Assembly (NCBI GenBank): GCA_016871535.1
Contig: VHCZ01000004.1
Span: forward strand, 13,801-77,800
Source: Verrucomicrobiota bacterium
Lineage (GTDB): Bacteria; Verrucomicrobiota; Verrucomicrobiia; Limisphaerales; SIBE01
Direction: 5' to 3'
Length of the DNA: 64,000 nt
The position numbers were made by a program, and so were the translations under genes. Below the pieces are notes generated by a model. It was given only the letters and a program-made list of their open reading frames with translations, ran no database searches and was not told the origin of the DNA. This document shows, piece after piece, positions 1-64,000 of the stretch (positions are counted from its first letter, which is position 1; every line of letters starts with the position of its first letter).

Positions 1-729
1 CGTGATCGCCGTGAGGTTCGAGAGCACGGGCCGGGTTTGATCGACGGTGCCGCTCATTTGCGCGAGGAGCCGCGAGCTATTGGAAAGGATGCCGGTCAAC
101 TGATTGGTCAGTCCGAGAATGGTGGGCATGGCCCGCTCGACCTGGTTGGCGATTCGCTCCAGCCGCTCGCCCAGCGCCGGTGATTCTTCGGCTGGAATCC
201 ACCACCCCTGCGGTTGTTTTTCCAGTTCCACGTAATCGCCCGGCTTGGAGCGGTCCTTGTTCAGCACGGCGATTTGTTTGCCTTCGACGACGCTGACTTC
301 TCCGGTGCTCCCCTTGAGCACTTCCAGCGTGCGCTTGCCCAGAAAATCCCCCGCGCCGATCCGGACGCGCGAATCGCTCCAGATATATCCGTAGTAAGGC
401 TCGCGAATCCGGAATCGGACGAACACGTTGTAGTTGTTTTCCGAAAACCAGTTCTTTCCTGCGGGCATCCCTTCGACCTGGATGATTTCGCCGACCTCGA
501 AGCCCATCAACCGCACCGGATCGCCCACTTTCAGACCCGTCGCGTCGCGGACGTAGGTGTGGTAGGGGATTTTGGTGAGGAACCAGCCTTTGCGTTTCGC
601 GGTGTGATAAACGTAGTAGCCGAACCCGCCCAGCAAAAGAAGCGTGGCCAGGATCACGAACCAGCCCACGGCCCGTTCCACCTGGCTGAGCCGGGTGCGC
701 AACTGCGGGGTCAAATCCTGAAGGGCCAT
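1..729 (-). CDS. MlaD/Mce-domain protein (C-terminal end runs off the left edge)
   Basis: Own translation from ATG at 729: MALQDLTPQLRTRLSQVERAVGWFVILATLLLLGGFGYYVYH (one TM helix), then GLKVGDPVRLMGFEVGEI, an Mce/MlaD-like core. Open for 243 codons to position 1. Absent from the ORF track because it has no in-window stop. Confidence 0.75.
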   Translation of the reverse strand, partial: MALQDLTPQLRTRLSQVERAVGWFVILATLLLLGGFGYYVYHTAKRKGWFLTKIPYHTYVRDATGLKVGDPVRLMGFEVGEIIQVEGMPAGKNWFSENNYNVFVRFRIREPYYGYIWSDSRVRIGAGDFLGKRTLEVLKGSTGEVSVVEGKQIAVLNKDRSKPGDYVELEKQPQGWWIPAEESPALGERLERIANQVERAMPTILGLTNQLTGILSNSSRLLAQMSGTVDQTRPVLSNLTAIT

Positions 730-914
730 GGTCGTAAACGAAGAACCACTGATCTGCGGTCATTCTCACCAATCCGAAAAGGCAATGCAATCGCCAGGTT
801 TCCAGCCCTCTCGTAGCGCAGCCGTCCCCGCTGCGAGTTCAGACGCTGTCTCGCCGCTCGGAAACTGGGCAGGACGCCCCTTGAACCCGCAGGCGAGGAC
901 GCCCGCGCTGCTTC

Positions 915-950
915 AAAAAAAATGCCCGCTCCGCTCCTTACGGAGCGGGC
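915..950 (-). terminator. Intrinsic terminator-like hairpin plus T-run on the minus strand
   Basis: Minus strand reads GCCCGCTCCG-TAAGGAG-CGGAGCGGGC-A-TTTTTTTT. The 10-bp GC stem is 924-933/941-950 and the 8-nt U-run is 915-922. Confidence 0.6.
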
Positions 951-1193
951 CACAGCGTTGAAGAGAAGGAGCTTTAAAAATAGCACGACCCGGACCAATT
1001 GCAAAAACGATTTCATTTCGGCCCGTCATTCTCATTTTGGCAAAGTAAGGCTGACTTGCAGTTGCGTGGAGTTGCCTTTTTTCCTGGCGTCGAGGGCAAA
1101 CGAGGGAGGCAGGCAAGATGCAGACCCTTAAGGCGCTCCCGCGTTGCTCGAATCTTCGTTTGCGCCTGCGAGCCAATCCAGTATGTTCTCCCC

Positions 1194-2600
1194 ATGCCGA
1201 CGGAAGCGCCACGCAGGCATTCGCATGGTCACGCCTTCACCTTTCTTAACGCGCGCGACCGGGAAGGTCTCACCGTCTTCAGCCGCCGCAGCGTGCTTAA
1301 AGCGGGCTTGGCCGGGTTCGCCGGGCTGACTTTCCCATCCTTGCTCAGGCTTCGCGCTGAATCTTCCGCGACCGGCGCCCCAATAAAGCCTAACAAAGCT
1401 GTGATCCTTCTCTGGATGACCGGCGGACCGTCGCACATCGACACCTGGGACGTGAAGCCGGACATGCCCTACGAGATTCGCGGCCCGTTCAAAGACATCC
1501 GCACCAAGCTGCCGGGCGTTCATGTTTGTGAATACTTCCCCAAACAGGCCGCGATGATGGGCCAGTTCACCCTGATCCGGTCGGTCGATTGCCGGGAGAG
1601 CAATCATGAGCCGAATCAGGTCATGCAAACGGCCAATCGGGCCGCCGAACCGCGCGTCAATCCGCAGGGCCATTTGTATCCAGCCATCGGTTCGGTCGTG
1701 GCGAAGCTGCGCGGGCCGAATCACCCCGGCATGCCGCCCTATGTCGTGCTCAACATGAAGAGCAAATCGCACGTGGCGTGGGGCGGTTACCTCGGCAAGC
1801 AGTTCGATCCCTTCGTCGGAAATAACGTTGAGAAGCTTTTCCAGCTCCCGGGCGCGCTGACCCTGGACCGTGTTCGCTCGCGCCGCACGCTTACGCAGCA
1901 GATGGACACACTGCGCGCGGAGCTGGATGCGACGGGCCAAATGGAAGCCATGGACCGCTTCGGCCAGCAGGCTTTCGACATCGTGGCCGGCGCGCGAGCG
2001 CGAGCCGCGTTCGACCTTTCCAGGGAACCGCTGAAAACCGTGGAACGCTATGGCGAACACGATTGGTGCCGCCAGGCCTTGCTGGCGCGAAGACTGGTGG
2101 AAGCAGGTGTGAGTTTCGTCACCATTGATCTGAGCAATCACTCCGCATCGGGCACCTGGGACACCCACGGCGACAACATCCCGCCTTACGGCGGCATCTG
2201 GAACGGGCTGCGCCCATTGCTCCCGGTCCTCGACCACCTCGTTACCACGCTCGTGTGCGATCTCCAAGAGCACGGTTTGTTGGACGATACGCTGGTCATT
2301 GCGATGGGCGAGTTTGGCCGCACTCCGAAGCTCGGCACGCAGGGCAGCACGGATGGCCGCGATCATTGGCCCGTCGTGTCGTCGATGCTGATGGCGGGAG
2401 GCGGGTTCCGCCACGGACAATTGATCGGCGCGACGACGCGCGATGGCGGCGAGATCGCCGAGCGCCCGGTGACGCCTGGGGACATCGCGGCGACGATCTA
2501 CCACCATTTCGGCGTTCCGCTGGACGCTGCGTATCTGGATCATCAAGGCCGGCCGCTGCGCATCGTGGAACACGGCGAACCGATTCGGGAGTTCATTTAG
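1194..2600 (+). CDS. DUF1501 (sulfatase-fold) protein with Tat-type signal
   Basis: ATG at 1194 inside ORF 999..2600. SRRSVLKAGLAGFAG twin-arginine leader. LLWMTGGPSHIDTWDVKP, GEFGRTP, GRDHWP and AGGG motifs are typical of DUF1501. Confidence 0.9.
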   Translation: MPTEAPRRHSHGHAFTFLNARDREGLTVFSRRSVLKAGLAGFAGLTFPSLLRLRAESSATGAPIKPNKAVILLWMTGGPSHIDTWDVKPDMPYEIRGPFKDIRTKLPGVHVCEYFPKQAAMMGQFTLIRSVDCRESNHEPNQVMQTANRAAEPRVNPQGHLYPAIGSVVAKLRGPNHPGMPPYVVLNMKSKSHVAWGGYLGKQFDPFVGNNVEKLFQLPGALTLDRVRSRRTLTQQMDTLRAELDATGQMEAMDRFGQQAFDIVAGARARAAFDLSREPLKTVERYGEHDWCRQALLARRLVEAGVSFVTIDLSNHSASGTWDTHGDNIPPYGGIWNGLRPLLPVLDHLVTTLVCDLQEHGLLDDTLVIAMGEFGRTPKLGTQGSTDGRDHWPVVSSMLMAGGGFRHGQLIGATTRDGGEIAERPVTPGDIAATIYHHFGVPLDAAYLDHQGRPLRIVEHGEPIREFI

Positions 2601-2751
2601 ACCCGTTGAACTGAAAGCAGGCAAACCGCAGCAAGTCATCTCGCCACAAGCACAGATTTGTGAGAATTCGTGAAATTCGTGTCAACCTCAGGTTTTCGCC
2701 TTCGGGCATGACATCGCTCGTCCATCGCGGAGGGCTTGTTCCGCTTACGAT

Positions 2752-2982
2752 GTGCTCGGAATCCTGCTGCACGAAGCGGAAGACCGAATTCGAGAAGTTT
2801 TCTATCAGAACTGGGGCGACAGCATCGTCGGCTGCTTCAAGGCTGCGGAACGCTCCGGATTGCTGGATCTGGATCGCGCGACGAATCCAGGCCGGTGGAA
2901 GAGCTTTGAGCAACTGGCCCAGCAGGTGGAGGCTTACTTCGAGGCTCAGGCCCGCGCCGCCGAGGGACAGAAGCGGAAGTAA
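2752..2982 (+). CDS. Hypothetical small protein (GTG start; weak)
   Basis: 76-codon ORF with a protein-like composition and no recognised motif. It is followed by a heptamer array. Confidence 0.25.
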   Translation: MLGILLHEAEDRIREVFYQNWGDSIVGCFKAAERSGLLDLDRATNPGRWKSFEQLAQQVEAYFEAQARAAEGQKRK

Positions 2983-2983
2983 T

Positions 2984-3011
2984 CGGTAGTCAGTAGTCAG
3001 CGATCAGTAGC
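2984..3011. repeat. Heptamer tandem array (TCGGTAG/TCAGTAG/TCAGCGA/TCAGTAG)
   Basis: Four consecutive 7-nt units read directly from the sequence. Confidence 0.6.
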
Positions 3012-3029
3012 AACGAGAGGAGGCGCAAC

Positions 3030-4232
3030 TCACAGTTTGACTCGGCCTGCGACTTGCGCCACGTCTTTGTCTCCCCGGCCTGACAGATTCACGATGATCA
3101 ACTGATCCTTCGGCAAGGCCGGTGCGCGTTTGATGACCTCGGCCACAGCGTGGGCGGATTCCAAAGCGGGAATGATGCCCTCCAGCCGCGCCAGTTTGGT
3201 GAAGGCTTCCAGCGCTTCACGATCGGTCGCATAGGAATACTCGACCCGCTTTTGATCGCGCAGCCACGCGTGTTCCGGCCCGACGGCCGCGTAATCCAGC
3301 CCGGCGGAGACACTGTGCGTGAGCTGAATTTGGCCGTCTTCATCCTGCAACAGAAAGGAGCGCGTCCCTTGAAGCACACCGAGCGAACCGCCCTGAAACC
3401 GCGCCGCATGTTTGCCGGAAACAATTCCTTCTCCGCCGGCCTCGACGCCCACCATGAGAACGGTGGGGTCGTTCAAGAACGGAAAAAAAAGTCCCATCGC
3501 GTTCGAACCGCCGCCGACGCACGCGACCAACAAATCTGGCAAGCGCTCTTCCTTTTCCAAAATCTGTCGCCGCGCTTCGTCCCCGATGATGCGCTGAAAA
3601 TTCCGCACCATGACGGGATACGGATGCGCGCCGTAGGCCGTGCCCAGGATGTAATGCGTGGTCCGGACGTTCGTCACCCAGTCGCGCATGGCTTCGTTGA
3701 TGGCTTCTTTGAGCGTCTTCTGTCCGGCGGTCACGGGCACGACTTCCGCGCCGAGCATCTTCATGCGATACACGTTCAACGCCTGGCGCTCGCAATCCAC
3801 GGCCCCCATGTAGATCGCGCATTTCAAACCGAACATTGCCGCCACGGTCGCAGTCGCCACGCCGTGCTGGCCGGCGCCAGTCTCGGCAATGATGCGCGAC
3901 TTGCCCATGCGCTTCGCCAGAAGGATTTGCCCGATGCAATTGTTGATCTTGTGCGCGCCGGTGTGCAGCAAATCCTCGCGTTTGAGATAAATCTTCGCCC
4001 CGCGCAGTTCCTGGGTAAGGCGTTCCGCGAAGTAAAGCGGCGTGGGACGCCCGCAAAACTCCCGGAGATAGTATTGAAACTCGCGCTGGAACTCCGGATC
4101 ACTCTGCGACCGGAGGTACTCGTCTTCCAATTCCTGAAGAGGATGCACGAGCGTTTCCGGCACGAAACGCCCACCGTACGGCCCGAAGTGCCCTTGGGCG
4201 TCAGGCACGGGGGTTGAGGCGACTGAACTCAT
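3030..4232 (-). CDS. trpB: Tryptophan synthase beta chain
   Basis: [28 protein letters not shown]..., HTGAHKINN (PLP lysine motif), [11 protein letters not shown] at 4232; the upstream part of ORF 3030..4373 runs through repeats. Confidence 0.95.
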
Positions 4233-4312
4233 GGCGCGAACGTAGCGGAACGCGTGCAGGGGAGAAAGGGGGAAAGTGGGCGACGGACGGTGCATCCACA
4301 AGTTTATCAGTG

Positions 4313-4453
4313 GCCGTAGCGCAGATTTCCAATCTGCTGTATCGCCGATTTGTAATCGGCATCGCGTCCGCAAGCTCCCAGGTCCGTGGACTTGTCAGCG
4401 GTTCGCAGAATGCGATTCGGCGATACGGCAGAGTGCAACTCTGCGCTACGAGG
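4313..4453. repeat. RepF palindromic element (GTAGCGCAGATTTCCAATCTGC...GCAGAGTGCAACTCTGCGCTAC)
   Basis: Arms of about 35 nt form an inverted repeat. They contain 7-bp-stem mini-hairpins (GCAGATT-TCC-AATCTGC, GCCGATT-TGT-AATCGGC, GCAGAGT-GCA-ACTCTGC). Confidence 0.6.
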
Positions 4454-4496
4454 ACGGAATCACCGCCAATTTGTGGATGCGCTGGGCGACGGGTAA

Positions 4497-4584
4497 CCCC
4501 TCAGTTAACCACGATGGAGCGACGCTCCTGCGGAGCTTTTTCATCGATGGCATTGGTTCGGCAGGAGCCTCGCCCCACTGACGG
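4497..4584. repeat. RepC palindromic element
   Basis: CCCCTCAGTTAAC..GGAGCGACGCTCCTGCGGAGC-loop-TTCGGCAGGAGCCTCGCCCC. The same unit is seen at 15595, 30475, 40424 and 48301. Confidence 0.7.
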
Positions 4585-4589
4585 CCATT

Positions 4590-5219
4590 TCATTCGAGGG
4601 CTGCTTTGGCTGCGGCGATGAAATCCCGAACTTTCCCGGGATTCTTTTTCCCCGGCGCCACTTCGACGCCGCTGGACACGTCCACCCCGTAAGGCCGCAC
4701 CTGACGGACCGCCTCGCGGATGTTCTCCGGTGTCAAGCCCCCGGCCAGAATGACTCTCCGGCTGAGCGTCGTCGCGCGTCTGGCGAGCTCCCAGTTGAAT
4801 CGTTCGCCGGTTCCTCCCAGTTTTCCCGGCACGAACGCGTCGAGCAACCAGGCTTCGGTTTCATATGCCGCCATCGTTTGCAGCGATGTCTCGTCCCGAA
4901 CTCGGAAGGCTTTGATCACCGCCGCTCGGAATTTCCGGCAAAAATCAGGCGGCTCGTCGCCATGAAATTGCAGCGTGTCCAACCCGCAAGATTCCACCGC
5001 CCTTCCGACCGTCTCTTGGTCGGCATTCACGAAGACTCCGACCCTCGCCACGAACGGCGGCAAGGCTCGGATGATTTCGGCTGCGGCGTGTTCGGAGACG
5101 CAGCGCGGGCTCTTCGCGTAAAACATGAAACCCAAAGCGTCGGCGCCGGCGTCCACGGCGGCGAGCGCATCCGGAAGATTGGTAACGCCGCAGATTTTGA
5201 CTTTTGGAATCATGGGCAT
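4590..5219 (-). CDS. trpF: Phosphoribosylanthranilate isomerase
   Basis: MPMIPKVKICGVTNLPDALAAVDAGADALGFMFYAKSPR..., 209 aa, typical TrpF. ATG at 5219; the longer ORF to 5738 is a spurious extension. Confidence 0.9.
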   Translation of the reverse strand: MPMIPKVKICGVTNLPDALAAVDAGADALGFMFYAKSPRCVSEHAAAEIIRALPPFVARVGVFVNADQETVGRAVESCGLDTLQFHGDEPPDFCRKFRAAVIKAFRVRDETSLQTMAAYETEAWLLDAFVPGKLGGTGERFNWELARRATTLSRRVILAGGLTPENIREAVRQVRPYGVDVSSGVEVAPGKKNPGKVRDFIAAAKAALE

Positions 5220-5344
5220 GAATCGCTCCCGCGACCGTGCAACTTTCCGCCGCCGAGATAGGGTCTCCAACGCTGTTGAATTACGAGCAACGAAGTCTTG
5301 AGACTCATGGGCAGGGGAAACCCATAATGACGGTCTGGCGCAGG

Positions 5345-6412
5345 TTAGCCCCCAATGCAGCTCATGCTGCGTTCGGGCTGCACGAAATCCGGCTCGCCAA
5401 TGTGATGGCGCGCTTCCTTTTGCCAGACGATCCCTCGAATCGCCTCTGCGATTTGCTCGTCCGCCGCGCCGCCGCGCAAAAGGCCTTTCACGTCGTGTTC
5501 GTGCAGACTGAACAAACAGGTCCGAATCTTGCCGTCGGCCGTCAGACGAATGCGGTTGCAGTGGCCGCAGAAAGGTTCCGTGACCGGGGCGATGATGCCA
5601 ACTTCGCCGCGTCCATCCTCGAAACGCCACCGCCGCGCGGTCTCGGAAGGATTGGCAGATGGAACCGGACGGAGCGTGAATTTCGCCTGCAGGCGGCCCA
5701 GGATCTCCCGTCCAGGAACAACCAGATCTTTGAGCCAAGCGCGCCCCGAATCCAACGGCATGAATTCAATGAACCGAAAACTGAGGTTCCGTTTTCGCGC
5801 CAGCTCCGCCAGGTTTTCGATCTCATGATCGTTGATGCCGCGAATGATCACGGCGTTCACTTTCACGGGATTCAACCCGATCTCTTGCGCGCGGGCGATC
5901 CCACTCAAGACTTCGCCCAGGCCGTCGCGCCCGGTGATTTTCTTGAAATTGTCTCGATCCAACGAATCGAGGCTAAAGCTGATTCGCCGGAGCCCGGCGG
6001 CTTGGAGCGCCCCGGCTTTCCGCAGGAAGAGAAAGCCGTTGGTGGTCATCGCCAAATCTTCAAGGCCCGAAATGCGGGCGAGCTTGCCGACCAGGATTTC
6101 CACCCCCTGCCGCAGCAACGGTTCGCCGCCCGTCAGGCGGACCTTTAGAATGCCCAGTTGGACTGCGAGCCGCACGAGCCGTTCGATCTCCTCGAAACTC
6201 AAGATTTCCGACCGCGGCTTCCAGTCCGGCAAACGCGAGGTCGGCGGATTGGGGTTGCGTTGCGGATCGAACTTGGTCCGGTAGAAATGGGCCGCTTCCT
6301 CGGTTTCCGGCAGGCAATAGAGGCAACGAAAATTACAGCGGTCGGTCAGGCTGACGCGCAGATCGCGCATCACGCGGCCGAAGGAATCCGAAAGCGCAGC
6401 CGGATGCGTCAT
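5345..6412 (-). CDS. moaA: GTP 3',8-cyclase (radical SAM, Moco biosynthesis)
   Basis: LRVSLTDRCNFRCLYCLPE (CxxxCxxC), VRLTGGEPLLR, C-terminal CGHCNRIRLTADGK and a terminal GG. Its ATG at 6412 overlaps the stop of the upstream gene (ATGA). Confidence 0.95.
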   Translation of the reverse strand: MTHPAALSDSFGRVMRDLRVSLTDRCNFRCLYCLPETEEAAHFYRTKFDPQRNPNPPTSRLPDWKPRSEILSFEEIERLVRLAVQLGILKVRLTGGEPLLRQGVEILVGKLARISGLEDLAMTTNGFLFLRKAGALQAAGLRRISFSLDSLDRDNFKKITGRDGLGEVLSGIARAQEIGLNPVKVNAVIIRGINDHEIENLAELARKRNLSFRFIEFMPLDSGRAWLKDLVVPGREILGRLQAKFTLRPVPSANPSETARRWRFEDGRGEVGIIAPVTEPFCGHCNRIRLTADGKIRTCLFSLHEHDVKGLLRGGAADEQIAEAIRGIVWQKEARHHIGEPDFVQPERSMSCIGG

Positions 6413-7191
6413 TTGCGCGGAGGCACATTGGTCGCCGGGGCGTTGGTCAGCGGAGGAATGACGCGGATGGTTCCTTCGCGCGTGAGTTCGACGTTCAGAT
6501 TGTAATTGGTCTGCGTCGGCGCGGCGGCAAAGCCTTTCTGCAACAATTCTCCGCCCTTCGAGAAGCTGCCGTAAAGGCCGCGGCGAATCCATTCCAGGCG
6601 GCGAGTGATCGACAACTCGTCGCGCAGCTTGCGCACCTGATCCCGGAGCAACGCCAGATCATTGAATTGACGCTCGAGTTCGGCCTTCTCCGTTTGCAGG
6701 CGCTTGAGTTCTTTGAGCAGAAAATCCCGGTCGCCCTCCGAGGCTTCGAGTTTTCGCTGTGTGTCGGCAATCAGTGTTTCGAGGTTCCCGATCTTGCCGG
6801 TCAAATCCGCCATCTTCTTGGTATAGGCATCGCGATCGGCTTCCAATCGTGCGATCTCGGCGTCGCGCTTGAGAATTTCGGCTTTTGCGACCTCGGCCGC
6901 GGCTTTGGCATCCGCCTGGGTTTTGTCCAACGTGGCCGTGGTGGAGGCCAGCCGGTTCGAGAAGCTTTTGAGTTCATCGGTCTGCGCCGCGAAATCGCGT
7001 TCCAAACTCAGATTCACCAGTTTTTGCTCTTCCAGTTTCATCGTGGTTTCGGCCACGGTGTTGGACAGTTGCTGAATCGTCGCCGTATCCTTCTTCTTTT
7101 CCTCGACCGACATCTTATGGCGATAGAACAGCCCGCCTCCCAGAACCAGGGCAATCATGAACAAGAATGCGGCCGCCGTTTTAGAATTCAT
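6409..7191 (-). CDS. Membrane-anchored coiled-coil protein, function unknown
   Basis: N-terminal TM helix (AAAFLFMIALVLGGGLFY) followed by about 180 aa of heptad-rich, charged sequence. Translationally coupled to moaA. Confidence 0.7.
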   Translation of the reverse strand: MNSKTAAAFLFMIALVLGGGLFYRHKMSVEEKKKDTATIQQLSNTVAETTMKLEEQKLVNLSLERDFAAQTDELKSFSNRLASTTATLDKTQADAKAAAEVAKAEILKRDAEIARLEADRDAYTKKMADLTGKIGNLETLIADTQRKLEASEGDRDFLLKELKRLQTEKAELERQFNDLALLRDQVRKLRDELSITRRLEWIRRGLYGSFSKGGELLQKGFAAAPTQTNYNLNVELTREGTIRVIPPLTNAPATNVPPRK

Positions 7192-7277
7192 AACACGAGC
7201 ACGATGCTTGGATTGACCTGGTTTGGCAAGCCCGCATCTTCGCTTGAATAACCGACGATTCTTCCTAAATTGTATTC

Positions 7278-7967
7278 ATGCAATTGCCCAGCGAGGTCCC
7301 GGTCATGACCCTGCCGAACGCGACGCTGTTCCCGCAGGCCATGCTGCCGCTCTACATCTTCGAGACTCGTTACCGGAAGATGCTTTCCGACGCGCTCAAT
7401 TCTCATCGCATGTTCACCGTCGCAATGCAGCGAACGGGCCGCGCGCGCGAAACTCCCTCCGGCATCGGCGGGCTGGGCCTCATCCGCGCCTCCATCTCCA
7501 ATCGCGACGGCACTTCTCATCTCATCTTGCAGGGGATCACGCGGGTCGAACTGGCCGAAGTGGTCCGTTACAAACCGTACCGCGTTCAGCGCATCCGGCC
7601 CCTTCACACCACGGGGCGCGACAGTGTGGCGGTGGATGCGCTCAGCGCGAAAGTTCTGGAGCTGGTCGCGCAGCGGCTTGAGCAAGGCCTTGATCTTCCG
7701 GTCCACGTGCTCAAGCAACTTCGCCAACTCGAAGAAGCGAGCGAGGACGCCGCCGCGCCCGTATTCTCCTTGAAGCAAGTGATTAAATACCTGGTGAAAC
7801 TGCGGGATCCGGACCAGCTCGCCGACCTGGTGTCCTGCACGCTGCTCCCGAAATCCACGGATCGTCAGACCATCCTGGAAGCCACGAACCTCGAAAACCG
7901 CCTGAAACATCTCGTCCATTTCTTGATCGCGGAGATTCGACGCCACCGAAAGCAGGACAACGCATGA
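7278..7967 (+). CDS. LON N-terminal (substrate-binding) domain protein
   Basis: MTLPNATLFPQAMLPLYIFETRYRKML matches the Lon N-domain start (LPLFPL..LHIFEPRY pattern). Confidence 0.85.
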   Translation: MQLPSEVPVMTLPNATLFPQAMLPLYIFETRYRKMLSDALNSHRMFTVAMQRTGRARETPSGIGGLGLIRASISNRDGTSHLILQGITRVELAEVVRYKPYRVQRIRPLHTTGRDSVAVDALSAKVLELVAQRLEQGLDLPVHVLKQLRQLEEASEDAAAPVFSLKQVIKYLVKLRDPDQLADLVSCTLLPKSTDRQTILEATNLENRLKHLVHFLIAEIRRHRKQDNA

Positions 7968-8401
7968 GCTCGACCGATCTGCCTGAGAAAGATGCTGCCC
8001 CGTTGAGCCAGGAGGAAATGACTTCGGCGCTTTTTGCGAACCTGGTGATTCAACAAACCAACATGGCGCTGATGTTCCTCGGACGCGTTCCCCATCCGGA
8101 AACGGGCGAAACCATCCAGGACATCGACTCCGCCCGGATGCTGATCGACCAGTTGGAAATGCTGGAGGTCAAAACCCGCGGGAATCTCAACAAGAACGAG
8201 GCCAGTCTGCTGAAACAAAGCCTGACTTCGCTGCGCATGTCGTTCGTCCAGGCCGTCGAGAATCCTCAACCGGCGCCTTCGACCGCCAAAGCCCAACCGC
8301 AATCTGAATCCGTCTGCGACGCCGCGGCTTCGGCATCCTCTCTTTCAACGCCCCCACCCGCCGACGAAGAATCCCGCAAAAAATTCACCAAGCGGTATTG
8401 A
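7964..8401 (+). CDS. DUF1844-like protein
   Basis: LFANLVIQQTNMALMFLGRVPHPETGE...DIDSARMLIDQLEMLEVKTRGNL fits the DUF1844 pattern as I recall it. ATGA overlap with the previous gene. Confidence 0.7.
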   Translation: MSSTDLPEKDAAPLSQEEMTSALFANLVIQQTNMALMFLGRVPHPETGETIQDIDSARMLIDQLEMLEVKTRGNLNKNEASLLKQSLTSLRMSFVQAVENPQPAPSTAKAQPQSESVCDAAASASSLSTPPPADEESRKKFTKRY

Positions 8402-8410
8402 AATGAACCC

Positions 8411-10906
8411 CTAAGGCGCGAAGAGAAACTCGCTGGTGTTCAAAAGCGTGTGACACAATTGGGGCAATGCTCTGGTTGCTGCTTCGCCGGGTGAGACATT
8501 TTCAATCTGAAAGCGCTCCGCGGTTTGCCGGAGCATTTGGCTGCACCACCGAAGTTCCTCGGTGTTGGGCGGCCGCGTCAGCGCCAGTTCAAACGCCAGC
8601 CGAATTCGATCCTCCGTCGACTGACTCGGCACGGCTCGCGACACTCGATCCGCGAAGTGCCCGGCTTGCTCCAGGACGAACGCATCATTCAGCATCGTGA
8701 GTGACTGCGAAACGACCGCGGCCGGAGAGCGCCGGATGCAACTCGTCGCGACGATCGGTTGGTCGAACGTGTTGAGGAGGGACAAATGATAATTCCGGCG
8801 CGCCAAAATGTAGAGGCTGCGCCGCCCCAAGTCTGAAGCTCGCGCGATCTGCTTCGCGTTGACCACGATCAAGCCGTCCGTCCGGCTCTCCAGCGGGATC
8901 GGCGCGCCGCCCACCGTGCGGTCAAGCTTGCCGCTCACGGCGAGGATGGCGTCGCGAATGATCTCCGATTCCAGCCGGCGCAATCTCTGGCGCCACAAGA
9001 GTCGATTCGAGGGATCTGAGCTCGGATTTTCAGACGCGGTCGCAGACTGGCGGTACACTGTGGAATTCATGATCAACCGGACGATCGGTTTGGTGCGCCA
9101 ACCTTGCCGGATCAATTCGGACGCCAGCCAGTCGAGGAGTTGCGGATGGGTCGGCCCGGAGCCGGAGAGGCCGAAGTTATCGCTGGTTTCGACGATGCCC
9201 TGACCGAAGAGGTGCTGCCAGATTCGATTCACCCAGACTCGAGCGACGAGCGTGCTGGCCGGGGAATCGGGATCGGTCAGCCAGCGGGCCAGCGCCAGCC
9301 GCCGTCCGCTGGAACCGGCGAGTAAATTGCGACTAGAGTCAACCGCTTGCCGGGGCAAGGCGCTTGTAGTCCCGCCTTTAGGCGGTCCGGGCCACGTAAA
9401 CGCGGGACTACGAGCCGCATGTTCGCGAAAAGGAACAAGCCCGCGTGCCTCAGAGCTGCTTGATTCAACTGCGGCACTTGCTTCCTCCGCGCACAGCACC
9501 GTGAGGAATCCCGGTTGCACCTCTTCGCCCGGTGTCTCGTGATTGCCGCGGCGCAAGAGATGGAACGGTGACGGCAACCCGGTGTCGTACACGGCTTGGA
9601 TGATTCCGTGTGTTCGACGCTGTTTCTGCAAGCCGGCGACCAGGCGGTCGAGATCGGCCAGTTCCGCAACTTCCTTCCCGCTCAGGGCCGCGGAGATTTC
9701 TTCGGACTTAACCTTGAGAGCAGCCTCGAATTTCCCGGCGAGGTACTTTTGGACTTCGCTGCGTTTCTCCGCCTCGGTTTCCAGCGCTTTCCGGACATCG
9801 TTCCGGATCGGTTCCGGGATCGAATTCAACCGGGCCTCAAAAAGCCGTTCTCGATGCGGGCGCCGGATTCCCTCCTGGCGTTCCTTCAGTTTTTGGACCT
9901 GCTGTTCGATCTCGCGGTTGTGCCGGTCGATGGCGGCCTTTTCGATTTTCGACACGTCCGGCAGGGCCCGTTGCTTCGGCTGGAGCCACGCCTGGGGATC
10001 AAAGGCCGGACTCAAGTTCGCGAGGAACGCGTAATACTCCCGCTGGGAGATCGGCTCGTATTTGTGGTCGTGACATTTGGCGCATTGCAGGGTCAGGGCG
10101 AGGAGGTTGTTGGCCAGGATCTCGCCGGTTCGTTGCAGCACGCCGTGGCGGATGTCCAGCGTGTTCAATTCGTTCTCGTCCGTGTCGTCGGACGCGGTGC
10201 GGAGAAAACCCGTGGCGACCAGCAGTTCCTTGAGGTCCGGAGTCAAATGCGCCGCCGAGCGCCAGTCGGCCAGTTCATCGCCGGCGAGTTGTTCCAGGAG
10301 GAAACGGTCGTACGGTTTGTCGGCATTGAAGGAGCGGACGGCGTAATCGCGGTAGAGCCATTTGCCTTCGCCGAGCTTGACCGTGCCGGCGTCGTTGTCG
10401 CCGCCGAGCACATCGACGTAGCCCGCCGCGTCCAGCCAGTGGCGGCCCCAGCGTTCTCCAAAGTGCGGCGAAGCGAGCAATTGATCGATCCATCGCGTTT
10501 CGGCATCGGGTCGCGGGTCGGTGAGGAAGGAATGGAGTTCTTCGGGCGAGGGCGGCAGACCAATCAGGTCCAGAGAAGCGCGCCGCAAGAAGGCCAGGCG
10601 ATCGGCGTCGGGAGAGAACGTGAGGCCGTTCTCTTCGAGAGACGCCAGCAGAAAGGAATCGACCGGCGTTCGCACCCGGTCAGAATTCTTCGTTCGTGGT
10701 AATTCCGGCCTGCTCAAAAGGCGGAACGCCCAGTGAATTGCTTTCGACTGGACAGATTCTTGGACCACGGATTTCACGGATTTCGCGGAACTAAAAGCTT
10801 TTTTATCCGTGTTATCCGTGTAATCCGTGGTTGCGGCGGGCAGGCCGGGAAGGGGCGCGAGCAAGGAGGCGCAACAGAGTTGGGCAACCAGTCCAAGCGT
10901 GTTCAT
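8411..10906 (-). CDS. PSCyt2 (DUF1549) / PSD1 (DUF1553) domain protein
   Basis: ATG at 10906 (MNTLGLVAQLCCASLLAPL signal). LRRASLDLIGLPPSPEE, SPHFGERWGRHWLDAAGY, CAKCHDHKYEPISQREYY, and a DUF1553-like C-terminal half. Confidence 0.9.
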   Translation of the reverse strand: MNTLGLVAQLCCASLLAPLPGLPAATTDYTDNTDKKAFSSAKSVKSVVQESVQSKAIHWAFRLLSRPELPRTKNSDRVRTPVDSFLLASLEENGLTFSPDADRLAFLRRASLDLIGLPPSPEELHSFLTDPRPDAETRWIDQLLASPHFGERWGRHWLDAAGYVDVLGGDNDAGTVKLGEGKWLYRDYAVRSFNADKPYDRFLLEQLAGDELADWRSAAHLTPDLKELLVATGFLRTASDDTDENELNTLDIRHGVLQRTGEILANNLLALTLQCAKCHDHKYEPISQREYYAFLANLSPAFDPQAWLQPKQRALPDVSKIEKAAIDRHNREIEQQVQKLKERQEGIRRPHRERLFEARLNSIPEPIRNDVRKALETEAEKRSEVQKYLAGKFEAALKVKSEEISAALSGKEVAELADLDRLVAGLQKQRRTHGIIQAVYDTGLPSPFHLLRRGNHETPGEEVQPGFLTVLCAEEASAAVESSSSEARGLVPFREHAARSPAFTWPGPPKGGTTSALPRQAVDSSRNLLAGSSGRRLALARWLTDPDSPASTLVARVWVNRIWQHLFGQGIVETSDNFGLSGSGPTHPQLLDWLASELIRQGWRTKPIVRLIMNSTVYRQSATASENPSSDPSNRLLWRQRLRRLESEIIRDAILAVSGKLDRTVGGAPIPLESRTDGLIVVNAKQIARASDLGRRSLYILARRNYHLSLLNTFDQPIVATSCIRRSPAAVVSQSLTMLNDAFVLEQAGHFADRVSRAVPSQSTEDRIRLAFELALTRPPNTEELRWCSQMLRQTAERFQIENVSPGEAATRALPQLCHTLLNTSEFLFAP
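9366..9411. repeat. RepG palindrome inside the CDS (GTAGTCCCGC...GCGGGACTAC)
   Basis: 10-bp terminal inverted repeat with an inner CCGCC-TTTA-GGCGG hairpin. Translated in frame as ...TWPGPPKGGTTS... Confidence 0.55.
10763..10832. repeat. RepD element (9-mer based, CCACGGATTTCACGGATTT / ATCCGTGTAATCCGTGG) in the 5' end of the CDS
   Basis: Inverted arms built of 9-nt units, translated as TTDYTDNTDKKAFSSAKSVKSVV. Copies also at 19034 and 63301. Confidence 0.7.
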
Positions 10907-10979
10907 CGGGCGCGTGAGGCAGATTGGACGTAGAATAAATCCCCAAATGAGAAAATAGAAGGTGTAATTCCAGAGGGCT

Positions 10980-13409
10980 GTGTTAGGGTGCCGCGTAAAA
11001 TTTATCCTGAGAATACACGTGAGAAATCGAATTCGCGTCGTTGGTTGCAGCGTGACCGCAGCCGTTTCCCTCCTGGCGTTCATTTGGACAACAGCCCTGC
11101 CCGCGCAAGATGCTCCGGCGGCCACCAAAGAACCGGACGTTTCCCGAAACACGACCCTGGTGTTCTCGCCGACCAACCGGCAGGTGCTCCTCGAGACGAT
11201 CCGCCGGCCCGTCCAGAGACTGGACGTCGCACCCGACCAGACCAATATTGCCCGCATCGTTCCCCTGGTCTTGGAACAGTACCATTTCTTGCAGGAGGAA
11301 CTCGACGACGCGCGGTCGAGCAAAGCGCTGGATCACTACATTGAGATGCTCGATGGCATGCACCTGCATTTCCTCCAATCGGACATCGACGAATTCAATC
11401 CGCTCTACCGCACTCACCTGGACGAACTGCTCAAGAAGAAGGGCGACGTCACGCCGGCCCAGCACATTTTCTCACGCTTCCTGCAGCGTTTGACCCAGCG
11501 CGTCGATTACGTCGGTGAACTGCTCGCCACGGAGAAATTCGAGTTCACCGGCACGGATCGCTACAATCTCGACCGGAAAAAATCCCCCCGCCCCAAAGAC
11601 CTGGCCGAAGCCAAACAACTCTGGCGGCAGCACCTCCGCTACGAAATCCTCCAGGACAAGCTGAACAAGGAAAAATCGGAGGACATCGCCTCGAAGATCA
11701 CCAAGCGTTATTCGCGCTTGCTGCGCTCGCTCCAGGATTACGATCGCGACGACGTGTTGGAGCTTTACCTTTCCGCCGTGGCCCAGGTGTTTGACCCGCA
11801 CACGGATTACATGGGGAAATCTTCGTTGGACACCTTCAACATCAACATGAGCCTGTCCTTGACCGGCATCGGCGCGCTGCTCCGTTCGGAGGACGGGTAC
11901 TGCAAGATTCAATCGCTGGTGGCCAACGGGCCGGCCCAAAAGAGCAAACAACTCAAAGAGAACGACCGGATCATCGCCGTGGCCCAAGGCACAAACGAGC
12001 CCGTCGATGTGGTCGAGATGAAATTGAACAAGGTGGTGGAAATGATTCGCGGCCGCAAAGGCACCGAAGTGCGCCTCACCATCATCCCGGCCGACGCGCC
12101 CGATCCGTCCGTCCGCAAAGTCGTCAGTCTGATTCGCGATGAGATCAAACTGGAAGATCAAGAGGCCAAGGCCAAGATTATCGATTTCCCCGGCACGACC
12201 GGAAAACAGGTTCGCGTCGGCGTGATTGATCTGCCTTCGTTCTATGCTCAGATGGATTTGACCGGGAAAAAGGATGACGACGACGGCCCCCGGAAGAGCA
12301 CGACCCGCGACGTAGCGCTGCTCTTGCGGAAACTAACCAGCGAGAACGTGGACGGCGTGATTCTGGACCTGCGCCGAAATGGCGGCGGTTCGCTGGAGGA
12401 AGCGATCAATTTGACCGGTTTGTTCATCAAGGAAGGCCCGGTCGTCCAGGTCAAAGACCACGACGGCCAGAAGCACGTAGATTCGGACAAAGACGAATCG
12501 GTTCTTTACGACGGACCGCTCGTGGTGCTGACGAGCCGTTTCAGCGCCTCAGCGTCGGAAATCCTGGCGGGAGCGTTGCAGGATTACGAGCGCGCTGTGG
12601 TCGTGGGCGATAAATCCACTCACGGCAAAGGAACGGTGCAGCAATTGATCGATCTCAAGCGGATTGCCGCATTCCGGCGCTCGACGATCAGTCCTGGCGC
12701 CGTCAAAGTCACCATTCGAAAGTTCTATCGGCCCAGCGGCTCTTCCACGCAGTTGAAAGGCGTGGCGCCGGACATCATCCTTCCTTCACTGAACAATCAC
12801 GCGGACGTCGGCGAATCGGCTCTGGAGAACGCACTCCCCTGGGACACGATTTCCGCGGCGAAATACGAAAAGCTCAACCGGGTTCAGCCGTATTTGGCGG
12901 AGCTTCAGAAACGCTCGTCGGCGCGTGTCGAAACCGATCCGGATTTTCAATACGTGAAGGAGGATATCGAGCAATTGAAGAAGGCGTTGGCGGACCGGAC
13001 GGTTTCTTTGAACGAGGAACAACGGCTCAAAGAAAAGGCGGACGCCGAAGCCCGCTCCAAAGCTCGCCAGGCAGAATTGAAAGCCCGCCCGCCCGGGAAT
13101 GAAACGGTCTATGAAATCACGCTCGCGCTCGCGGACAAGCCCGGCTTGCCCCCGGCCGTGGGTCAATCAAAGCCAGCCGAGAAGTCCGACCGCCCGGACC
13201 ATCCAAAGAAAACGGATGACGACGAGGATGCGGCGCACGAAACAAAAGCGCCGTTGGTTGATACGGTGCTGAAGGAAACCAAGCGCATTTTGGCCGATTT
13301 CATTTCCCTTGGAAGAAACGACCCGGCGATTGCCGCCGCCGACCCCAAGCTTTCTCCTGACGGAAAGACTTCGGGTAACCTCGGCACAGCCGGCGCGGTT
13401 GCCAAATAG
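10980..13409 (+). CDS. prc: Tail-specific (C-terminal processing) protease, S41 family
   Basis: About 800 aa with a PDZ-like segment, GVILDLRRNGGGSLEEA and TSRFSASASEILAGALQDY (Ser), HGKGTVQ (Lys). Start uncertain: GTG at 10980 or, more likely, GTG at 11019 in front of the signal peptide. Confidence 0.9.
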   Translation: MLGCRVKFILRIHVRNRIRVVGCSVTAAVSLLAFIWTTALPAQDAPAATKEPDVSRNTTLVFSPTNRQVLLETIRRPVQRLDVAPDQTNIARIVPLVLEQYHFLQEELDDARSSKALDHYIEMLDGMHLHFLQSDIDEFNPLYRTHLDELLKKKGDVTPAQHIFSRFLQRLTQRVDYVGELLATEKFEFTGTDRYNLDRKKSPRPKDLAEAKQLWRQHLRYEILQDKLNKEKSEDIASKITKRYSRLLRSLQDYDRDDVLELYLSAVAQVFDPHTDYMGKSSLDTFNINMSLSLTGIGALLRSEDGYCKIQSLVANGPAQKSKQLKENDRIIAVAQGTNEPVDVVEMKLNKVVEMIRGRKGTEVRLTIIPADAPDPSVRKVVSLIRDEIKLEDQEAKAKIIDFPGTTGKQVRVGVIDLPSFYAQMDLTGKKDDDDGPRKSTTRDVALLLRKLTSENVDGVILDLRRNGGGSLEEAINLTGLFIKEGPVVQVKDHDGQKHVDSDKDESVLYDGPLVVLTSRFSASASEILAGALQDYERAVVVGDKSTHGKGTVQQLIDLKRIAAFRRSTISPGAVKVTIRKFYRPSGSSTQLKGVAPDIILPSLNNHADVGESALENALPWDTISAAKYEKLNRVQPYLAELQKRSSARVETDPDFQYVKEDIEQLKKALADRTVSLNEEQRLKEKADAEARSKARQAELKARPPGNETVYEITLALADKPGLPPAVGQSKPAEKSDRPDHPKKTDDDEDAAHETKAPLVDTVLKETKRILADFISLGRNDPAIAAADPKLSPDGKTSGNLGTAGAVAK

Positions 13410-13501
13410 TAGGAGTAGAGCCCGATGCAACTGCGGCGCGGCAGCGCCGCCCTACCCGTTCATGGTAGGGCTGAGCTGCGGCTCAGCCGACTTCCAGCCT
13501 G

Positions 13502-15523
13502 TCAACCGCGTTCCACCTGCACCCGCGCGTCGTTGAAACACGCGCCGCCGGCCACCACGTTCACGTGCTGCGGACAAAGCGCCGTGGTGCTCTGGCTGTT
13601 CCGTGAAGATTTTCGCCAGGCGCCTTTGGGCATGCCGCAGACGCCCTCGCGCAGGCGATCGCTGACGCGCGCGCGACAGTGCACTTCGCCCAGGTCGTTG
13701 AACACCCGCACCTCATCGCCGTCTGCGATTCCGCGCGCGGCGGCGTCGGCCGGATGAATTGCAAGCCAGAGTTCGGGGTAATTGAACTCGCCCAGCGTGC
13801 TGGAAATCATCTTGTTGTTTGACGCGCTCACCAGCGCCAGCGGGAATCGGCCATCGTTCACCGGCAAGTATTGAAACGGCGCGGACCCGAGCGCGCCGGG
13901 CGTAAGATGGATTCTCCCGTCCGCCGTCAAGGGACGCACACTCTCGAATTGCACCGGCCCGCCGCCCGGGAACGGATAGCGCTGGACGCCTCCCTGGCTC
14001 ACAGTCGCGAAATCGCACGGCTGTCCAGAAAGGCTGAGTGCCTCCGCGACCTTCCGCAGGCTCGTCGCAGTGTCCCAGCCGAACGGTTCGTCAGAAAACC
14101 CCAGGGCACGGCCCAACCGTGCGAACACCCACTCGTTCGGCCTGGCTTCGCCGCAAGCTTCGATCGCCGGTTGCACTCCGCCGACGATGTAGCTTCCGTA
14201 AGACCGCTTGATTTCGTGTTGTTCGAGAAACGTCACCGCGGGGAGCAAGATGTCGGCGAAGCGCGCGGTGTCCGTCATGACTTGTTCATGAACCACGGTG
14301 AACAGGTCCTCGCGCGTCAGCCCGCGCAAGATCGCGTTCTGGTCCGGAGCCGTCGCCACCGGGTTGCAGTCATAGACAAAGAGCGATTTCACCGGCAGCG
14401 CGAGACCGTCCGTGAGCAACTGGCCCAACTGGCTCATGTTCAGTTCGCGCGTCGCCCATTTGGTCGGAGGAGAATCCGCGCCGAAGAGTTTGGCGGTGTC
14501 CAACTTCGCCGCGCCGCTGTTGGAAAGTGTGTAGCCTCCGCCACGGACGCCGAACTTGCCGAGCAACGCCGGCAGGGCCATCACCGCGGCCAATGCCTGC
14601 CCGCCGTTTTGATTGCGCTCGATGCCCCAGCCGACTCGGATCACCGCCGGAGACGAAACCGCATAGGCGCGGGCCAGCTTTTCGATGTCACCCGGAGGCA
14701 CGCGCGCCGCGGCCGCAGCGCGTTCGAGAGACCATTCGTTCGCCGCAGCCAGAAGCGGCTCCAGGCCGTCCGCGTTTTGAGCGAGGAACGCGCGATCCAA
14801 GCGGCCGGCTTCGTTCCACAGCCGGATCATCGCCAACGCGACCGGCAAATCCGCGCCGGGATAAACCGGCAAGTGCAGATCGACGTCGCCGGAGTTGAAA
14901 TTACGAATGGGATCGACGACGGCCACGAAAGCGCCCCGCTTCTTCGCCTGCCGAAGGTACGGGACCAGATGAATGTTTGAGGCTTTGGGATTGGCGCCCC
15001 AGATGACGATGGCGCGCGCGTTCGGATAATCCTGGAAAGCCACGCCGGGCATCTTGCCATACATCCCCAAAGCAACCGCGCTGGCCGGCGCCGCGCACAG
15101 CGTGCGGGCCAGCCGTGAGGCGCTCAATTTGGCGAAGAGGTAGGCATCCAGGAAATCGTGGCTCAGCAAGCCATTCGACCCGTCATAATGATACGGCAAG
15201 ATGGCTTCGCCGCCCCAACGCGCGATAATCTCGCGGAACTTCGACGCGATTGTGGAAATCGCTTCGTCCCAGGAAATCCGCTCGAATCGCCCCTCTCCCT
15301 TCGGTCCCACGCGCCGCATCGGATGAAGGATCCGGGTCTCATGATAGACGCGGCGATCGAACTTCCCGATCTTGTCACAAATGAAGCCCTGGGTGTTGGG
15401 ATGGTTGCTCGACTCGTCCGGGGCGGCCTGGATACGCTTGATTCGCCCGCCTGCGACGTGGATTTCCAGCGCGCAGGAATCCGGGCAGTCCATCGTGCAG
15501 GTCGTGCGAATGCTCGTGTCCAT
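13502..15523 (-). CDS. Molybdopterin (bis-MGD) oxidoreductase family protein
   Basis: ATG at 15523. N-terminal CTMDCPDSC...C 4Fe-4S motif, a long MopB-like core and a C-terminal molydopterin-dinucleotide-binding-like beta barrel (IHPADAAARGIADGDEVRV). Confidence 0.9.
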   Translation of the reverse strand: MDTSIRTTCTMDCPDSCALEIHVAGGRIKRIQAAPDESSNHPNTQGFICDKIGKFDRRVYHETRILHPMRRVGPKGEGRFERISWDEAISTIASKFREIIARWGGEAILPYHYDGSNGLLSHDFLDAYLFAKLSASRLARTLCAAPASAVALGMYGKMPGVAFQDYPNARAIVIWGANPKASNIHLVPYLRQAKKRGAFVAVVDPIRNFNSGDVDLHLPVYPGADLPVALAMIRLWNEAGRLDRAFLAQNADGLEPLLAAANEWSLERAAAAARVPPGDIEKLARAYAVSSPAVIRVGWGIERNQNGGQALAAVMALPALLGKFGVRGGGYTLSNSGAAKLDTAKLFGADSPPTKWATRELNMSQLGQLLTDGLALPVKSLFVYDCNPVATAPDQNAILRGLTREDLFTVVHEQVMTDTARFADILLPAVTFLEQHEIKRSYGSYIVGGVQPAIEACGEARPNEWVFARLGRALGFSDEPFGWDTATSLRKVAEALSLSGQPCDFATVSQGGVQRYPFPGGGPVQFESVRPLTADGRIHLTPGALGSAPFQYLPVNDGRFPLALVSASNNKMISSTLGEFNYPELWLAIHPADAAARGIADGDEVRVFNDLGEVHCRARVSDRLREGVCGMPKGAWRKSSRNSQSTTALCPQHVNVVAGGACFNDARVQVERG

Positions 15524-15594
15524 GGAAGCATTGTAACGGGGCCCCTGGCGGTTGCACTTGAATTCGCGCAACTCGCGTAATGTTCATCAATCTT

Positions 15595-15672
15595 GGTGGG
15601 GCGAGACTCCTGCCGAGCCAATGCCATCGAAGAAAAGCCCGGCAGGAGTCTCCCCCATCGTCGTTAACTGAG
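15595..15672. repeat. RepC palindromic element (followed by a partial unit to about 15735)
   Basis: GGTGGGGCGAGACTCCTGCCGAGCC-AATGCCATCGAAGAAAAGC-CCGGCAGGAGTCTCCCCC..CGTTAACTGAG. Confidence 0.7.
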
Positions 15673-15823
15673 AAGCCGTCAACCCGGGTGGGGCGAGCGT
15701 CCTCGCGAGCCAGATTCAATCGAACTCTGCGATGGAAACATGAGACCCGATCCAACGCCCCTCCTCTCCCCAGCCCTCCCCCCCTTCGGGAAGAGAGGGC
15801 GAAGACTTCGTTGACCGACAGTT

Positions 15824-16837
15824 TTAATCGCACCCCTGAGTGTTCACAAACAACGAGAACATCGACGTGCTCCCACACATGAACAGCCGGTTGCGATGAC
15901 GCCCCCCGAAACACAGGTTCGCGCACCGCTCCGGCAGGTCGATGCGGCCAATCAATTTGCCATCCGCGTTGAACACCGCCACGCCGTCCAATCCCTCCGC
16001 CCCCATGCCCCAGCCGACCCACAAATTGCCATCGACGTCCACGCGCAAGCCGTCCGGCGTGCCGTTCGGCTCAGCCGTGATCAGCGTGCGTCCGCCAGAC
16101 AACCGTGTGCCTCCGCTGGTCGCGTCGTAAGCGCGGATCACGCGCGGACTGGCCCCGGCCTCGACAATGTAGAGCTTGGATTCGTCCGGCGAGAATGCCA
16201 GGCCGTTGGGGCGATTGATGTCGCCTGCCACGACGGTCAGTTTCTCGGACTTCGGATCCCAGCGGTACACGTTCGTGGGCAATTCCGGTCGAGCCAGGTG
16301 TCCTTCGTAGTAACTCAGGATGCCAAACGGCGGGTCGGTGAACCAGATTGAGCCGTCGGATTTGCACACGATGTCGTTCGGCGAATTCAGCGGCTTGCCG
16401 TCGTAACGGTCCGCGATCACGGTAATCGCGCCGTCATACTCGGTGCGCGTGACGCGCCGCGCGTCGTGCTCGCACGTGAGCAAACGGCCCTGGCGATCGC
16501 GCGTGTTGCCGTTAGCGTTGTTCGACGGTTTGCGGAAAACGCTGACGGCGCCGGTCTCCTCGTCCCAGCGCATGATGCGGTTGTTGGGAATGTCGCTCCA
16601 GATCAAGTAGCGGCCATCGCCGAACCAGACCGGCCCTTCGCACCACCGCATGCCGGAAGCGATCTTTTCCACTTTGGCGAGGTTCACCCGATACTTCGCG
16701 AAGCCTGGATCGATGATTTTGAACAGCGGATCGGGGTAACGCGGGCTGGGCTGCCATTGCGCCAGGGCTTCGGGCATGGCGGCCAGCGCTCCGGTCGCGC
16801 TGCCGGCGGCGAGAAAACTCCTGCGGTTCATTTTCAT
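15824..16837 (-). CDS. SMP-30/gluconolactonase/LRE-like beta-propeller protein, Tat signal
   Basis: MKMNRRSFLAAGSATGALA twin-arginine leader, with GAGGAG RBS upstream of the ATG at 16837. CEGPVW, NDIVCKSDGSIWFTDP and PNGLAFSPDE propeller motifs. Confidence 0.9.
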   Translation of the reverse strand: MKMNRRSFLAAGSATGALAAMPEALAQWQPSPRYPDPLFKIIDPGFAKYRVNLAKVEKIASGMRWCEGPVWFGDGRYLIWSDIPNNRIMRWDEETGAVSVFRKPSNNANGNTRDRQGRLLTCEHDARRVTRTEYDGAITVIADRYDGKPLNSPNDIVCKSDGSIWFTDPPFGILSYYEGHLARPELPTNVYRWDPKSEKLTVVAGDINRPNGLAFSPDESKLYIVEAGASPRVIRAYDATSGGTRLSGGRTLITAEPNGTPDGLRVDVDGNLWVGWGMGAEGLDGVAVFNADGKLIGRIDLPERCANLCFGGRHRNRLFMCGSTSMFSLFVNTQGCD

Positions 16838-17006
16838 GGTTTGCTTCTCCTCACGACGCGCCAGTTTCCTGGACTTGTTGGATGGCTTTTTCAAATGTGG
16901 GAGCAGGATAGGCAAGGCAGCGCCGCCGCTCAAGGCTCCCGTGGTTCAGGAGTTTCGAACAAAAGGCAACACAGACTTCATCTTCTTCGTTGGCTGCCCT
17001 CCGGGT

Positions 17007-17693
17007 TTAGCTCTGAGCCAGGTACTTCGTCGCCATGACTTCCAGCTCCGCGGTGATTTGGTCCAAAGGCACCGAGAAACGGATTTGTTTGCCGAGCTCG
17101 ACCGCAATCGCATACGGATGAACATTGACGCCCGAAGCATCGCTGGCCGGCGACTTCCTGGTTCTTCCCCTCTTCGCGCTGTGGAATCGACCCGGCAATC
17201 GTTGTCCGGCGCTCCGGGTTTCGTTCATCATCCCGTCATACAACCCCAGGAGAAAGGCGCTTCGATCCGCAAGGCTAACGCCATGAAGCTTGCCAAATCT
17301 GGCCAACAACGCCCGAAAACTATTCGCGATGTGATCGGAGATTTCGACCAACTTTCGCGCCGTTGCGGGGGTCGCCTCGGCCAGAAGATCCGCCCCCTTA
17401 TGGACGCAACGGATTCTGGTTGCCGATTCAATCGCCCATTTCACCGCGTTGGCAACATCCAGCTCATTGCTCTCGAAGGAATAAATCCGTCTGGCCGCGG
17501 ACGAATTGGCAAATCTGCCGGAGAACAAGTCCGGGGTGTCGTTCGTCGCGGGGACGCTCAGGTCGTATCGCGCCGTGAGACGCGCCAGTTTGCGCTGAGC
17601 GACGGCCTTTTCCCCGCCCACGCCTCGCTCGACCAATGCCTGCAATTTTCTGAACAACGCCTGAATCTTTGCGCTGGCGGGTTTCCTGTGCAT
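17007..17693 (-). CDS. Hypothetical protein (possible DUF2786-like N-terminus)
   Basis: 228-aa ORF. The N-terminal KIQALFRKLQALVERGVGGEKAVAQRKLARLTARYDL resembles the helical DUF2786 pattern as I recall it. The rest is unrecognised. Confidence 0.5.
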   Translation of the reverse strand: MHRKPASAKIQALFRKLQALVERGVGGEKAVAQRKLARLTARYDLSVPATNDTPDLFSGRFANSSAARRIYSFESNELDVANAVKWAIESATRIRCVHKGADLLAEATPATARKLVEISDHIANSFRALLARFGKLHGVSLADRSAFLLGLYDGMMNETRSAGQRLPGRFHSAKRGRTRKSPASDASGVNVHPYAIAVELGKQIRFSVPLDQITAELEVMATKYLAQS

Positions 17694-17996
17694 GTCGTCC
17701 AGAGAATGCTACAGGCCGCTTCCGTCCGCCAGCGCAACTTAAAAGTCTGTTTTGATTTGTGGCTACGCGCAACGACTGCGCTGGATTTCGAAACGAAGGC
17801 CGGTCTTTGAGCAAAAGATGAAGCGCCTGACGACAAAGCTGGAGGCGCAGTTCGCGGATTATCGGGTTTGACGGTCCATCCTCTCGCTTTATACTTCGGT
17901 TCCGATGCGTGCCAGGATCGAGCTTGTTACGGGGGCTTTTCCCACACGGCACGAATTCGCCCCGTCCTCCGGTTCAAAGCGCCGCGCGATGATCCC

Positions 17997-20900
17997 ATGA
18001 AGCCAAACGATGATTTCTCGTGTGGATCGGAAGCGACAGATCGCCAGGCGCATTCGGGAGTCAATACTAACGCCGGGTTTCGCGTTCTTCGGATCGTCCG
18101 TGGTTTCCTGGCAGCTTCCCTTGCCCCGTTAGCGCTGGCCGCCATTGCCGGTGGCGCCTTCGCGCAATCGGAGATTCCCGTCACGCCTCAATTTTTCGAC
18201 AAGAGCATCCGTCCTTTGCTGGGCGAGTTCTGCCTGAGCTGCCACTCCACCGAGAAGCAGAAGGGCGAACTCGACCTCGAACGGTTTGCGTCGCTCGACG
18301 AGGTGAAGCGGCATCCGAAAGTCTGGCAACGCGTCGCCGAGCAGCTTGCGGACAATGAGATGCCGCCGAAAGACAAGCCGCAGCCAACCCCGGCGCAACG
18401 CGAACGATTGTCTCATTGGGTGCGAGCTGTGCTTGATGACATCGCACGCTCGCGCGCGGGCGATCCGGGCCCCGTGGTGCTGCGCCGGCTTTCCAACGGA
18501 GAATACAGTTACACGATCCGCGATTTGACGGGCGTCGATTCGCTGGATCCGGCGCGCGAGTTCCCCGTCGATGGCGCGGCGGGCGAAGGTTTCATGAACA
18601 CCGGCAATTCGCTCGTGATGTCTCCGGCGTTGCTCAGGAAGTATCTGGACGCCGGCAAAGAGATTACGGGCCACGCCGTGTTGTTGCCGGACGGGATTCG
18701 GTTTTCGCCCAAGACCACACGGCGCGATTGGACGGAGGAGATCCTCGCGCAGATTCGCGAGTTCTATGCTGAGTTCACAGACACGCGAGGCGGCTCGTCC
18801 GTCAATTTGCAGGGAATCAAGTTCAACACCAACGAAGGCGGGCGTCTGCCTCTGGACAAATATCTGGAGGCGACATTTGAACTCAGGGCAGCGCTTTTAT
18901 CGGATGCGTCCTTTCCCCTCACCCCGGCCTCCCCCAGGGAGAGGGAGTTGGGCGGGGCAGTTTCTCTAAATCCGAACGCCGCCGGCCGTATCCCTGCCCG
19001 GGAGAAGACTCACCCTCCCCACGAACCCTATTCAACCACGGATTACACGGATCAATCCGCTCCTCCATCCGCGAAATCCGCGAAATCCGTGGTTAAAGAA
19101 TCGGTTCAGGGGTTCAAGATGCGAAACGCTTCGGAGAATTCTCTCCCTGAGGGAGAGGGCCGGGGTGAGGGGGAACGGAGCGCCAAAGCAGAAGCAGGCT
19201 TGACCTCGTCAGTCGCCGCCAAACGCGGTTTAAGCGCCAAGTATCTTCGTGACCTTTGGGTCACCTTGAATGACAGGCAATCTTCGCTGCTGCTTGACCC
19301 GCTTCGTGCGCGCTGGCGCGAAGCCAAACCGGGCAGCGCAGCGGCCCTGGCCTCTGAGTTCGCCCGGTGGCAAAACGTGCTCTGGAGATTCGCCAGCGTC
19401 GGCCACATCGGGAAAGCGGGCGGCCCCAAAGCCTGGATGGAACCAGTCAACCCGCTCACGGCGAAAGAGGAAATTCGGATCAAGATTCCCACCGTCACGA
19501 ACCGCAATGAAGTCACGCTCTATCTGGTCGCGGCCGATGCCGGCGATGGGAACGACCATGATTTCGTGGTCTGGGAACAGCCGCGGCTGGTCGCGCCTGG
19601 ACGGCCGAACTTGCTGCTCCGCGACGTGCGCGAGGTCAGCCGCGAACTGGCCCAGCAACGGGAACGAGTGTTTGCCAGCGCCGCGAAATGTCTGATGGCT
19701 GCGGCGGAAGTCAGCGGCACGGCGACAAAGTTCGACGTCTCGGAGTTGGCGAGCCGGCATGGCGTCGCGGCCGACGTGCTGGGGGCCTGGCTCGATTTCC
19801 TGGGCCTCGGTTCACCCGGCGCAGCGAAGATCGATTCCTACTTCACGAACACCATCGCAAGCTCCGCGGGTTACGACTTCGTCAAAGGCTGGGGCAGCCA
19901 CAGCACGCCGCTCCTGGTGGCCAATTCTTCGGATCAACACGTGCGAATTCCGGGCAACATGAAACCGCGCAGCGTGGCCGTGCATCCGTCCCCGAAGTTG
20001 CAGGCCGCAGTCGGCTGGCGCAGTCCAGTCGCCACATCCTTGCGCGTGGAAGGAAAAGTGACGCACGCGCATCCGGAGTGCGGCAACGGCGTCACGTGGT
20101 CGCTGGAACTGCGTCGCGGCAGCACGCGGCAGCGGCTCGTCAGTGGCTTCGCTCAAGGCAGCAAAGAAGGCAAAGTTGGCCCGATTGAGAGAATCGCGGT
20201 GCAGACCGGCGATCTTGTGTCCTTGTTGATCGGCCCGCGCGATGGAAATCACTCCTGCGACCTGACGGGGATCGACTTGTCCCTTTCTCCGACCGGGGAA
20301 GGCGGGCGTGAATGGAACCTGGCGCGCGATGTGTCGGATGACGTGACCGCGGGCAACCCGCACGCCGACCGTTTCGGCAATGAGGGGATCTGGCACTTCT
20401 ACACCGAGCCTGATCAGGGCGGCAACGAGTTGGGACCGGTGATTCCCGCCGGTTCTTTGCTGGCGCGTTGGCAATCTTCGGAGCGCACGGAGGAAAAGCA
20501 GAAGTTAGCCGAGGACTTACAGCGCTTGCTCACCTCCGGACCGCCGGAGAGCAAGGACAGTCCGGATGCGGCGCTTTATCGACAATTGGCTTCCCTGAGT
20601 GGGCCACTGTTCAGCGGGATAATCCGGGGAACTGCAAACTCGGCGAGCACTTCGGCTTCCACGAAAACGGATGCGCCCTTCCGCCTCACTCCAGCCCTCT
20701 CCCCAGGGGCCCCAGGGGAGAGGGAGAAGCGCAGGCCGGCTTCCAACAATCCAGACCCGTCCAGCCCTGCCACATCGCGGAACACGACACTCCCTCTCCC
20801 AGCGGGAGAGGGCCGGGGTGAGCGGGAACGCAGCCAAAAATCCGAAATCCGAAATCCGAAATCCGAAATCGAGAACGGCGAATGGTCTCTCGCTCCAGCG

Positions 20901-22817
20901 TTCTTTGGCCGCCACCCCAACGGCCAATCCATCGACTCCGCGAGCCTTTGCCTCCAGGCGCCTTCAGTCCTTGAGATTCGCTTGCCGGCTGATCTTGTCG
21001 AAGGCTGCGAATTTGTAACCACGGGAAGACTTCATTCCGATACGGGCGCGGAAGGCAGCGTTCAACTGCAGGCGCTCACGATGAAACCCGAGCGCGAATT
21101 GGGTTTGCTGCCGAGCGAGCTGACCGTGGCGCAAGTCAACGGCATGTGGACGTCGAATAACCGGCGGACTTCCCACGCCACGCCCATCGTCGTCAACGAA
21201 GGCAGCCAGGCGCGCCGCCGCATCGAAGCGGATTTCAACGCGTTCCGCACAATCTTCCCTGCGGCGCTTTGCTACACGAAGATCGTGCCCGTGGATGAAG
21301 TCGTGACGCTCACGCTTTTTTATCGCGAGGACGAACACTTGCGCCGGTTGATGCTCGACGACGCGCAGACCGCGAAGCTCAATGGGCTCTGGGACGACTT
21401 GCACTACGTGAGCCACGACGCGCTCACGCTCGTGGACGCCTTCGAACAACTCTGGCAATACGCGACGCAGGACGCCGACCCGAAAGTCTTCGAGCCGCTC
21501 CGCAAGCCCATCCAGGACCGCGCCGCCGCCTTCCGCCAGTTGCTCCTCGAAACGCAGCCGAAGCACGTCGAAGCCGTGATCGAGTTCGCCGACCGCGCGT
21601 ATCGCCGTCCATTGGCGGAAACGGAGAAATCCGAATTGCGCGCTCTCTACCAGAAGTTGCGCGAGCAGGAGTTGCCCCACGAGGAAGCGGTTCGTCTCAC
21701 GCTGGCGCGTGTGCTCGTCTCGCCGGCTTTCTTGTATCGATTGGAGAAGCCTGGCCCCGGCGTGGAACCGTCGCCGGTTTCAGATTGGGAATTGGCCAGC
21801 CGGCTCAGCTATTTTCTCTGGTCCACGATGCCGGATGCGGAATTGCGCCAGGTGGCCGCGGCCGGCCGCTTACGCGATCCGGACGTGCTGGCGGCGCAAG
21901 CCCGGCGCATGTTGCGGGACCCGCGCGCGCGCAGGCTGGCCACGGAGTTCGCCTGCCAATGGCTGCACGTTTACGCGTTCGATGAATTGGACGAAAAGAG
22001 CGAACGGCATTTCCCGACGTTCGCCGATTTGCGCGGCGCAATGTATGAAGAGCCAATCCAGTTCTTCACGGATTTGTTCCAGCGCAACGGCTCCGTCCTG
22101 GACATCCTGGACGCCGATTACACTTTTTTGAACGAGGCCCTGGCCCGGCACTACGAAATTCCCGGCGTGATGGGCGCGGACTGGCGGCGCGTGGAAGGCG
22201 TGAAGAAATTCTCGCGCGGCGGCATTCTCGGACTTTCCGCGACGCTGGCGAAACAATCCGGCGCCTCGCGCACCAGCCCAATCTTGCGCGGCAACTGGCT
22301 CGTGGAAGTGTTGCTCGGCGAAAAACTCCCGCGCCCGCCCAAAGAAGTGCCGCGTCTGCCGGAAGACGAAACCGCCACGGAAGGTTTGACCGTGAGGCAA
22401 CTTGTCGAGAAGCACACCTCCGATCCGAATTGTCTTCGCTGCCACGCGCGCATCGACCCGTACGGCTACGCGCTCGAAAGTTTCGACGCCATCGGCCGCC
22501 GCCGCGAGAAGGACCTGGGGGATCGCCCCATCGACACCCGTGTAAAAGCGATGGATGGTGCGGAGTTCAACGGCATCGATGGCTTGCGCCAGTATTTGTT
22601 GACCCAGCGCCGCGATGCCTTTCTCCGACAATTCTGCCGGAAACTGCTCGGCTACGCGCTGGGGCGCGGCGTGCAGTTGTCAGACGAACCGTTGCTCACG
22701 GAAATCCAGGCGCGTTTGAAATCAAACGATTATCGGATTGTCATGGCCGTCGAGTCGATCGTCCGGAGCCGGCAATTCCGAGAGATTCGAGGCCGCGAAT
22801 TCACGGCGGAGGAGTGA
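17997..22817 (+). CDS. Giant DUF1592/DUF1595/DUF1587/DUF1588/DUF1585-family protein (PSD/PSCyt modules)
   Basis: ATG at 17997 with a signal peptide. CLSCHSTEKQKGELDL, RRLSNGEYSYTIRDLTG, VLVSPAFLYRLE, SRLSYFLWSTMPD, FACQWLHV, SPILRGNWLVEVLLG, CLRCHARIDPYGYALESFD. Confidence 0.9.
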   Translation: MKPNDDFSCGSEATDRQAHSGVNTNAGFRVLRIVRGFLAASLAPLALAAIAGGAFAQSEIPVTPQFFDKSIRPLLGEFCLSCHSTEKQKGELDLERFASLDEVKRHPKVWQRVAEQLADNEMPPKDKPQPTPAQRERLSHWVRAVLDDIARSRAGDPGPVVLRRLSNGEYSYTIRDLTGVDSLDPAREFPVDGAAGEGFMNTGNSLVMSPALLRKYLDAGKEITGHAVLLPDGIRFSPKTTRRDWTEEILAQIREFYAEFTDTRGGSSVNLQGIKFNTNEGGRLPLDKYLEATFELRAALLSDASFPLTPASPRERELGGAVSLNPNAAGRIPAREKTHPPHEPYSTTDYTDQSAPPSAKSAKSVVKESVQGFKMRNASENSLPEGEGRGEGERSAKAEAGLTSSVAAKRGLSAKYLRDLWVTLNDRQSSLLLDPLRARWREAKPGSAAALASEFARWQNVLWRFASVGHIGKAGGPKAWMEPVNPLTAKEEIRIKIPTVTNRNEVTLYLVAADAGDGNDHDFVVWEQPRLVAPGRPNLLLRDVREVSRELAQQRERVFASAAKCLMAAAEVSGTATKFDVSELASRHGVAADVLGAWLDFLGLGSPGAAKIDSYFTNTIASSAGYDFVKGWGSHSTPLLVANSSDQHVRIPGNMKPRSVAVHPSPKLQAAVGWRSPVATSLRVEGKVTHAHPECGNGVTWSLELRRGSTRQRLVSGFAQGSKEGKVGPIERIAVQTGDLVSLLIGPRDGNHSCDLTGIDLSLSPTGEGGREWNLARDVSDDVTAGNPHADRFGNEGIWHFYTEPDQGGNELGPVIPAGSLLARWQSSERTEEKQKLAEDLQRLLTSGPPESKDSPDAALYRQLASLSGPLFSGIIRGTANSASTSASTKTDAPFRLTPALSPGAPGEREKRRPASNNPDPSSPATSRNTTLPLPAGEGRGERERSQKSEIRNPKSEIENGEWSLAPAFFGRHPNGQSIDSASLCLQAPSVLEIRLPADLVEGCEFVTTGRLHSDTGAEGSVQLQALTMKPERELGLLPSELTVAQVNGMWTSNNRRTSHATPIVVNEGSQARRRIEADFNAFRTIFPAALCYTKIVPVDEVVTLTLFYREDEHLRRLMLDDAQTAKLNGLWDDLHYVSHDALTLVDAFEQLWQYATQDADPKVFEPLRKPIQDRAAAFRQLLLETQPKHVEAVIEFADRAYRRPLAETEKSELRALYQKLREQELPHEEAVRLTLARVLVSPAFLYRLEKPGPGVEPSPVSDWELASRLSYFLWSTMPDAELRQVAAAGRLRDPDVLAAQARRMLRDPRARRLATEFACQWLHVYAFDELDEKSERHFPTFADLRGAMYEEPIQFFTDLFQRNGSVLDILDADYTFLNEALARHYEIPGVMGADWRRVEGVKKFSRGGILGLSATLAKQSGASRTSPILRGNWLVEVLLGEKLPRPPKEVPRLPEDETATEGLTVRQLVEKHTSDPNCLRCHARIDPYGYALESFDAIGRRREKDLGDRPIDTRVKAMDGAEFNGIDGLRQYLLTQRRDAFLRQFCRKLLGYALGRGVQLSDEPLLTEIQARLKSNDYRIVMAVESIVRSRQFREIRGREFTAEE
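18915..19173. repeat. Composite in-CDS insertion: RepA arms (18915-18947 / 19141-19173) enclosing RepD (19034-19094)
   Basis: CCCCTCACCCCGGCCTCCCCCAGGGAGAGGGAG ... CTCTCCCTGAGGGAGAGGGCCGGGGTGAGGGGG, with AACCACGGATTACACGGAT..ATCCGCGAAATCCGTGGTT in between. Confidence 0.7.
20684..20826. repeat. RepA inverted pair inside the CDS
   Basis: CCTCACTCCAGCCCTCTCCCCAGGGGCCCCAGGGGAGAGGGAG ... TCCCTCTCCCAGCGGGAGAGGGCCGGGGTGAGCGGG. Confidence 0.65.
20838..20872. repeat. Heptamer tandem repeat (AAATCCG x4 plus AAATCGA) inside the CDS
   Basis: Read directly. Translated as KSEIRNPKSEIE. Confidence 0.8.
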
Positions 22818-22840
22818 ATTCGGAGCCCGCAGGGCGTTTT

Positions 22841-23257
22841 TCATCTGCGCGCAGGTTCAATCTCGAACTGCCGTCGGGAGCGGTGGAAGCAAACATCGAA
22901 CTCTTCGAAGAAATTCACCTGCCCCAACAGCAAGGGTACATTTTCGGAGCGGGTACACGCGAAGACGAGCGACACCAGTGGGAAGTTACTCACCTGCGCT
23001 TCGACCAGCAAGGCGCGCGCCTCCTGCGCGGCTAGGTTTCCTGCAAGCGTTACGCGGGTCGTTTGGGCTTCCCACACCGCGCCAAGCCGCACGCCAAGTC
23101 CGTACGGGAGCACGTTGACCGTCGCACCAGAGTCGAGCAGTCCGTGGACCTGCATCGGTTCATTGTCCTTGAATCGCAGTTGCAGCGGCACAACCGGCAT
23201 GAGCGCGGCATCGCCACGCCCTGAAGCAATCGGCAGGTAGGCAAAGCGGGCAGCCAT
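22841..23257 (-). CDS. Retropepsin-like (clan AA) single-domain aspartyl protease
   Basis: 138 aa. VHGLLDSGATVNVL carries the D-S-G-A catalytic triplet. The C-terminal PLLLGQVNFFEEF resembles the hydrophobic-hydrophobic-Gly motif of retropepsins. Confidence 0.8.
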   Translation of the reverse strand: MAARFAYLPIASGRGDAALMPVVPLQLRFKDNEPMQVHGLLDSGATVNVLPYGLGVRLGAVWEAQTTRVTLAGNLAAQEARALLVEAQVSNFPLVSLVFACTRSENVPLLLGQVNFFEEFDVCFHRSRRQFEIEPARR

Positions 23258-23260
23258 GAC

Positions 23261-23467
23261 TCAGTTGAGTTGCGTTTCGTCGCGTAGGTATTGAGTCAGG
23301 GTAGCGGCAGCGTCGTGCGCCTCAAAGGGGGACCATACGGGATACTCCGAGCCTTGCAGCAGGCCTCCTTCAGCCTGCGCCAGTTCCGTAGTCAGGAATT
23401 GAACCGCTCGATATTTGTCGGCGCGGGGCAGCTTGTGAAGAACGGGAAGAAGTTCGTCGAGTTTCAT
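23261..23467 (-). CDS. Small (68 aa) partner ORF of the protease, antitoxin-like
   Basis: Its stop at 23261-23263 lies 3 nt upstream of the protease ATG at 23257. Helical, acidic C-terminus. The ...EYPVWSPFEAHDAAATL... motif resembles small ORFs that I recall next to toxin-like genes in cyanobacteria. Confidence 0.55.
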   Translation of the reverse strand: MKLDELLPVLHKLPRADKYRAVQFLTTELAQAEGGLLQGSEYPVWSPFEAHDAAATLTQYLRDETQLN

Positions 23468-23619
23468 GCTCGTAAGTTTAAGGAATCAACGACTTTTTGC
23501 CGATTATCTTCGCCAGTGCGCCAGCGCGCTCAAATATAAATCAAGCGTTTCAAGGTCCTCGAAAAACTTGCGGCCCACCTGCGTCGGGAGCATTATTAAG
23601 CGAGCACCAAATTACGCTT

Positions 23620-24924
23620 ATGACCACACACCAATTCTCCCGTCGCACGTTTCTCCGCGGGGTCGGCGTCACCATGGCGCTGCCCTGGCTGGAATCGCTC
23701 AACGTCTGGGGCGACACGCCCACGGTGACCAGGCCCGCCAGCGAGGCCCCCGTGCGCTTGGCAGTCCTTTTCGCTGGGAACGGATTTCACAGCAAGGAAT
23801 GGTGGGCAAAGGGCGAAGGCAAGAACATGGAACTGGGCAAGGTCCTCGCGCCGCTCACTGACTTCCGCGAAAAGATGCTCTTCATCCGCGGCCTCTACAA
23901 TGCCGAGGCCCTCAAGGGCAACATCCACAGTTCCCAGACGGGGAATCTGCTTTCCGGCGCGCCGCTGGCCTCGGGCGGCGAGATTCGATCCGGCACCAGC
24001 ATCGATCAATTGCTGGCGCAGCGTTACGGGCACTCGACCAAAGTGCCGAGCCTCGTGCTCGGTTGCGAGAAATCGAATCCGTCCGTGCACAAAAACTATT
24101 CGATGCTTTACAGTTCGCACATCTCGTGGACCTCGCCGACTACGCCGACGCCGCTGGAGATTTATCCTGCGCTCGCCTTTGACCGGCTCTTCAAGGACGA
24201 GGCGCAACGCGGCGACAAAAGCGTGCTCGACGCGGTTCTCGCTGACGCGAACGACCTCCGGCGCCACATCAGCACCACGGACCGGCGCAAGCTCGACGAA
24301 TACCTCGACTCCGTTCGCGACGTGGAGCAACGCATCGAGCAAGCCGGCCAGAAGGGCGAGTTGCAGGGCTGGCGCCCGACGCTGGCGCAGCCGAACATCC
24401 CGCGCCCGCCGGACGGCATCCCGCAGGACATCGGCGAGCACATGCGCTTGATGTGCGACATTCTGGTGCTCGCGTTCCAGACCGACACGACGCGCATTTG
24501 CACGCTCAAGTTGAACAACGACCATTCTTCGTTGCGCTTCCCGAACCTCGGTGTGGATTACATGATTCACCATCTGCTCTCGCACTCGGACACCTCGGAC
24601 TGGCTGAAGGTGAACCAGTTTTTCCTGGAGCAAGTCGCGTACATCGCGCGCAAGCTCGACGCCATTCAAGAAAGCGAACGCACGGCGCTCGACAATACGA
24701 TGCTCCTCTTCCTGTCGAGCATGCTGACCGGCAGCCATGACGCGACGCAGTTACCGGTCGTGATGCTGGGAGGCGCGGGCGGCCGCGTCAAAGGCGGCCG
24801 CGTGCTGGATTTCAAAGAGAAACCGGAGCGCCAGATGTGCCGCCTTTATCTTTCGATGATGGACAAGATGGACGTGCGCCTCGGCAAGTTCGGCGACGCG
24901 CCGGAACCGCTGGCTGAGGTGTAA
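23620..24924 (+). CDS. DUF1552 domain protein (Tat signal)
   Basis: ATG at 23620. SRRTFLRGVGVTMALPWLESL. Typical partner of DUF1592-family genes. DRRKLDEYLDSVRDVEQRI motif. Confidence 0.9.
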   Translation: MTTHQFSRRTFLRGVGVTMALPWLESLNVWGDTPTVTRPASEAPVRLAVLFAGNGFHSKEWWAKGEGKNMELGKVLAPLTDFREKMLFIRGLYNAEALKGNIHSSQTGNLLSGAPLASGGEIRSGTSIDQLLAQRYGHSTKVPSLVLGCEKSNPSVHKNYSMLYSSHISWTSPTTPTPLEIYPALAFDRLFKDEAQRGDKSVLDAVLADANDLRRHISTTDRRKLDEYLDSVRDVEQRIEQAGQKGELQGWRPTLAQPNIPRPPDGIPQDIGEHMRLMCDILVLAFQTDTTRICTLKLNNDHSSLRFPNLGVDYMIHHLLSHSDTSDWLKVNQFFLEQVAYIARKLDAIQESERTALDNTMLLFLSSMLTGSHDATQLPVVMLGGAGGRVKGGRVLDFKEKPERQMCRLYLSMMDKMDVRLGKFGDAPEPLAEV

Positions 24925-25393
24925 GAGCATAGCAGCGTATTGAAGAAGTACGACCGAGGGTGGGCGCATTCTGGTCGCAGCCAAAGCTGACTACGCGGGG
25001 AAGAAGCCCGGCGCCAAGAAATGCAAGAAAAGTCCCGCGAGTTCGTCCAGAAAGGCGCTGACAAAGCAGGGCGTGAAAGCGGCCGAAGCGACAATTTCTT
25101 GCGGCGCTTGCTCCTGAACCCTGGTAAAACGTTCGGCAAATGAACGACTACGAGTTCACGAAGATCGCAGTGGCTGTCTTGAACCAAATCGTTCGCTCGT
25201 TCACGGCGAAGAGGCACAAGGAATCGCTCCGAGGAGCGGCTAAGAAAAGAGATAGGTGCATCCCGTTCCGCCGCGAACCTATGCAACTCCAAGCGAAGTT
25301 TCGGCAATACAGGAAGATGCTTGCCAAGAAGACCTCACGTAACTCGAAATGGCATGAAGGCGAAAGAATCAAGGAACAACATCGGCCGAACGC

Positions 25394-26761
25394 ATGGCAG
25401 AATCGCTGAAATATCCACCGGGACAGGGAGCCGATAACGTGTTGCTGCGTCTTCGCGAAGATTACGAGCAAGCGGTTCTCGACTTGTTTGAGTCGGACGA
25501 CGCCGATGAAGTTCGTCCCGCGCTAGAAGTAGTTGGGCACACATCCAACTTTCTCGACAACTTGCGGCTTCCGATTCACCGTTGGTTTCGCTACAGTGCG
25601 GGCTTTTCGGCGGAGTGGGTGAAGTGGTTGCTGGCCGAACGAAAGGGCCAAGAACTGCGGGTGCTCGACCCGTTCGTCGGTTCGGGCACGACGTGTCTCG
25701 CATGTGACGAGATGGGCGTCGAATCTTACGGGTTGGAGGCGCATCCATTTGTTCATCGCGTCGCCAGGGCCAAACTTGCTTACACCGCCGACCCGGAGCG
25801 GTTTCTAGCCAAGGCGGATCGCGTGTTTCGGTTCGCCAGAACGGCGCAGGCTGCAAACGATTACCCGGAACTCATCCAAAAATGTTTCGGTCCTGAGACG
25901 CTCGATTTTCTGGATCGCTTCCGTCAGGCCGTTGAAAAGGAACAGGATGGCACGCGCGAAGCGGAGTTGCTTTGGATGGCTTTAGTGTCAGCCTTGCGCG
26001 TCACGTCCGAAGCGGGTACGGCGCCGTGGCAATACGTGTTGCCGGGCCGACGCAAGACGGCGCCTCCGTCTCCTGAAACCGCGCTGCACAACGCAGTCCT
26101 GACGATTGCGAGTGACATCCGTTTTATGGCGCGTCGGGCCAAGCCGTTGGCGAAATTGCATGCGGACGACGCGCGAACGTGCGGGACTGTTCCGGGTGGC
26201 TGGGCCACGCTCGTCATTACGTCACCGCCTTACGCGAACAACTACGATTACGCCGACGCGACGCGGCTAGAGATGGCGTTCATGGGCGAGATTCGTGGGT
26301 GGGGCGATCTACAGGAGGCGGTGAGAAGACATCTGATCCGCGCCTGCTCGCAGCACGTACCGCCGAACTCAGTGAATCTGGACAACGTGCTGGCGTCGCC
26401 GGAACTTGCACCCATCCGTGATGAGATTGTGCCGGTCTGCGGCGAGCTCTCGGCGGTACGGCTGGAGCGGGGCGGCAAGAAGACCTACAACAACATGATC
26501 GCCTGCTACTTCCTCGACTTGGCCCAGGTGTGGCGGGCGCTGCGCCGCGTGTGCGCATCACCGTGTGAGGTTTGCTTCGTGATTGGCGATTCTGCGCCTT
26601 ATGGCGTTTACGTGCCGGTCATCGATTGGCTCGGCAAGCTCGCGCAGGCTGCGGGATTTGAGTCGTGGACCTTCCGGAAACTCCGAGACCGAAATACCAA
26701 GTGGAAGAATCGCAAACATCGCGTGCCGCTGTGCGAAGGTCATCTGTGGCTTCGCGGTTGA
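25394..26761 (+). CDS. DNA methyltransferase (N4-C or N6-A), alpha-type motif order
   Basis: Motif I VLDPFVGSGTT (about aa 93) and motif IV ITSPPY (about aa 275), separated by about 180 aa. Confidence 0.85.
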   Translation: MAESLKYPPGQGADNVLLRLREDYEQAVLDLFESDDADEVRPALEVVGHTSNFLDNLRLPIHRWFRYSAGFSAEWVKWLLAERKGQELRVLDPFVGSGTTCLACDEMGVESYGLEAHPFVHRVARAKLAYTADPERFLAKADRVFRFARTAQAANDYPELIQKCFGPETLDFLDRFRQAVEKEQDGTREAELLWMALVSALRVTSEAGTAPWQYVLPGRRKTAPPSPETALHNAVLTIASDIRFMARRAKPLAKLHADDARTCGTVPGGWATLVITSPPYANNYDYADATRLEMAFMGEIRGWGDLQEAVRRHLIRACSQHVPPNSVNLDNVLASPELAPIRDEIVPVCGELSAVRLERGGKKTYNNMIACYFLDLAQVWRALRRVCASPCEVCFVIGDSAPYGVYVPVIDWLGKLAQAAGFESWTFRKLRDRNTKWKNRKHRVPLCEGHLWLRG

Positions 26762-26764
26762 CCT

Positions 26765-27667
26765 ATGGCTGAATCCTACGCTCATCGGTGGGGACAAATC
26801 ATCGGTGACGTCTTCGAGCAGTTTGTTCGCCACATGCTCAGGAGCATCGCGGATAAGCACGGACTATATCTCGACTTCAAGAAGCCGCGGCGCGCGAGGG
26901 CGAAGCAAGGCGGCAGAGACTTGTCAAAAGTGATGTGGCGGGATTCTTACGGCAATCGTCACGACTTGGACTACGTGCTTGAGCGAGGCGGGACAGAAGA
27001 TGAGCTCGGTGTTCCCGTTGCATTCATCGAATCCGCGTGGCGCAGATACACCAAGCATTCCAAGAACAAGGTCCAGGAAATAGAAGCCGCAGTCTTGCCG
27101 ATCGCGCTGACCTTCGCACGTAGTCAGCCGTTCTGCGGCGCGGTGCCCTCGGGCGAGTTCACGCGCAATGCGCTGGCGCAGCTTGAATCGAAAGGTTTCT
27201 CCGTCCTTCACATCCCGTACGAATCCATCATCGAGGCGTTCCAGCAGATTGGAATTGACGCTTCATCCGTGGACCGCGTGACGAGTGAGGAGGAATTTCA
27301 GCGGAAGATCGCGCAATGGGAGGAACTGCCGCAGTCAGAGTCAATAGACAAGTTTTTGAAGTCGCTTTACCGGCTGCACGCCGCTGGCGTGGCGGGGTTT
27401 CAATCGCAGCTGGAAGCATCACTGCTTCGCGGTGTCGTCTCGGTGCGTTTAGCTGTTCTACGAGGTCAGACTGTCGAGTGCTCCGACATCAAGAGCGCCA
27501 TTTCTTACCTGATCGAAGAAGAGAAGGCCTACCGGTTGGGAGAAGAAGCCGAACAGCGCGAGATGTTTGAGATTCTCGTTCGTTTCAACAATGGGGCGAA
27601 GATCGAAGCCACATTCCCCACGCGACAGGAAGCTATTGCCTTCCTCAGAACTTTTGAGAAGGCATGA
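26765..27667 (+). CDS. Candidate cognate restriction endonuclease (unclassified)
   Basis: Starts 3 nt after the methyltransferase stop. HDLDYVLERG...VAFIESAWRRYTKHSKNK is a possible PD-(D/E)xK-like core. No confident family match. Confidence 0.55.
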   Translation: MAESYAHRWGQIIGDVFEQFVRHMLRSIADKHGLYLDFKKPRRARAKQGGRDLSKVMWRDSYGNRHDLDYVLERGGTEDELGVPVAFIESAWRRYTKHSKNKVQEIEAAVLPIALTFARSQPFCGAVPSGEFTRNALAQLESKGFSVLHIPYESIIEAFQQIGIDASSVDRVTSEEEFQRKIAQWEELPQSESIDKFLKSLYRLHAAGVAGFQSQLEASLLRGVVSVRLAVLRGQTVECSDIKSAISYLIEEEKAYRLGEEAEQREMFEILVRFNNGAKIEATFPTRQEAIAFLRTFEKA

Positions 27668-30600
27668 AGATCCTCCGTCTGACCTGGATCGCGGTCCAGG
27701 GTGATATTTACCGGCTCGGTTTTGTGTCGCTCGAAAGATCAATCCAGATTGCGCTGGTGAGTCTGTTTGCGACGAGCCTCTCACCTCTCGCCGCGGAGTC
27801 AAACGCCCAGCCTCATTGGGCCTTCCAGCCCATCGAAAATCCGTCCGCCCCCGTTGTGAAAAACATTACGTGGCCGCGCACGGCTATTGACCGATTCACT
27901 CTCGCCAAACTCGAAGAGCACGGACTGCACCCGGCTTCGCCCGCTGACAAACGCACCTTGCTTCGACGCGCGACCTTCGACCTCATAGGACTTCCGCCAA
28001 GACCCGACGAAGTCGATGCCTTTTTGGCGGACAAATCATCGGACGCATTCGCCAGAGTCATCGAGCGGTTGCTGGCGTCGCCCCGCTACGGCGAGCGTTG
28101 GGGGCGGCACTGGCTGGACGTCGCGCGTTACGCCGACTCGAATGGCATGGACGAAAACCTCGCTTACGCCAGCGCCTGGCGATATCGCGATTATGTGATC
28201 GCCGCCTTCAACACCGACAAACCTTACGACCAGTTCATCCTGGAGCAACTCGCGGGAGACCTCCTTCCGCCGGCGGGCGCCACCCGGGATTACGAGCGGA
28301 TCATCGCCACCGGTTTTCTGACCATCGGTCCCAAGATGCTCGCCGAGGACGACCCGGTCAAAATGGAGATGGACATCGTCGACGAACAACTGGACACCGC
28401 CAGCCGCGCGTTCATGGGCCTGACCGTCGGCTGCGCGCGGTGCCACGATCACAAGTATGATCCGGTGCCGGCCAGGGACTACTACGCGTTGGCCGGCATC
28501 TTCAAGAGCACGCACACGATGGATAACTTCAAGGTCGTCGCGCGCTGGCAGGAACGCCCGCTCGGCCGACCGGAGGAAATCGAGCGGCTCGCGGCGCATC
28601 GCAAACGGATCGACGAGCAGCAGCGGCGCGTCAACGGGTTGATTGCCGAAGCCAATACGCAGTTGCTCCGCGAAGCCCGGTCGCGCGCGGCCGAGTATCT
28701 GCTTGCTGCGACCGAACCGCGTTTACGGGAGCAAAGGACTAAAGTGACGAATGAAAGCACTCCGGGCGCATCCACCAACGCGGCGCTCGGGCCGGAGTTC
28801 TTGAAGCAATGGGCGGCGTATTTGGAAAAGACGGAGAAGGACACCAACTCCGCACTGAAGCTGTGGCATGAATGGGTCGCGCGAGCGCAAGCGGAGCGCT
28901 CGGGAGAGTCGAAGTCGCCTGGGGTTGGCGACGCTCACCTCCCCCTCACCCCGGCCCTCTCCCTTGGGGAGAGGGAGAAAGGCATTCTGTCCTCGACTCC
29001 GGCTCAAACCACTCCCGGTCCGTCACTTCTTTCCTCGCAAGCGGGGAAAAGCGAGAAACTCCCGGAATCAACAGATACCCGATCTGCAGCCGACGGTGAC
29101 TCCCTCTCCCCAAGGGAGAGGGCCGGGGTGAGGGGGAACGGAGCGTACCAATCACCCTGCGCGCAGGCTCTTTTCGGAGAGACCCCTCCACGCTCGCTTG
29201 CAGAACTGGCCCAACGTTACGGCGAACAATTCGCTCAGGCTGATCGGGCGTGGCAGCAACTGAAGTCTTCCACGAACGGCGCGAAGGCGGACAAACTCTC
29301 AGATCCGGTGCAGGAGTCCTTCCGGCAGATTCTCTATGCCCCCAAAGGGCCGTTCGAGCTGCCGAAGAATGCGGAGAGCGGTTTCACGACCAATCAGGCG
29401 GCCGAACTCAAAGAGGCTCGCGCGGCGTTGAAATCCTTCGAACAAAGCTTGCCCGTGTTGCCCGAAGCCATGGCGGTCTCGGATGGCGCCGTGCAAAACC
29501 TTCGCGTGCACATTCGGGGCAGTTATTTGAGCCAGGGCGATTTGGCGCCGCGCGGTTTTCTCTCTTCCATCCGCGCGCCGACCGGTCCGGCGATCTCCAC
29601 GAACGACAGCGGACGCCTCCATCTCGCCAAATGGCTGACCGACCCCGATCATCCGCTAACCGCGCGGATCATGGTGAACCGCATCTGGCACGGACATTTC
29701 GGCGAGGGTCTGGTGCGGTCACCGGACAACTTCGGCACACTGGGCGAAAAGCCGACGCATCCGGAGTTGCTCGACTGGCTGGCGCGCTGGTTCGTCGAAT
29801 CCGGCTGGAGTGTAAAGGCGATGCATCGGCTCGTCATGAATTCGGCGGTGTACCAGCAAGCGGGGCAAGGGGGAGTGGTCAGTGGTCAGTGGCCGGTGGC
29901 CAGTGATCAGTATTTAGTGATCAGTAATCGGTATTCAGTCAGTCGGTCCGCACCGGCTCAGCCGGCTGATCACTGGAAACTGAATACTGATTACTCACGC
30001 ACAACCGGGATTGATTGGCGCTCACTGAATACTGATCACGGGTTACTGAATGGGGATTACCCCCGTCGCCTCGCGACGCTCGACCCCGAAAACCGACTTC
30101 TCAGCCATTTCCCACGCCGCCGCCTTGAAGCCGAAGCGATTCGAGACTCTATTCTCTACGTCAGCGGCGGTCTGGACTTGAAAATGGGTGGGTCGCTCTT
30201 GACGGTCTCGAATCGCGCGTACGTCACCAGCACTGCCAGCAAGCTTGACAGCGCACTCTTCGTTCAGCCACTCCGTTCAGTTTATTTGCCTGTGATTCGC
30301 AGCGCGCTCTACAACGTTTTCCAGATTTTCGACTTTGCCGATCCGAGCACGCTCAACGGCCATCGCGATCAGACGACGGTCGCGCCGCAGGCGCTGTTCA
30401 TGATGAACAGCAAACTGGTCGCCGACGCTTCCCGGCGGCTGGCTGATACGTTGCTGGCGTATTCCGCCGGTGAAGGTGGGACGAGCGTCCTCGCGAGCCA
30501 ATCGCCATCGACGCATGGCTCGGCAGGAGCCTCGCTCCACCAACCTTTACCAAGGGATTACTTGCTGGCCGGGAATTTACGCGACGATTCGGCGCGGCTG

Positions 30601-30792
30601 GAGAAACTCTATCGCACCGCCTTGAGCCGATCTCCGACCGAACCGGAACGGACCGCGGCGCTGAAGTATCTGGATCGGTACGCGGCGAAATCGGCCGATC
30701 GGGGAGTGTCGTCCGAGACAAGCCGCGTCAATGCCTGGCAAAGTCTCGCCCGGGTCGTGCTGGCATCGAACGAGTTTATTTATGTGGAGTAA
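27664..30792 (+). CDS. PSCyt2 (DUF1549) / PSD1 (DUF1553) domain protein
   Basis: LLRRATFDLIGLPPRPDE, SPRYGERWGRHWLDVARYADSNG, CARCHDHKYDPVPARDYY. Paralog of 8411..10906. The start may be an internal GTG near 27724, in front of the signal peptide. Confidence 0.9.
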   Translation: MKILRLTWIAVQGDIYRLGFVSLERSIQIALVSLFATSLSPLAAESNAQPHWAFQPIENPSAPVVKNITWPRTAIDRFTLAKLEEHGLHPASPADKRTLLRRATFDLIGLPPRPDEVDAFLADKSSDAFARVIERLLASPRYGERWGRHWLDVARYADSNGMDENLAYASAWRYRDYVIAAFNTDKPYDQFILEQLAGDLLPPAGATRDYERIIATGFLTIGPKMLAEDDPVKMEMDIVDEQLDTASRAFMGLTVGCARCHDHKYDPVPARDYYALAGIFKSTHTMDNFKVVARWQERPLGRPEEIERLAAHRKRIDEQQRRVNGLIAEANTQLLREARSRAAEYLLAATEPRLREQRTKVTNESTPGASTNAALGPEFLKQWAAYLEKTEKDTNSALKLWHEWVARAQAERSGESKSPGVGDAHLPLTPALSLGEREKGILSSTPAQTTPGPSLLSSQAGKSEKLPESTDTRSAADGDSLSPRERAGVRGNGAYQSPCAQALFGETPPRSLAELAQRYGEQFAQADRAWQQLKSSTNGAKADKLSDPVQESFRQILYAPKGPFELPKNAESGFTTNQAAELKEARAALKSFEQSLPVLPEAMAVSDGAVQNLRVHIRGSYLSQGDLAPRGFLSSIRAPTGPAISTNDSGRLHLAKWLTDPDHPLTARIMVNRIWHGHFGEGLVRSPDNFGTLGEKPTHPELLDWLARWFVESGWSVKAMHRLVMNSAVYQQAGQGGVVSGQWPVASDQYLVISNRYSVSRSAPAQPADHWKLNTDYSRTTGIDWRSLNTDHGLLNGDYPRRLATLDPENRLLSHFPRRRLEAEAIRDSILYVSGGLDLKMGGSLLTVSNRAYVTSTASKLDSALFVQPLRSVYLPVIRSALYNVFQIFDFADPSTLNGHRDQTTVAPQALFMMNSKLVADASRRLADTLLAYSAGEGGTSVLASQSPSTHGSAGASLHQPLPRDYLLAGNLRDDSARLEKLYRTALSRSPTEPERTAALKYLDRYAAKSADRGVSSETSRVNAWQSLARVVLASNEFIYVE
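28941..29136. repeat. RepA inverted pair inside the CDS
   Basis: CCCCCTCACCCCGGCCCTCTCCCTTGGGGAGAGGGAG (28941-28977) and TCCCTCTCCCCAAGGGAGAGGGCCGGGGTGAGGGGG (29101-29136). Confidence 0.7.
29874..30064. repeat. Heptamer-based palindromic insertion inside the CDS
   Basis: GGTCAGT GGTCAGT GGCCGGT GGCCAGT GATCAGT ATTTAGT GATCAGT AATCGGT ATTCAGT, then the inverse ACTGAATACTGATTACT / ACTGAATACTGATCAC. Absent from the paralog at the equivalent point. Confidence 0.7.
30475..30541. repeat. RepC-like unit inside the CDS
   Basis: GGTGGGACGAGCGTCCTCGCGAGCC-loop-GGCTCGGCAGGAGCCTCGCTCCACC. Confidence 0.6.
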
Positions 30793-30803
30793 ACCGCCAA
30801 TGA

Positions 30804-30891
30804 AACCCACCCCTTCGCCCCTCCCAGGAGGGGAAACATGCAACTGGCGCAGGAAACTCTGCTCCCCTCCCGGGAGGGGAAGGGGTGGGTT
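30804..30891. repeat. Intergenic inverted repeat (AACCCACCCCTTCGCCCCTCC.. / ..GGAGGGGAAGGGGTGGGTT)
   Basis: Arms at 30804-30833 and 30864-30891, read directly. Confidence 0.6.
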
Positions 30892-30930
30892 CACGGTTAC
30901 TGCTCCTGTCACCAAGCAAAGCAGTCACTC

Positions 30931-32388
30931 ATGAAACCCTGCGGCTGTCACCAATTCACACCGGTCTTCACGCGCCGCGAGATGTTGCGCGTCTCTGCGG
31001 CTGGCTTCGGCTATCTGGCCCTCGCGAGTTTGCTTGGCGAACAACGCCTCAGCGCGGCGAACGCTCCCACGCTCCCACGCTCCCACGCTCCGACGAACCC
31101 TCTCGCTCCCCAGGCGCCGCTCTTCCCGGCCCGCGCCCGGCGCGTCATCTTCTTGTTCATGCATGGTGGGCCGTCGCAGGTCGATACCTTCGATTACAAG
31201 CCGCTGCTGGAGCGCGACCACGGCAAGCCGCTGCCATTTCCCAAGCCGCGCGTCTTCTCGTCACAGACGAGCCACTTGCTAAAGTCGCCCTGGAAATTCC
31301 GCCAACACGGCCAGGGCGGCGCGTGGGCCAGCGAACTGTTTCCGAATGTGGCGCGGTGTGCCGACGAGATTTGTTTCCTCAGAGGCATGCACGGATCGAA
31401 CTCGCGCCACGGCGGCGCGCTGCTGGAATTGCACACGGGCAGCGACACCTTCGTTCGGCCCAGCCTGGGTTCGTGGGTGAGCTATGGGCTCGGCACCGAG
31501 AACCGCGATCTCCCCAGCTTCATCACGATTTGTCCGACGTTATCGCACGGGGGCGTGAATGCCTATAGCTCGGCCTTCTTGCCGGCGATTCACCAGGCAA
31601 CGGCGCTGGGCAACGCGGGCACACCATCGGCTCAAGCGCAAATTCCGTTCATCAAAAACGCCAACGACACGCCGCTCGATCTCCAGCGGCTCGAACTCGA
31701 TCTGTTGCGCGAAATGAACGAGCGAAGGCTTGCGGACACCGGCCCGGATTCGGCCCTGGAAGCGCGAATCAATTCGTTCGAACTTGCGTTCCGCATGCAA
31801 ATGGCTGCCCCGGAACTTCAGGACCTCCGCGGCGAAAGCGAGGCCACGAAAAAGCTCTACGGCCTGGACGATCCGGTGACGGCGAATTTCGGGCGGCAAT
31901 GCCTGATGGCGCGGCGCTTTGCCGAGGCCGGAGTGCGCTTCGTTCAAGCCACGCACAGTTACAAGTGGGACCAGCACAGTGACCTGACCCGCGACCACGC
32001 CAAGAACGCCCGCGAGGTGGACCAGCCGATCGCCGCCCTCCTCATTGACCTCAAAGCCCGCGGGTTGCTCGACGACACGCTTGTGCTCTGGGGCGGTGAA
32101 TTCGGCCGCACGCCGGTGACAGAATTGAACGGCGATGGCCGCGACCATAATCCGCATGGCTACACGATGTGGCTGGCGGGCGGCGGCGTGAAGCGCGGTT
32201 TCAGCTTTGGCGAGACCGACGATTACGGCTACTTCGCCGCGAAGGACAAAGTTCACGTCCACGATTTGCACGCGACCCTGCTGGCGCTGCTCGGCCTCGA
32301 CCACGAGAAACTGACGTATCGCTACGCCGGCCGCGACTTCCGGCTGACGGATGTGCACGGGCGTGTCGTAAAGGAGGTTCTTGCATGA
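30931..32388 (+). CDS. DUF1501 protein (partner of the upstream PSCyt2/PSD1 gene)
   Basis: ATG at 30931. RREMLRVSAAGFGYLALA leader, FLFMHGGPSQVDTFDYKP, GGEFGRTP, GRDHNPHG, LAGGG. Confidence 0.9.
   Translation: MKPCGCHQFTPVFTRREMLRVSAAGFGYLALASLLGEQRLSAANAPTLPRSHAPTNPLAPQAPLFPARARRVIFLFMHGGPSQVDTFDYKPLLERDHGKPLPFPKPRVFSSQTSHLLKSPWKFRQHGQGGAWASELFPNVARCADEICFLRGMHGSNSRHGGALLELHTGSDTFVRPSLGSWVSYGLGTENRDLPSFITICPTLSHGGVNAYSSAFLPAIHQATALGNAGTPSAQAQIPFIKNANDTPLDLQRLELDLLREMNERRLADTGPDSALEARINSFELAFRMQMAAPELQDLRGESEATKKLYGLDDPVTANFGRQCLMARRFAEAGVRFVQATHSYKWDQHSDLTRDHAKNAREVDQPIAALLIDLKARGLLDDTLVLWGGEFGRTPVTELNGDGRDHNPHGYTMWLAGGGVKRGFSFGETDDYGYFAAKDKVHVHDLHATLLALLGLDHEKLTYRYAGRDFRLTDVHGRVVKEVLA
31061..31092. 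repeat. 8-nt tandem repeat (ACGCTCCC x3 plus ACGCTCCG) inside the CDS
   Basis: Read directly. Encodes NAPTLPRSHAPT just after the signal region. Confidence 0.8.
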
Positions 32389-32584
32389 TGCGCGGGTTTT
32401 ATCCATGCATCGAAGTTGAAATGAGGAGCGCCCGCGCCCTCGCGTGCCGCGGTCGGCGCCCTCGCCGACCGCATTCAATCGGAGCGAACAGTCCCTACTC
32501 AGCACGATGGTTTCGACGGCGTTCCGACTGGCGAGGCGCCAGTCGAGACACGCGAGGGCGCGTATGCTCCCCAGTTGCGTCCGC

Positions 32585-33706
32585 ATGAAAGCCTGGCTTT
32601 TCTACGGTTTCAACGACATGCGGCTGGAAGAGGTGCCCGTGCCACGCTGCAAACCCGGACACGTGCTCGTCCAGGTTTTGTGCGTGCAGCCCAGTGTCAC
32701 GGAGGCGCAACTGGCCCGTGGGATTCGCACGCTGGCCTTCGACAAAATCAAAAGAAGGCTGGAAACCGAAGCTCCGGTCCAATTGTTCGGCCACGAATTC
32801 TGCGCTCGGATTCTGGAAACCGGCGCGGGCGTCTCAAGATTCCGCAAGGGCGACCGTGTCGCCGCGCGCGCCAAGCTCCCGTGCGGCGCCTGTCCGCTTT
32901 GCCTTTCTGCGCAGAGCGATCTCTGCCGCAGCGGGCCGATCATCGGATTCCAGCTTCCGGGTTGCTTCGCGGAATTTGCGCTTTTGCCGGAAATCGCTCT
33001 CGTCAAATTGGACGACCGGATTTCGGATCAAGAAGCGGCTTGCCTGCAATCGCTGAGCGACAGTGTCGCCGCCGTGGAAACGGCTGAGATTCGCATGGGC
33101 CAGTCCGTCGCGATCTTCGGGCAGGGCAGCATGGGACTCGAATGCCTGCAAATCGCGCGCGTGTCCGGCGCCGGCAAGGTTTTCACCGTGGACGTGCGCG
33201 AAGAGGCGTGCCGAATCTCGAGAGAGCTCGGCGCAGACCAGGCGATTAGCCCAAATGCTTGCGACGCCGTCGCCGCGATTCGCGAGTTGACCGGTGGGAT
33301 CGGCGTGGACGTGGTTTTTGAGTGCGCGGGCGGCAGCCCCAAGCAAGGTTTGTCCGGCACGACTTCGCTGATGCAAGCCATGGGAGTGGTGCGATCGGGC
33401 GGCAAGCTGATCGGAGTTTCGTGGTTCGGCCAACCGATCGAGCTCGATGTCGATCTCCTGCGCGAACGAAGCTTGCGCTACCTTTTCCCCGACATCAGCA
33501 CGCGCGCGCATCTGGAGCACACGGTGAGGCTGGCGGCGTCGGGGCGAGTGCGTTTGAAGCCGGTCATCACGCACACGCTGCACGGGATCGAAGCGGTGCC
33601 GGAGGCGTTTGAGATCACGGGGAACAAGGCTCAATACAAAGCGATCAATCCGGCGCAGGTGGTGTTGTGCCAAGGCGAAGGCCAGATGCCTCTGCAAAGT
33701 CTATGA
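32585..33706 (+). CDS. Zn-dependent alcohol/polyol dehydrogenase (MDR family)
   Basis: ATG at 32585. GHEFCARILETG (Zn ligand region), CGACPLCLSAQSDLC structural-Zn cysteines, GQGSMGLECLQ Rossmann motif. Confidence 0.9.
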   Translation: MKAWLFYGFNDMRLEEVPVPRCKPGHVLVQVLCVQPSVTEAQLARGIRTLAFDKIKRRLETEAPVQLFGHEFCARILETGAGVSRFRKGDRVAARAKLPCGACPLCLSAQSDLCRSGPIIGFQLPGCFAEFALLPEIALVKLDDRISDQEAACLQSLSDSVAAVETAEIRMGQSVAIFGQGSMGLECLQIARVSGAGKVFTVDVREEACRISRELGADQAISPNACDAVAAIRELTGGIGVDVVFECAGGSPKQGLSGTTSLMQAMGVVRSGGKLIGVSWFGQPIELDVDLLRERSLRYLFPDISTRAHLEHTVRLAASGRVRLKPVITHTLHGIEAVPEAFEITGNKAQYKAINPAQVVLCQGEGQMPLQSL

Positions 33707-34129
33707 GATCACCTGGATGCCTTCCAAAATGGATCGCCACGCGGTGACCGCGTCCGCGATGCTCAATATTTGTGCTGCGAAGGGTGAAGACGGCCACGCC
33801 ATCGTTCGAGATGTTCGCGCGAGCGCCAAGTATTCCACCTTATCCGACAGGTGGAGGCCGCTCAAAGTGGGCCGAGTGTTGCCGCCTGCCTCCACCATTA
33901 GCACCGGCGTCAACTCAAAAGCGGATATCTTCCCTGGCGAAAATGGCCCAATCATCCGTATGTTGGCCGAAAACGACCTTGGGGTTGGATAAACTGAACA
34001 TCTATCTCCCTCTACTGCCCCCGGAGCCAGTCCCATTCATTTCACCAGGTTCAGGCCGGCCAGTCCGAAATGAATAAGCTCATGGAAAGCCTCCTTTCCC
34101 TTACGGACCTGCTCTCTCCCCATGAACCC

Positions 34130-34213
34130 GGTAGGGCGAGTCCGTCCCGGCGAGCCGCTCGACGTGCCTGGACCACGTCCGACTCGGCTCGCTGGGGACA
34201 GGCTCGCCCTACC
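34130..34213. repeat. RepB palindromic element
   Basis: GGTAGGGCGAGTCCGTCCCGGCGAGCC ... GGCTCGCTGGGGACAGGCTCGCCCTACC, with CATGAAC/GTTCATG outer flanks. Confidence 0.7.
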
Positions 34214-34495
34214 GCCATGTTCATGGAAAGTCCGCGCTGAGTGAACGCAAGCCTGACATTCGGAATGCTTTTGGGGCTGGAGCTGTTAGTTCCGCCGGTA
34301 GCTGCACAGCAGCCGAATGAGACCGAGTTGACATTCCAGCCGAACGGAACGGTCGCGGATCAGTCCCGGACGGATCGCAAGGAATTACCCGCGACCTTTC
34401 ACGCGGCAGGTTGCCGCGCGAGGCGGGCTGGTAGCCCCCTCCACCCAGCCAGCTAGGGCCTCCACTGGCGTCGGCGCGTCCATCGCCCCCCGATT

Positions 34496-37400
34496 TCAAT
34501 TGTTCGTCAGGAATTTGAGCAACTCGATTTGTTCGCGTGGATTGAGCGACTCCAGCAGCCCTTCCGGCATCAACGATTTCTCGCTCGGCGATCTCTGCGC
34601 GATTTCTGCTTTGGAGACCACGACCTGGTCCGTGGTGGTCCGGATCGTGAGCGCGCTCGGGGATTCGTTGATGAGCAGGCCCGAGACGGTGTCGCCGGCT
34701 TTGGTCTCGATCGTGGTCACTTGAAAATCCGTCCCCACCACGGCGTCGGGATCGATCACGTTCTCCAAAAAATAGCGGATTCCATTCTTGCCCGCGCTGG
34801 TGAGTTCGGGGCCGACGCGCGTGCCTTCGCCGCGAAGGACATGACATTGCGCGCAGAGTTTCTGGAAATGCTGCCGACCCGCGCCTGCGTCGTAAGCCCA
34901 GAGCGGCGCTTCATTGAAAATCTTCTCCTGCCGCGCGATCTCCAACTGTTTCTCTCCCGGACTTTGTTGAATCCTGCCCCAGACCGCGCCGACGCGCTGG
35001 TCCACTTCCGCGTTGCGCAAATCCGTAAGCTGGCGGACATGGAAAGCGGACAGTTGCTCGCGCTTGAACTGGCCCGAGGCGACCGCATCCAGCAAAGCGA
35101 GTGCGAACGAGGGACGGCGAGTCAGCGCGTTCATCGCGGCGGCCCGTTCGGGAATGGAAAACGTTTCGAACCGCCGCAGGATGGCTTCCGGAATTTCCGG
35201 CGCGTCGAAGCGGGCGAGGAGATTGAGGGCCTGGGCGCGCAAACTGGCGCCGTCGAGCAAACGCAGAAATGCCGGCAGCGACGCGCGATCTTGCGCGCGG
35301 CTCAAGACGGCGAATGCGTGCCGGCGCCACTCGGCATCTGCGTTTGCGTCGGCCAGAATTTCGCGGAGACGCGGAAACAGGGATGCGTCGCCAAAAACCG
35401 CCGCAAGCCGTTCCGCCTGGCGGTGCGCGCGCGGATCGTCGCTCGTGTAGAGTTTCGGCGCCACTCTGCGCCAGGCTGCCGGCATCGGCACGTTCGGCTG
35501 CGTTTCCATCGCCAGCGCGATTCCGATCAAGCGCCGCCGCAACGCGTCGCCCTGGAGTTTTTCGAGCGAGGCGACGACGCGATTCAACGCTTTGCCTCCG
35601 AACGTGGCGGCATACCAGTAGATGTAATCGCCAAGTTCAGGCAAGGGCGACTTCGCGGCGATGGCGAAAGCACGGTCGGGATTTTTCGGCATCCGGGCGG
35701 CGATTCCATGCCAGAGAAGGAAAGGCAAGTTTCGGTCCTCGCGATCTTCGCCGCGTCGCGCCAGGGCTTCCGCGATTTGCCACGCAGGCTTGTCACCGAC
35801 TCGCTGAATCGCCGCAGCGAGGTGCAGGCGAACCACAGGCGACGCATCCTCATTCGCCAGGCGAACCAACTCGCGCTCCACCACAGGTTTCATCTCGCGA
35901 TCGGTCCAGAGTCGAACGGCCCACGCGCGCACAAATTCATCCGGGTCCTTCCACGCCGCTTGGGAAAGTTCGAGGGAAAATCGGCCCACCGCGTTTGCCG
36001 CCCAGAGACCCCGTAGCCGCTGCGCCGGCGACGGGTCAGTCTTGGCCAGCTCGACGATGCGTTCGATAGCTTGCGGATCTTTGGGAAGCGAGTTGACATA
36101 GCGCTCGTGCAAGAGCCGCTGCGCCATCCGTGCGAACCACGCGTTCTTGTGCCGCAGCAGTCCGACCAGTTCCAGGTCAGTCATTGCGGCGAGGTTTACT
36201 TTCTTCGGCTTGTAGGTCGCGTCGTATTGGATGCGATAGATGCGGCCGTTTCCTCGGTCCCAGCGTTCCGTGTTCGGATTGTGGCAATGCTGCTGGTCGT
36301 ACCAGTCGATGGTATAGACCGCCCCGTCCGGGCCATACTGCAAATCCACCGCGACATATTTTGGATCGCTGCAAAAGAATTGGTCGCGGCCCGCGTGGAC
36401 GGTCTCGAACCCGGAGCCGAGCCGTTTGTTGACTTGATGATTGATCTGGTGGCCGCCGAGGTTGTGGGTGAACAGGTGCCCGCGAAATTCGTCCGGCCAG
36501 TTGTCGCCCAGATAAATCATCGTGCCGACGTGGGAATGCCCGCCGTAAATCGCGTCGCTGCCGCGCACGCCCGCGCCTCCCGCGCCGTGATCGTAACGGG
36601 CCGAGGCGAGCAGGTAGTTGCGGTAGCCGGGAAAATCCTCCGGCGGATTGGCGATGATGAACGGCGCGTGATTCGCGTTGGCCTGATTCCAGTAATGCCC
36701 GCCCTGGACGACGTGCGTGGTGCCGCCGCGACCCCAGTAGCTGCGGCAGTGCGTCATGAACAGTTGGCCGCGCTCATCGTAATCGAGTCCCCATTGATTG
36801 CTCCCGCCGTGCGCGAACACCTCGAACTGACGCGTGACCGGATGATACCGCCACACCCCCGCGCGCAATTCGGTTCGCCGCGAGTCCGGCGCGCCCGGCT
36901 TGCCGATGTGCGCGGTGTTGAACACGCCTTGATTTCCATAAAGCCAGCCGTCCGGTCCCCAGAGAAAACTGTTCAAACACTCGTGCGTGTCCTGATAGCC
37001 AAAGCCATCGAGCAACACTTGCGGCGGGCCGTCTGGAACGTCGTCGCGATCGCGGTCGGGAATGAACAACAGCTCCGGCGCCGCGCCCACCCACACGCCG
37101 CCATAACCCACCTCAAAACCGGAGACTAGATTCAAGCCCTCGGCAAAAACTTTGCGCGTCTCGAATTTGCCGTCCCCTTCGCGGTCCTCGAAGATCACGA
37201 TCTTGTCGAGGCCTTGTCCGGCGGGCCGCTTGGCCGGGTACGAGTAAGCCTCCGCAGCCCAGATGCGGCCGCGCTCATCGAAAGCGAACGCGACCGGCTG
37301 GTGCAAATCCGGCTCGGCCACGACCAGTTCGGCGCGGAAGCCCTCCGGCAAATACATCTGCGCGACCGTCTGCTCCGGCGGCGTGCGCGGCGGCACCGGC

Positions 37401-37561
37401 ATGGGGTTGGGCTTGAGATGCTGGAGGACCGGGCTGGTCCTGAGGCGTTCGACCTGTGGCAGCGGCGGCTCGGCGCGAAGCACGGTGCTCAGAACGGCGC
37501 CGGCAATTGCCGCGGCGGTGAGGATGGAATTTGGCGGGAACTTGGATTCGTTGGATCGCAC
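34496..37561 (-). CDS. PVC-type heme-binding (CxxCH) protein with membrane-bound-dehydrogenase-like propeller and HEAT repeats
   Basis: C-terminal FQKLCAQCHVLRGEG cytochrome c motif, HEAT-like middle and an N-terminal glucose/sorbosone-dehydrogenase-like region. Proposed start is the GTG at 37561, ahead of signal peptide SILTAAAIAGAVLS. The ORF to 37732 runs through RepB. Confidence 0.85.
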   Translation of the reverse strand: MRSNESKFPPNSILTAAAIAGAVLSTVLRAEPPLPQVERLRTSPVLQHLKPNPMPVPPRTPPEQTVAQMYLPEGFRAELVVAEPDLHQPVAFAFDERGRIWAAEAYSYPAKRPAGQGLDKIVIFEDREGDGKFETRKVFAEGLNLVSGFEVGYGGVWVGAAPELLFIPDRDRDDVPDGPPQVLLDGFGYQDTHECLNSFLWGPDGWLYGNQGVFNTAHIGKPGAPDSRRTELRAGVWRYHPVTRQFEVFAHGGSNQWGLDYDERGQLFMTHCRSYWGRGGTTHVVQGGHYWNQANANHAPFIIANPPEDFPGYRNYLLASARYDHGAGGAGVRGSDAIYGGHSHVGTMIYLGDNWPDEFRGHLFTHNLGGHQINHQVNKRLGSGFETVHAGRDQFFCSDPKYVAVDLQYGPDGAVYTIDWYDQQHCHNPNTERWDRGNGRIYRIQYDATYKPKKVNLAAMTDLELVGLLRHKNAWFARMAQRLLHERYVNSLPKDPQAIERIVELAKTDPSPAQRLRGLWAANAVGRFSLELSQAAWKDPDEFVRAWAVRLWTDREMKPVVERELVRLANEDASPVVRLHLAAAIQRVGDKPAWQIAEALARRGEDREDRNLPFLLWHGIAARMPKNPDRAFAIAAKSPLPELGDYIYWYAATFGGKALNRVVASLEKLQGDALRRRLIGIALAMETQPNVPMPAAWRRVAPKLYTSDDPRAHRQAERLAAVFGDASLFPRLREILADANADAEWRRHAFAVLSRAQDRASLPAFLRLLDGASLRAQALNLLARFDAPEIPEAILRRFETFSIPERAAAMNALTRRPSFALALLDAVASGQFKREQLSAFHVRQLTDLRNAEVDQRVGAVWGRIQQSPGEKQLEIARQEKIFNEAPLWAYDAGAGRQHFQKLCAQCHVLRGEGTRVGPELTSAGKNGIRYFLENVIDPDAVVGTDFQVTTIETKAGDTVSGLLINESPSALTIRTTTDQVVVSKAEIAQRSPSEKSLMPEGLLESLNPREQIELLKFLTNN

Positions 37562-37633
37562 AACATCCGAATACTGAAGCCGGCCCGCTTTGTCAAAAGC
37601 GTTGCCTGGGCCAGCAATTCTCAGTTTGACCCC

Positions 37634-37718
37634 GGTAGGGCGAGCCCGTCCCGGCGAGCCGTGGCCGGCGTATTGGGAACACGTTGGAGGCGGCTCGCCG
37701 GGACGGGCTCGCCCTACC
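37634..37718. repeat. RepB palindromic element
   Basis: GGTAGGGCGAGCCCGTCCCGGCGAGCC-31 nt-GGCTCGCCGGGACGGGCTCGCCCTACC. Confidence 0.75.
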
Positions 37719-37736
37719 GGGGAAACGTTCATCTAA

Positions 37737-38006
37737 GGGTCTGTGCAAAAATAAATTCCGGTTTTGCTGGAGGCGATTTCGCTTTCTGGCGAGGCACGAC
37801 GAAGGAGCATAGCCAGGGCTCTGCGACTGAGGAGAAACGAAGCCAGAAAGCGAAATCGCCCCAGCCCTCCGGGGCCAGGCGGGGCATGGCCGGCTGCGGC
37901 GTTGCTCGTCGGTCACAGCCCCAAAACGGGGATGCTCCCTCCTCGCGCCTTGCATCCGGCCAGGCGGCGCTCCCGCCAAAACCGGAAGTTATTTTTGCAC
38001 AGACCC
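37737..38006 (+). mobile_element. MITE-270 copy 1 (non-autonomous element, TAA flanks)
   Basis: 270 bp. Ends GGGTCTGTGCAAAAATAA.../...TTATTTTTGCACAGACCC. TAA at 37734-37736 and at 38007-38009. Internal 19-bp perfect inverted repeat at 37772-37790/37842-37860. Confidence 0.8.
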
Positions 38007-38236
38007 TAAGGGAGAGGCGTGGTCGGCGAGGGCGCCGACCACGGCACGCGAGGCGCGTGCGGTCCCCGAGACGGAAATTGTCTGCTTGTGTGAAGGGGGC
38101 GGCTGGCGTATTTAGATACCCGCGCAGTTCGGGTGCCTCCGTTACGAAAGCCGAAACGCCCGCGAGACGAGCAGGCGCATACACAGGAACCAGGGGCGAG
38201 CTAAGCTAAACCGCAAGTTAACAAAGCGACAAGACT

Positions 38237-39208
38237 ATGAGTGCCACCAGCAATCTCTTAAGCGAACTCAAACAGCACAGCATTATCGTCGCTGACACCG
38301 GCGACTTTGAGAGCATCCGGAAATACCAGCCGCGCGACGCCACGACCAATCCCAGCCTCCTGTTCAAGGCCGCTCAGATGCCCGAATACCACGAGATCGT
38401 GGATCGCGTCCTGGCCGACGCCAAGCAAGGCTCCGCTCCAGCGAGCAAGACCCTGGAGATCGTGCTCGACAAACTCGCGGTGGCCTTTGGCGTCGAGATT
38501 CTGAAAATCGTCTCGCACCGCGTTTCGACCGAAGTGGACGCGCGGCTGAGCTTCGACCTGCCCAGCTCGATTGAGAAAGCGCGGACGCTGATCGGCTATT
38601 ACGAGAAGGCCGGCATTACCAAGGAACGCATCTTGATCAAGGTCGCCTCGACCTGGGAAGGCATTCAGGCCGCCAAACAACTGACCCGCGAGGGCATCCA
38701 TTGCAACCTGACCTTGCTCTTCTCATTTGCCCAGGCCGTCGCTTGCGCGGAAGCCGGAGTGCAGTTGATCTCGCCGTTCGTGGGCCGGATTTTGGATTGG
38801 CACAAGAAATCCACGGGCAAGGATTATCCGCCGGCTGAAGATCCGGGCGTTCGGTCCGTGACGCGGATTTACAATTACTACAAGAACTACGGCCACAAGA
38901 CCGAGGTCATGGGCGCGAGTTTCCGGAACGTCGGCGAGATTCTCCAACTGGCTGGCTCCGACCTCCTGACAATCAGCCCGACGCTGCTCGAAGAGCTGCA
39001 AAAGACCAGCGGCACGGTCGCGCGCAAGCTCAGCCCCGAAAGCGCCGCCGCGTCCAAAGAGCCGAAGATTTCGCTGGACGAGAAAGCCTTCCGCTGGATG
39101 CACAACGAAGACCAGATGGCGACGGAGAAACTATCCGAAGGGATCCGCCTCTTTGCCGCCGACACGGTCAAGCTGGAGATGTTCATCGCGGAGAAGCTCA
39201 AGGGGTAA
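38237..39208 (+). CDS. tal: Transaldolase (TalB type)
   Basis: [43 protein letters not shown] (Schiff-base Lys), [11 protein letters not shown]. Confidence 0.95.
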
Positions 39209-39214
39209 TCAGAC

Positions 39215-39793
39215 TCAATGCAACATCGGGTGCGGGTTGGGGCGCCGGATGAGTTCCGCATCCAGGTCGAGATAGAAGTCCAGCCGCCCGTCCGTCTCGG
39301 CCCCGTCGATTTCCCGCGCCATCAAGATGTAGGTGGCGTAGTGGTTGCCTTCCGACTCGACCAGGCTCGCGTAAAACTGCGCCAGTTCGGGGTCCACAGC
39401 CTTCAATTCGCGCGCCAGAATTTGGAACTTCTCGCAGCTCCGGCCTTCGATAAACGCGGCGCAGATCAGGTGATCGATCACCTGCGGGCGGACGCCGCTG
39501 CGGATGCTCTGCATCAGGCCGGAGATCCATGGACTGTGTTGCGGCTGGCCGAAGGGAATGCCCCGCCGCTTCAGCAAATCCAGGACGAGTTGGAAATGTT
39601 GCAGTTCCTCGATCGCAATCGCGTTCAGTTGCTCCACTTTGGGATAGAGCGCCCGGTACTTTTCGAGGTTGAGCGCGCTGGAGGCGGCTTTACGTTCCAG
39701 ATGGGCGTGATCCACCAGAACGTCGGGCAAGCCGCCCAAAACTTTCGGCAGCCAGTCTGACGGAATCTTCTCGCGGAACAGGAGCATGACCAC
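39215..39793 (-). CDS. miaE: tRNA-(ms2io6A)-hydroxylase
   Basis: Ferritin-like diiron motifs: VLVDHAHLERKAASSAL, IEELQHFQLV, IEGRSCEKF, LVESEGNHYATY. Confidence 0.85.
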   Translation of the reverse strand: MVMLLFREKIPSDWLPKVLGGLPDVLVDHAHLERKAASSALNLEKYRALYPKVEQLNAIAIEELQHFQLVLDLLKRRGIPFGQPQHSPWISGLMQSIRSGVRPQVIDHLICAAFIEGRSCEKFQILARELKAVDPELAQFYASLVESEGNHYATYILMAREIDGAETDGRLDFYLDLDAELIRRPNPHPMLH

Positions 39794-39797
39794 TCAG

Positions 39798-39971
39798 CTA
39801 AATACCCAGCCGGTCCCAGCGCCAGTGGCAGGCCGAGAGGCCGTAGATCAAGAGGCAGAACAACGCCAGGGTCACGATCAACAGGAGGATCGGGAAGACC
39901 AGGACGGGAGGATTGCTGGAATGGCCGCGGCGCTTCTTCTTCCGCAGCCATCGTCGAACATGGTTACTCAT
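39798..39971 (-). CDS. Possible 57-aa single-pass membrane peptide upstream of miaE
   Basis: Own translation: MSNHVRRWLRKKKRRGHSSNPPVLVFPILLLIVTLALFCLLIYGLSACHWRWDRLGI*. Basic N-terminus plus one TM helix. Its stop lies 4 nt before the miaE ATG. Below the ORF-track length cutoff. Confidence 0.3.
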   Translation of the reverse strand: MSNHVRRWLRKKKRRGHSSNPPVLVFPILLLIVTLALFCLLIYGLSACHWRWDRLGI

Positions 39972-40150
39972 GACCCGCGATGAACCTCATATTGTGAGAG
40001 AAACATCGAAATCGAACTCTTGGAGAACATTTGTGCCGTCCTCGGCCTTTCCTTCAACTCTGCCGCCCACGCCGGAAAGTTTTTCCTGCAATTAGACGCG
40101 GAAGTCAACGGAAAGGTCTCAAATCGCAAACCGCGTATCCCCTCAGTTAA

Positions 40151-40420
40151 GGGTCTGTGCAAAAATAAATTCCGGTTTTGCTGGAGGCGATTTCGCTTTC
40201 TGGCGAGGCACGACGAAGGAGCATAGCCAGGGCTCCGCGACTGAGGAGAAACGAAGCCAGAAAGCGAAATCGCCCCAGCCCTCCGGGGCGGGGCGGCGCC
40301 TGGCCGGCTGCGGCGTTGCTCGTCGGTCACAGCCCCAAAACGGGGATGCTCCCTCCTCGCGCCTTGCATCCGGCCAGGCGGCGCTCCCGCCAAAACCGGA
40401 AGTTATTTTTGCACAGACCC
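40151..40420 (+). mobile_element. MITE-270 copy 2, inserted into a RepC element
   Basis: 270 bp, nearly identical to copy 1. TAA at 40148-40150 and at 40421-40423. Flanked by the RepC stub CCCCTCAGTTAA (40139-40150) and the RepC remainder (40424-40506). Confidence 0.8.
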
Positions 40421-40423
40421 TAA

Positions 40424-40506
40424 GGCGGAGAGAGGACTCCTGCCGAGCCAATGCCATCGAAGAAAAGCTCCGCAGGAGCGTCGCCCCACCGCCGTTAACT
40501 GAGGGG
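40424..40506. repeat. RepC element (right part; the left terminal stub lies at 40139-40150)
   Basis: GGCGGAGAGAGGACTCCTGCCGAGCC-AATGCCATCGAAGAAAAGC-TCCGCAGGAGCGTCGCCCC..CCGTTAACTGAGGGG. Confidence 0.7.
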
Positions 40507-40567
40507 TCGCCGAATCGCAGAACTTTCCTTGCCAGCACTTCCGCGCTCCCTACACTCCGCGCGCGCA

Positions 40568-42622
40568 ATGGTTGATCTGAATTCGCTGAACCCCGAACAA
40601 CGCCTCGCGGTTGAAACGATCCACGGCCCCGTCCTCATTCTCGCCGGCGCCGGCACCGGCAAGACCCGCGTCATCACTTACCGGATCGCCCGGCTGATCG
40701 AGCGCGGGATTGCGCCGCAGAACATCCTGGGCGTTACGTTCACCAACAAGGCCGCGCGCGAAATGCAGGAACGCGTCGCGAAACTCATGCCGCGCTCCGG
40801 CCAGGGCGCCAGCAAATCAGGAGCCTCGAGCCAGGAGTCCACGGAGGCGCGGCCGACGGTTTGCACGTTTCATTCGTTCTGCGTCCGCGTTCTGCGCCGC
40901 TACATCGACCGGCTCGGCTATAAACGTAATTTCGTCATCTACAGCGAATCGGACCAACTCGGCGCCATCAAAAAGATTCTGAGCCAGATCGCGACGAAGG
41001 GCGAAAAAGCTGATCCGGCTGCGGTGTTGAGTTTGCTGAGCCGTTATCGGAACGGAGGCGCGCGGGCAGCGCCCCTGGCTGACGAGAACGTCGCCGCCAT
41101 GGCCGAGCGCGTGCGTTCCCGTTACGAAACGGCGCTGCACGCGTGTAATGCCGTCGATTTCGATGATCTAATCCTGCTCACGCTGCGGCTGTTTGTGGAG
41201 CATCCGTCCGTGCTGGAAGAGTGCCGCGCGCGCTATCGCTACGTGATGGTCGATGAATACCAGGACACCAACGCCGCGCAGTTTCAGTTGGTGCACGCGC
41301 TGGCCCTGAAGCATCGGAATCTGTGCGTGGTAGGCGACGATGACCAGAGCATTTACGGCTGGCGCGGCGCAGAAATCGCGAATCTGCTCGACCTGGAAAA
41401 GCACTTTCCCGAAGTCAAAGTGATCAAGCTGGAGCAGAACTACCGGTCCACAAACACGATCCTGACCGCGGCCAATGCGCTGATCAAAAACAACGTCCGG
41501 CGCCGCGGCAAACAGCTCTGGTCCGGCAACGGGCAAGGCGCGAAAATCGCGTTGCGCGCGTTCGAGAGCGACGAAGCCGAAGCGCGCGCGCTCGCGGAAG
41601 AGATCGAATTCGCGCGCCAGATTCGGCGGATTCCCTGGTCGGATCAGGCGGTTTTGTTCCGGACGAACGGCCAATCCCGCGCGTTGGAGACGGCGCTGCG
41701 GCAGGCCGACATTCGGTATCATTTGATCGGCGGCCAGAGTTACTTCGACCGGCGCGAGATCAAGGATTTTATGGCCTACCTCAAACTGCTGGTCAACCCG
41801 CACGATGATGCGAGCTTGCTGCGCGTTGCGAACGTGCCTCCACGCGGCCTGAGCGAGGCGACGATGGAGCGTTTGCTTGCGGCCAGCCAGGAGCGGAAAT
41901 CGTCCGTGTACGCCGCCATGTTGAACAGCGCGTCGCAAACGACGCTTCCACCGCGGGCGCAGGAGCGCGTTTCCGGATTTGTGGCGTGGATCGAGCGGAC
42001 GCGAGCCGCGCTGGCCGCGGACCAGAATCTTTCCCTGGCCAATTGGGCGGAGCGCTGGCTGAGCGAGATCGGTTACTTCGACGATTTGCGCCGATCCGAG
42101 AAGGATCCCGATGCGGGCGAGAGCCGCATCCGCAACTTGCGCGATCTGGCCGCCACGCTCGATGGCTCCGGCGGCTCCGAACCTCCGATGGAACGCCTGC
42201 AAACCTTCCTCGAAGACCTGATGCTCGACACGGAGCGAGAGGACAAAGAGCCGGAGGGCAACGCCGTGACATTGATCACGATGCACAGTTGCAAAGGCCT
42301 GGAGTTTCCTCACGTTTATGTTGTGGGCCTGGAAGACGGTCTCTTGCCTCACGCCCGCTCCAAAGAGGAAGGGACCCTCGATGAGGAGCGCCGCCTGTTT
42401 TACGTCGCCATCACGCGCGCCATGGTGACGCTGCGGATCAGCTACTGCACGGGCCGCAAGAAATACGGCCAGAGCCTGCCGTGTTATCCGTCGCCGTTCC
42501 TGAAGGAATTGCCCGAACACCTCCTCGAACTGGCGGATGAGCACGGGAAAAAACCGGTCACGGTCCAATCCGGGAAAGAGATGTTCGCCAATCTGCGCGC
42601 GGCTTTGAAGCTGGGCGGTTGA
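40568..42622 (+). CDS. uvrD: UvrD/PcrA/Rep-family ATP-dependent DNA helicase
   Basis: ATG at 40568. LNPEQRLAVETIHGPVLILAGAGTGKT (Walker A), VMVDEYQDTN, YRSTNTIL, TMHSCKGLEFPHVYVVG, RRLFYVAITRA. Confidence 0.95.
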   Translation: MVDLNSLNPEQRLAVETIHGPVLILAGAGTGKTRVITYRIARLIERGIAPQNILGVTFTNKAAREMQERVAKLMPRSGQGASKSGASSQESTEARPTVCTFHSFCVRVLRRYIDRLGYKRNFVIYSESDQLGAIKKILSQIATKGEKADPAAVLSLLSRYRNGGARAAPLADENVAAMAERVRSRYETALHACNAVDFDDLILLTLRLFVEHPSVLEECRARYRYVMVDEYQDTNAAQFQLVHALALKHRNLCVVGDDDQSIYGWRGAEIANLLDLEKHFPEVKVIKLEQNYRSTNTILTAANALIKNNVRRRGKQLWSGNGQGAKIALRAFESDEAEARALAEEIEFARQIRRIPWSDQAVLFRTNGQSRALETALRQADIRYHLIGGQSYFDRREIKDFMAYLKLLVNPHDDASLLRVANVPPRGLSEATMERLLAASQERKSSVYAAMLNSASQTTLPPRAQERVSGFVAWIERTRAALAADQNLSLANWAERWLSEIGYFDDLRRSEKDPDAGESRIRNLRDLAATLDGSGGSEPPMERLQTFLEDLMLDTEREDKEPEGNAVTLITMHSCKGLEFPHVYVVGLEDGLLPHARSKEEGTLDEERRLFYVAITRAMVTLRISYCTGRKKYGQSLPCYPSPFLKELPEHLLELADEHGKKPVTVQSGKEMFANLRAALKLGG

Positions 42623-42732
42623 CAAGTAGCGCAGATTTTCTCGTCCTCGTAATCGCGGCAATCGAGGACGAATTTGCCTGGGGTTGACGTACTGACGTAC
42701 TGAGGAGGTCGCAGGATAGGCGACAGTTCCTT

Positions 42733-42864
42733 CCCCCTCACCCCGGCCCTCTCCCCCGGGGAGAGGGAGAATCGTTTGCCGGATTCCGACAAGCTGAGCG
42801 TGGCGGATCGGTCGATACGCCGGTGCAGTTCCCTCTCCCTGAGGGAGAGGGCCAGGGTGAGGGG
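42733..42864. repeat. RepA inverted pair (intergenic)
   Basis: CCCCCTCACCCCGGCCCTCTCCCCCGGGGAGAGGGAG (42733-42769) and TCCCTCTCCCTGAGGGAGAGGGCCAGGGTGAGGGG (42830-42864). Confidence 0.7.
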
Positions 42865-43047
42865 CGGCGTCCAATAACCAAGCGCTGTAGCTTATCCCAC
42901 GGACTGCACAGTAACGTCCGTGCTCAAAAGGCTTGAAAGGCGACGGGCTTGAGTCAAGTTTTCCCCGATGAATCCTGAACTTTTGATCGGCGCGCGGCTT
43001 GCAGCGACGCAGTGGCTTTCGGGGCTTCTCTTGGCCTCGGGACTGGC

Positions 43048-44061
43048 ATGAACGACTTGGATGCCATCGCCAAAGCGCTTATCGCTCCGGGCAAAGGGAT
43101 CCTCGCTGCGGACGAAAGCTTGCCTGCGATCGAAAAGCGATTTGGCGCGGTGAATCTTGCGTGCACGGAAGAGACGCGGCGCGCGTACCGCGACATGCTG
43201 TTTACCACCCCCAGCCTGCACCGGTTCATCAGCGGCGTGATTCTTCACGAAGAATCTCTCCGCCAATCGACCGCCGATGGCGTGGCGTTTCCCGAATGGC
43301 TCTCCAAGCAAGGCATCGTGCCGGGAGTCAAGGTCGATCTGGGCACCAAACCGCTTCCGCGATTTCCGAAGGAACAAATCACGCACGGCCTCGACACGCT
43401 GGCGGACCGTTTGCCCGAATACAGGCAACTGGGCGCCCAATTCACGAAATGGCGGGCCGTGATCGAAATCAACGACGGCCTTCCGACTTCCTTTTCCATC
43501 GCGGCGAACGCCCAGGCGCTCGCGAGCTACGCGGCCATTTCGCAAGAGGCCGGCTTGCTGCCCATCCTCGAACCGGAAGTGCTGATGGCTGGCACGCACT
43601 CGATCGAGCATTGCTACGAAGTCACGGCCGCGACGCTCCGCAGCGTGTTTGACGCGCTGATGGACCACCGCGTCGCGCTCGAACAACTGGGACTCAAACC
43701 GAACATGATTGTGGCGGGAACAAACTGTCCACATCAGCCCGGGCCGAACGAAGTGGCGCGCCGCACGATTCATTGCTTGCGGCGGGTTGTGCCCGCGTCG
43801 GTGCCGGGGATCTTTTTCCTGTCAGGAGGCCAAGCGCCGGAACGCGCCACGCAGCATCTGCATGCGATCAACTCCATGAGCCGCGCGCCGTGGGAACTCA
43901 GTTTTTCTTTCGCGCGGGCGTTGCAAGAACCCGCCTTGAAAGCCTGGAAGGGAGAGCCGGCGGGCGTCGTGGCGGGGCAAAAAGCGCTCTACCACCGCGC
44001 CAAGTGCAATTGCGCCGCCCGCTACGCCAAGTATTCGCCGGAAATGGAGAAGCAGGTGTAG
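43048..44061 (+). CDS. Fructose-bisphosphate aldolase, class I
   Basis: ATG at 43048. GKGILAADESLPAIEKRF, PGVKVDLG, LLPILEPEVL and FLSGGQ match class I FBA motifs. Confidence 0.9.
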   Translation: MNDLDAIAKALIAPGKGILAADESLPAIEKRFGAVNLACTEETRRAYRDMLFTTPSLHRFISGVILHEESLRQSTADGVAFPEWLSKQGIVPGVKVDLGTKPLPRFPKEQITHGLDTLADRLPEYRQLGAQFTKWRAVIEINDGLPTSFSIAANAQALASYAAISQEAGLLPILEPEVLMAGTHSIEHCYEVTAATLRSVFDALMDHRVALEQLGLKPNMIVAGTNCPHQPGPNEVARRTIHCLRRVVPASVPGIFFLSGGQAPERATQHLHAINSMSRAPWELSFSFARALQEPALKAWKGEPAGVVAGQKALYHRAKCNCAARYAKYSPEMEKQV

Positions 44062-44112
44062 AAGCCGACCCTGGAACTCTCAATTCGATCCGTCCGGCCT
44101 CAGCAATTCTTC

Positions 44113-44222
44113 CCATGAACCGTCTCCTCGGACCGCGGCCTTTAGGCCGCTTCAACGCCGAACTCGAGAGCGGGGCCGGAAGCAGCCTGAAGGCTGCGGT
44201 CCGCGCAGTTTTCGGTTCATGG
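44113..44222. repeat. RepE structured repeat
   Basis: CCATGAACCG..GGACCGCGGCCTTTAGGCCGCTTCAACGC..GCAGCCTGAAGGCTGCGGTCC..CGGTTCATGG. Second copy at 46952. Confidence 0.7.
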
Positions 44223-44338
44223 ACCATGTGCATGGCTGCGAGGCCAAGGAAGCTTCCCATAACCCGTAGCCGCCGAGGTAACGAGGCGGAGACTTTGGTT
44301 AACCCGGAAATCCGCCCCCTCACGTCGGCGGCCACGGT

Positions 44339-45163
44339 TCACGGAGAGCGGCCAACCTCGCGGTTCAGCAGAAACTCTTTCAGCCCGGACAGATCGTCCG
44401 TGTTGATCAGATCGACGCCGGCATCGAGCAATTCCTGCCAGACGGCCCGCCGATCGGGCGCGGCCCAGAATCGGACCATGCGGCCCTGAGCGTGCGCTTG
44501 CGCCACCAACTCTCGTAACTTTTGCCTTTCGGCTGCGGGGAACGGACCCATTCCGCGCCACTTGAACGCCAGATTCCAGTTGTCGCTGATCAGAGGGATG
44601 AACTCTTTCGGAGCTTTGGCATCGAGATCCAACAGCCGGCCATCGAAGGCTGCGTAACGGACGGAGTCGGCTTCCATCATCAGACGGGGACGATTCCCGG
44701 AGATGACGACGCGAACGGCTTTCGTGTCCATGGTCCCGGAAGAAAAGGTGCAGAGCATTTCGGAATACTGCCTCAGAATGTCGCGCAGCACACCGTAGGT
44801 GCTGGCCGCGTCGGATTTGATGTCGATGAGCAGAGTCACCACTGGTCCATCGCGATAGACGCGGCCGCCATTGCGCCGGACACGATCGCGCAGCGGGTCG
44901 AGGTAAAGCTTTTGCAGCGTGCGCGCCGGGGAAACCTTGTCGCGATCATGCGCGACCAGGAGCTGGCCATCGACGAGATAAATGTCCGCTTCGACGCCGC
45001 AGAAGCCGTGGTCGAGCGCGTCGAGCAGCGGGCGTTTGTGTTCGTAATCGTTGTGGGCGTGCGCGCGCGGCAGGGGAACAGGCAGCGGCTCGGCTGGCTG
45101 AACGGCGATGGAGGCCGCCCAGAGTAGAAGAGTGAGGGAAAGAAGTTTCATTGTGACGTCCAT
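44339..45163 (-). CDS. Secreted GDPD/PI-PLC-like phosphodiesterase family protein
   Basis: Signal peptide MKLLSLTLLLWAASIA. RAHAHNDYEHKRPLLDALDHGFCGVEADIYL resembles the AIM6/GDPD-like fold. An alternative ATG at 45151 is possible. Confidence 0.75.
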   Translation of the reverse strand: MDVTMKLLSLTLLLWAASIAVQPAEPLPVPLPRAHAHNDYEHKRPLLDALDHGFCGVEADIYLVDGQLLVAHDRDKVSPARTLQKLYLDPLRDRVRRNGGRVYRDGPVVTLLIDIKSDAASTYGVLRDILRQYSEMLCTFSSGTMDTKAVRVVISGNRPRLMMEADSVRYAAFDGRLLDLDAKAPKEFIPLISDNWNLAFKWRGMGPFPAAERQKLRELVAQAHAQGRMVRFWAAPDRRAVWQELLDAGVDLINTDDLSGLKEFLLNREVGRSP

Positions 45164-45164
45164 A

Positions 45165-46895
45165 TCAATTGGGCGTGGCCAGCTCGCGTCGAATCAAATC
45201 GACCAGCGGCTGGACGGTTTGACGGCTGAAATCAAACCGGCAGCCCGCGGTGTGAAACAATTCCGGCAGCGGACGGGAACCGCCCAGTTTCAACGCGCTC
45301 CGGTACTGCCGCAACGCCGCGGCCTTGTCCTTCTTTGAATTCGCCCAAACCTGCAGCGCGCCCAACTGGGCGATCCCATACTCGATGTAATAGAAAGGAT
45401 GAATGAAAATGTGAAGCTGCCGGTGCCAGAGATGCGCGCGCGCGCGCGCGTAGCCGCGCCAATCGATCTCGGCGCCGAATCGATCCATCAATTCCGTCCA
45501 CACCGCCGTCCGTTCCGCCCGCGTGTGGCCGGGATGCGTGTAGATCCAGTGCTGGAAGGCATCGACCGTCGCGATCCACGGAAACAATTCCACGATGGTC
45601 TGCAAGTGCTCGCGCCGCGCCCGGTCAATTTCCCGTGGCGCGTAAAAAGCGTCGAGCCATTCATTGCCCAGGAGTTCCATGCTCATCGAAGCCACTTCAC
45701 AGAATTCGGTCGGCGCGCTCCGGTAGGCGAGCAAATCCTCGTCGCGCGCGGCCAGCGAATGAAACGCGTGGCCCGCCTCGTGCAGCAGCGTTTCCACGTC
45801 GCGTTGCCGGCCCACCGCGTTCATGAAGATGAAGGGCACGCGCGCTTCCGTCAGCGTGGTTTGATAGCCGCCGGGCGCTTTGCCCTTGCGGTTTGCGAGG
45901 TCGAGCAAGCGCAGGTCGTGCAGCGAGCGAAAATCTTTGGCAAGCTCCGCGTCAAGCCGGTCAAGGATGCGTTGCACGCCCGCTGTGAGCTTATCCACCT
46001 TCTCGAAAGGCCGGAGTGGAGCACGACCCTGGGGATCCACGAAGAGATCCCACGGGCGCAGTTCCGGGAGCTTCAAACACTGGCGGCGTTCGGCGTGCAA
46101 TTCCAGAACGACGGGGACGATAGCTCTTTCGGTGGTTTCGTGAAAGCGCGCGCAATCCTGCGGCGTGTAATCGAATCGCTCGCGGTCGCGGAAGGCGTAT
46201 TCCAGGTAATTGGGAAACCCGGCGTTGGCCGCGATTTGTTCGCGCAGCTTGAGCAAGCGCTCGAAGAGATCCTCGAACTTATCCGCCTCTTGCAAGCGGC
46301 GGTTCGTTGCAGCTTCCCACGCTTCCTGACGCAGGGCGCGGTCCGGTTCCTCCAGATAGCGGCCCATCTGAACGAGCGTTTTTTCTTCGCCGCGGAATTG
46401 AACGGTCAGCGATCCGCTCAGTTTCTGATATTGCTGGCCCAGTTTGGCTTCCTCCGTCTCCAGGGGCACGTTTTCGGGGCGAAACAATTCCACATGCACT
46501 CGCGTTGTGCGGTCGAACACAGCATAACGGTCCTTTGGCAGGCCCTCGCGCCGCGGGTGGGACAGATAAAGTTGCTCGAGCTTGAATTCGCGCGGCTTGA
46601 TCTGCGGTTCGAGTTCTTCGACGAAGTGAAGATAAGCTTTCTCCGCCTCGGCGTTGTCCGTGTGACAGGTCATGGCGATGTAACGGCGGCTCCCTTCTTC
46701 GTCGAGTGCCGCGAGAAGCTCCGCGCAGTTCAGCAGCCAGCGTTCGAGGTCCGGCGCCGTCTGGCACGCCGCGGCCTGCGCTTCCAGTTGGTCGAACAGC
46801 GGAGCGACACGGGACCAATCCGCGAAGTCAATTTCCAAGGGAACGAACTTTCGCGGCCGGTAAGCCGGCAATTGTCCAAACGGCAGCAAATCCAT
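45165..46895 (-). CDS. pepF: Oligoendopeptidase F family (M3B) metallopeptidase
   Basis: HEAGHAFH zinc motif. Length and overall pattern fit M3B. Confidence 0.9.
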   Translation of the reverse strand: MDLLPFGQLPAYRPRKFVPLEIDFADWSRVAPLFDQLEAQAAACQTAPDLERWLLNCAELLAALDEEGSRRYIAMTCHTDNAEAEKAYLHFVEELEPQIKPREFKLEQLYLSHPRREGLPKDRYAVFDRTTRVHVELFRPENVPLETEEAKLGQQYQKLSGSLTVQFRGEEKTLVQMGRYLEEPDRALRQEAWEAATNRRLQEADKFEDLFERLLKLREQIAANAGFPNYLEYAFRDRERFDYTPQDCARFHETTERAIVPVVLELHAERRQCLKLPELRPWDLFVDPQGRAPLRPFEKVDKLTAGVQRILDRLDAELAKDFRSLHDLRLLDLANRKGKAPGGYQTTLTEARVPFIFMNAVGRQRDVETLLHEAGHAFHSLAARDEDLLAYRSAPTEFCEVASMSMELLGNEWLDAFYAPREIDRARREHLQTIVELFPWIATVDAFQHWIYTHPGHTRAERTAVWTELMDRFGAEIDWRGYARARAHLWHRQLHIFIHPFYYIEYGIAQLGALQVWANSKKDKAAALRQYRSALKLGGSRPLPELFHTAGCRFDFSRQTVQPLVDLIRRELATPN

Positions 46896-46951
46896 CAGCG
46901 GATGATAAGCGGACCGAGCCGAATGGGAAGCCGTAACGGGGCAGTTCTGGT

Positions 46952-47046
46952 CGGACCGTGGCCTTTAGGCCGCTTCAACGCTCGACTCCGGGGAGTGCGC
47001 GGAAGCAGCCTGAAGGCTGCGGTCCACACGGTCATCGGTTCATGGG
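46952..47046. repeat. RepE structured repeat (second copy, same orientation)
   Basis: GGACCGTGGCCTTTAGGCCGCTTCAACGC..GCAGCCTGAAGGCTGCGGTCC..CGGTTCATGG. Confidence 0.7.
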
Positions 47047-47167
47047 CCGTGGGCGGGTCCGTAAGGAACGGGAGCTTCTCATGAACCCGGTAGGGACGGA
47101 GACGCTGTCCGCGCTCCTTTCAAACGTGAGAGGGTAGAGAGGGTAGATTTCTCCTTGTTCCACCTTA

Positions 47168-47437
47168 GGGTCTGTGCAAAAATAACTTCCGATTTTGGCG
47201 GGAGCGCCGCCTGACCGGATGCAAGGCGCGAGGAGGGAGCATCCCCGTTTTGGGGCTGTGACCGACGAGCAACGCCGCAGCCGGCCAGGCGCCGGCCCGC
47301 CCCGCAGGGCTGGGGCGATTTCGCTTTCTGGCTTCGTTTCTCCTCAGTCGCAGAGCCCTGGCTATGCTCCTTCGTCGTGCCTCGCCAGAAAGCGAAATCG
47401 CCTCCAGCAAAACCGGAATTTATTTTTGCACAGACCC
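47168..47437 (-). mobile_element. MITE-270 copy 3 (inverted orientation)
   Basis: 270 bp, the reverse complement of copies 1 and 2 with a few substitutions. TTA at 47165-47167 and at 47438-47440, which is TAA in element orientation. Confidence 0.8.
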
Positions 47438-47496
47438 TTAACGAGACGTTTAGCCTCCGAGTCGCTCGGAAGCGCACTGAGCCGTTCATCGATGCT

Positions 47497-48288
47497 ATGA
47501 AACCACATTTCTGCCGCCGCCTTACCGCCGCGGCGTTCACCTTGATCGAGTTGCTGGTTGTGATCGCGATCATCGCCATTCTCGCCGGATTGCTCTTGCC
47601 CGCGCTCAGCAAGGCCAAACGAAAAGCTCGCGAGACAAATTGCCTTTCCAACTTTCGCCAATGGGCGCTGGCGGCCAATCTTTACGGCTCGGACGACGCG
47701 CAGGGCCGGATGCCGATGTTCGGCGACATTGGGAATAATCCGTGGGATGTGGCCTACGCCATGATCCCGGCTGTGCAGGATTACGGACTGACGGTGCCGA
47801 TGTTTTTCTGCCCGGCGCGCCCCGGCGAGTTTCACGAGGCCCAAGCCTGGATGCTGAGGCAGAAGAAGATTCCGATCAGCAACAATGAGGACCTGCGCGT
47901 TTATTACAGCACACGCTGGACGTTCGGTTTCGCCATCATGCAACACAGTTGGTGGGTGCCGCGCTCCGGCAAACCCGGCTTCCGCGTCATGCCTTCCACG
48001 ACCCGCGTGAACACCAACACGATGACCGAAGGCTGGCCCACACGGCTCGAAGATCCCGGCGCTTCCGCCAGCCCCATCGTCACGGACACGCTCTACCACG
48101 ACGGTTTCATCACGAACTTGTCGATGGCCTGGGGCGGACATCCGACCAGGCGCGCCGACTCTGGCTTTCAGATTCAAGGAGGCGAAGCCGAATCGATCAG
48201 CCGGGCCTACGCCGACGGCCACGCCGATCTGGCCCGCCGGCCCAAGATCGTCTGGCGTCATTACGGCAACTGGACGAGCTTCTATTGA
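47497..48288 (+). CDS. Prepilin-type N-terminal cleavage/methylation domain protein (DUF1559-like)
   Basis: ATG at 47497. [29 protein letters not shown] is the canonical pseudopilin N-terminus. C-terminal ...YADGHADL tail. Confidence 0.85.
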
Positions 48289-48300
48289 GGGCATCCGTAA

Positions 48301-48403
48301 CCCCTCAGTTAACGACGGTGGAGCGACGCTCCTGCGGAGCTTTTCTTCGATGGCATTGGCTCGGCAGGAGCCTCGCCCCACCTTAACTACCTTAACTGAG
48401 GGG
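48301..48403. repeat. RepC element, most complete copy (CCCCTCAGTTAA...TTAACTGAGGGG termini)
   Basis: Outer 12-nt inverted termini plus inner GGAGCGACGCTCCTGCGGAGC / GGCTCGGCAGGAGCCTCGCCCC arms. Confidence 0.75.
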
Positions 48404-48450
48404 ATACGGGCGTCCTTGCCGTCTCGTCGCACAGGCCGTAAAGTGCCGGC

Positions 48451-48708
48451 ATGGCTGCAGCACAGGATGAACTGCGTGAATTTCCGCCGCCGACTCCCGC
48501 GCCGCCGGAACTGGCCGAGCGCGCGAACGCGTTGGCCCATGCGTATCCGGAGTGCTTCTGGTTCTGGCACCCGGAGGCGCGCGTCCGGCACCTCGAGGAC
48601 GTGCGCCTCGTGATTGAACATCTCCGGGAGTACGGCGACCATCGCGCCTGGCGGGCTGCTCAGGAACTGCACCGATGCCTCTCACCTCTCTTCAAAAAGA
48701 AGTATTAG
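48451..48708 (+). CDS. Small protein overlapping the AbiEii-like gene (putative cognate partner)
   Basis: 85 aa, overlapping the next gene by 34 nt. CFWFWHPEARVRHLEDVRLVIEHLREYGDHRAW resembles a small domain that I recall paired with AbiEii-type nucleotidyltransferases (unverified). Confidence 0.5.
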   Translation: MAAAQDELREFPPPTPAPPELAERANALAHAYPECFWFWHPEARVRHLEDVRLVIEHLREYGDHRAWRAAQELHRCLSPLFKKKY

Positions 48709-49490
48709 CGATCCTCGCGAGAAATCGGAGCGAGGAGAGCCACTTCGCTGGGGGTGTCGTGCTCAACGTGGCGGAGGATTCCGCCCGCTTTTCCCACGAC
48801 TTCGATATCTTCCATGAACTCGCCGAAGAGGTCACTCGGGCCAGCACATGCGATGTGGCAAGCCTGCGGCAGGCCGGCTTCCACGTCGAGACCCCGTCTC
48901 GCTACGGTGAATGGGAGAAGGAATCCACGTTCCGTAAAGCCAAAGTCAGCAGAGCCGGCGAGGTTGTCGAGATCGATTGGGCAGCCGATTCCGCGTTCCG
49001 GTTCTTTCCGATCGAACGCGACGCAGTTCTGGGCTGGCGCCTCCATCTGTTCGACGTGGCCACGAACAAAGCACTCGCCTTGTCCGCCCGCACCGAAACG
49101 CGCGATTACGTGGACATTGTTGAGTTGCACAAAACTTTTCCTTTGTCCGCAATCTGCTGGGCGGCCTGCGGCAAGGATCCCGGTTTCACTCCCCTTTCCC
49201 TGCTGAAAATGATGCTGCGATTCGCCCGCGTGAATCCGATGGAACTCGACAAGATCAAAGCCCGCGCCATCGACCCGGTTGCGCTCAAAATGGCGTGGAT
49301 CGAGATAAGCGACGAAGCGGAGGCAAAAATGACGCGCCTGGCAGATGAAAGGCCCGAAATGCCCATCGGGGTGGCGTTCGTGGACGCCGCGGGTCGCCCG
49401 GGCTGGATCGGCGACGATCCGTCGCTGCGCCTCCATGCGCCGTCCGTGCGCGGCTGCTGGCCGGTAGTTCGTGGACTCGATCCGGATTAG
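48675..49490 (+). CDS. Nucleotidyltransferase, AbiEii/AbiGii toxin-like (DUF1814)
   Basis: LQKEVLAILARN..HFAGGVVLN, RFSHDFDIF (DxD) and ATNKALALSARTETRDYVDIVEL match AbiEii hallmarks as I recall them. Confidence 0.75.
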   Translation: MPLTSLQKEVLAILARNRSEESHFAGGVVLNVAEDSARFSHDFDIFHELAEEVTRASTCDVASLRQAGFHVETPSRYGEWEKESTFRKAKVSRAGEVVEIDWAADSAFRFFPIERDAVLGWRLHLFDVATNKALALSARTETRDYVDIVELHKTFPLSAICWAACGKDPGFTPLSLLKMMLRFARVNPMELDKIKARAIDPVALKMAWIEISDEAEAKMTRLADERPEMPIGVAFVDAAGRPGWIGDDPSLRLHAPSVRGCWPVVRGLDPD

Positions 49491-49610
49491 GCGGTGTTTG
49501 AGAATGTAGCCGCCGAAATGAGGAGGCGGAAACAGCCATCAGGTTTTCGAGAAAAGCCGCCTCCGCACGCCGGCGGCTACGGGAAAATGGACGATTCTCC
49601 AAACACGCCG

Positions 49611-51707
49611 TTAGGCCGACTCCACCTGCGTTGTGGCGCGGCGTGTGACCAGGCCTGCGATCAGGGTTTCAAGAATTACGATGCCGAAGGCGGCCAGGAG
49701 AAACCACCGCCAGAGCCGCTGCTGGTTCTCCAGTTCCGTCGCCAGCAGGTGCTGCCGTTTCTTCTCGGCTTGCCGCGAACTCTGTTTCGCAACTTCCTGC
49801 TTGAGCGGCAATCCGAGGCGCTCCAGTTCTTCCAACGCCAGCGACGCGGTCTTGCTCTCGGCAGGATCGAGATTGACGGCGACCTGCAACGCGGGAAGGG
49901 AAGCGATGGCATATACCCCGGGCAAATCGGTCTGCGAGAATCGCGAACCCGCCGCCAGTTCCACCTGCGCGCCGTCCGGTTTGCGCACGGTGATCGAAGG
50001 CGCGCGGTTTGTCGCCGCCAGCGAGATTTCGTCGTCCACCCTGAATTGGGAACGCTGCGGTTTCAGCGATCCGCTCAGTTCCAGCAGCGAATACAGCAAC
50101 GGAACAAACTTGGAGGAGAGCGCCAACTGGCTGTCCGCCGGCTGCCAGCCCGCACACAAAACCAGCAACGAGCCGTGGCCGGCGGAGGACTCGATCAAAG
50201 CCGGATTCCCGTTGTCGAGCCGCGCCAGAATGCGCGCGCCTGGAATTTGCTCCGCAACGACCCGGCGGTGTTTCCAGAAATGAATTTTGGTGAAATCGCT
50301 GAATCGAGGATCGGCGAATGGCGCGAACAAAGGGTGATCAAACTTGACCTCGCCAAACATCGTGTAGCGTTCGCCGGCGACTTCCTCCGCGGCGACTCCG
50401 GCGACGCCCGTAAGCTGAGCAATGGTCTGGGCAACAGAAATGTTCTTCATGACGATCAACACCGTCTTGCGCGCCGCCAGAAATTCGCGAGCGAACTGGA
50501 GCGCGGGATCGAACAGAGGATCAGCGACGATCATCAAATGCGCGGCCGCGGCTTCGTTGGTTGACCAGACCGCATCCGGGCGTCTCACGAGCAACTGCAC
50601 GGCCTGGCGGCGGGTCGTCTGAAACGCGCGCTTCAAGTAATAGAGCGGCTGCGTGTGATCGATTTCCGCTTCGTTCCCCAGATAAAGGACCCGGACTTCC
50701 TCGGCTTTCGGCGGAACATAGTAAACCGTGTTGTCGAACTCGTCGTCGTCACCCAGGAGAAGAAGATGATCGTTCGTGCCGGTCGCGGGCAGGGGCGGAG
50801 CGGCCACCGTTCGGCTCTGGCCTGGCGGAATATAGAGTTCGAGCGGGGGCGTGCCCTCGCTCGATCCGGCCCAGCGCACTTTGAACTCTTCGCGTTTGGA
50901 ATCGGCGGCGTTGCTGGCGCGGATTCTCGGACCCAATTCATTCGTCGCCTGGACAGCATCGTCGATTTCCGTCACGAGCTGCAGGCCGGCGTTCGTGGTC
51001 TTCTTGCTTTTGACTTGCTCGATCGCGATCTCCACGCCGCGCGGCCATTCGTAACCTTGCAAGCCGTCCAGGTGGCTCCCTTCCTGCAGATCGCTGACCA
51101 CGACGATCTGGCGCTGCGCCGAGCCTTCCTCCGGCGGAACATCTTCAAACGTTTCGGCGGCGGCGGTCAGCGCCTGGCCGAGATGCGTGCTCGACCAACC
51201 GGGAGTGAGTTCGCCCAGCCGTTGAATGGCGAGCGCTATGCGTTCGTGTACGGCCATCGTTTTCCATTGCTCGAAACTCAGCAGCGTCCGGGGTTGGCGG
51301 TCGAAGGCGAACACCGCCACGCGGTCCGTGGGCGAAACTTTCCTTAAGACTTCTTCGGCTTTGGCGCGCGCCGCGGCCCACAGATTCTGCCGGCGCATGC
51401 TGGCGCTGGTGTCAACCAGAAGAATGATCTGCCGGACTGTTTTGGGATCCGGTCCGGCCACAATCGGCTTGCGCATAAAAGGCCGGGCAAAACCGAACGC
51501 CAGAAGCCCCAGCACCAGGCAGCGGAGGATGAGCAAGAAAATGTTCTCCAGCCGGCTGCGGCGCGTCACGCGGGGCGGCGTCGGCGACAAGAACATCAGC
51601 GAACTGAATGTGACGCGCTCTCGGGAGGTCCGGCGGATCAAATGAAACAGGATCGGCCAGGCGACCGCCGCCACGCCGAGAAGGAATAAGGGGGCCAAAA
51701 AACTCAT
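49611..51707 (-). CDS. BatA-like N-terminal double-TM plus VWA domain protein
   Basis: ATG at 51707. MSFLAPLFLLGVAAVAWPILFHLIRR (aerotolerance BatA N-terminus). ILLVDTSASM VWA MIDAS start. C-terminal TM. Confidence 0.85.
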   Translation of the reverse strand: MSFLAPLFLLGVAAVAWPILFHLIRRTSRERVTFSSLMFLSPTPPRVTRRSRLENIFLLILRCLVLGLLAFGFARPFMRKPIVAGPDPKTVRQIILLVDTSASMRRQNLWAAARAKAEEVLRKVSPTDRVAVFAFDRQPRTLLSFEQWKTMAVHERIALAIQRLGELTPGWSSTHLGQALTAAAETFEDVPPEEGSAQRQIVVVSDLQEGSHLDGLQGYEWPRGVEIAIEQVKSKKTTNAGLQLVTEIDDAVQATNELGPRIRASNAADSKREEFKVRWAGSSEGTPPLELYIPPGQSRTVAAPPLPATGTNDHLLLLGDDDEFDNTVYYVPPKAEEVRVLYLGNEAEIDHTQPLYYLKRAFQTTRRQAVQLLVRRPDAVWSTNEAAAAHLMIVADPLFDPALQFAREFLAARKTVLIVMKNISVAQTIAQLTGVAGVAAEEVAGERYTMFGEVKFDHPLFAPFADPRFSDFTKIHFWKHRRVVAEQIPGARILARLDNGNPALIESSAGHGSLLVLCAGWQPADSQLALSSKFVPLLYSLLELSGSLKPQRSQFRVDDEISLAATNRAPSITVRKPDGAQVELAAGSRFSQTDLPGVYAIASLPALQVAVNLDPAESKTASLALEELERLGLPLKQEVAKQSSRQAEKKRQHLLATELENQQRLWRWFLLAAFGIVILETLIAGLVTRRATTQVESA

Positions 51708-51720
51708 GTGTGCAGTGTTC

Positions 51721-52680
51721 TCACGCCCGTTCCGCGCGTTTGACTTTTTTGCCGCGGTGCATGCGCTCGCGCAGAAAATCAAACAGCGCCAGTTCCATGG
51801 GCCGGTCGGTCGGGACGCAGGAATAGCCGATGCCGAGTTTCTGGCAGATCGCTTTCGCGGCCGCGTTGTGCGTCTCCATCTTTTGCAGGTAGTGTTTCCG
51901 GACCGCCGCCGGGTCCACATACAGATCCCGCCCCGACTCAATGTCGTGGAAAAGCACGGCCTTCTCGAAGCGAAAGTTCAGCTCGGCCGGATCCAGCGTC
52001 TGAAACACCTCCACCTCGTGCCCGCTGGCCGTGAGCAAAGTCAGGTTTTTTTCCAGCGTTTCAATCGGCGCCAGAAGGTCCGTGATCAAGACCAGCAAGC
52101 CGCGCTTTTTCAAGACCTCCGCCGCGCGCTTCAAAGGCGCGCTCAGATCGGTGCCCGTTCCGGCCGGCGGTTTTTCCAGCGCCAGCATGAGATGCCGGAG
52201 ATGGCCGGTGCGATTGCGCGCCGGCAAATACTCGCGGACCTGGGCGTCGAAGGTCAGGAGTCCGACGGCGTCGCCCTGCAAATAAAGGAAGTAGGCCAGC
52301 GTCGCGGCCAGCGTGTTCGCGTAAATCGTTTTGGAATAGGGCAGCGAGCTGTAACTCATGGACCGGCTGTTATCGACGAGGAGATGGCAGCGCAGGTTCG
52401 TTTCGTCCTCGAACTTCTTGATGTAGTAGCGGTCGGACCGGGCGTAGAGCCGCCAATCGAGGTAGCGCGGATCATCGCCGGGGCTGTACTGGCGATACTC
52501 GGTGAATTCCACGGAAAAACCGTGGTACGGGCTGCGGTGCATCCCGTTCAAAAAACCTTCCACGACCACACGCGCGCGCAGTTCGAGATTGCGAATGGCC
52601 ATCAATGCTTGCGGGTTGATAAACGAAGCCGTCTTCGTTTCCAACGCCTCCGTGCCGCGCATCGAATCCAAATTAAGCAT
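51721..52680 (-). CDS. DUF58 domain protein
   Basis: GMHRSPYHGFSVEFTEYRQYSPGDDPRYLDWR is the DUF58 signature. Confidence 0.9.
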   Translation of the reverse strand: MLNLDSMRGTEALETKTASFINPQALMAIRNLELRARVVVEGFLNGMHRSPYHGFSVEFTEYRQYSPGDDPRYLDWRLYARSDRYYIKKFEDETNLRCHLLVDNSRSMSYSSLPYSKTIYANTLAATLAYFLYLQGDAVGLLTFDAQVREYLPARNRTGHLRHLMLALEKPPAGTGTDLSAPLKRAAEVLKKRGLLVLITDLLAPIETLEKNLTLLTASGHEVEVFQTLDPAELNFRFEKAVLFHDIESGRDLYVDPAAVRKHYLQKMETHNAAAKAICQKLGIGYSCVPTDRPMELALFDFLRERMHRGKKVKRAERA

Positions 52681-52777
52681 GGCGAGTTAGAGTCACGCTG
52701 AGACCGGAAGGTAACAGGCGATCCCGGCAAAACCAATTAAAGTTTGCAAAGTTTGAGCCCGTGAATACCGTTTTGTC

Positions 52778-53155
52778 GTGCGCCGGATCAAGACCACCCT
52801 GGCTCTCCTGCTCGTCGCCTTTTGGGCGCCGGTCAGCGTGCACTGCAAATTGGAGCTGGTTCCGGGCCTGGAGTTCCTCCAATGCGAGACGGAAACCCCG
52901 GCGGAATCGGACTGCGACGAAGACGGCTGCCAGGTCATCGAATCTGCGCGCTACAAGACCGAGGAGAACGCCGTGGTGGTCGTCCCGGCTTTCAACCAGA
53001 TGGCCGCTCCGATGGCGGCGTCCTTCTGCGAACCCGCGCCTCTCCGCCTTGCAAAGTTCAGAATTCCGTCCACGGCGCCCCCTGAACTTCCCCGATCCTG
53101 GCAATTCTTCGAACGCGCGGCCTTGCCGCCGCGAGCGCCTTCCATCGTTTCCTGA
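52778..53155 (+). CDS. Small exported Cys-containing protein leading the efflux operon (GTG start)
   Basis: Signal peptide RRIKTTLALLLVAFWAPVSVHC. Four Cys within HCKLE..LQCETETPAESDCDEDGC. No family recognised. Confidence 0.4.
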   Translation: MRRIKTTLALLLVAFWAPVSVHCKLELVPGLEFLQCETETPAESDCDEDGCQVIESARYKTEENAVVVVPAFNQMAAPMAASFCEPAPLRLAKFRIPSTAPPELPRSWQFFERAALPPRAPSIVS

Positions 53156-53209
53156 AACCCGTCTGCGAATTCATCGCGGTCGCCCCGAGGCGGGTCTTGG
53201 TCAATTTGA

Positions 53210-53234
53210 AATCTCAAATTTGAAATTTGAGATT
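53210..53234. repeat. AT-rich perfect palindrome AATCTCAAATTT-G-AAATTTGAGATT
   Basis: 12-bp arms at 53210-53221 and 53223-53234, about 150 bp upstream of the outer-membrane factor gene. Confidence 0.5.
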
Positions 53235-53380
53235 CCCCAAGCACCTCGCGGCCCGGGCAGTCAAGGGCGTTGAATTCACAGACACGTTCCTGCAATTCCA
53301 CACCGGATTGCTTTGTTCGGACACGACCGATTTGGGTCGCCACAAAGATTCACTCAACGACGGTTTGATTTTGTCTGCTT

Positions 53381-54685
53381 ATGAAACGATGCCTTTTGGG
53401 GAAATGGATGGGCCTGGCTATGCTCGGCGGCGCGGCTCTCAAGGTTTGGGCTGCCGAAGGCTCCGCAACCAACACCAACCTTGTGACGATCGACGCGCTG
53501 GTCGTGGAGGCGTTGCAAAACAATCCCGAACTCACATTCTACCAAGCCGAAGTCGCGGCCGCCAAAGCCGGACTCAAGACGGCCGGGCAGTGGGCGAATC
53601 CCGAAATCGCCGCATCGGCCGGGCAAAAAACTTTGCGCGGCCCCGGCTTCAGCGCGGAAGGCATGGCGTGGTCGGCGTCCGTGGCTCAGCCCTTCGAGTG
53701 GCCCGGACGCATCGGGCTGCGCAAAGCCATCGCCAACCGTGACGTTGAGCTGGCGGAACTTGGCTTCGAACGGTTTAAGGCCGCGTTGGCCTCCCGAATG
53801 CGCATTTTGGCCTACACGCTCTTCGCCGTACAGAAAAAGGCCGTGGCGGCTCGCGAAGTTGCAGACCGTTTCAGAGCGTTGCGCGAAGTGCTGGTGCAGC
53901 GCGACCCCGCGGGACTGACGCCGCTCCTGGAATTCCGCATCATTGAGGCTGGCGAGTTGATCTCCCAACGTGCCGCCACTCAGGCGGCACTCACCACGCA
54001 AACCGCGCTCCTGGAATTGAACCAACTGCGGGGTCGGGCGCTGGGCCTGCCGCTGTCCGTGGCGCAGACGAACCTCTCCTTCCGCGCGGTCGAAGCGGCC
54101 GAGACCCTGCTGACTCTCGCGCGCACAAACAACTTCGAGTTGCGTTTGCGCGCCGCGGAACTGGCGCAACAGGGTTTCCGCGTGGCGCTGGCCAGAAACG
54201 AGCGTTTTCCCGCGTTGAGCATCGGCCCGTCTTATTCGGTGGAAAAGGCGGGCGACCGCGAGCGGATTATCGGCGTGGGGATTTCCTTGCCGTTCCCACT
54301 CTGGAATCGCAACCAGGGCAACATCCAGGCGGCTCAAGCGCGTCAGGCCCAGGCGGAGACTTCCTACCTGGTTGTGCAACGCGAAATCGAACGCAAGGTG
54401 CTCGAAGCCACGCTGACCTACGAGACCAAACGGCGCGAAATCGCTGGCTGGCGGCCCGATGCCGTGCAGCATTTCAAAGATGCGGCGGAGCTCGCCGACC
54501 GCCATTACCGGCTCGGCGCCGTGCCGATTTCCACCTATGTCGAGTTGCAGAAGCAATACCTGGAAGCCGTCGAAAGCTTGCTCGACACCAAGAAAGAGGC
54601 GCTGGAATCGGCGGCGCAACTGGAGCTGCTCGTCGGCTCTCCGCTCTCACTGGTGATGGCGACCGCAAAGGAGGAGAAACCGTGA
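53381..54685 (+). CDS. TolC-family outer membrane efflux protein (CzcC/CusC-like)
   Basis: Signal peptide and a two-fold repeated OEP pattern (LVVEALQNNPEL..., ...AQAETSYLVVQREIERKV...). Confidence 0.85.
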   Translation: MKRCLLGKWMGLAMLGGAALKVWAAEGSATNTNLVTIDALVVEALQNNPELTFYQAEVAAAKAGLKTAGQWANPEIAASAGQKTLRGPGFSAEGMAWSASVAQPFEWPGRIGLRKAIANRDVELAELGFERFKAALASRMRILAYTLFAVQKKAVAAREVADRFRALREVLVQRDPAGLTPLLEFRIIEAGELISQRAATQAALTTQTALLELNQLRGRALGLPLSVAQTNLSFRAVEAAETLLTLARTNNFELRLRAAELAQQGFRVALARNERFPALSIGPSYSVEKAGDRERIIGVGISLPFPLWNRNQGNIQAAQARQAQAETSYLVVQREIERKVLEATLTYETKRREIAGWRPDAVQHFKDAAELADRHYRLGAVPISTYVELQKQYLEAVESLLDTKKEALESAAQLELLVGSPLSLVMATAKEEKP

Positions 54686-55674
54686 AACCTGTGCTGGAGT
54701 TGGCAAGAACAGCCGCCATGGCGCTTGTCATTATGCTGGCCGCGTGCGGAAGAGAAGCCAGCAGCCCGGTGCCGGCGGAGGAAAATGCCGTTGCGCTCGG
54801 TCCGCAGTTCAGCGCGAAGAAAGGCTTGCTCGTGCCTGAGGACACACGCCGATCACTCGGCTTGAAAATCGTTGAAGTCACGGAAAGGAAGATTTCCACG
54901 ACCGTTGAGGTGCCGTTGCGCGTGTACCGGTCCGACGACAAAAACTGCCTGGCAAGCGGCACGGTTGCGCTCCAGCAAGCGCAGCGGCTGAAGCCGGGCC
55001 AATCATTGCAGGTGCGCATTGAGGACGCCACAGAGGCCCTCGGCAAAATCATCGCGGTGAACGACACGCTGAGCAAGGCGTCCGGCCTAGTCGAAGTGCT
55101 GGTTGAGATCCGGAAGGGCCTCTCTGAGGTTGATAATCATGTCCCGCGGGATCAATCGCCTCCTTCCCCCTCACCCCAGCCCGCTCCCTTGAGGAGAGGG
55201 AGCACCATTTCCAGCGCAGGACAGGAACTCGCGGGACCGGTTGATCCGGAGCGGCATGGACAATTCCCTCTCCCTGGGGAGAGGGTCAGGGTGAGGGGAA
55301 AAGTGCCGGCAAGTGATCGATCGGGAATTCACACCCCCACGGCTCCGGCCAGCCAACAGCCCCTCACCATTCTGGTCGGGGCATTTCTGAGGGCATTCGC
55401 CACGGTGGATTCAGCCGAAGCGGTCACTGCGATTCCGCGCGCTGCGCTGGTCCAGTGCAGTGACGGTTATTCCGTTTACACGGTGAACGGCGAGCACTTG
55501 ATCCGCGCGGCCGTCAAAGTGGGCGCGGCCGACGCCGAATTCGTCGAAATCAAGGAGGGCCTTTACGCCGGCGACCAGGTGGTGGAGCACCCCGTCCTGT
55601 CGCTGTGGCTGACGGAGCTCGCAGCCGTCAAAGGCGGACAAGCGTGCTGCGTGATGCCGCCGAAGGGGAAGTGA
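54682..55674 (+). CDS. Efflux RND periplasmic adaptor-like lipoprotein (short type, with repeat insertion)
   Basis: GTG at 54682 overlaps the previous stop (GTGA), with AAGGAGGAG RBS. Lipobox LAAC. The C-terminal beta-rich VYTVNGEHLIRAAVKVGAADAEFVEIKEGLYAGDQVV is typical of the MFP barrel. Confidence 0.7.
   Translation: MKPVLELARTAAMALVIMLAACGREASSPVPAEENAVALGPQFSAKKGLLVPEDTRRSLGLKIVEVTERKISTTVEVPLRVYRSDDKNCLASGTVALQQAQRLKPGQSLQVRIEDATEALGKIIAVNDTLSKASGLVEVLVEIRKGLSEVDNHVPRDQSPPSPSPQPAPLRRGSTISSAGQELAGPVDPERHGQFPLPGERVRVRGKVPASDRSGIHTPTAPASQQPLTILVGAFLRAFATVDSAEAVTAIPRAALVQCSDGYSVYTVNGEHLIRAAVKVGAADAEFVEIKEGLYAGDQVVEHPVLSLWLTELAAVKGGQACCVMPPKGK
55166..55298. repeat. RepA inverted pair inside the adaptor CDS
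   Basis: CCCCCTCACCCCAGCCCGCTCCCTTGAGGAGAGGGAG (55166-55202) and TCCCTCTCCCTGGGGAGAGGGTCAGGGTGAGGGG (55265-55298). Confidence 0.7.
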
Positions 55675-55701
55675 GGCTGAGGAAGTGTCCAATGCGTCAA
55701 C

Positions 55702-55896
55702 TTAAGCACCTCGCGGCTCAGGGACGGAAAGATTCCGGCAAATCTTTCGGGAGAGATTCCTGCCGATCTCGGCATGACGGGGCACGGCTTCTTTCCGGCG
55801 TGTCCGGGGATTCCACCACACGGTGTGTTCGCCGCCCTCGCGGTAAAACTCGCAACCGTATTCGTGCAAATGCCGCAGAAGTTCGCGGCGTTTCAT
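55702..55896 (-). CDS. hicA: HicA-family mRNA interferase toxin
   Basis: MKRRELLRHLHEYGCEFYREGGEHTVWWNP...AVPRHAEIGRNLSRKICRNLSV. Confidence 0.85.
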   Translation of the reverse strand: MKRRELLRHLHEYGCEFYREGGEHTVWWNPRTRRKEAVPRHAEIGRNLSRKICRNLSVPEPRGA

Positions 55897-56135
55897 GCCA
55901 CCGTGATTACGTGGCGTTCCGCGCCTTTTCGAGTGAAGCTCAAAAGTTCCTCCTCCTGGATTTCGAGCATGAGTCTGATGGCTTCAGTCAGGCTGGCGAG
56001 ACACTCGGCCTTCGTGCGGCCCTGACCGTTGGCACCTGGAACCTCTGGACAGTAAGCGACGAACCACTTGCCGTCTCGTTGCACCAAAGCCGTAAAATGC
56101 CGGGAGGCTCCTTGCGGCCGAGCTGTCTTTCTCAT
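55893..56135 (-). CDS. hicB: HicB-family antitoxin (UPF0150 fold)
   Basis: FTALVQRDGKWFVAYCPEVPGANGQGRTKAECLASLTEAIRLMLE. 4-nt ATGA overlap with hicA. Confidence 0.8.
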   Translation of the reverse strand: MRKTARPQGASRHFTALVQRDGKWFVAYCPEVPGANGQGRTKAECLASLTEAIRLMLEIQEEELLSFTRKGAERHVITVA

Positions 56136-56200
56136 GCCTCCATCTTATCCAACGCGCGTGTCAGTCGCAAGCCCTGCCGATCTGCCATTCTGCAGCCAGC

Positions 56201-59200
56201 ATGATTTCCCGCGTGATTGACATCTCACTGCGGCATCGCGCTGCCCTGATGCTGGCGGCGGGACTGCTGGTCGCTTTGGGCGTTTGGTCGGCCACACGGC
56301 TGCCGATTGATTCGGTGCCGGACATCACGAATCCGCAAGTGCTGGTCAATACCGCGGTTCCGGCGCTGGCGCCCGAAGAAATCGAAACACTCGTCACGCT
56401 GCCCCTCGAAAGCCAGATGGCCGGGTTGCCAGGCATGATTGAACTGCGCTCCCTGTCGAAGTTCGGGCTGTCGCAAGTGCGGATGACATTCGAGGACGGC
56501 GTGGACCTTTACCGCACCCGGCAACTGGTCAGCGAGCGGTTGTTGAGCGCGGCGGAAATGATCCCGCCCGGGCTCCAGCCGCGGCTGGCGCCGATCAGCA
56601 CGGCGCTCGGCGAAATCTTCTATTATGCAGTCGAGTTCGCCGCGGATCCGAGACGAGTGTCGGAGCATTGGAGTAATGGAATGAGCCCCGCTGCCACTCA
56701 GCCCAGCACTCCAGCACTCCCACACTCCAGCTCTCTTTCCGTTCAGGAAAAGCTGATGTCGCTAAGACAACTTCAAGAATACGTCATCAGCCCACTGCTC
56801 CGGGCGACGCCGGGCGTTGCAGCGGTGAACACCTCCGGCGGATACGAACGGCAAATCGTGGTCACGCCGGACCCGGCGCGGTTGGCGGGCGTGGGCCTGA
56901 CCGTGGACGAACTGGCGCGCAAGCTGGCGGAAAACACGCAGAACGTCGGTGGTGGTCTGGTCGAAATCGGCGGCGAGCAAGTCGTCATTCGCGCGCACAA
57001 TCGCGTGAACACGGCGGACGAGATTGCAAACCTGCCGCTCAAGTTCGCGGGTTGGTCAACGCCGTTGCTCGTGAAGGATGTGGCCCACATCGGCATCGGG
57101 TCGAGCTTCCGCACCGGCGCGGCCACGGTGAACGGGGAAGAAGGTGTTATCGGCGGCGCGCTGATGTTGGCGGGCGGCAACAGCCGCATCGTCGCGCGAG
57201 ACGTGGCGGAGAAGCTCGCGAAAATTCAGGAGAAACTCCCGCCGGGCGTGGTCGTTCGCCCGCTTTACGATCGGTCCGATCTCGTCAACCGCACGCTGCA
57301 CACGGTCGCGCTGAATCTGTTCGAAGGCGCGGTGCTGGTGGTGGCGGTGCTGTTTGCCCTGCTCGGCAATCTGCGGGCCGCGTGCATCGTTGCGCTGGCC
57401 ATCCCGCTCTCGATGCTCTTCGCGGTCACCGGCATGGTGGGGAGCCGCGTGTCGGGAAATCTCATGAGCCTGGGCGCGATAGATTTTGGCCTCATCATCG
57501 ATGGCGCCGTGGTGATGGTCGAAAATATTGTCCGCCATTTGACCCAAAAGCAGCGGCAGCTCGGACGCGAACTCACCGCCGGCGAACGGCTGAGCGAAGT
57601 CGTTTACTCAGCGAAGCAGGTGGCGCATCCGATGTTCTTCGGCGTAGCCATCATCACCGTTGTCTATGTGCCGATTCTGGCGCTGGTGGGGATCGAAGGC
57701 AAAATGTTCCGGCCCATGGCGCTGACCGTTGTTTTCGCGTTGGCCGGCTCGTTGGCGCTGGCTTTGACGCTCATGCCCGTGCTCTGCGCGCTCTTTCTGC
57801 GCGTGCGGCCGCAGTCTGAAGTTCGCTCCGCTGAACCCGGTAGGGCGAGCCTGTCCCCAGCGAGCCAACTCGGACGTATTCCAAGCTCGTCCAGCGGCTC
57901 GCCGGGACGGACTCGCCCTACCGAGTTCAGGGCCCGTGAGCAGGGTTCTGAAACCAAGGAAGCTCTCCGCGAAACGATCCCCCTCACCCCATCCCTCTCC
58001 CCCAGTGGGGGAGAGGGTGTCCGCAGGACGGGAGAGGGGGAATCTCGTCAGTTCGAGGATCAAGAAAACAGGGAGGCTCCCCAGGAGGAAGGAACCTGGC
58101 TCGTTCGCTGGGTCAAGGCGCTCTACACGCCGGCGCTGGAGTTCGCATTCAGGTTTCGCCGGTTTGTGCTGGTGGCGGCGCTGCTGTTGTTCGCTTCGTC
58201 GCTGTGGGTTTTTCAGCGGCTGGGCGCGGAATTCATCCCGCAACTAGACGAAGGCACGATGCTGCTCCAATTCATCCGCAGCAGCAGCGCCGGACTGGAC
58301 GCGTCCACCGAGTTGCAGCGAAAGTCCGAGAAGCTGTTGTTGGAGAGGTTTCCCGAAATCGAACATCTCTTCGGTTTGATTGGCACCGCCGAGATCGCGG
58401 TCGATCCGATGGGGCCGAACGTGAGCGACACGTACGTGGAATTCAAACCGCGCCGCCAATGGCGCAAAACGAACGGGCACCCGATCACGAAGGCACAGCT
58501 CATCGAATTGATGCGGCGCGAACTCGCGGTCCACGCTCCAGGCCAGACCTATCTTTTCACGCAGCCGATCCAGATGCGCTTCAACGAAATGATGGCCGGC
58601 GTGCGCGCCGATATCGCGGTGAAAATTTACGGGGACGATTTCCGGGAACTGGAACGCATCGCCACCGAAGTTCGCGATTTGTTGCGAAGCCTGGCGCCAG
58701 AGAGCGACGTGGAATTCGATGCGTTCGGGCGCTCGCCCTTGCTGGAGATCAGTCCGGACCGTGAGGCCCTCCGCCGTTACAACTTGCCGACCGAACAGCT
58801 CAACCGGGTGATCGCGGCGGCGCTGGCCGGCGCGGAAGTGGGCACGATGATCGAAGGCAACCGGCGTTTCCCCATCGTGGTCCGGCTCGCTGAAGACGCG
58901 CGCCGCAGCATCGAAGTCATGAAGCGTTTGACCGTGCGCGCGGACGAGGGCGGCTTGCTCACTCTCGGACAACTCGCGCGTTTCAATATGATGGAGCAGG
59001 TGAGCGCGGTAACACGCGAGGCCGGTCAGCGGCGAGCCGCCGTGCTCGTGAACTTGCGCGGCCGCGATCTGCAAGGGTTCGTCAACCAAGCGATGCAACG
59101 GCTGAACGCGGAGGTGAAGCTCCCGCCCGGCTATTATTTTGAATTTGGAGGACAGTTCGAGAACCTGCAAAAGGCGCAGACGCGGTTGGCGTTGATTGTT

Positions 59201-59683
59201 CCCCTGGCGCTGATCTTGATCTTCCTCTTGATTTACATGAGCTCAGGGAGCGTCCGTCAGTCGGCCTTGGTTTTTGTTTGCGTGCCCCTGGCTGTGACGG
59301 GCGGCGTGTTGGCGCTGTGGCTGCGCGAAATGCCCTTCACCATCAGCGCGGGCGTGGGCTTCATCGCGCTCAGCGGTATTGCGGTGCTGAACGGAATCAT
59401 GTTGATCAGCTTCATCAATCAGCTCCGCCGCGAAGGCCGAAGCATACGGGAAGCCGTCATTGAGGGCACGCTCACGCGTCTTCGGCCGAAGTTAATGACG
59501 GCGCTCGTGGCCAGCCTCGGTTTTGTGCCCATGGCCCTTTCGACCGGAGCGGGCGCCGAAGTGCAGCGTCCGCTAGCGACCGTCGTCATTGGCGGGATCA
59601 TCTCTTCGACTTTCCTCACGCTGGTCCTGCTGCCCGTTCTGTACGAGTGGCTGGAGGGGAAGTCCGTAATCCGTAATCCGTAA
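56201..59683 (+). CDS. CusA/CzcA-family heavy-metal RND efflux pump
   Basis: MISRVIDISLRHRAALMLAAGLL..., 12-TM RND architecture, GAIDFGLIIDGAVVMVENI motif. 1160 aa, including an insert of about 95 aa in the TM6-TM7 cytoplasmic loop. Confidence 0.95.
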   Translation: MISRVIDISLRHRAALMLAAGLLVALGVWSATRLPIDSVPDITNPQVLVNTAVPALAPEEIETLVTLPLESQMAGLPGMIELRSLSKFGLSQVRMTFEDGVDLYRTRQLVSERLLSAAEMIPPGLQPRLAPISTALGEIFYYAVEFAADPRRVSEHWSNGMSPAATQPSTPALPHSSSLSVQEKLMSLRQLQEYVISPLLRATPGVAAVNTSGGYERQIVVTPDPARLAGVGLTVDELARKLAENTQNVGGGLVEIGGEQVVIRAHNRVNTADEIANLPLKFAGWSTPLLVKDVAHIGIGSSFRTGAATVNGEEGVIGGALMLAGGNSRIVARDVAEKLAKIQEKLPPGVVVRPLYDRSDLVNRTLHTVALNLFEGAVLVVAVLFALLGNLRAACIVALAIPLSMLFAVTGMVGSRVSGNLMSLGAIDFGLIIDGAVVMVENIVRHLTQKQRQLGRELTAGERLSEVVYSAKQVAHPMFFGVAIITVVYVPILALVGIEGKMFRPMALTVVFALAGSLALALTLMPVLCALFLRVRPQSEVRSAEPGRASLSPASQLGRIPSSSSGSPGRTRPTEFRAREQGSETKEALRETIPLTPSLSPSGGEGVRRTGEGESRQFEDQENREAPQEEGTWLVRWVKALYTPALEFAFRFRRFVLVAALLLFASSLWVFQRLGAEFIPQLDEGTMLLQFIRSSSAGLDASTELQRKSEKLLLERFPEIEHLFGLIGTAEIAVDPMGPNVSDTYVEFKPRRQWRKTNGHPITKAQLIELMRRELAVHAPGQTYLFTQPIQMRFNEMMAGVRADIAVKIYGDDFRELERIATEVRDLLRSLAPESDVEFDAFGRSPLLEISPDREALRRYNLPTEQLNRVIAAALAGAEVGTMIEGNRRFPIVVRLAEDARRSIEVMKRLTVRADEGGLLTLGQLARFNMMEQVSAVTREAGQRRAAVLVNLRGRDLQGFVNQAMQRLNAEVKLPPGYYFEFGGQFENLQKAQTRLALIVPLALILIFLLIYMSSGSVRQSALVFVCVPLAVTGGVLALWLREMPFTISAGVGFIALSGIAVLNGIMLISFINQLRREGRSIREAVIEGTLTRLRPKLMTALVASLGFVPMALSTGAGAEVQRPLATVVIGGIISSTFLTLVLLPVLYEWLEGKSVIRNP
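57839..58017. repeat. RepB element (57839-57922) plus RepA half-unit (57979-58017) inside the pump CDS
   Basis: GGTAGGGCGAGCCTGTCCCCAGCGAGCC...GGCTCGCCGGGACGGACTCGCCCTACC, then CCCCCTCACCCCATCCCTCTCCCCCAGTGGGGGAGAGGG. Confidence 0.75.
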
Positions 59684-59691
59684 TCCGCAAT
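59664..59691. repeat. Heptamer array CCGTAAT x3 plus CCGCAAT spanning the pump stop codon
   Basis: Read directly. The TAA stop at 59681-59683 lies within the repeat. Confidence 0.75.
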
Positions 59692-59701
59692 CAGAAATGC
59701 T

Positions 59702-60142
59702 ATGAAACGCATAATCCTCATATTGGCCGGCGTGCTTTGCGCCGGATTGATCACGGTGAATGCCGCCGACAAGAAACACCTCGGCGGACCCAAGGGCGGA
59801 CGGTTCCTGGAGAAAACCGAGCCGCGCGCCGAGTTCTTCCTGGAGAAAGATCACACCGTCACCATCACGTTCTACGACGCCGCGTTGAAGCTCGTGCCCG
59901 TGGCCACGCAGGTGGTCACGGTGATTGCGGAGGCGAAAACCGGCAGAACGAAGCTTGAGTTCGAGAAGAAGGGCGACGTGCTCGTCAGCAAGGCCAAGCT
60001 GCCTGCCGGCGACGGCTACAACCTGGTGGTGCAGTTCAAGCAGACCCCGGAATCGAAACCTCAGAACCACCGCTTCAAACTGGACCTGAGCACCTGCGCC
60101 GGCTGCAAACGCGCCGAGTACGCCTGCATTTGCGATGAGTGA
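59702..60142 (+). CDS. Small periplasmic protein with C-terminal Cys cluster (candidate metal-binding accessory)
   Basis: Signal peptide MKRIILILAGVLCAGLITVNA, beta-rich body, C-terminal STCAGCKRAEYACICDE (CxxCx6CxC). Lies 19 nt downstream of the RND pump. Confidence 0.6.
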   Translation: MKRIILILAGVLCAGLITVNAADKKHLGGPKGGRFLEKTEPRAEFFLEKDHTVTITFYDAALKLVPVATQVVTVIAEAKTGRTKLEFEKKGDVLVSKAKLPAGDGYNLVVQFKQTPESKPQNHRFKLDLSTCAGCKRAEYACICDE

Positions 60143-60370
60143 ACCTGGCAGTCCTTGCGGCAGGAGCGAAGGGTGAGCGTTGATCCGCCAGAATCGGTTG
60201 GGTTAACAGGAGCAAACAGAGGAAACAAGTGGAACGATCAGCGCCATCCGTACCCAAGGATGAATCGGTCCTTCACTATAGAGGCCTATCAATCTTTGTG
60301 TTCTTTGTGCTCGCTGTGGTTGATTTGAGAATCGCCAAGTTTATCGAACTCTGCTTGCCTGAGCACTGCC

Positions 60371-60619
60371 ATGCCGTACGAGCTGGAAATCAAAGACGAG
60401 GCGAAGACCAGATTGAGGGCCTTGCCGGAAGACATCCGTCGCGAGATCGGCTATCGGCTCCATCGCTTGCAACAGGATTCCAGCGGCGATGTGAAGAAGC
60501 TGCAGGGTTCCAAAAACCAATACCGGCTGCATGTAGGCGATCATCGCGTGCTGTTTGAATTGATCGGCAAACACATCGTGATCTATACGCTCGGCCCCAG
60601 AAAGGACATTTACCGATGA
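60371..60619 (+). CDS. RelE/ParE-family toxin
   Basis: ...VKKLQGSKNQYRLHVGDHRVLFELIGKHIVIYTLGPRKDIY is the classical RelE/ParE C-terminal pattern. Confidence 0.85.
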   Translation: MPYELEIKDEAKTRLRALPEDIRREIGYRLHRLQQDSSGDVKKLQGSKNQYRLHVGDHRVLFELIGKHIVIYTLGPRKDIYR

Positions 60620-60825
60620 GCACCGCCACCATGAAGGGCACGGCCCGCCGCCGCCCAGACCTGGATCGCCAGATCCGTGAGGCCAAGGCCATCCTGCGCG
60701 AACTGCGCGATACGCTTGAGGACTTCGACGACCGCCGTGAACTGGCTCGTGCGAAGAAACGAAACGCAGGCAAGCGCGGCACGGACTGGGAAACCGTCAA
60801 AAAGGAACTCGGTTTCGAGTTCTGA
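60616..60825 (+). CDS. Putative antitoxin located downstream of the toxin (unclassified)
   Basis: ATGA overlap with the toxin stop. 69 aa. LRELRDTLEDFDDRRELARAKKRN...DWETVKKELG resembles short antitoxin tails. No HTH or RHH recognised. Confidence 0.45.
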   Translation: MSTATMKGTARRRPDLDRQIREAKAILRELRDTLEDFDDRRELARAKKRNAGKRGTDWETVKKELGFEF

Positions 60826-60865
60826 TTCACGTCCCTGCTTGCCGCTCCAACTCGACCGTTCGCGA

Positions 60866-61200
60866 ATGCCCGATCCATTCCAATACGACGTTTTCCTGAG
60901 CCACAACCAGGCCAACAAGCCGCGGGTGCGGCGGCCGGCGGAACGGCTGCGGGCGGCGGGCGGCGACTTACCTCTCGACCTTCAACTCTCAACCCTCAAC
61001 CGGTTCAGTGGTTGGACCGCAGCACCGTTGGGAGGGGCAACATGCCCTTTCGCGATCCAGCCAACGCCGGTCGTCGCTTCATCCCGCTTCGGCACGCAAG
61101 ACTGAGGGAGTCCCATCGCCTGAACACACCGTCAAGAAGCTGCATGAGCCATTGCTTCAGGCTGGTTACTCTTGGGAAGAACACGATGCACCGGCCGAGC
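60866..61200 (+). pseudogene. Degraded TIR-domain gene
   Basis: Frame 1 reads MPDPFQYDVFLSHNQANKPRVRRPAERLRAAG (TIR betaA/alphaA). It then breaks into STLN-type repeat sequence. A second frame carries FRDPANAGRRFIPL (61012 frame), and a third frame further on carries Y.W.E-like residues. Confidence 0.55.
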
Positions 61201-61278
61201 CGAAAGACAGGATTCATTTCGGTTTGCCCTACCATTTTCTGAAATGGCTTCAGCAATCCCTTTGCGCCGCCTCAGCGG

Positions 61279-62868
61279 CTACCGCCAGCGACAAATCCAT
61301 TCCCGCGCAGCGACGGTGACTTGCTCGCCGTTCAGCGTGACGGTCGTTTCCGCATCGTTGAAATTCTCGATGACCCAACTGTCGTCGCGGAACAAATAGA
61401 GCGCGACTTGATTCGGCGCTTGCAGGGACTGCTTGAACGGACGCAAGAGCGGTTCGCGGAGGGCGTTCAAGTCCTCTTGCGAGAGGCGAAGTAATGACTT
61501 GGGATCGCCCTGCAAGGGCAGGATACGCACGTTCGTGGCCGTCAACTTGACCTTGTCGCCGAGCTTCTTGGCCAGACCGTCGGTGAGCAGAACCGGTTTT
61601 CCGTCCGCGATGAATTTCGCGAGTTTGCCCGCGAAGTCCGTGTCTTTCAGCGCGTGCAGCGAGAAGAAAGCGGCGGGGGCGTTGGCGGGGAATTCATGGC
61701 AGGGCGCCAGAGGCAATCCCAGCATGCCCACAAAATCAAAGACGCGCGCCTCGTTTTCCGGATGGCTGTTCGGCGGCTTGTACGCGGCCAGGCCGATGGT
61801 TTCGCGGCTCCGAACCTCCTTTGCGACTCTCCACAGTTCGGGAATGTTTGCGCGCAACGCCTCGACGTTGCGCGGTCCCGTATCCCTCTGGAGACCGCCA
61901 TAGCAAAACAGCATCGATTCCCGCGCTCCGGCCAGCACCGTCTGGCGCGCTTGCTCGAGATAGGTCCGCTCAGTGGTGCCCAGCCAGTCGTACCAGCCGC
62001 CGCCGCACTTGTCGCCGCCGAGGCCGCCCAGCCACCGCATGATGAAGTAAGCCTCATACTGGACCGTGCCGCCCCAACGTTTGTCGGCGTAATCACGCGT
62101 CTCGGTTCCCACCCAGATGCGGTCGAAGTCCGCAGTCTCGCGCACGACTTCGTAGCCGCGTTCGTGGAAGCGATCGTACCACTGCGGGTATTTGATGATG
62201 AGCCGGGCTTTCGGGTTGATCTGCTTCGCGGCGGCCAGCACGCGGTCGCGGGAGAGACGCACCATGAGTTCGCAGCGGTAGGCTTCCCAGGTTTCAGCGT
62301 TCACCGGATAAGTTTTGTCACCGACCTTCACCCACTTTGCGCGGCGAGCCGCGTCGCATTCGGGACAGGCGCAGTCGGTGAACCAGAAATCGTCGATCAT
62401 GATTTCGTCGAACAGGCCGGCGGTGAATTCAAAGATCGACTGAAGTTTGTCTTGCGTGGCCAGATCGGTGAAGCAGGAGATGGGTTTCCATCCTGTGGAA
62501 GGCTTGCCCACCTGGGTCGTGGTCACACAACCGGAGACCTCGAATCCGGCTTCGCGGAACCGTTCCCTGGCGTTCTGAAGCGCATCCCGCTCCGCGTGAT
62601 AACCGTCCCGGAAAGACTCGAGATAGACCTTCGTGATGGCGGTCCGCTTGCACCAGTCGATGGCCGCGTGGAAGCCCTCGTCACGGGACAAATGGTTGCG
62701 CACGTCTTGCGCAGTGAAGAGCGTCGAGAACCGGTGCGTGGCTTCTTGGGCCTTCGCGAGTTCCCAGAGGGGCGGGTCGTCCGCGGCGCTGGCAGCGGCT
62801 TGGGCTGCCGATGGGGCCATGCCGCAGAAAACGGTGGTCACGAGAATGAGAGACAGGAGGTGATTCAT
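61279..62868 (-). CDS. Secreted hypothetical protein, possibly a TIM-barrel glycoside-hydrolase-like enzyme
   Basis: ATG at 62868. Signal MNHLLSLILVTTVFCGMAPSAAQA. 529 aa with alternating beta/alpha-like segments and a CACPEC motif. No confident family. Confidence 0.7.
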   Translation of the reverse strand: MNHLLSLILVTTVFCGMAPSAAQAAASAADDPPLWELAKAQEATHRFSTLFTAQDVRNHLSRDEGFHAAIDWCKRTAITKVYLESFRDGYHAERDALQNARERFREAGFEVSGCVTTTQVGKPSTGWKPISCFTDLATQDKLQSIFEFTAGLFDEIMIDDFWFTDCACPECDAARRAKWVKVGDKTYPVNAETWEAYRCELMVRLSRDRVLAAAKQINPKARLIIKYPQWYDRFHERGYEVVRETADFDRIWVGTETRDYADKRWGGTVQYEAYFIMRWLGGLGGDKCGGGWYDWLGTTERTYLEQARQTVLAGARESMLFCYGGLQRDTGPRNVEALRANIPELWRVAKEVRSRETIGLAAYKPPNSHPENEARVFDFVGMLGLPLAPCHEFPANAPAAFFSLHALKDTDFAGKLAKFIADGKPVLLTDGLAKKLGDKVKLTATNVRILPLQGDPKSLLRLSQEDLNALREPLLRPFKQSLQAPNQVALYLFRDDSWVIENFNDAETTVTLNGEQVTVAAREWICRWR

Positions 62869-62920
62869 AAGACTTCCAGCCCAGAGTAAGCGCTCACGTG
62901 CAGCCGATCCATTGACGTGA

Positions 62921-63259
62921 ATCAATGAGTGCCATTCCGATTGTCTTCCGGGTTTCAAGTTCGTCCGAATGGATTTCTTCTGGGGCGGCATCGAGCGCAA
63001 GCCGGGCGAGTACGATTGGGCCCCGTACGACGAATTGACGGCTAACCTGGAGAAACGAGGTCTTCGGGCGCTCTACATTCTCGATTACTCGAACCGGTTA
63101 TACGAGGAGACGGTCGTGAGCAAGAATCCGATCACCGGCCAGGAGCAGCGGGAGGTCGCCTCACCGCAGCACCCGGAGAGTGTTGCCGCATTCGCGCGCT
63201 GGGCCGCGGCCGCCGCGAAGCGATACCAGGGTCAGCGCATCCTCTGGGAAATCTGGAAC
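62921..63259 (+). pseudogene. GH5-like glycoside hydrolase remnant (both ends missing)
   Basis: GFKFVRMDFFWGGIERKPGEYDW...RILWEIWN matches the GH5 N-terminal half up to the WEIWNEP acid/base motif. The reading frame then runs into RepD. Confidence 0.5.
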
Positions 63260-63300
63260 GCGTGCGCTCCCCATCTGACTGAATGGACGAATTCTCTTAC

Positions 63301-63394
63301 GAACCTGATTCGACCACGGATTACACGGATCACACGGATCAGACCGCTACCATATCCGCGAAATCCGTGAAATCCGTGGTCAAGAAATCGGTTC
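63301..63394. repeat. RepD element (GAACCTGATTCGACCACGGATTACACGGAT...ATCCGTGAAATCCGTGGTCAAGAAATCGGTTC)
   Basis: 9-mer-based inverted arms, read directly. Confidence 0.75.
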
Positions 63395-63442
63395 AGTACC
63401 TTCTCGCCGGCAGGGATGCTGGCGCTCCCAGGACAGGCTGCG

Positions 63443-64000
63443 TTATCGCTTCTTCTCCCGCGCTCCCGGCTCCTTGGGGGACGAAGCCGGCGGCGCGAGC
63501 TTGGGGCCGAAGTGCACGGACGCCAACTCAAACCGCAGATGGTAAGTGCCGGCTTCCAGCTTGGTCTCGATTTTTCCCGCCACTTTGTGGAAGACGCGCA
63601 GCATCGCGTGGTTGTCCGCCAGCACATCCGCCGTGAAGCCGGTGATCCCGTTCTCCAGAGCGACCTTGCTCACGTACTGCAGGAGGAATGTCCCGATGCC
63701 GCGATGCTGATAGTCATCGTGAACGGTGATCGCGACCTCGGCTTCGTTGGCCGCGCCGTCCCCCATGTAACGCCCGACGCAAATCATCCGCTCCCGTCCT
63801 TCAAACGGAATCAGCCCCACGATGGCCATGTCTCTCCGGTAATCCAGCGTGACGAATTTTTGCACCTGCTCGTGAGACAAATGGCGGATCAGGGCGAAGT
63901 AGCGTTGCAGAATCGTCTGCTCCGAGTGCGAGTAGAAAAGTTCCCGGAGCAACTGCTCGTCCGTCGGTTGCACGGGCCGGAAAAAGACTCTCAGCCCGCC
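63443..64000 (-). CDS. GNAT acetyltransferase domain protein (N-terminal part beyond the right edge)
   Basis: Frame stays open from 64000 ([22 protein letters not shown]...). [14 protein letters not shown] is the acetyl-CoA-binding Q/RxxGxG/A motif. Resembles the C-terminal GNAT of Pat-like acyl-CoA synthetase/acetyltransferase proteins. Confidence 0.8.

Follow-up and report, generated by a model that had tools for sequence, protein, structure and literature searches.

The 64,000-nucleotide stretch of Verrucomicrobiota DNA analysed here (the window) contains two short, closely spaced genes on the strand opposite to that of both their neighbours, a DUF1592-family gene and a DUF1552 gene. One encodes a 68-aa protein and the other a stand-alone retropepsin-like aspartyl protease. 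The arrangement raises the question of whether the pair is a cassette inserted into a conserved locus and, if so, whether it could act as a toxin-antitoxin (TA) or defence module, as proposed in a preliminary description of the same DNA. The features of the locus are as follows.

22841..23257, minus strand: ORF of the 138-aa, stand-alone retropepsin-like protease, PDC-M52B-type (PADLOC, Pfam, AF2, Foldseek)
23261..23467, minus strand: ORF of the 68-aa acidic small protein, PDC-M52A-type partner (ORF, PADLOC, homologs)
22818..23588, no strand assigned: whole insert, about 770 nt versus close relatives (blastn synteny and junction alignments)
23468..23588, minus strand: about 120 nt of non-coding DNA preceding the small ORF, presumed promoter region (absent from empty-site relatives)
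23327..23344, minus strand: codons of Y42-P-V-W-S-P47, the linker motif of the small protein (homolog conservation and AF2 model)
23123..23134, minus strand: codons of the catalytic motif D42-S-G-A of the protease (read from sequence)
22907..22933, minus strand: LLLGQVNFF, protease residues 109-117 (read from sequence)
22955..22957, minus strand: codon of protease Cys101 (column statistics, 78 homologs)

The small ORF ends with a TGA codon at 23261-23263, 3 nt (23258-23260) before the ATG of the protease, and the two ORFs share an identical reading frame. To the left lies the plus-strand DUF1592-family gene, with its stop codon at 22817, 23 nt from the 3' end of the cassette, and a product of about 1,600 aa that carries the Pfam domains PSCyt1, PSD3, PSD5, PSD4 (DUF1592), PSCyt3 and PSD2. 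To the right, also on the plus strand, the DUF1552 gene (PF07586, E 1e-89) encodes an HXXSHH protein with a twin-arginine-like leader; its ATG at 23620 is located 152 nt from that of the small ORF. The coordinates, strands and gaps (23 nt and about 150 nt) previously given for both ORFs are correct, as are the motifs, LLDSGATV and LLLGQVNFF both being present in the 138-aa protein. Both ORFs are real genes under purifying selection and not chance products of GC-rich DNA, as attested by the number of their database homologs (498 for the protease and 65 for the small protein), by the conserved length of these (nearly all about 138 aa and about 68 aa, respectively) and by the low median dN/dS among close homologs (0.15 and 0.17).

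Insertion at the DUF1592-family/DUF1552 junction

Relatives with a DUF1552 93-94% identical to that of the window keep the gene order giant PSD gene, DUF1552, PSCyt2/PSD1 and DUF1501. The gap between the giant gene and the DUF1552 gene measures 25-26 nt in L092, L094 and L095, and the same junction is filled in L100 by about 220 nt of unrelated spacer. Homologs of the cassette proteins were sought in these four empty-site relatives and neither was found. In blastn alignments, positions 19141-22815 of the window correspond to 4332-7973 of L092 and positions 23619-24924 to 8000-9305, so that synteny breaks right after the stop codon of the giant gene at 22817 and resumes at 23619, with about 26 nt of ancestral spacer still recognisable at 23589-23619. 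The insert therefore consists of the two genes, 23 nt downstream of them and about 120 nt upstream. Given the empty site in close relatives, the cassette represents an insertion of about 770 nt, as had been anticipated from the usual adjacency of the DUF1592-family and DUF1552 genes, and the competing view of an ancestral arrangement is not borne out by the same synteny comparison.

Neither a target-site duplication nor a terminal inverted repeat flanks the insert, and the closest cassette loci share no conserved DNA outside the two ORFs. The upstream region of about 120 nt (23468-23588) shows no similarity between cassette loci and contains neither a sigma-70-like promoter ahead of the small ORF nor a convincing operator repeat, the sole promoter-like match being located within the neighbouring giant gene. 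One gene away, a second insertion of about 2.8 kb (approximately 24925-27721) occupies a position where L092 has 84 nt. It carries a restriction-modification (RM) pair of type II, the methyltransferase matching at E 6e-130 and the restriction endonuclease at E 3e-57. Two defence-type elements have thus landed in adjacent spacers of the window. The cassette is best explained as a horizontally acquired, self-contained two-gene operon.

At contig level, the cassette is fixed in its source population, sampled by lake-water metagenomes: an identical protease occurs on 22 contigs, and contigs from four lake-water metagenomes run through the cassette and show no deletion joint. Sequencing runs in which the locus was found were all lake-water DNA metagenomes, with no RNA runs among them.

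The protease and its small acidic partner

The 138-aa protein is predicted to adopt the retropepsin fold (clan AA). Its AF2 model is of high confidence (pLDDT 93.2, pTM 0.85) and its best Foldseek matches in the PDB are all retropepsins, APRc or Ddi1: the HTLV-1 protease matches with E 4e-5, Rickettsia conorii APRc aligns over 136 columns (TM 0.67/0.69), and the RVP domain of Ddi1 is also among them. Matches in the viral structure library BFVD agree with this fold. The retropepsin-like nature claimed in the preliminary description is thus well supported at the structural level. At the level of sequence profiles, a search with the Pfam model Asp_protease_2, suggested there as a check, did return a match (E 7e-5) that scores 23.9 bits, just under the gathering cut-off of 24.3, and several close protease homologs carry a precomputed PF13650 match; the assignment consequently rests on the motif and the predicted fold.

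Across 78 diverse homologs, Asp42, G55, W62, G73, G112 and N115 are invariant, P108 is conserved in 100% and G44 in 96%. The C-terminal LLLGQVNFF is the counterpart of the hydrophobic-Gly-Arg/Gln-Asp/Asn motif of retropepsins. Retropepsins with one catalytic Asp per chain need to form a homodimer for activity and, since the window protease has a single such residue per chain, it would have to homodimerise to be active. In the same alignment, a position occupied by Trp in 99% of the homologs (n=78) is Cys101 in the window protease, suggesting that this copy may be attenuated. A homolog with Trp101 is found in the Rippkaea orientalis pair WP_012593022/WP_012593021. The sequence shows no visible signal peptide or membrane segment, and neither Pfam nor the AF2 model indicates an extra domain in the 138 residues.

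Having the fold and motif of retroviral proteases, the protease might be taken for a retroelement remnant (a gag-pro fragment) or, together with its neighbour, for a chance ORF pair in GC-rich DNA. However, no reverse transcriptase, integrase or LTR-like repeat was found nearby, the protease shares only 12-22% of its sequence with viral proteases, and a search of 50,697 phage records returned no sequence match, similarity to stand-alone phage retropepsin-like proteins being confined to the fold. Considering also the hundreds of bacterial homologs, their conservation and the purifying selection acting on both ORFs, this explanation was rejected, its probability being negligible.

The small protein is acidic (pI 4.89 for the window copy, family median 4.57) and hydrophilic. 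Its AF2 model (pLDDT 76.7, pTM 0.40) lacks a compact fold and consists of helices at residues 3-12 and 15-32, an extended linker or coil at 33-46 and a further helix at 47-67. No other feature outside the helices is as conserved as the Y-x-[VIL]-W-[ST]-P motif of the modelled coil: of 80 diverse homologs, 73 have Y42, 68 have W45, 68 have S46 and 77 have P47. P43 occurs in just 35 of the 80, being conserved only within the verrucomicrobial clade. No PDB match was obtained by sequence (PDB chains) or by fold (Foldseek), and neither Pfam nor NCBIfam gave a significant match, the Pfam hits being at noise level. An antitoxin is hinted at only by Unstab_antitox, which 2 of 18 members match at E 0.045. 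No DNA-binding or known antitoxin domain was therefore recognisable in Pfam, NCBIfam, PDB or Foldseek searches, and the protein is neither amphipathic nor transmembrane in character, as a pore former would be expected to be.

Pairing, distribution and genomic context

The pair has been catalogued before: PADLOC-DB v2 lists it as the phage-defence candidate PDC-M52 (Payne et al., bioRxiv 10.1101/2024.01.29.577857, Table S8). In that work PDC-M52 corresponds to CAS_00170 (FAM_01284>>FAM_00696), found 55 times in RefSeq, and belongs to a set of 145 untested candidates, predicted in this case from embedding in BREX, DISARM or type I RM loci (bioRxiv 10.1101/2024.01.29.577857). The PADLOC profile PDC-M52B (PDLC04692) matches the window protease with E 4.3e-44, aligning residues 3-136 to positions 5-137 of 139, and PDC-M52A (PDLC04691) matches the small protein with E 6.2e-10, over residues 1-40 and positions 1-40 of 86 only. 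On the strength of these profile matches, the window cassette is assigned to the candidate family PDC-M52. RefSeq annotates its members as 'aspartyl protease family protein' and 'hypothetical protein', no mention of PDC-M52 was found in the literature text searched, and a later study that assayed some of these candidates did not have it among them.

Scanning one genome per species yielded 80 loci. These are distributed patchily over about 10 phyla: Verrucomicrobiota, Chloroflexota, Cyanobacteria, Planctomycetota and Acidobacteriota, and further Omnitrophota, Methylomirabilota, Armatimonadota, Bacteroidota and Myxococcota. An exhaustive profile search (E <= 1e-10, clustering at 50% identity) gave 547 clusters, almost all of stand-alone proteins of about 130-145 aa.

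When the six-frame ORFs of the 80 loci were searched with HMM profiles, a homolog of the small protein was detected directly upstream of the protease, and on the same strand, in 76 of them. One of the remaining proteases sits at a contig end, leaving 79 loci testable for pairing, and in the three other exceptions the partner position is taken by an ORF of 67-84 aa, one of which matches the PDC-M52A profile and raises the count to 77/79. The two genes are thus a near-obligate unit, and conservation of the small ORF beside homologous proteases, on which the original proposal depended, is confirmed. In nearly all of the 77 gene pairs the intergenic spacing is -14, -8, -4, -1 or +1 to +3 nt; such overlaps and gaps of 1-3 nt indicate that partner and protease genes are translationally coupled. 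The two proteins co-diverge, their pairwise identities being correlated (Mantel r = 0.73, with none of 1000 permutations as high), and the partner diverges faster than the protease (mean identity of 42% versus 52%). In a natural fusion, P0338, which is one of the 547 clusters, residues 1-64 of the partner are joined in frame to the protease.

These data bear on a scheme in which the small protein is a latent pro-peptide, the protease cutting its Y-x-V-W-S-P linker and freeing a toxic or signalling fragment. The strict pairing with a small protein that bears a conserved motif in an exposed coil is in line with it. Type-1 cleavage sites of retropepsins, as defined by the specificity of retroviral proteases, are aromatic-Pro, which the aromatic-Pro of the verrucomicrobial linkers resembles. 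Also, a precedent is provided by protease-effector modules, in which pore-forming or enzymatic pro-effectors or small pro-peptides are activated by defence proteases (PMC12642450). However, the small protein is acidic and hydrophilic and has none of the character of a pore former, the protease is devoid of a fused or adjacent sensor, and the modules described use serine or cysteine proteases. In addition, the small protein is the faster evolving of the two, and gene order and coupling match an antitoxin-first layout. On balance, the pro-peptide scheme appears improbable.

Genomic contexts of the family are highly variable. The genes flanking the cassette in the window are shared with 0 of 80 other loci, and two other contexts inspected are unrelated to it, one being a microcompartment/aldolase/Ldh cluster and the other an MFS/PQQ neighbourhood. 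Three cyanobacterial plasmids carry the pair; in pP880101 of Rippkaea orientalis it lies between IS elements and adjoins HicAB and ParA. Tandem double copies occur in two loci (L053 and L058) and frameshifted remnants in four (L032, L037, L054 and L077). Around 78 other loci, the genes directly adjoining the cassette, 147 in all, represent 153 Pfam families and are mostly housekeeping genes, among which TA-type neighbours are only scattered (Uma2 in four cases, XisH in two and BrnT/BrnA in two). No clear signal of defence-island enrichment and no coherent PADLOC signal emerged from these 147 neighbours. Given this lack of enrichment, the module is a solitary, scattered element resembling classical chromosomal TA loci, and not a regular resident of defence islands.

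Another explanation is a benign accessory pair, that is, a niche protease with a dedicated substrate, adaptor or chaperone that has spread horizontally and has a role in neither addiction nor defence. SpoIIGA/pro-sigma-E and ImmA/ImmR are examples of protease-regulator processing pairs. Besides the absence of defence-island enrichment, the frameshifted copies, which imply loss at no obvious cost, and the uninformative RefSeq names favour this explanation. [quoted passage not shown] Variable context, insertion, plasmid copies, duplication and embedding in defence loci typify selfish or defence modules and not housekeeping functions, and we regard a benign accessory pair as unlikely, if well short of negligible.

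Proposed mechanism and comparison with known systems

The reading that we favour, with a probability of roughly one half, is that the cassette is a TA-like, possibly abortive-infection, module in which the partner restrains a dimeric protease. This retains the core of the earlier proposal of a TA- or defence-like module: pairing, coupling and mobility speak for it, whereas defence-island enrichment and a known antitoxin domain in the partner failed to appear. According to the proposed model, the downstream gene would encode a cytoplasmic retropepsin-like protease that is active as a homodimer, and the upstream, coupled gene a 68-aa partner, acidic and for the most part unstructured, that would bind and inhibit it. 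The co-divergence of the two proteins and their fusion in P0338 speak indirectly for neutralisation through direct binding. The Y-x-V-W-S-P linker of the partner would plausibly occupy the substrate cleft; alternatively, the partner may block dimerisation. Loss or displacement of the partner, whether through stress, phage infection or loss of the plasmid or element, would act as the trigger, and the freed protease would then cut proteins of the cell or the phage and halt growth.

Placement of the linker in the cleft is suggested by its conserved, aromatic-rich motif lying in an extended segment, the shape bound by aspartic-protease clefts. In the verrucomicrobial clade the linker reads Tyr-Pro, and Tyr-Pro is the classic scissile pair of retropepsins; a strict reading of it as a cleavage site of retroviral type is weakened by the restricted occurrence of Pro43 noted above. 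A more specific version, in which PDC-M52 is a true TA or abortive-infection system with a retropepsin-like toxin, and the partner is a pseudosubstrate that threads Y-x-V-W-S-P through the dimer cleft and is self-processed on activation, is put forward only tentatively and is, in our judgement, possible but doubtful.

To our knowledge, retropepsin-like aspartic proteases have not previously been shown to act as TA toxins or defence effectors, and the literature searched contained nothing relevant on TA or defence systems with a retropepsin or other aspartyl protease as toxin. Should the module prove toxic or defensive, retroviral-type aspartic proteases would join the effectors of bacterial TA and immune systems, and the partner would be a natural protein inhibitor of a retropepsin fold or part of a switch that processes itself. 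Members of the family are widespread among cyanobacteria, Chloroflexota, Planctomycetota and Verrucomicrobiota, groups poorly covered by defence screens centred on E. coli, and the window provides a clean natural example, for which sister genomes show the exact empty site and a second defence-type insertion, the type II RM pair, lies one gene away.

Compared with PDC-M52 as catalogued, both window proteins match and show the same A-then-B order, strand and adjacency. [quoted passage not shown]

Among bacterial stand-alone retropepsin-like proteases, the chief counterpart is Rickettsia conorii APRc (PDB 5c9f/5c9b), which has the same fold and a similar size and likewise carries the D-[ST]-G-A motif once per chain, yet sequence identity to APRc or to the RVP domain of Ddi1 is only 11-15%. 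APRc forms the soluble part of a protein embedded in the membrane and, as far as we know, has no small co-transcribed partner. The window protease, instead, has no visible signal or membrane segment and belongs to a family that is nearly always paired (76-77/79 loci).

Pepco/Trypco, EACC1, MBL and alpha/beta-hydrolase modules contain serine or cysteine proteases fused to sensors, and their effectors are pore-forming (PMC12642450). Modules of the Pepco/EACC1 type resemble the cassette in linking a protease to a small non-enzymatic protein and in the possibility of site-specific cleavage; the cassette differs in having a bare aspartic protease devoid of a sensor and an acidic, hydrophilic partner.

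With respect to type II TA systems (HicAB, BrnTA, and RelE/ParE with Unstab_antitox-type partners), the enzymatic activity sets the cassette apart, known toxins being nucleases, kinases or acetyltransferases and the putative toxin here an aspartic protease. Its proteins match no known TA family profile and its partner lacks a DNA-binding domain. In organisation and behaviour, by contrast, the cassette family has much in common with these systems: a small, acidic, partly disordered partner encoded upstream, coupled or overlapping genes, a patchy spread over many phyla, on plasmids and chromosomes alike, the occurrence of duplicated and of decayed copies, and insertion into intergenic spacers.

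Insertions next to the DUF1552 gene

A second insertion, consisting of a type II restriction-modification pair, separates the DUF1552 gene from the PSCyt2/PSD1 gene, and its approximately 2.8 kb contrast with the spacer of just 84-134 nt found between these genes in close relatives.

24925-27721: second insertion, type II restriction-modification pair
25394-26761, + strand: MTase of the pair (PADLOC MTase_II, E 6e-130)
26765-27667, + strand: REase of the pair (PADLOC REase_II, E 3e-57)

In L100, a relative with the same gene order and no cassette homologs, the spacer that separates DUF1552 from the giant PSD gene is filled by an unrelated element roughly 220 nt long (5727-5946), which has inverted repeats within it (CACTAAT... 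/ ...ATTAGTG). It is thus possible that insertions land in this spacer repeatedly.

Seven copies of the palindromic repeat CCTCTCCC-NNN-GGGAGAGG occur in the window (19140, 20793, 28956, 29103, 42748, 42832 and 55181), against 0.03 expected by chance. Four of them fall within the coding sequence of either the giant PSD gene or the PSCyt2/PSD1 gene, which apparently continues through them in frame. Short related repeats are also present in L092, another relative lacking the cassette.

Variation of the cassette among genomes

The window protease encodes Cys101 (codon 22955-22957, - strand) at a position occupied by Trp in 99% of 78 homologs. The identical protein sequence, Cys101 included, was recovered from 22 contigs, so a sequencing error is ruled out; activity of this copy may be altered or weakened.

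P0338 (187 aa) is a natural in-frame fusion joining residues 1-64 of the small partner to a protease that lacks roughly its first 12 residues, and P0423 looks like a fusion generated by frameshift. The whole cassette is doubled in tandem in Planktothrix and Caldilineaceae genomes, and copies are frameshifted or truncated in others (tandem or damaged copies: L053, 5775-7208; L058, 2964-6396; L027; L077; L032, L037 and L054). Verrucomicrobia-like cassettes also occur on MAG contigs (L015, L017 and L021) labelled 'Akkermansia muciniphila', 'Klebsiella sp.' and 'Klebsiella pneumoniae', which are probably mis-binned or mislabelled.

Resemblance to phage proteins

Stand-alone retropepsin-like proteins resembling the cassette protease in size and fold are found in uncultured siphovirus and crAss-like phages in the viral structure library BFVD (A0A8S5LJK9, A0A8S5QUR9, A0A7M1RY13), with TM values of up to 0.66 and an identity of just 12-17%.
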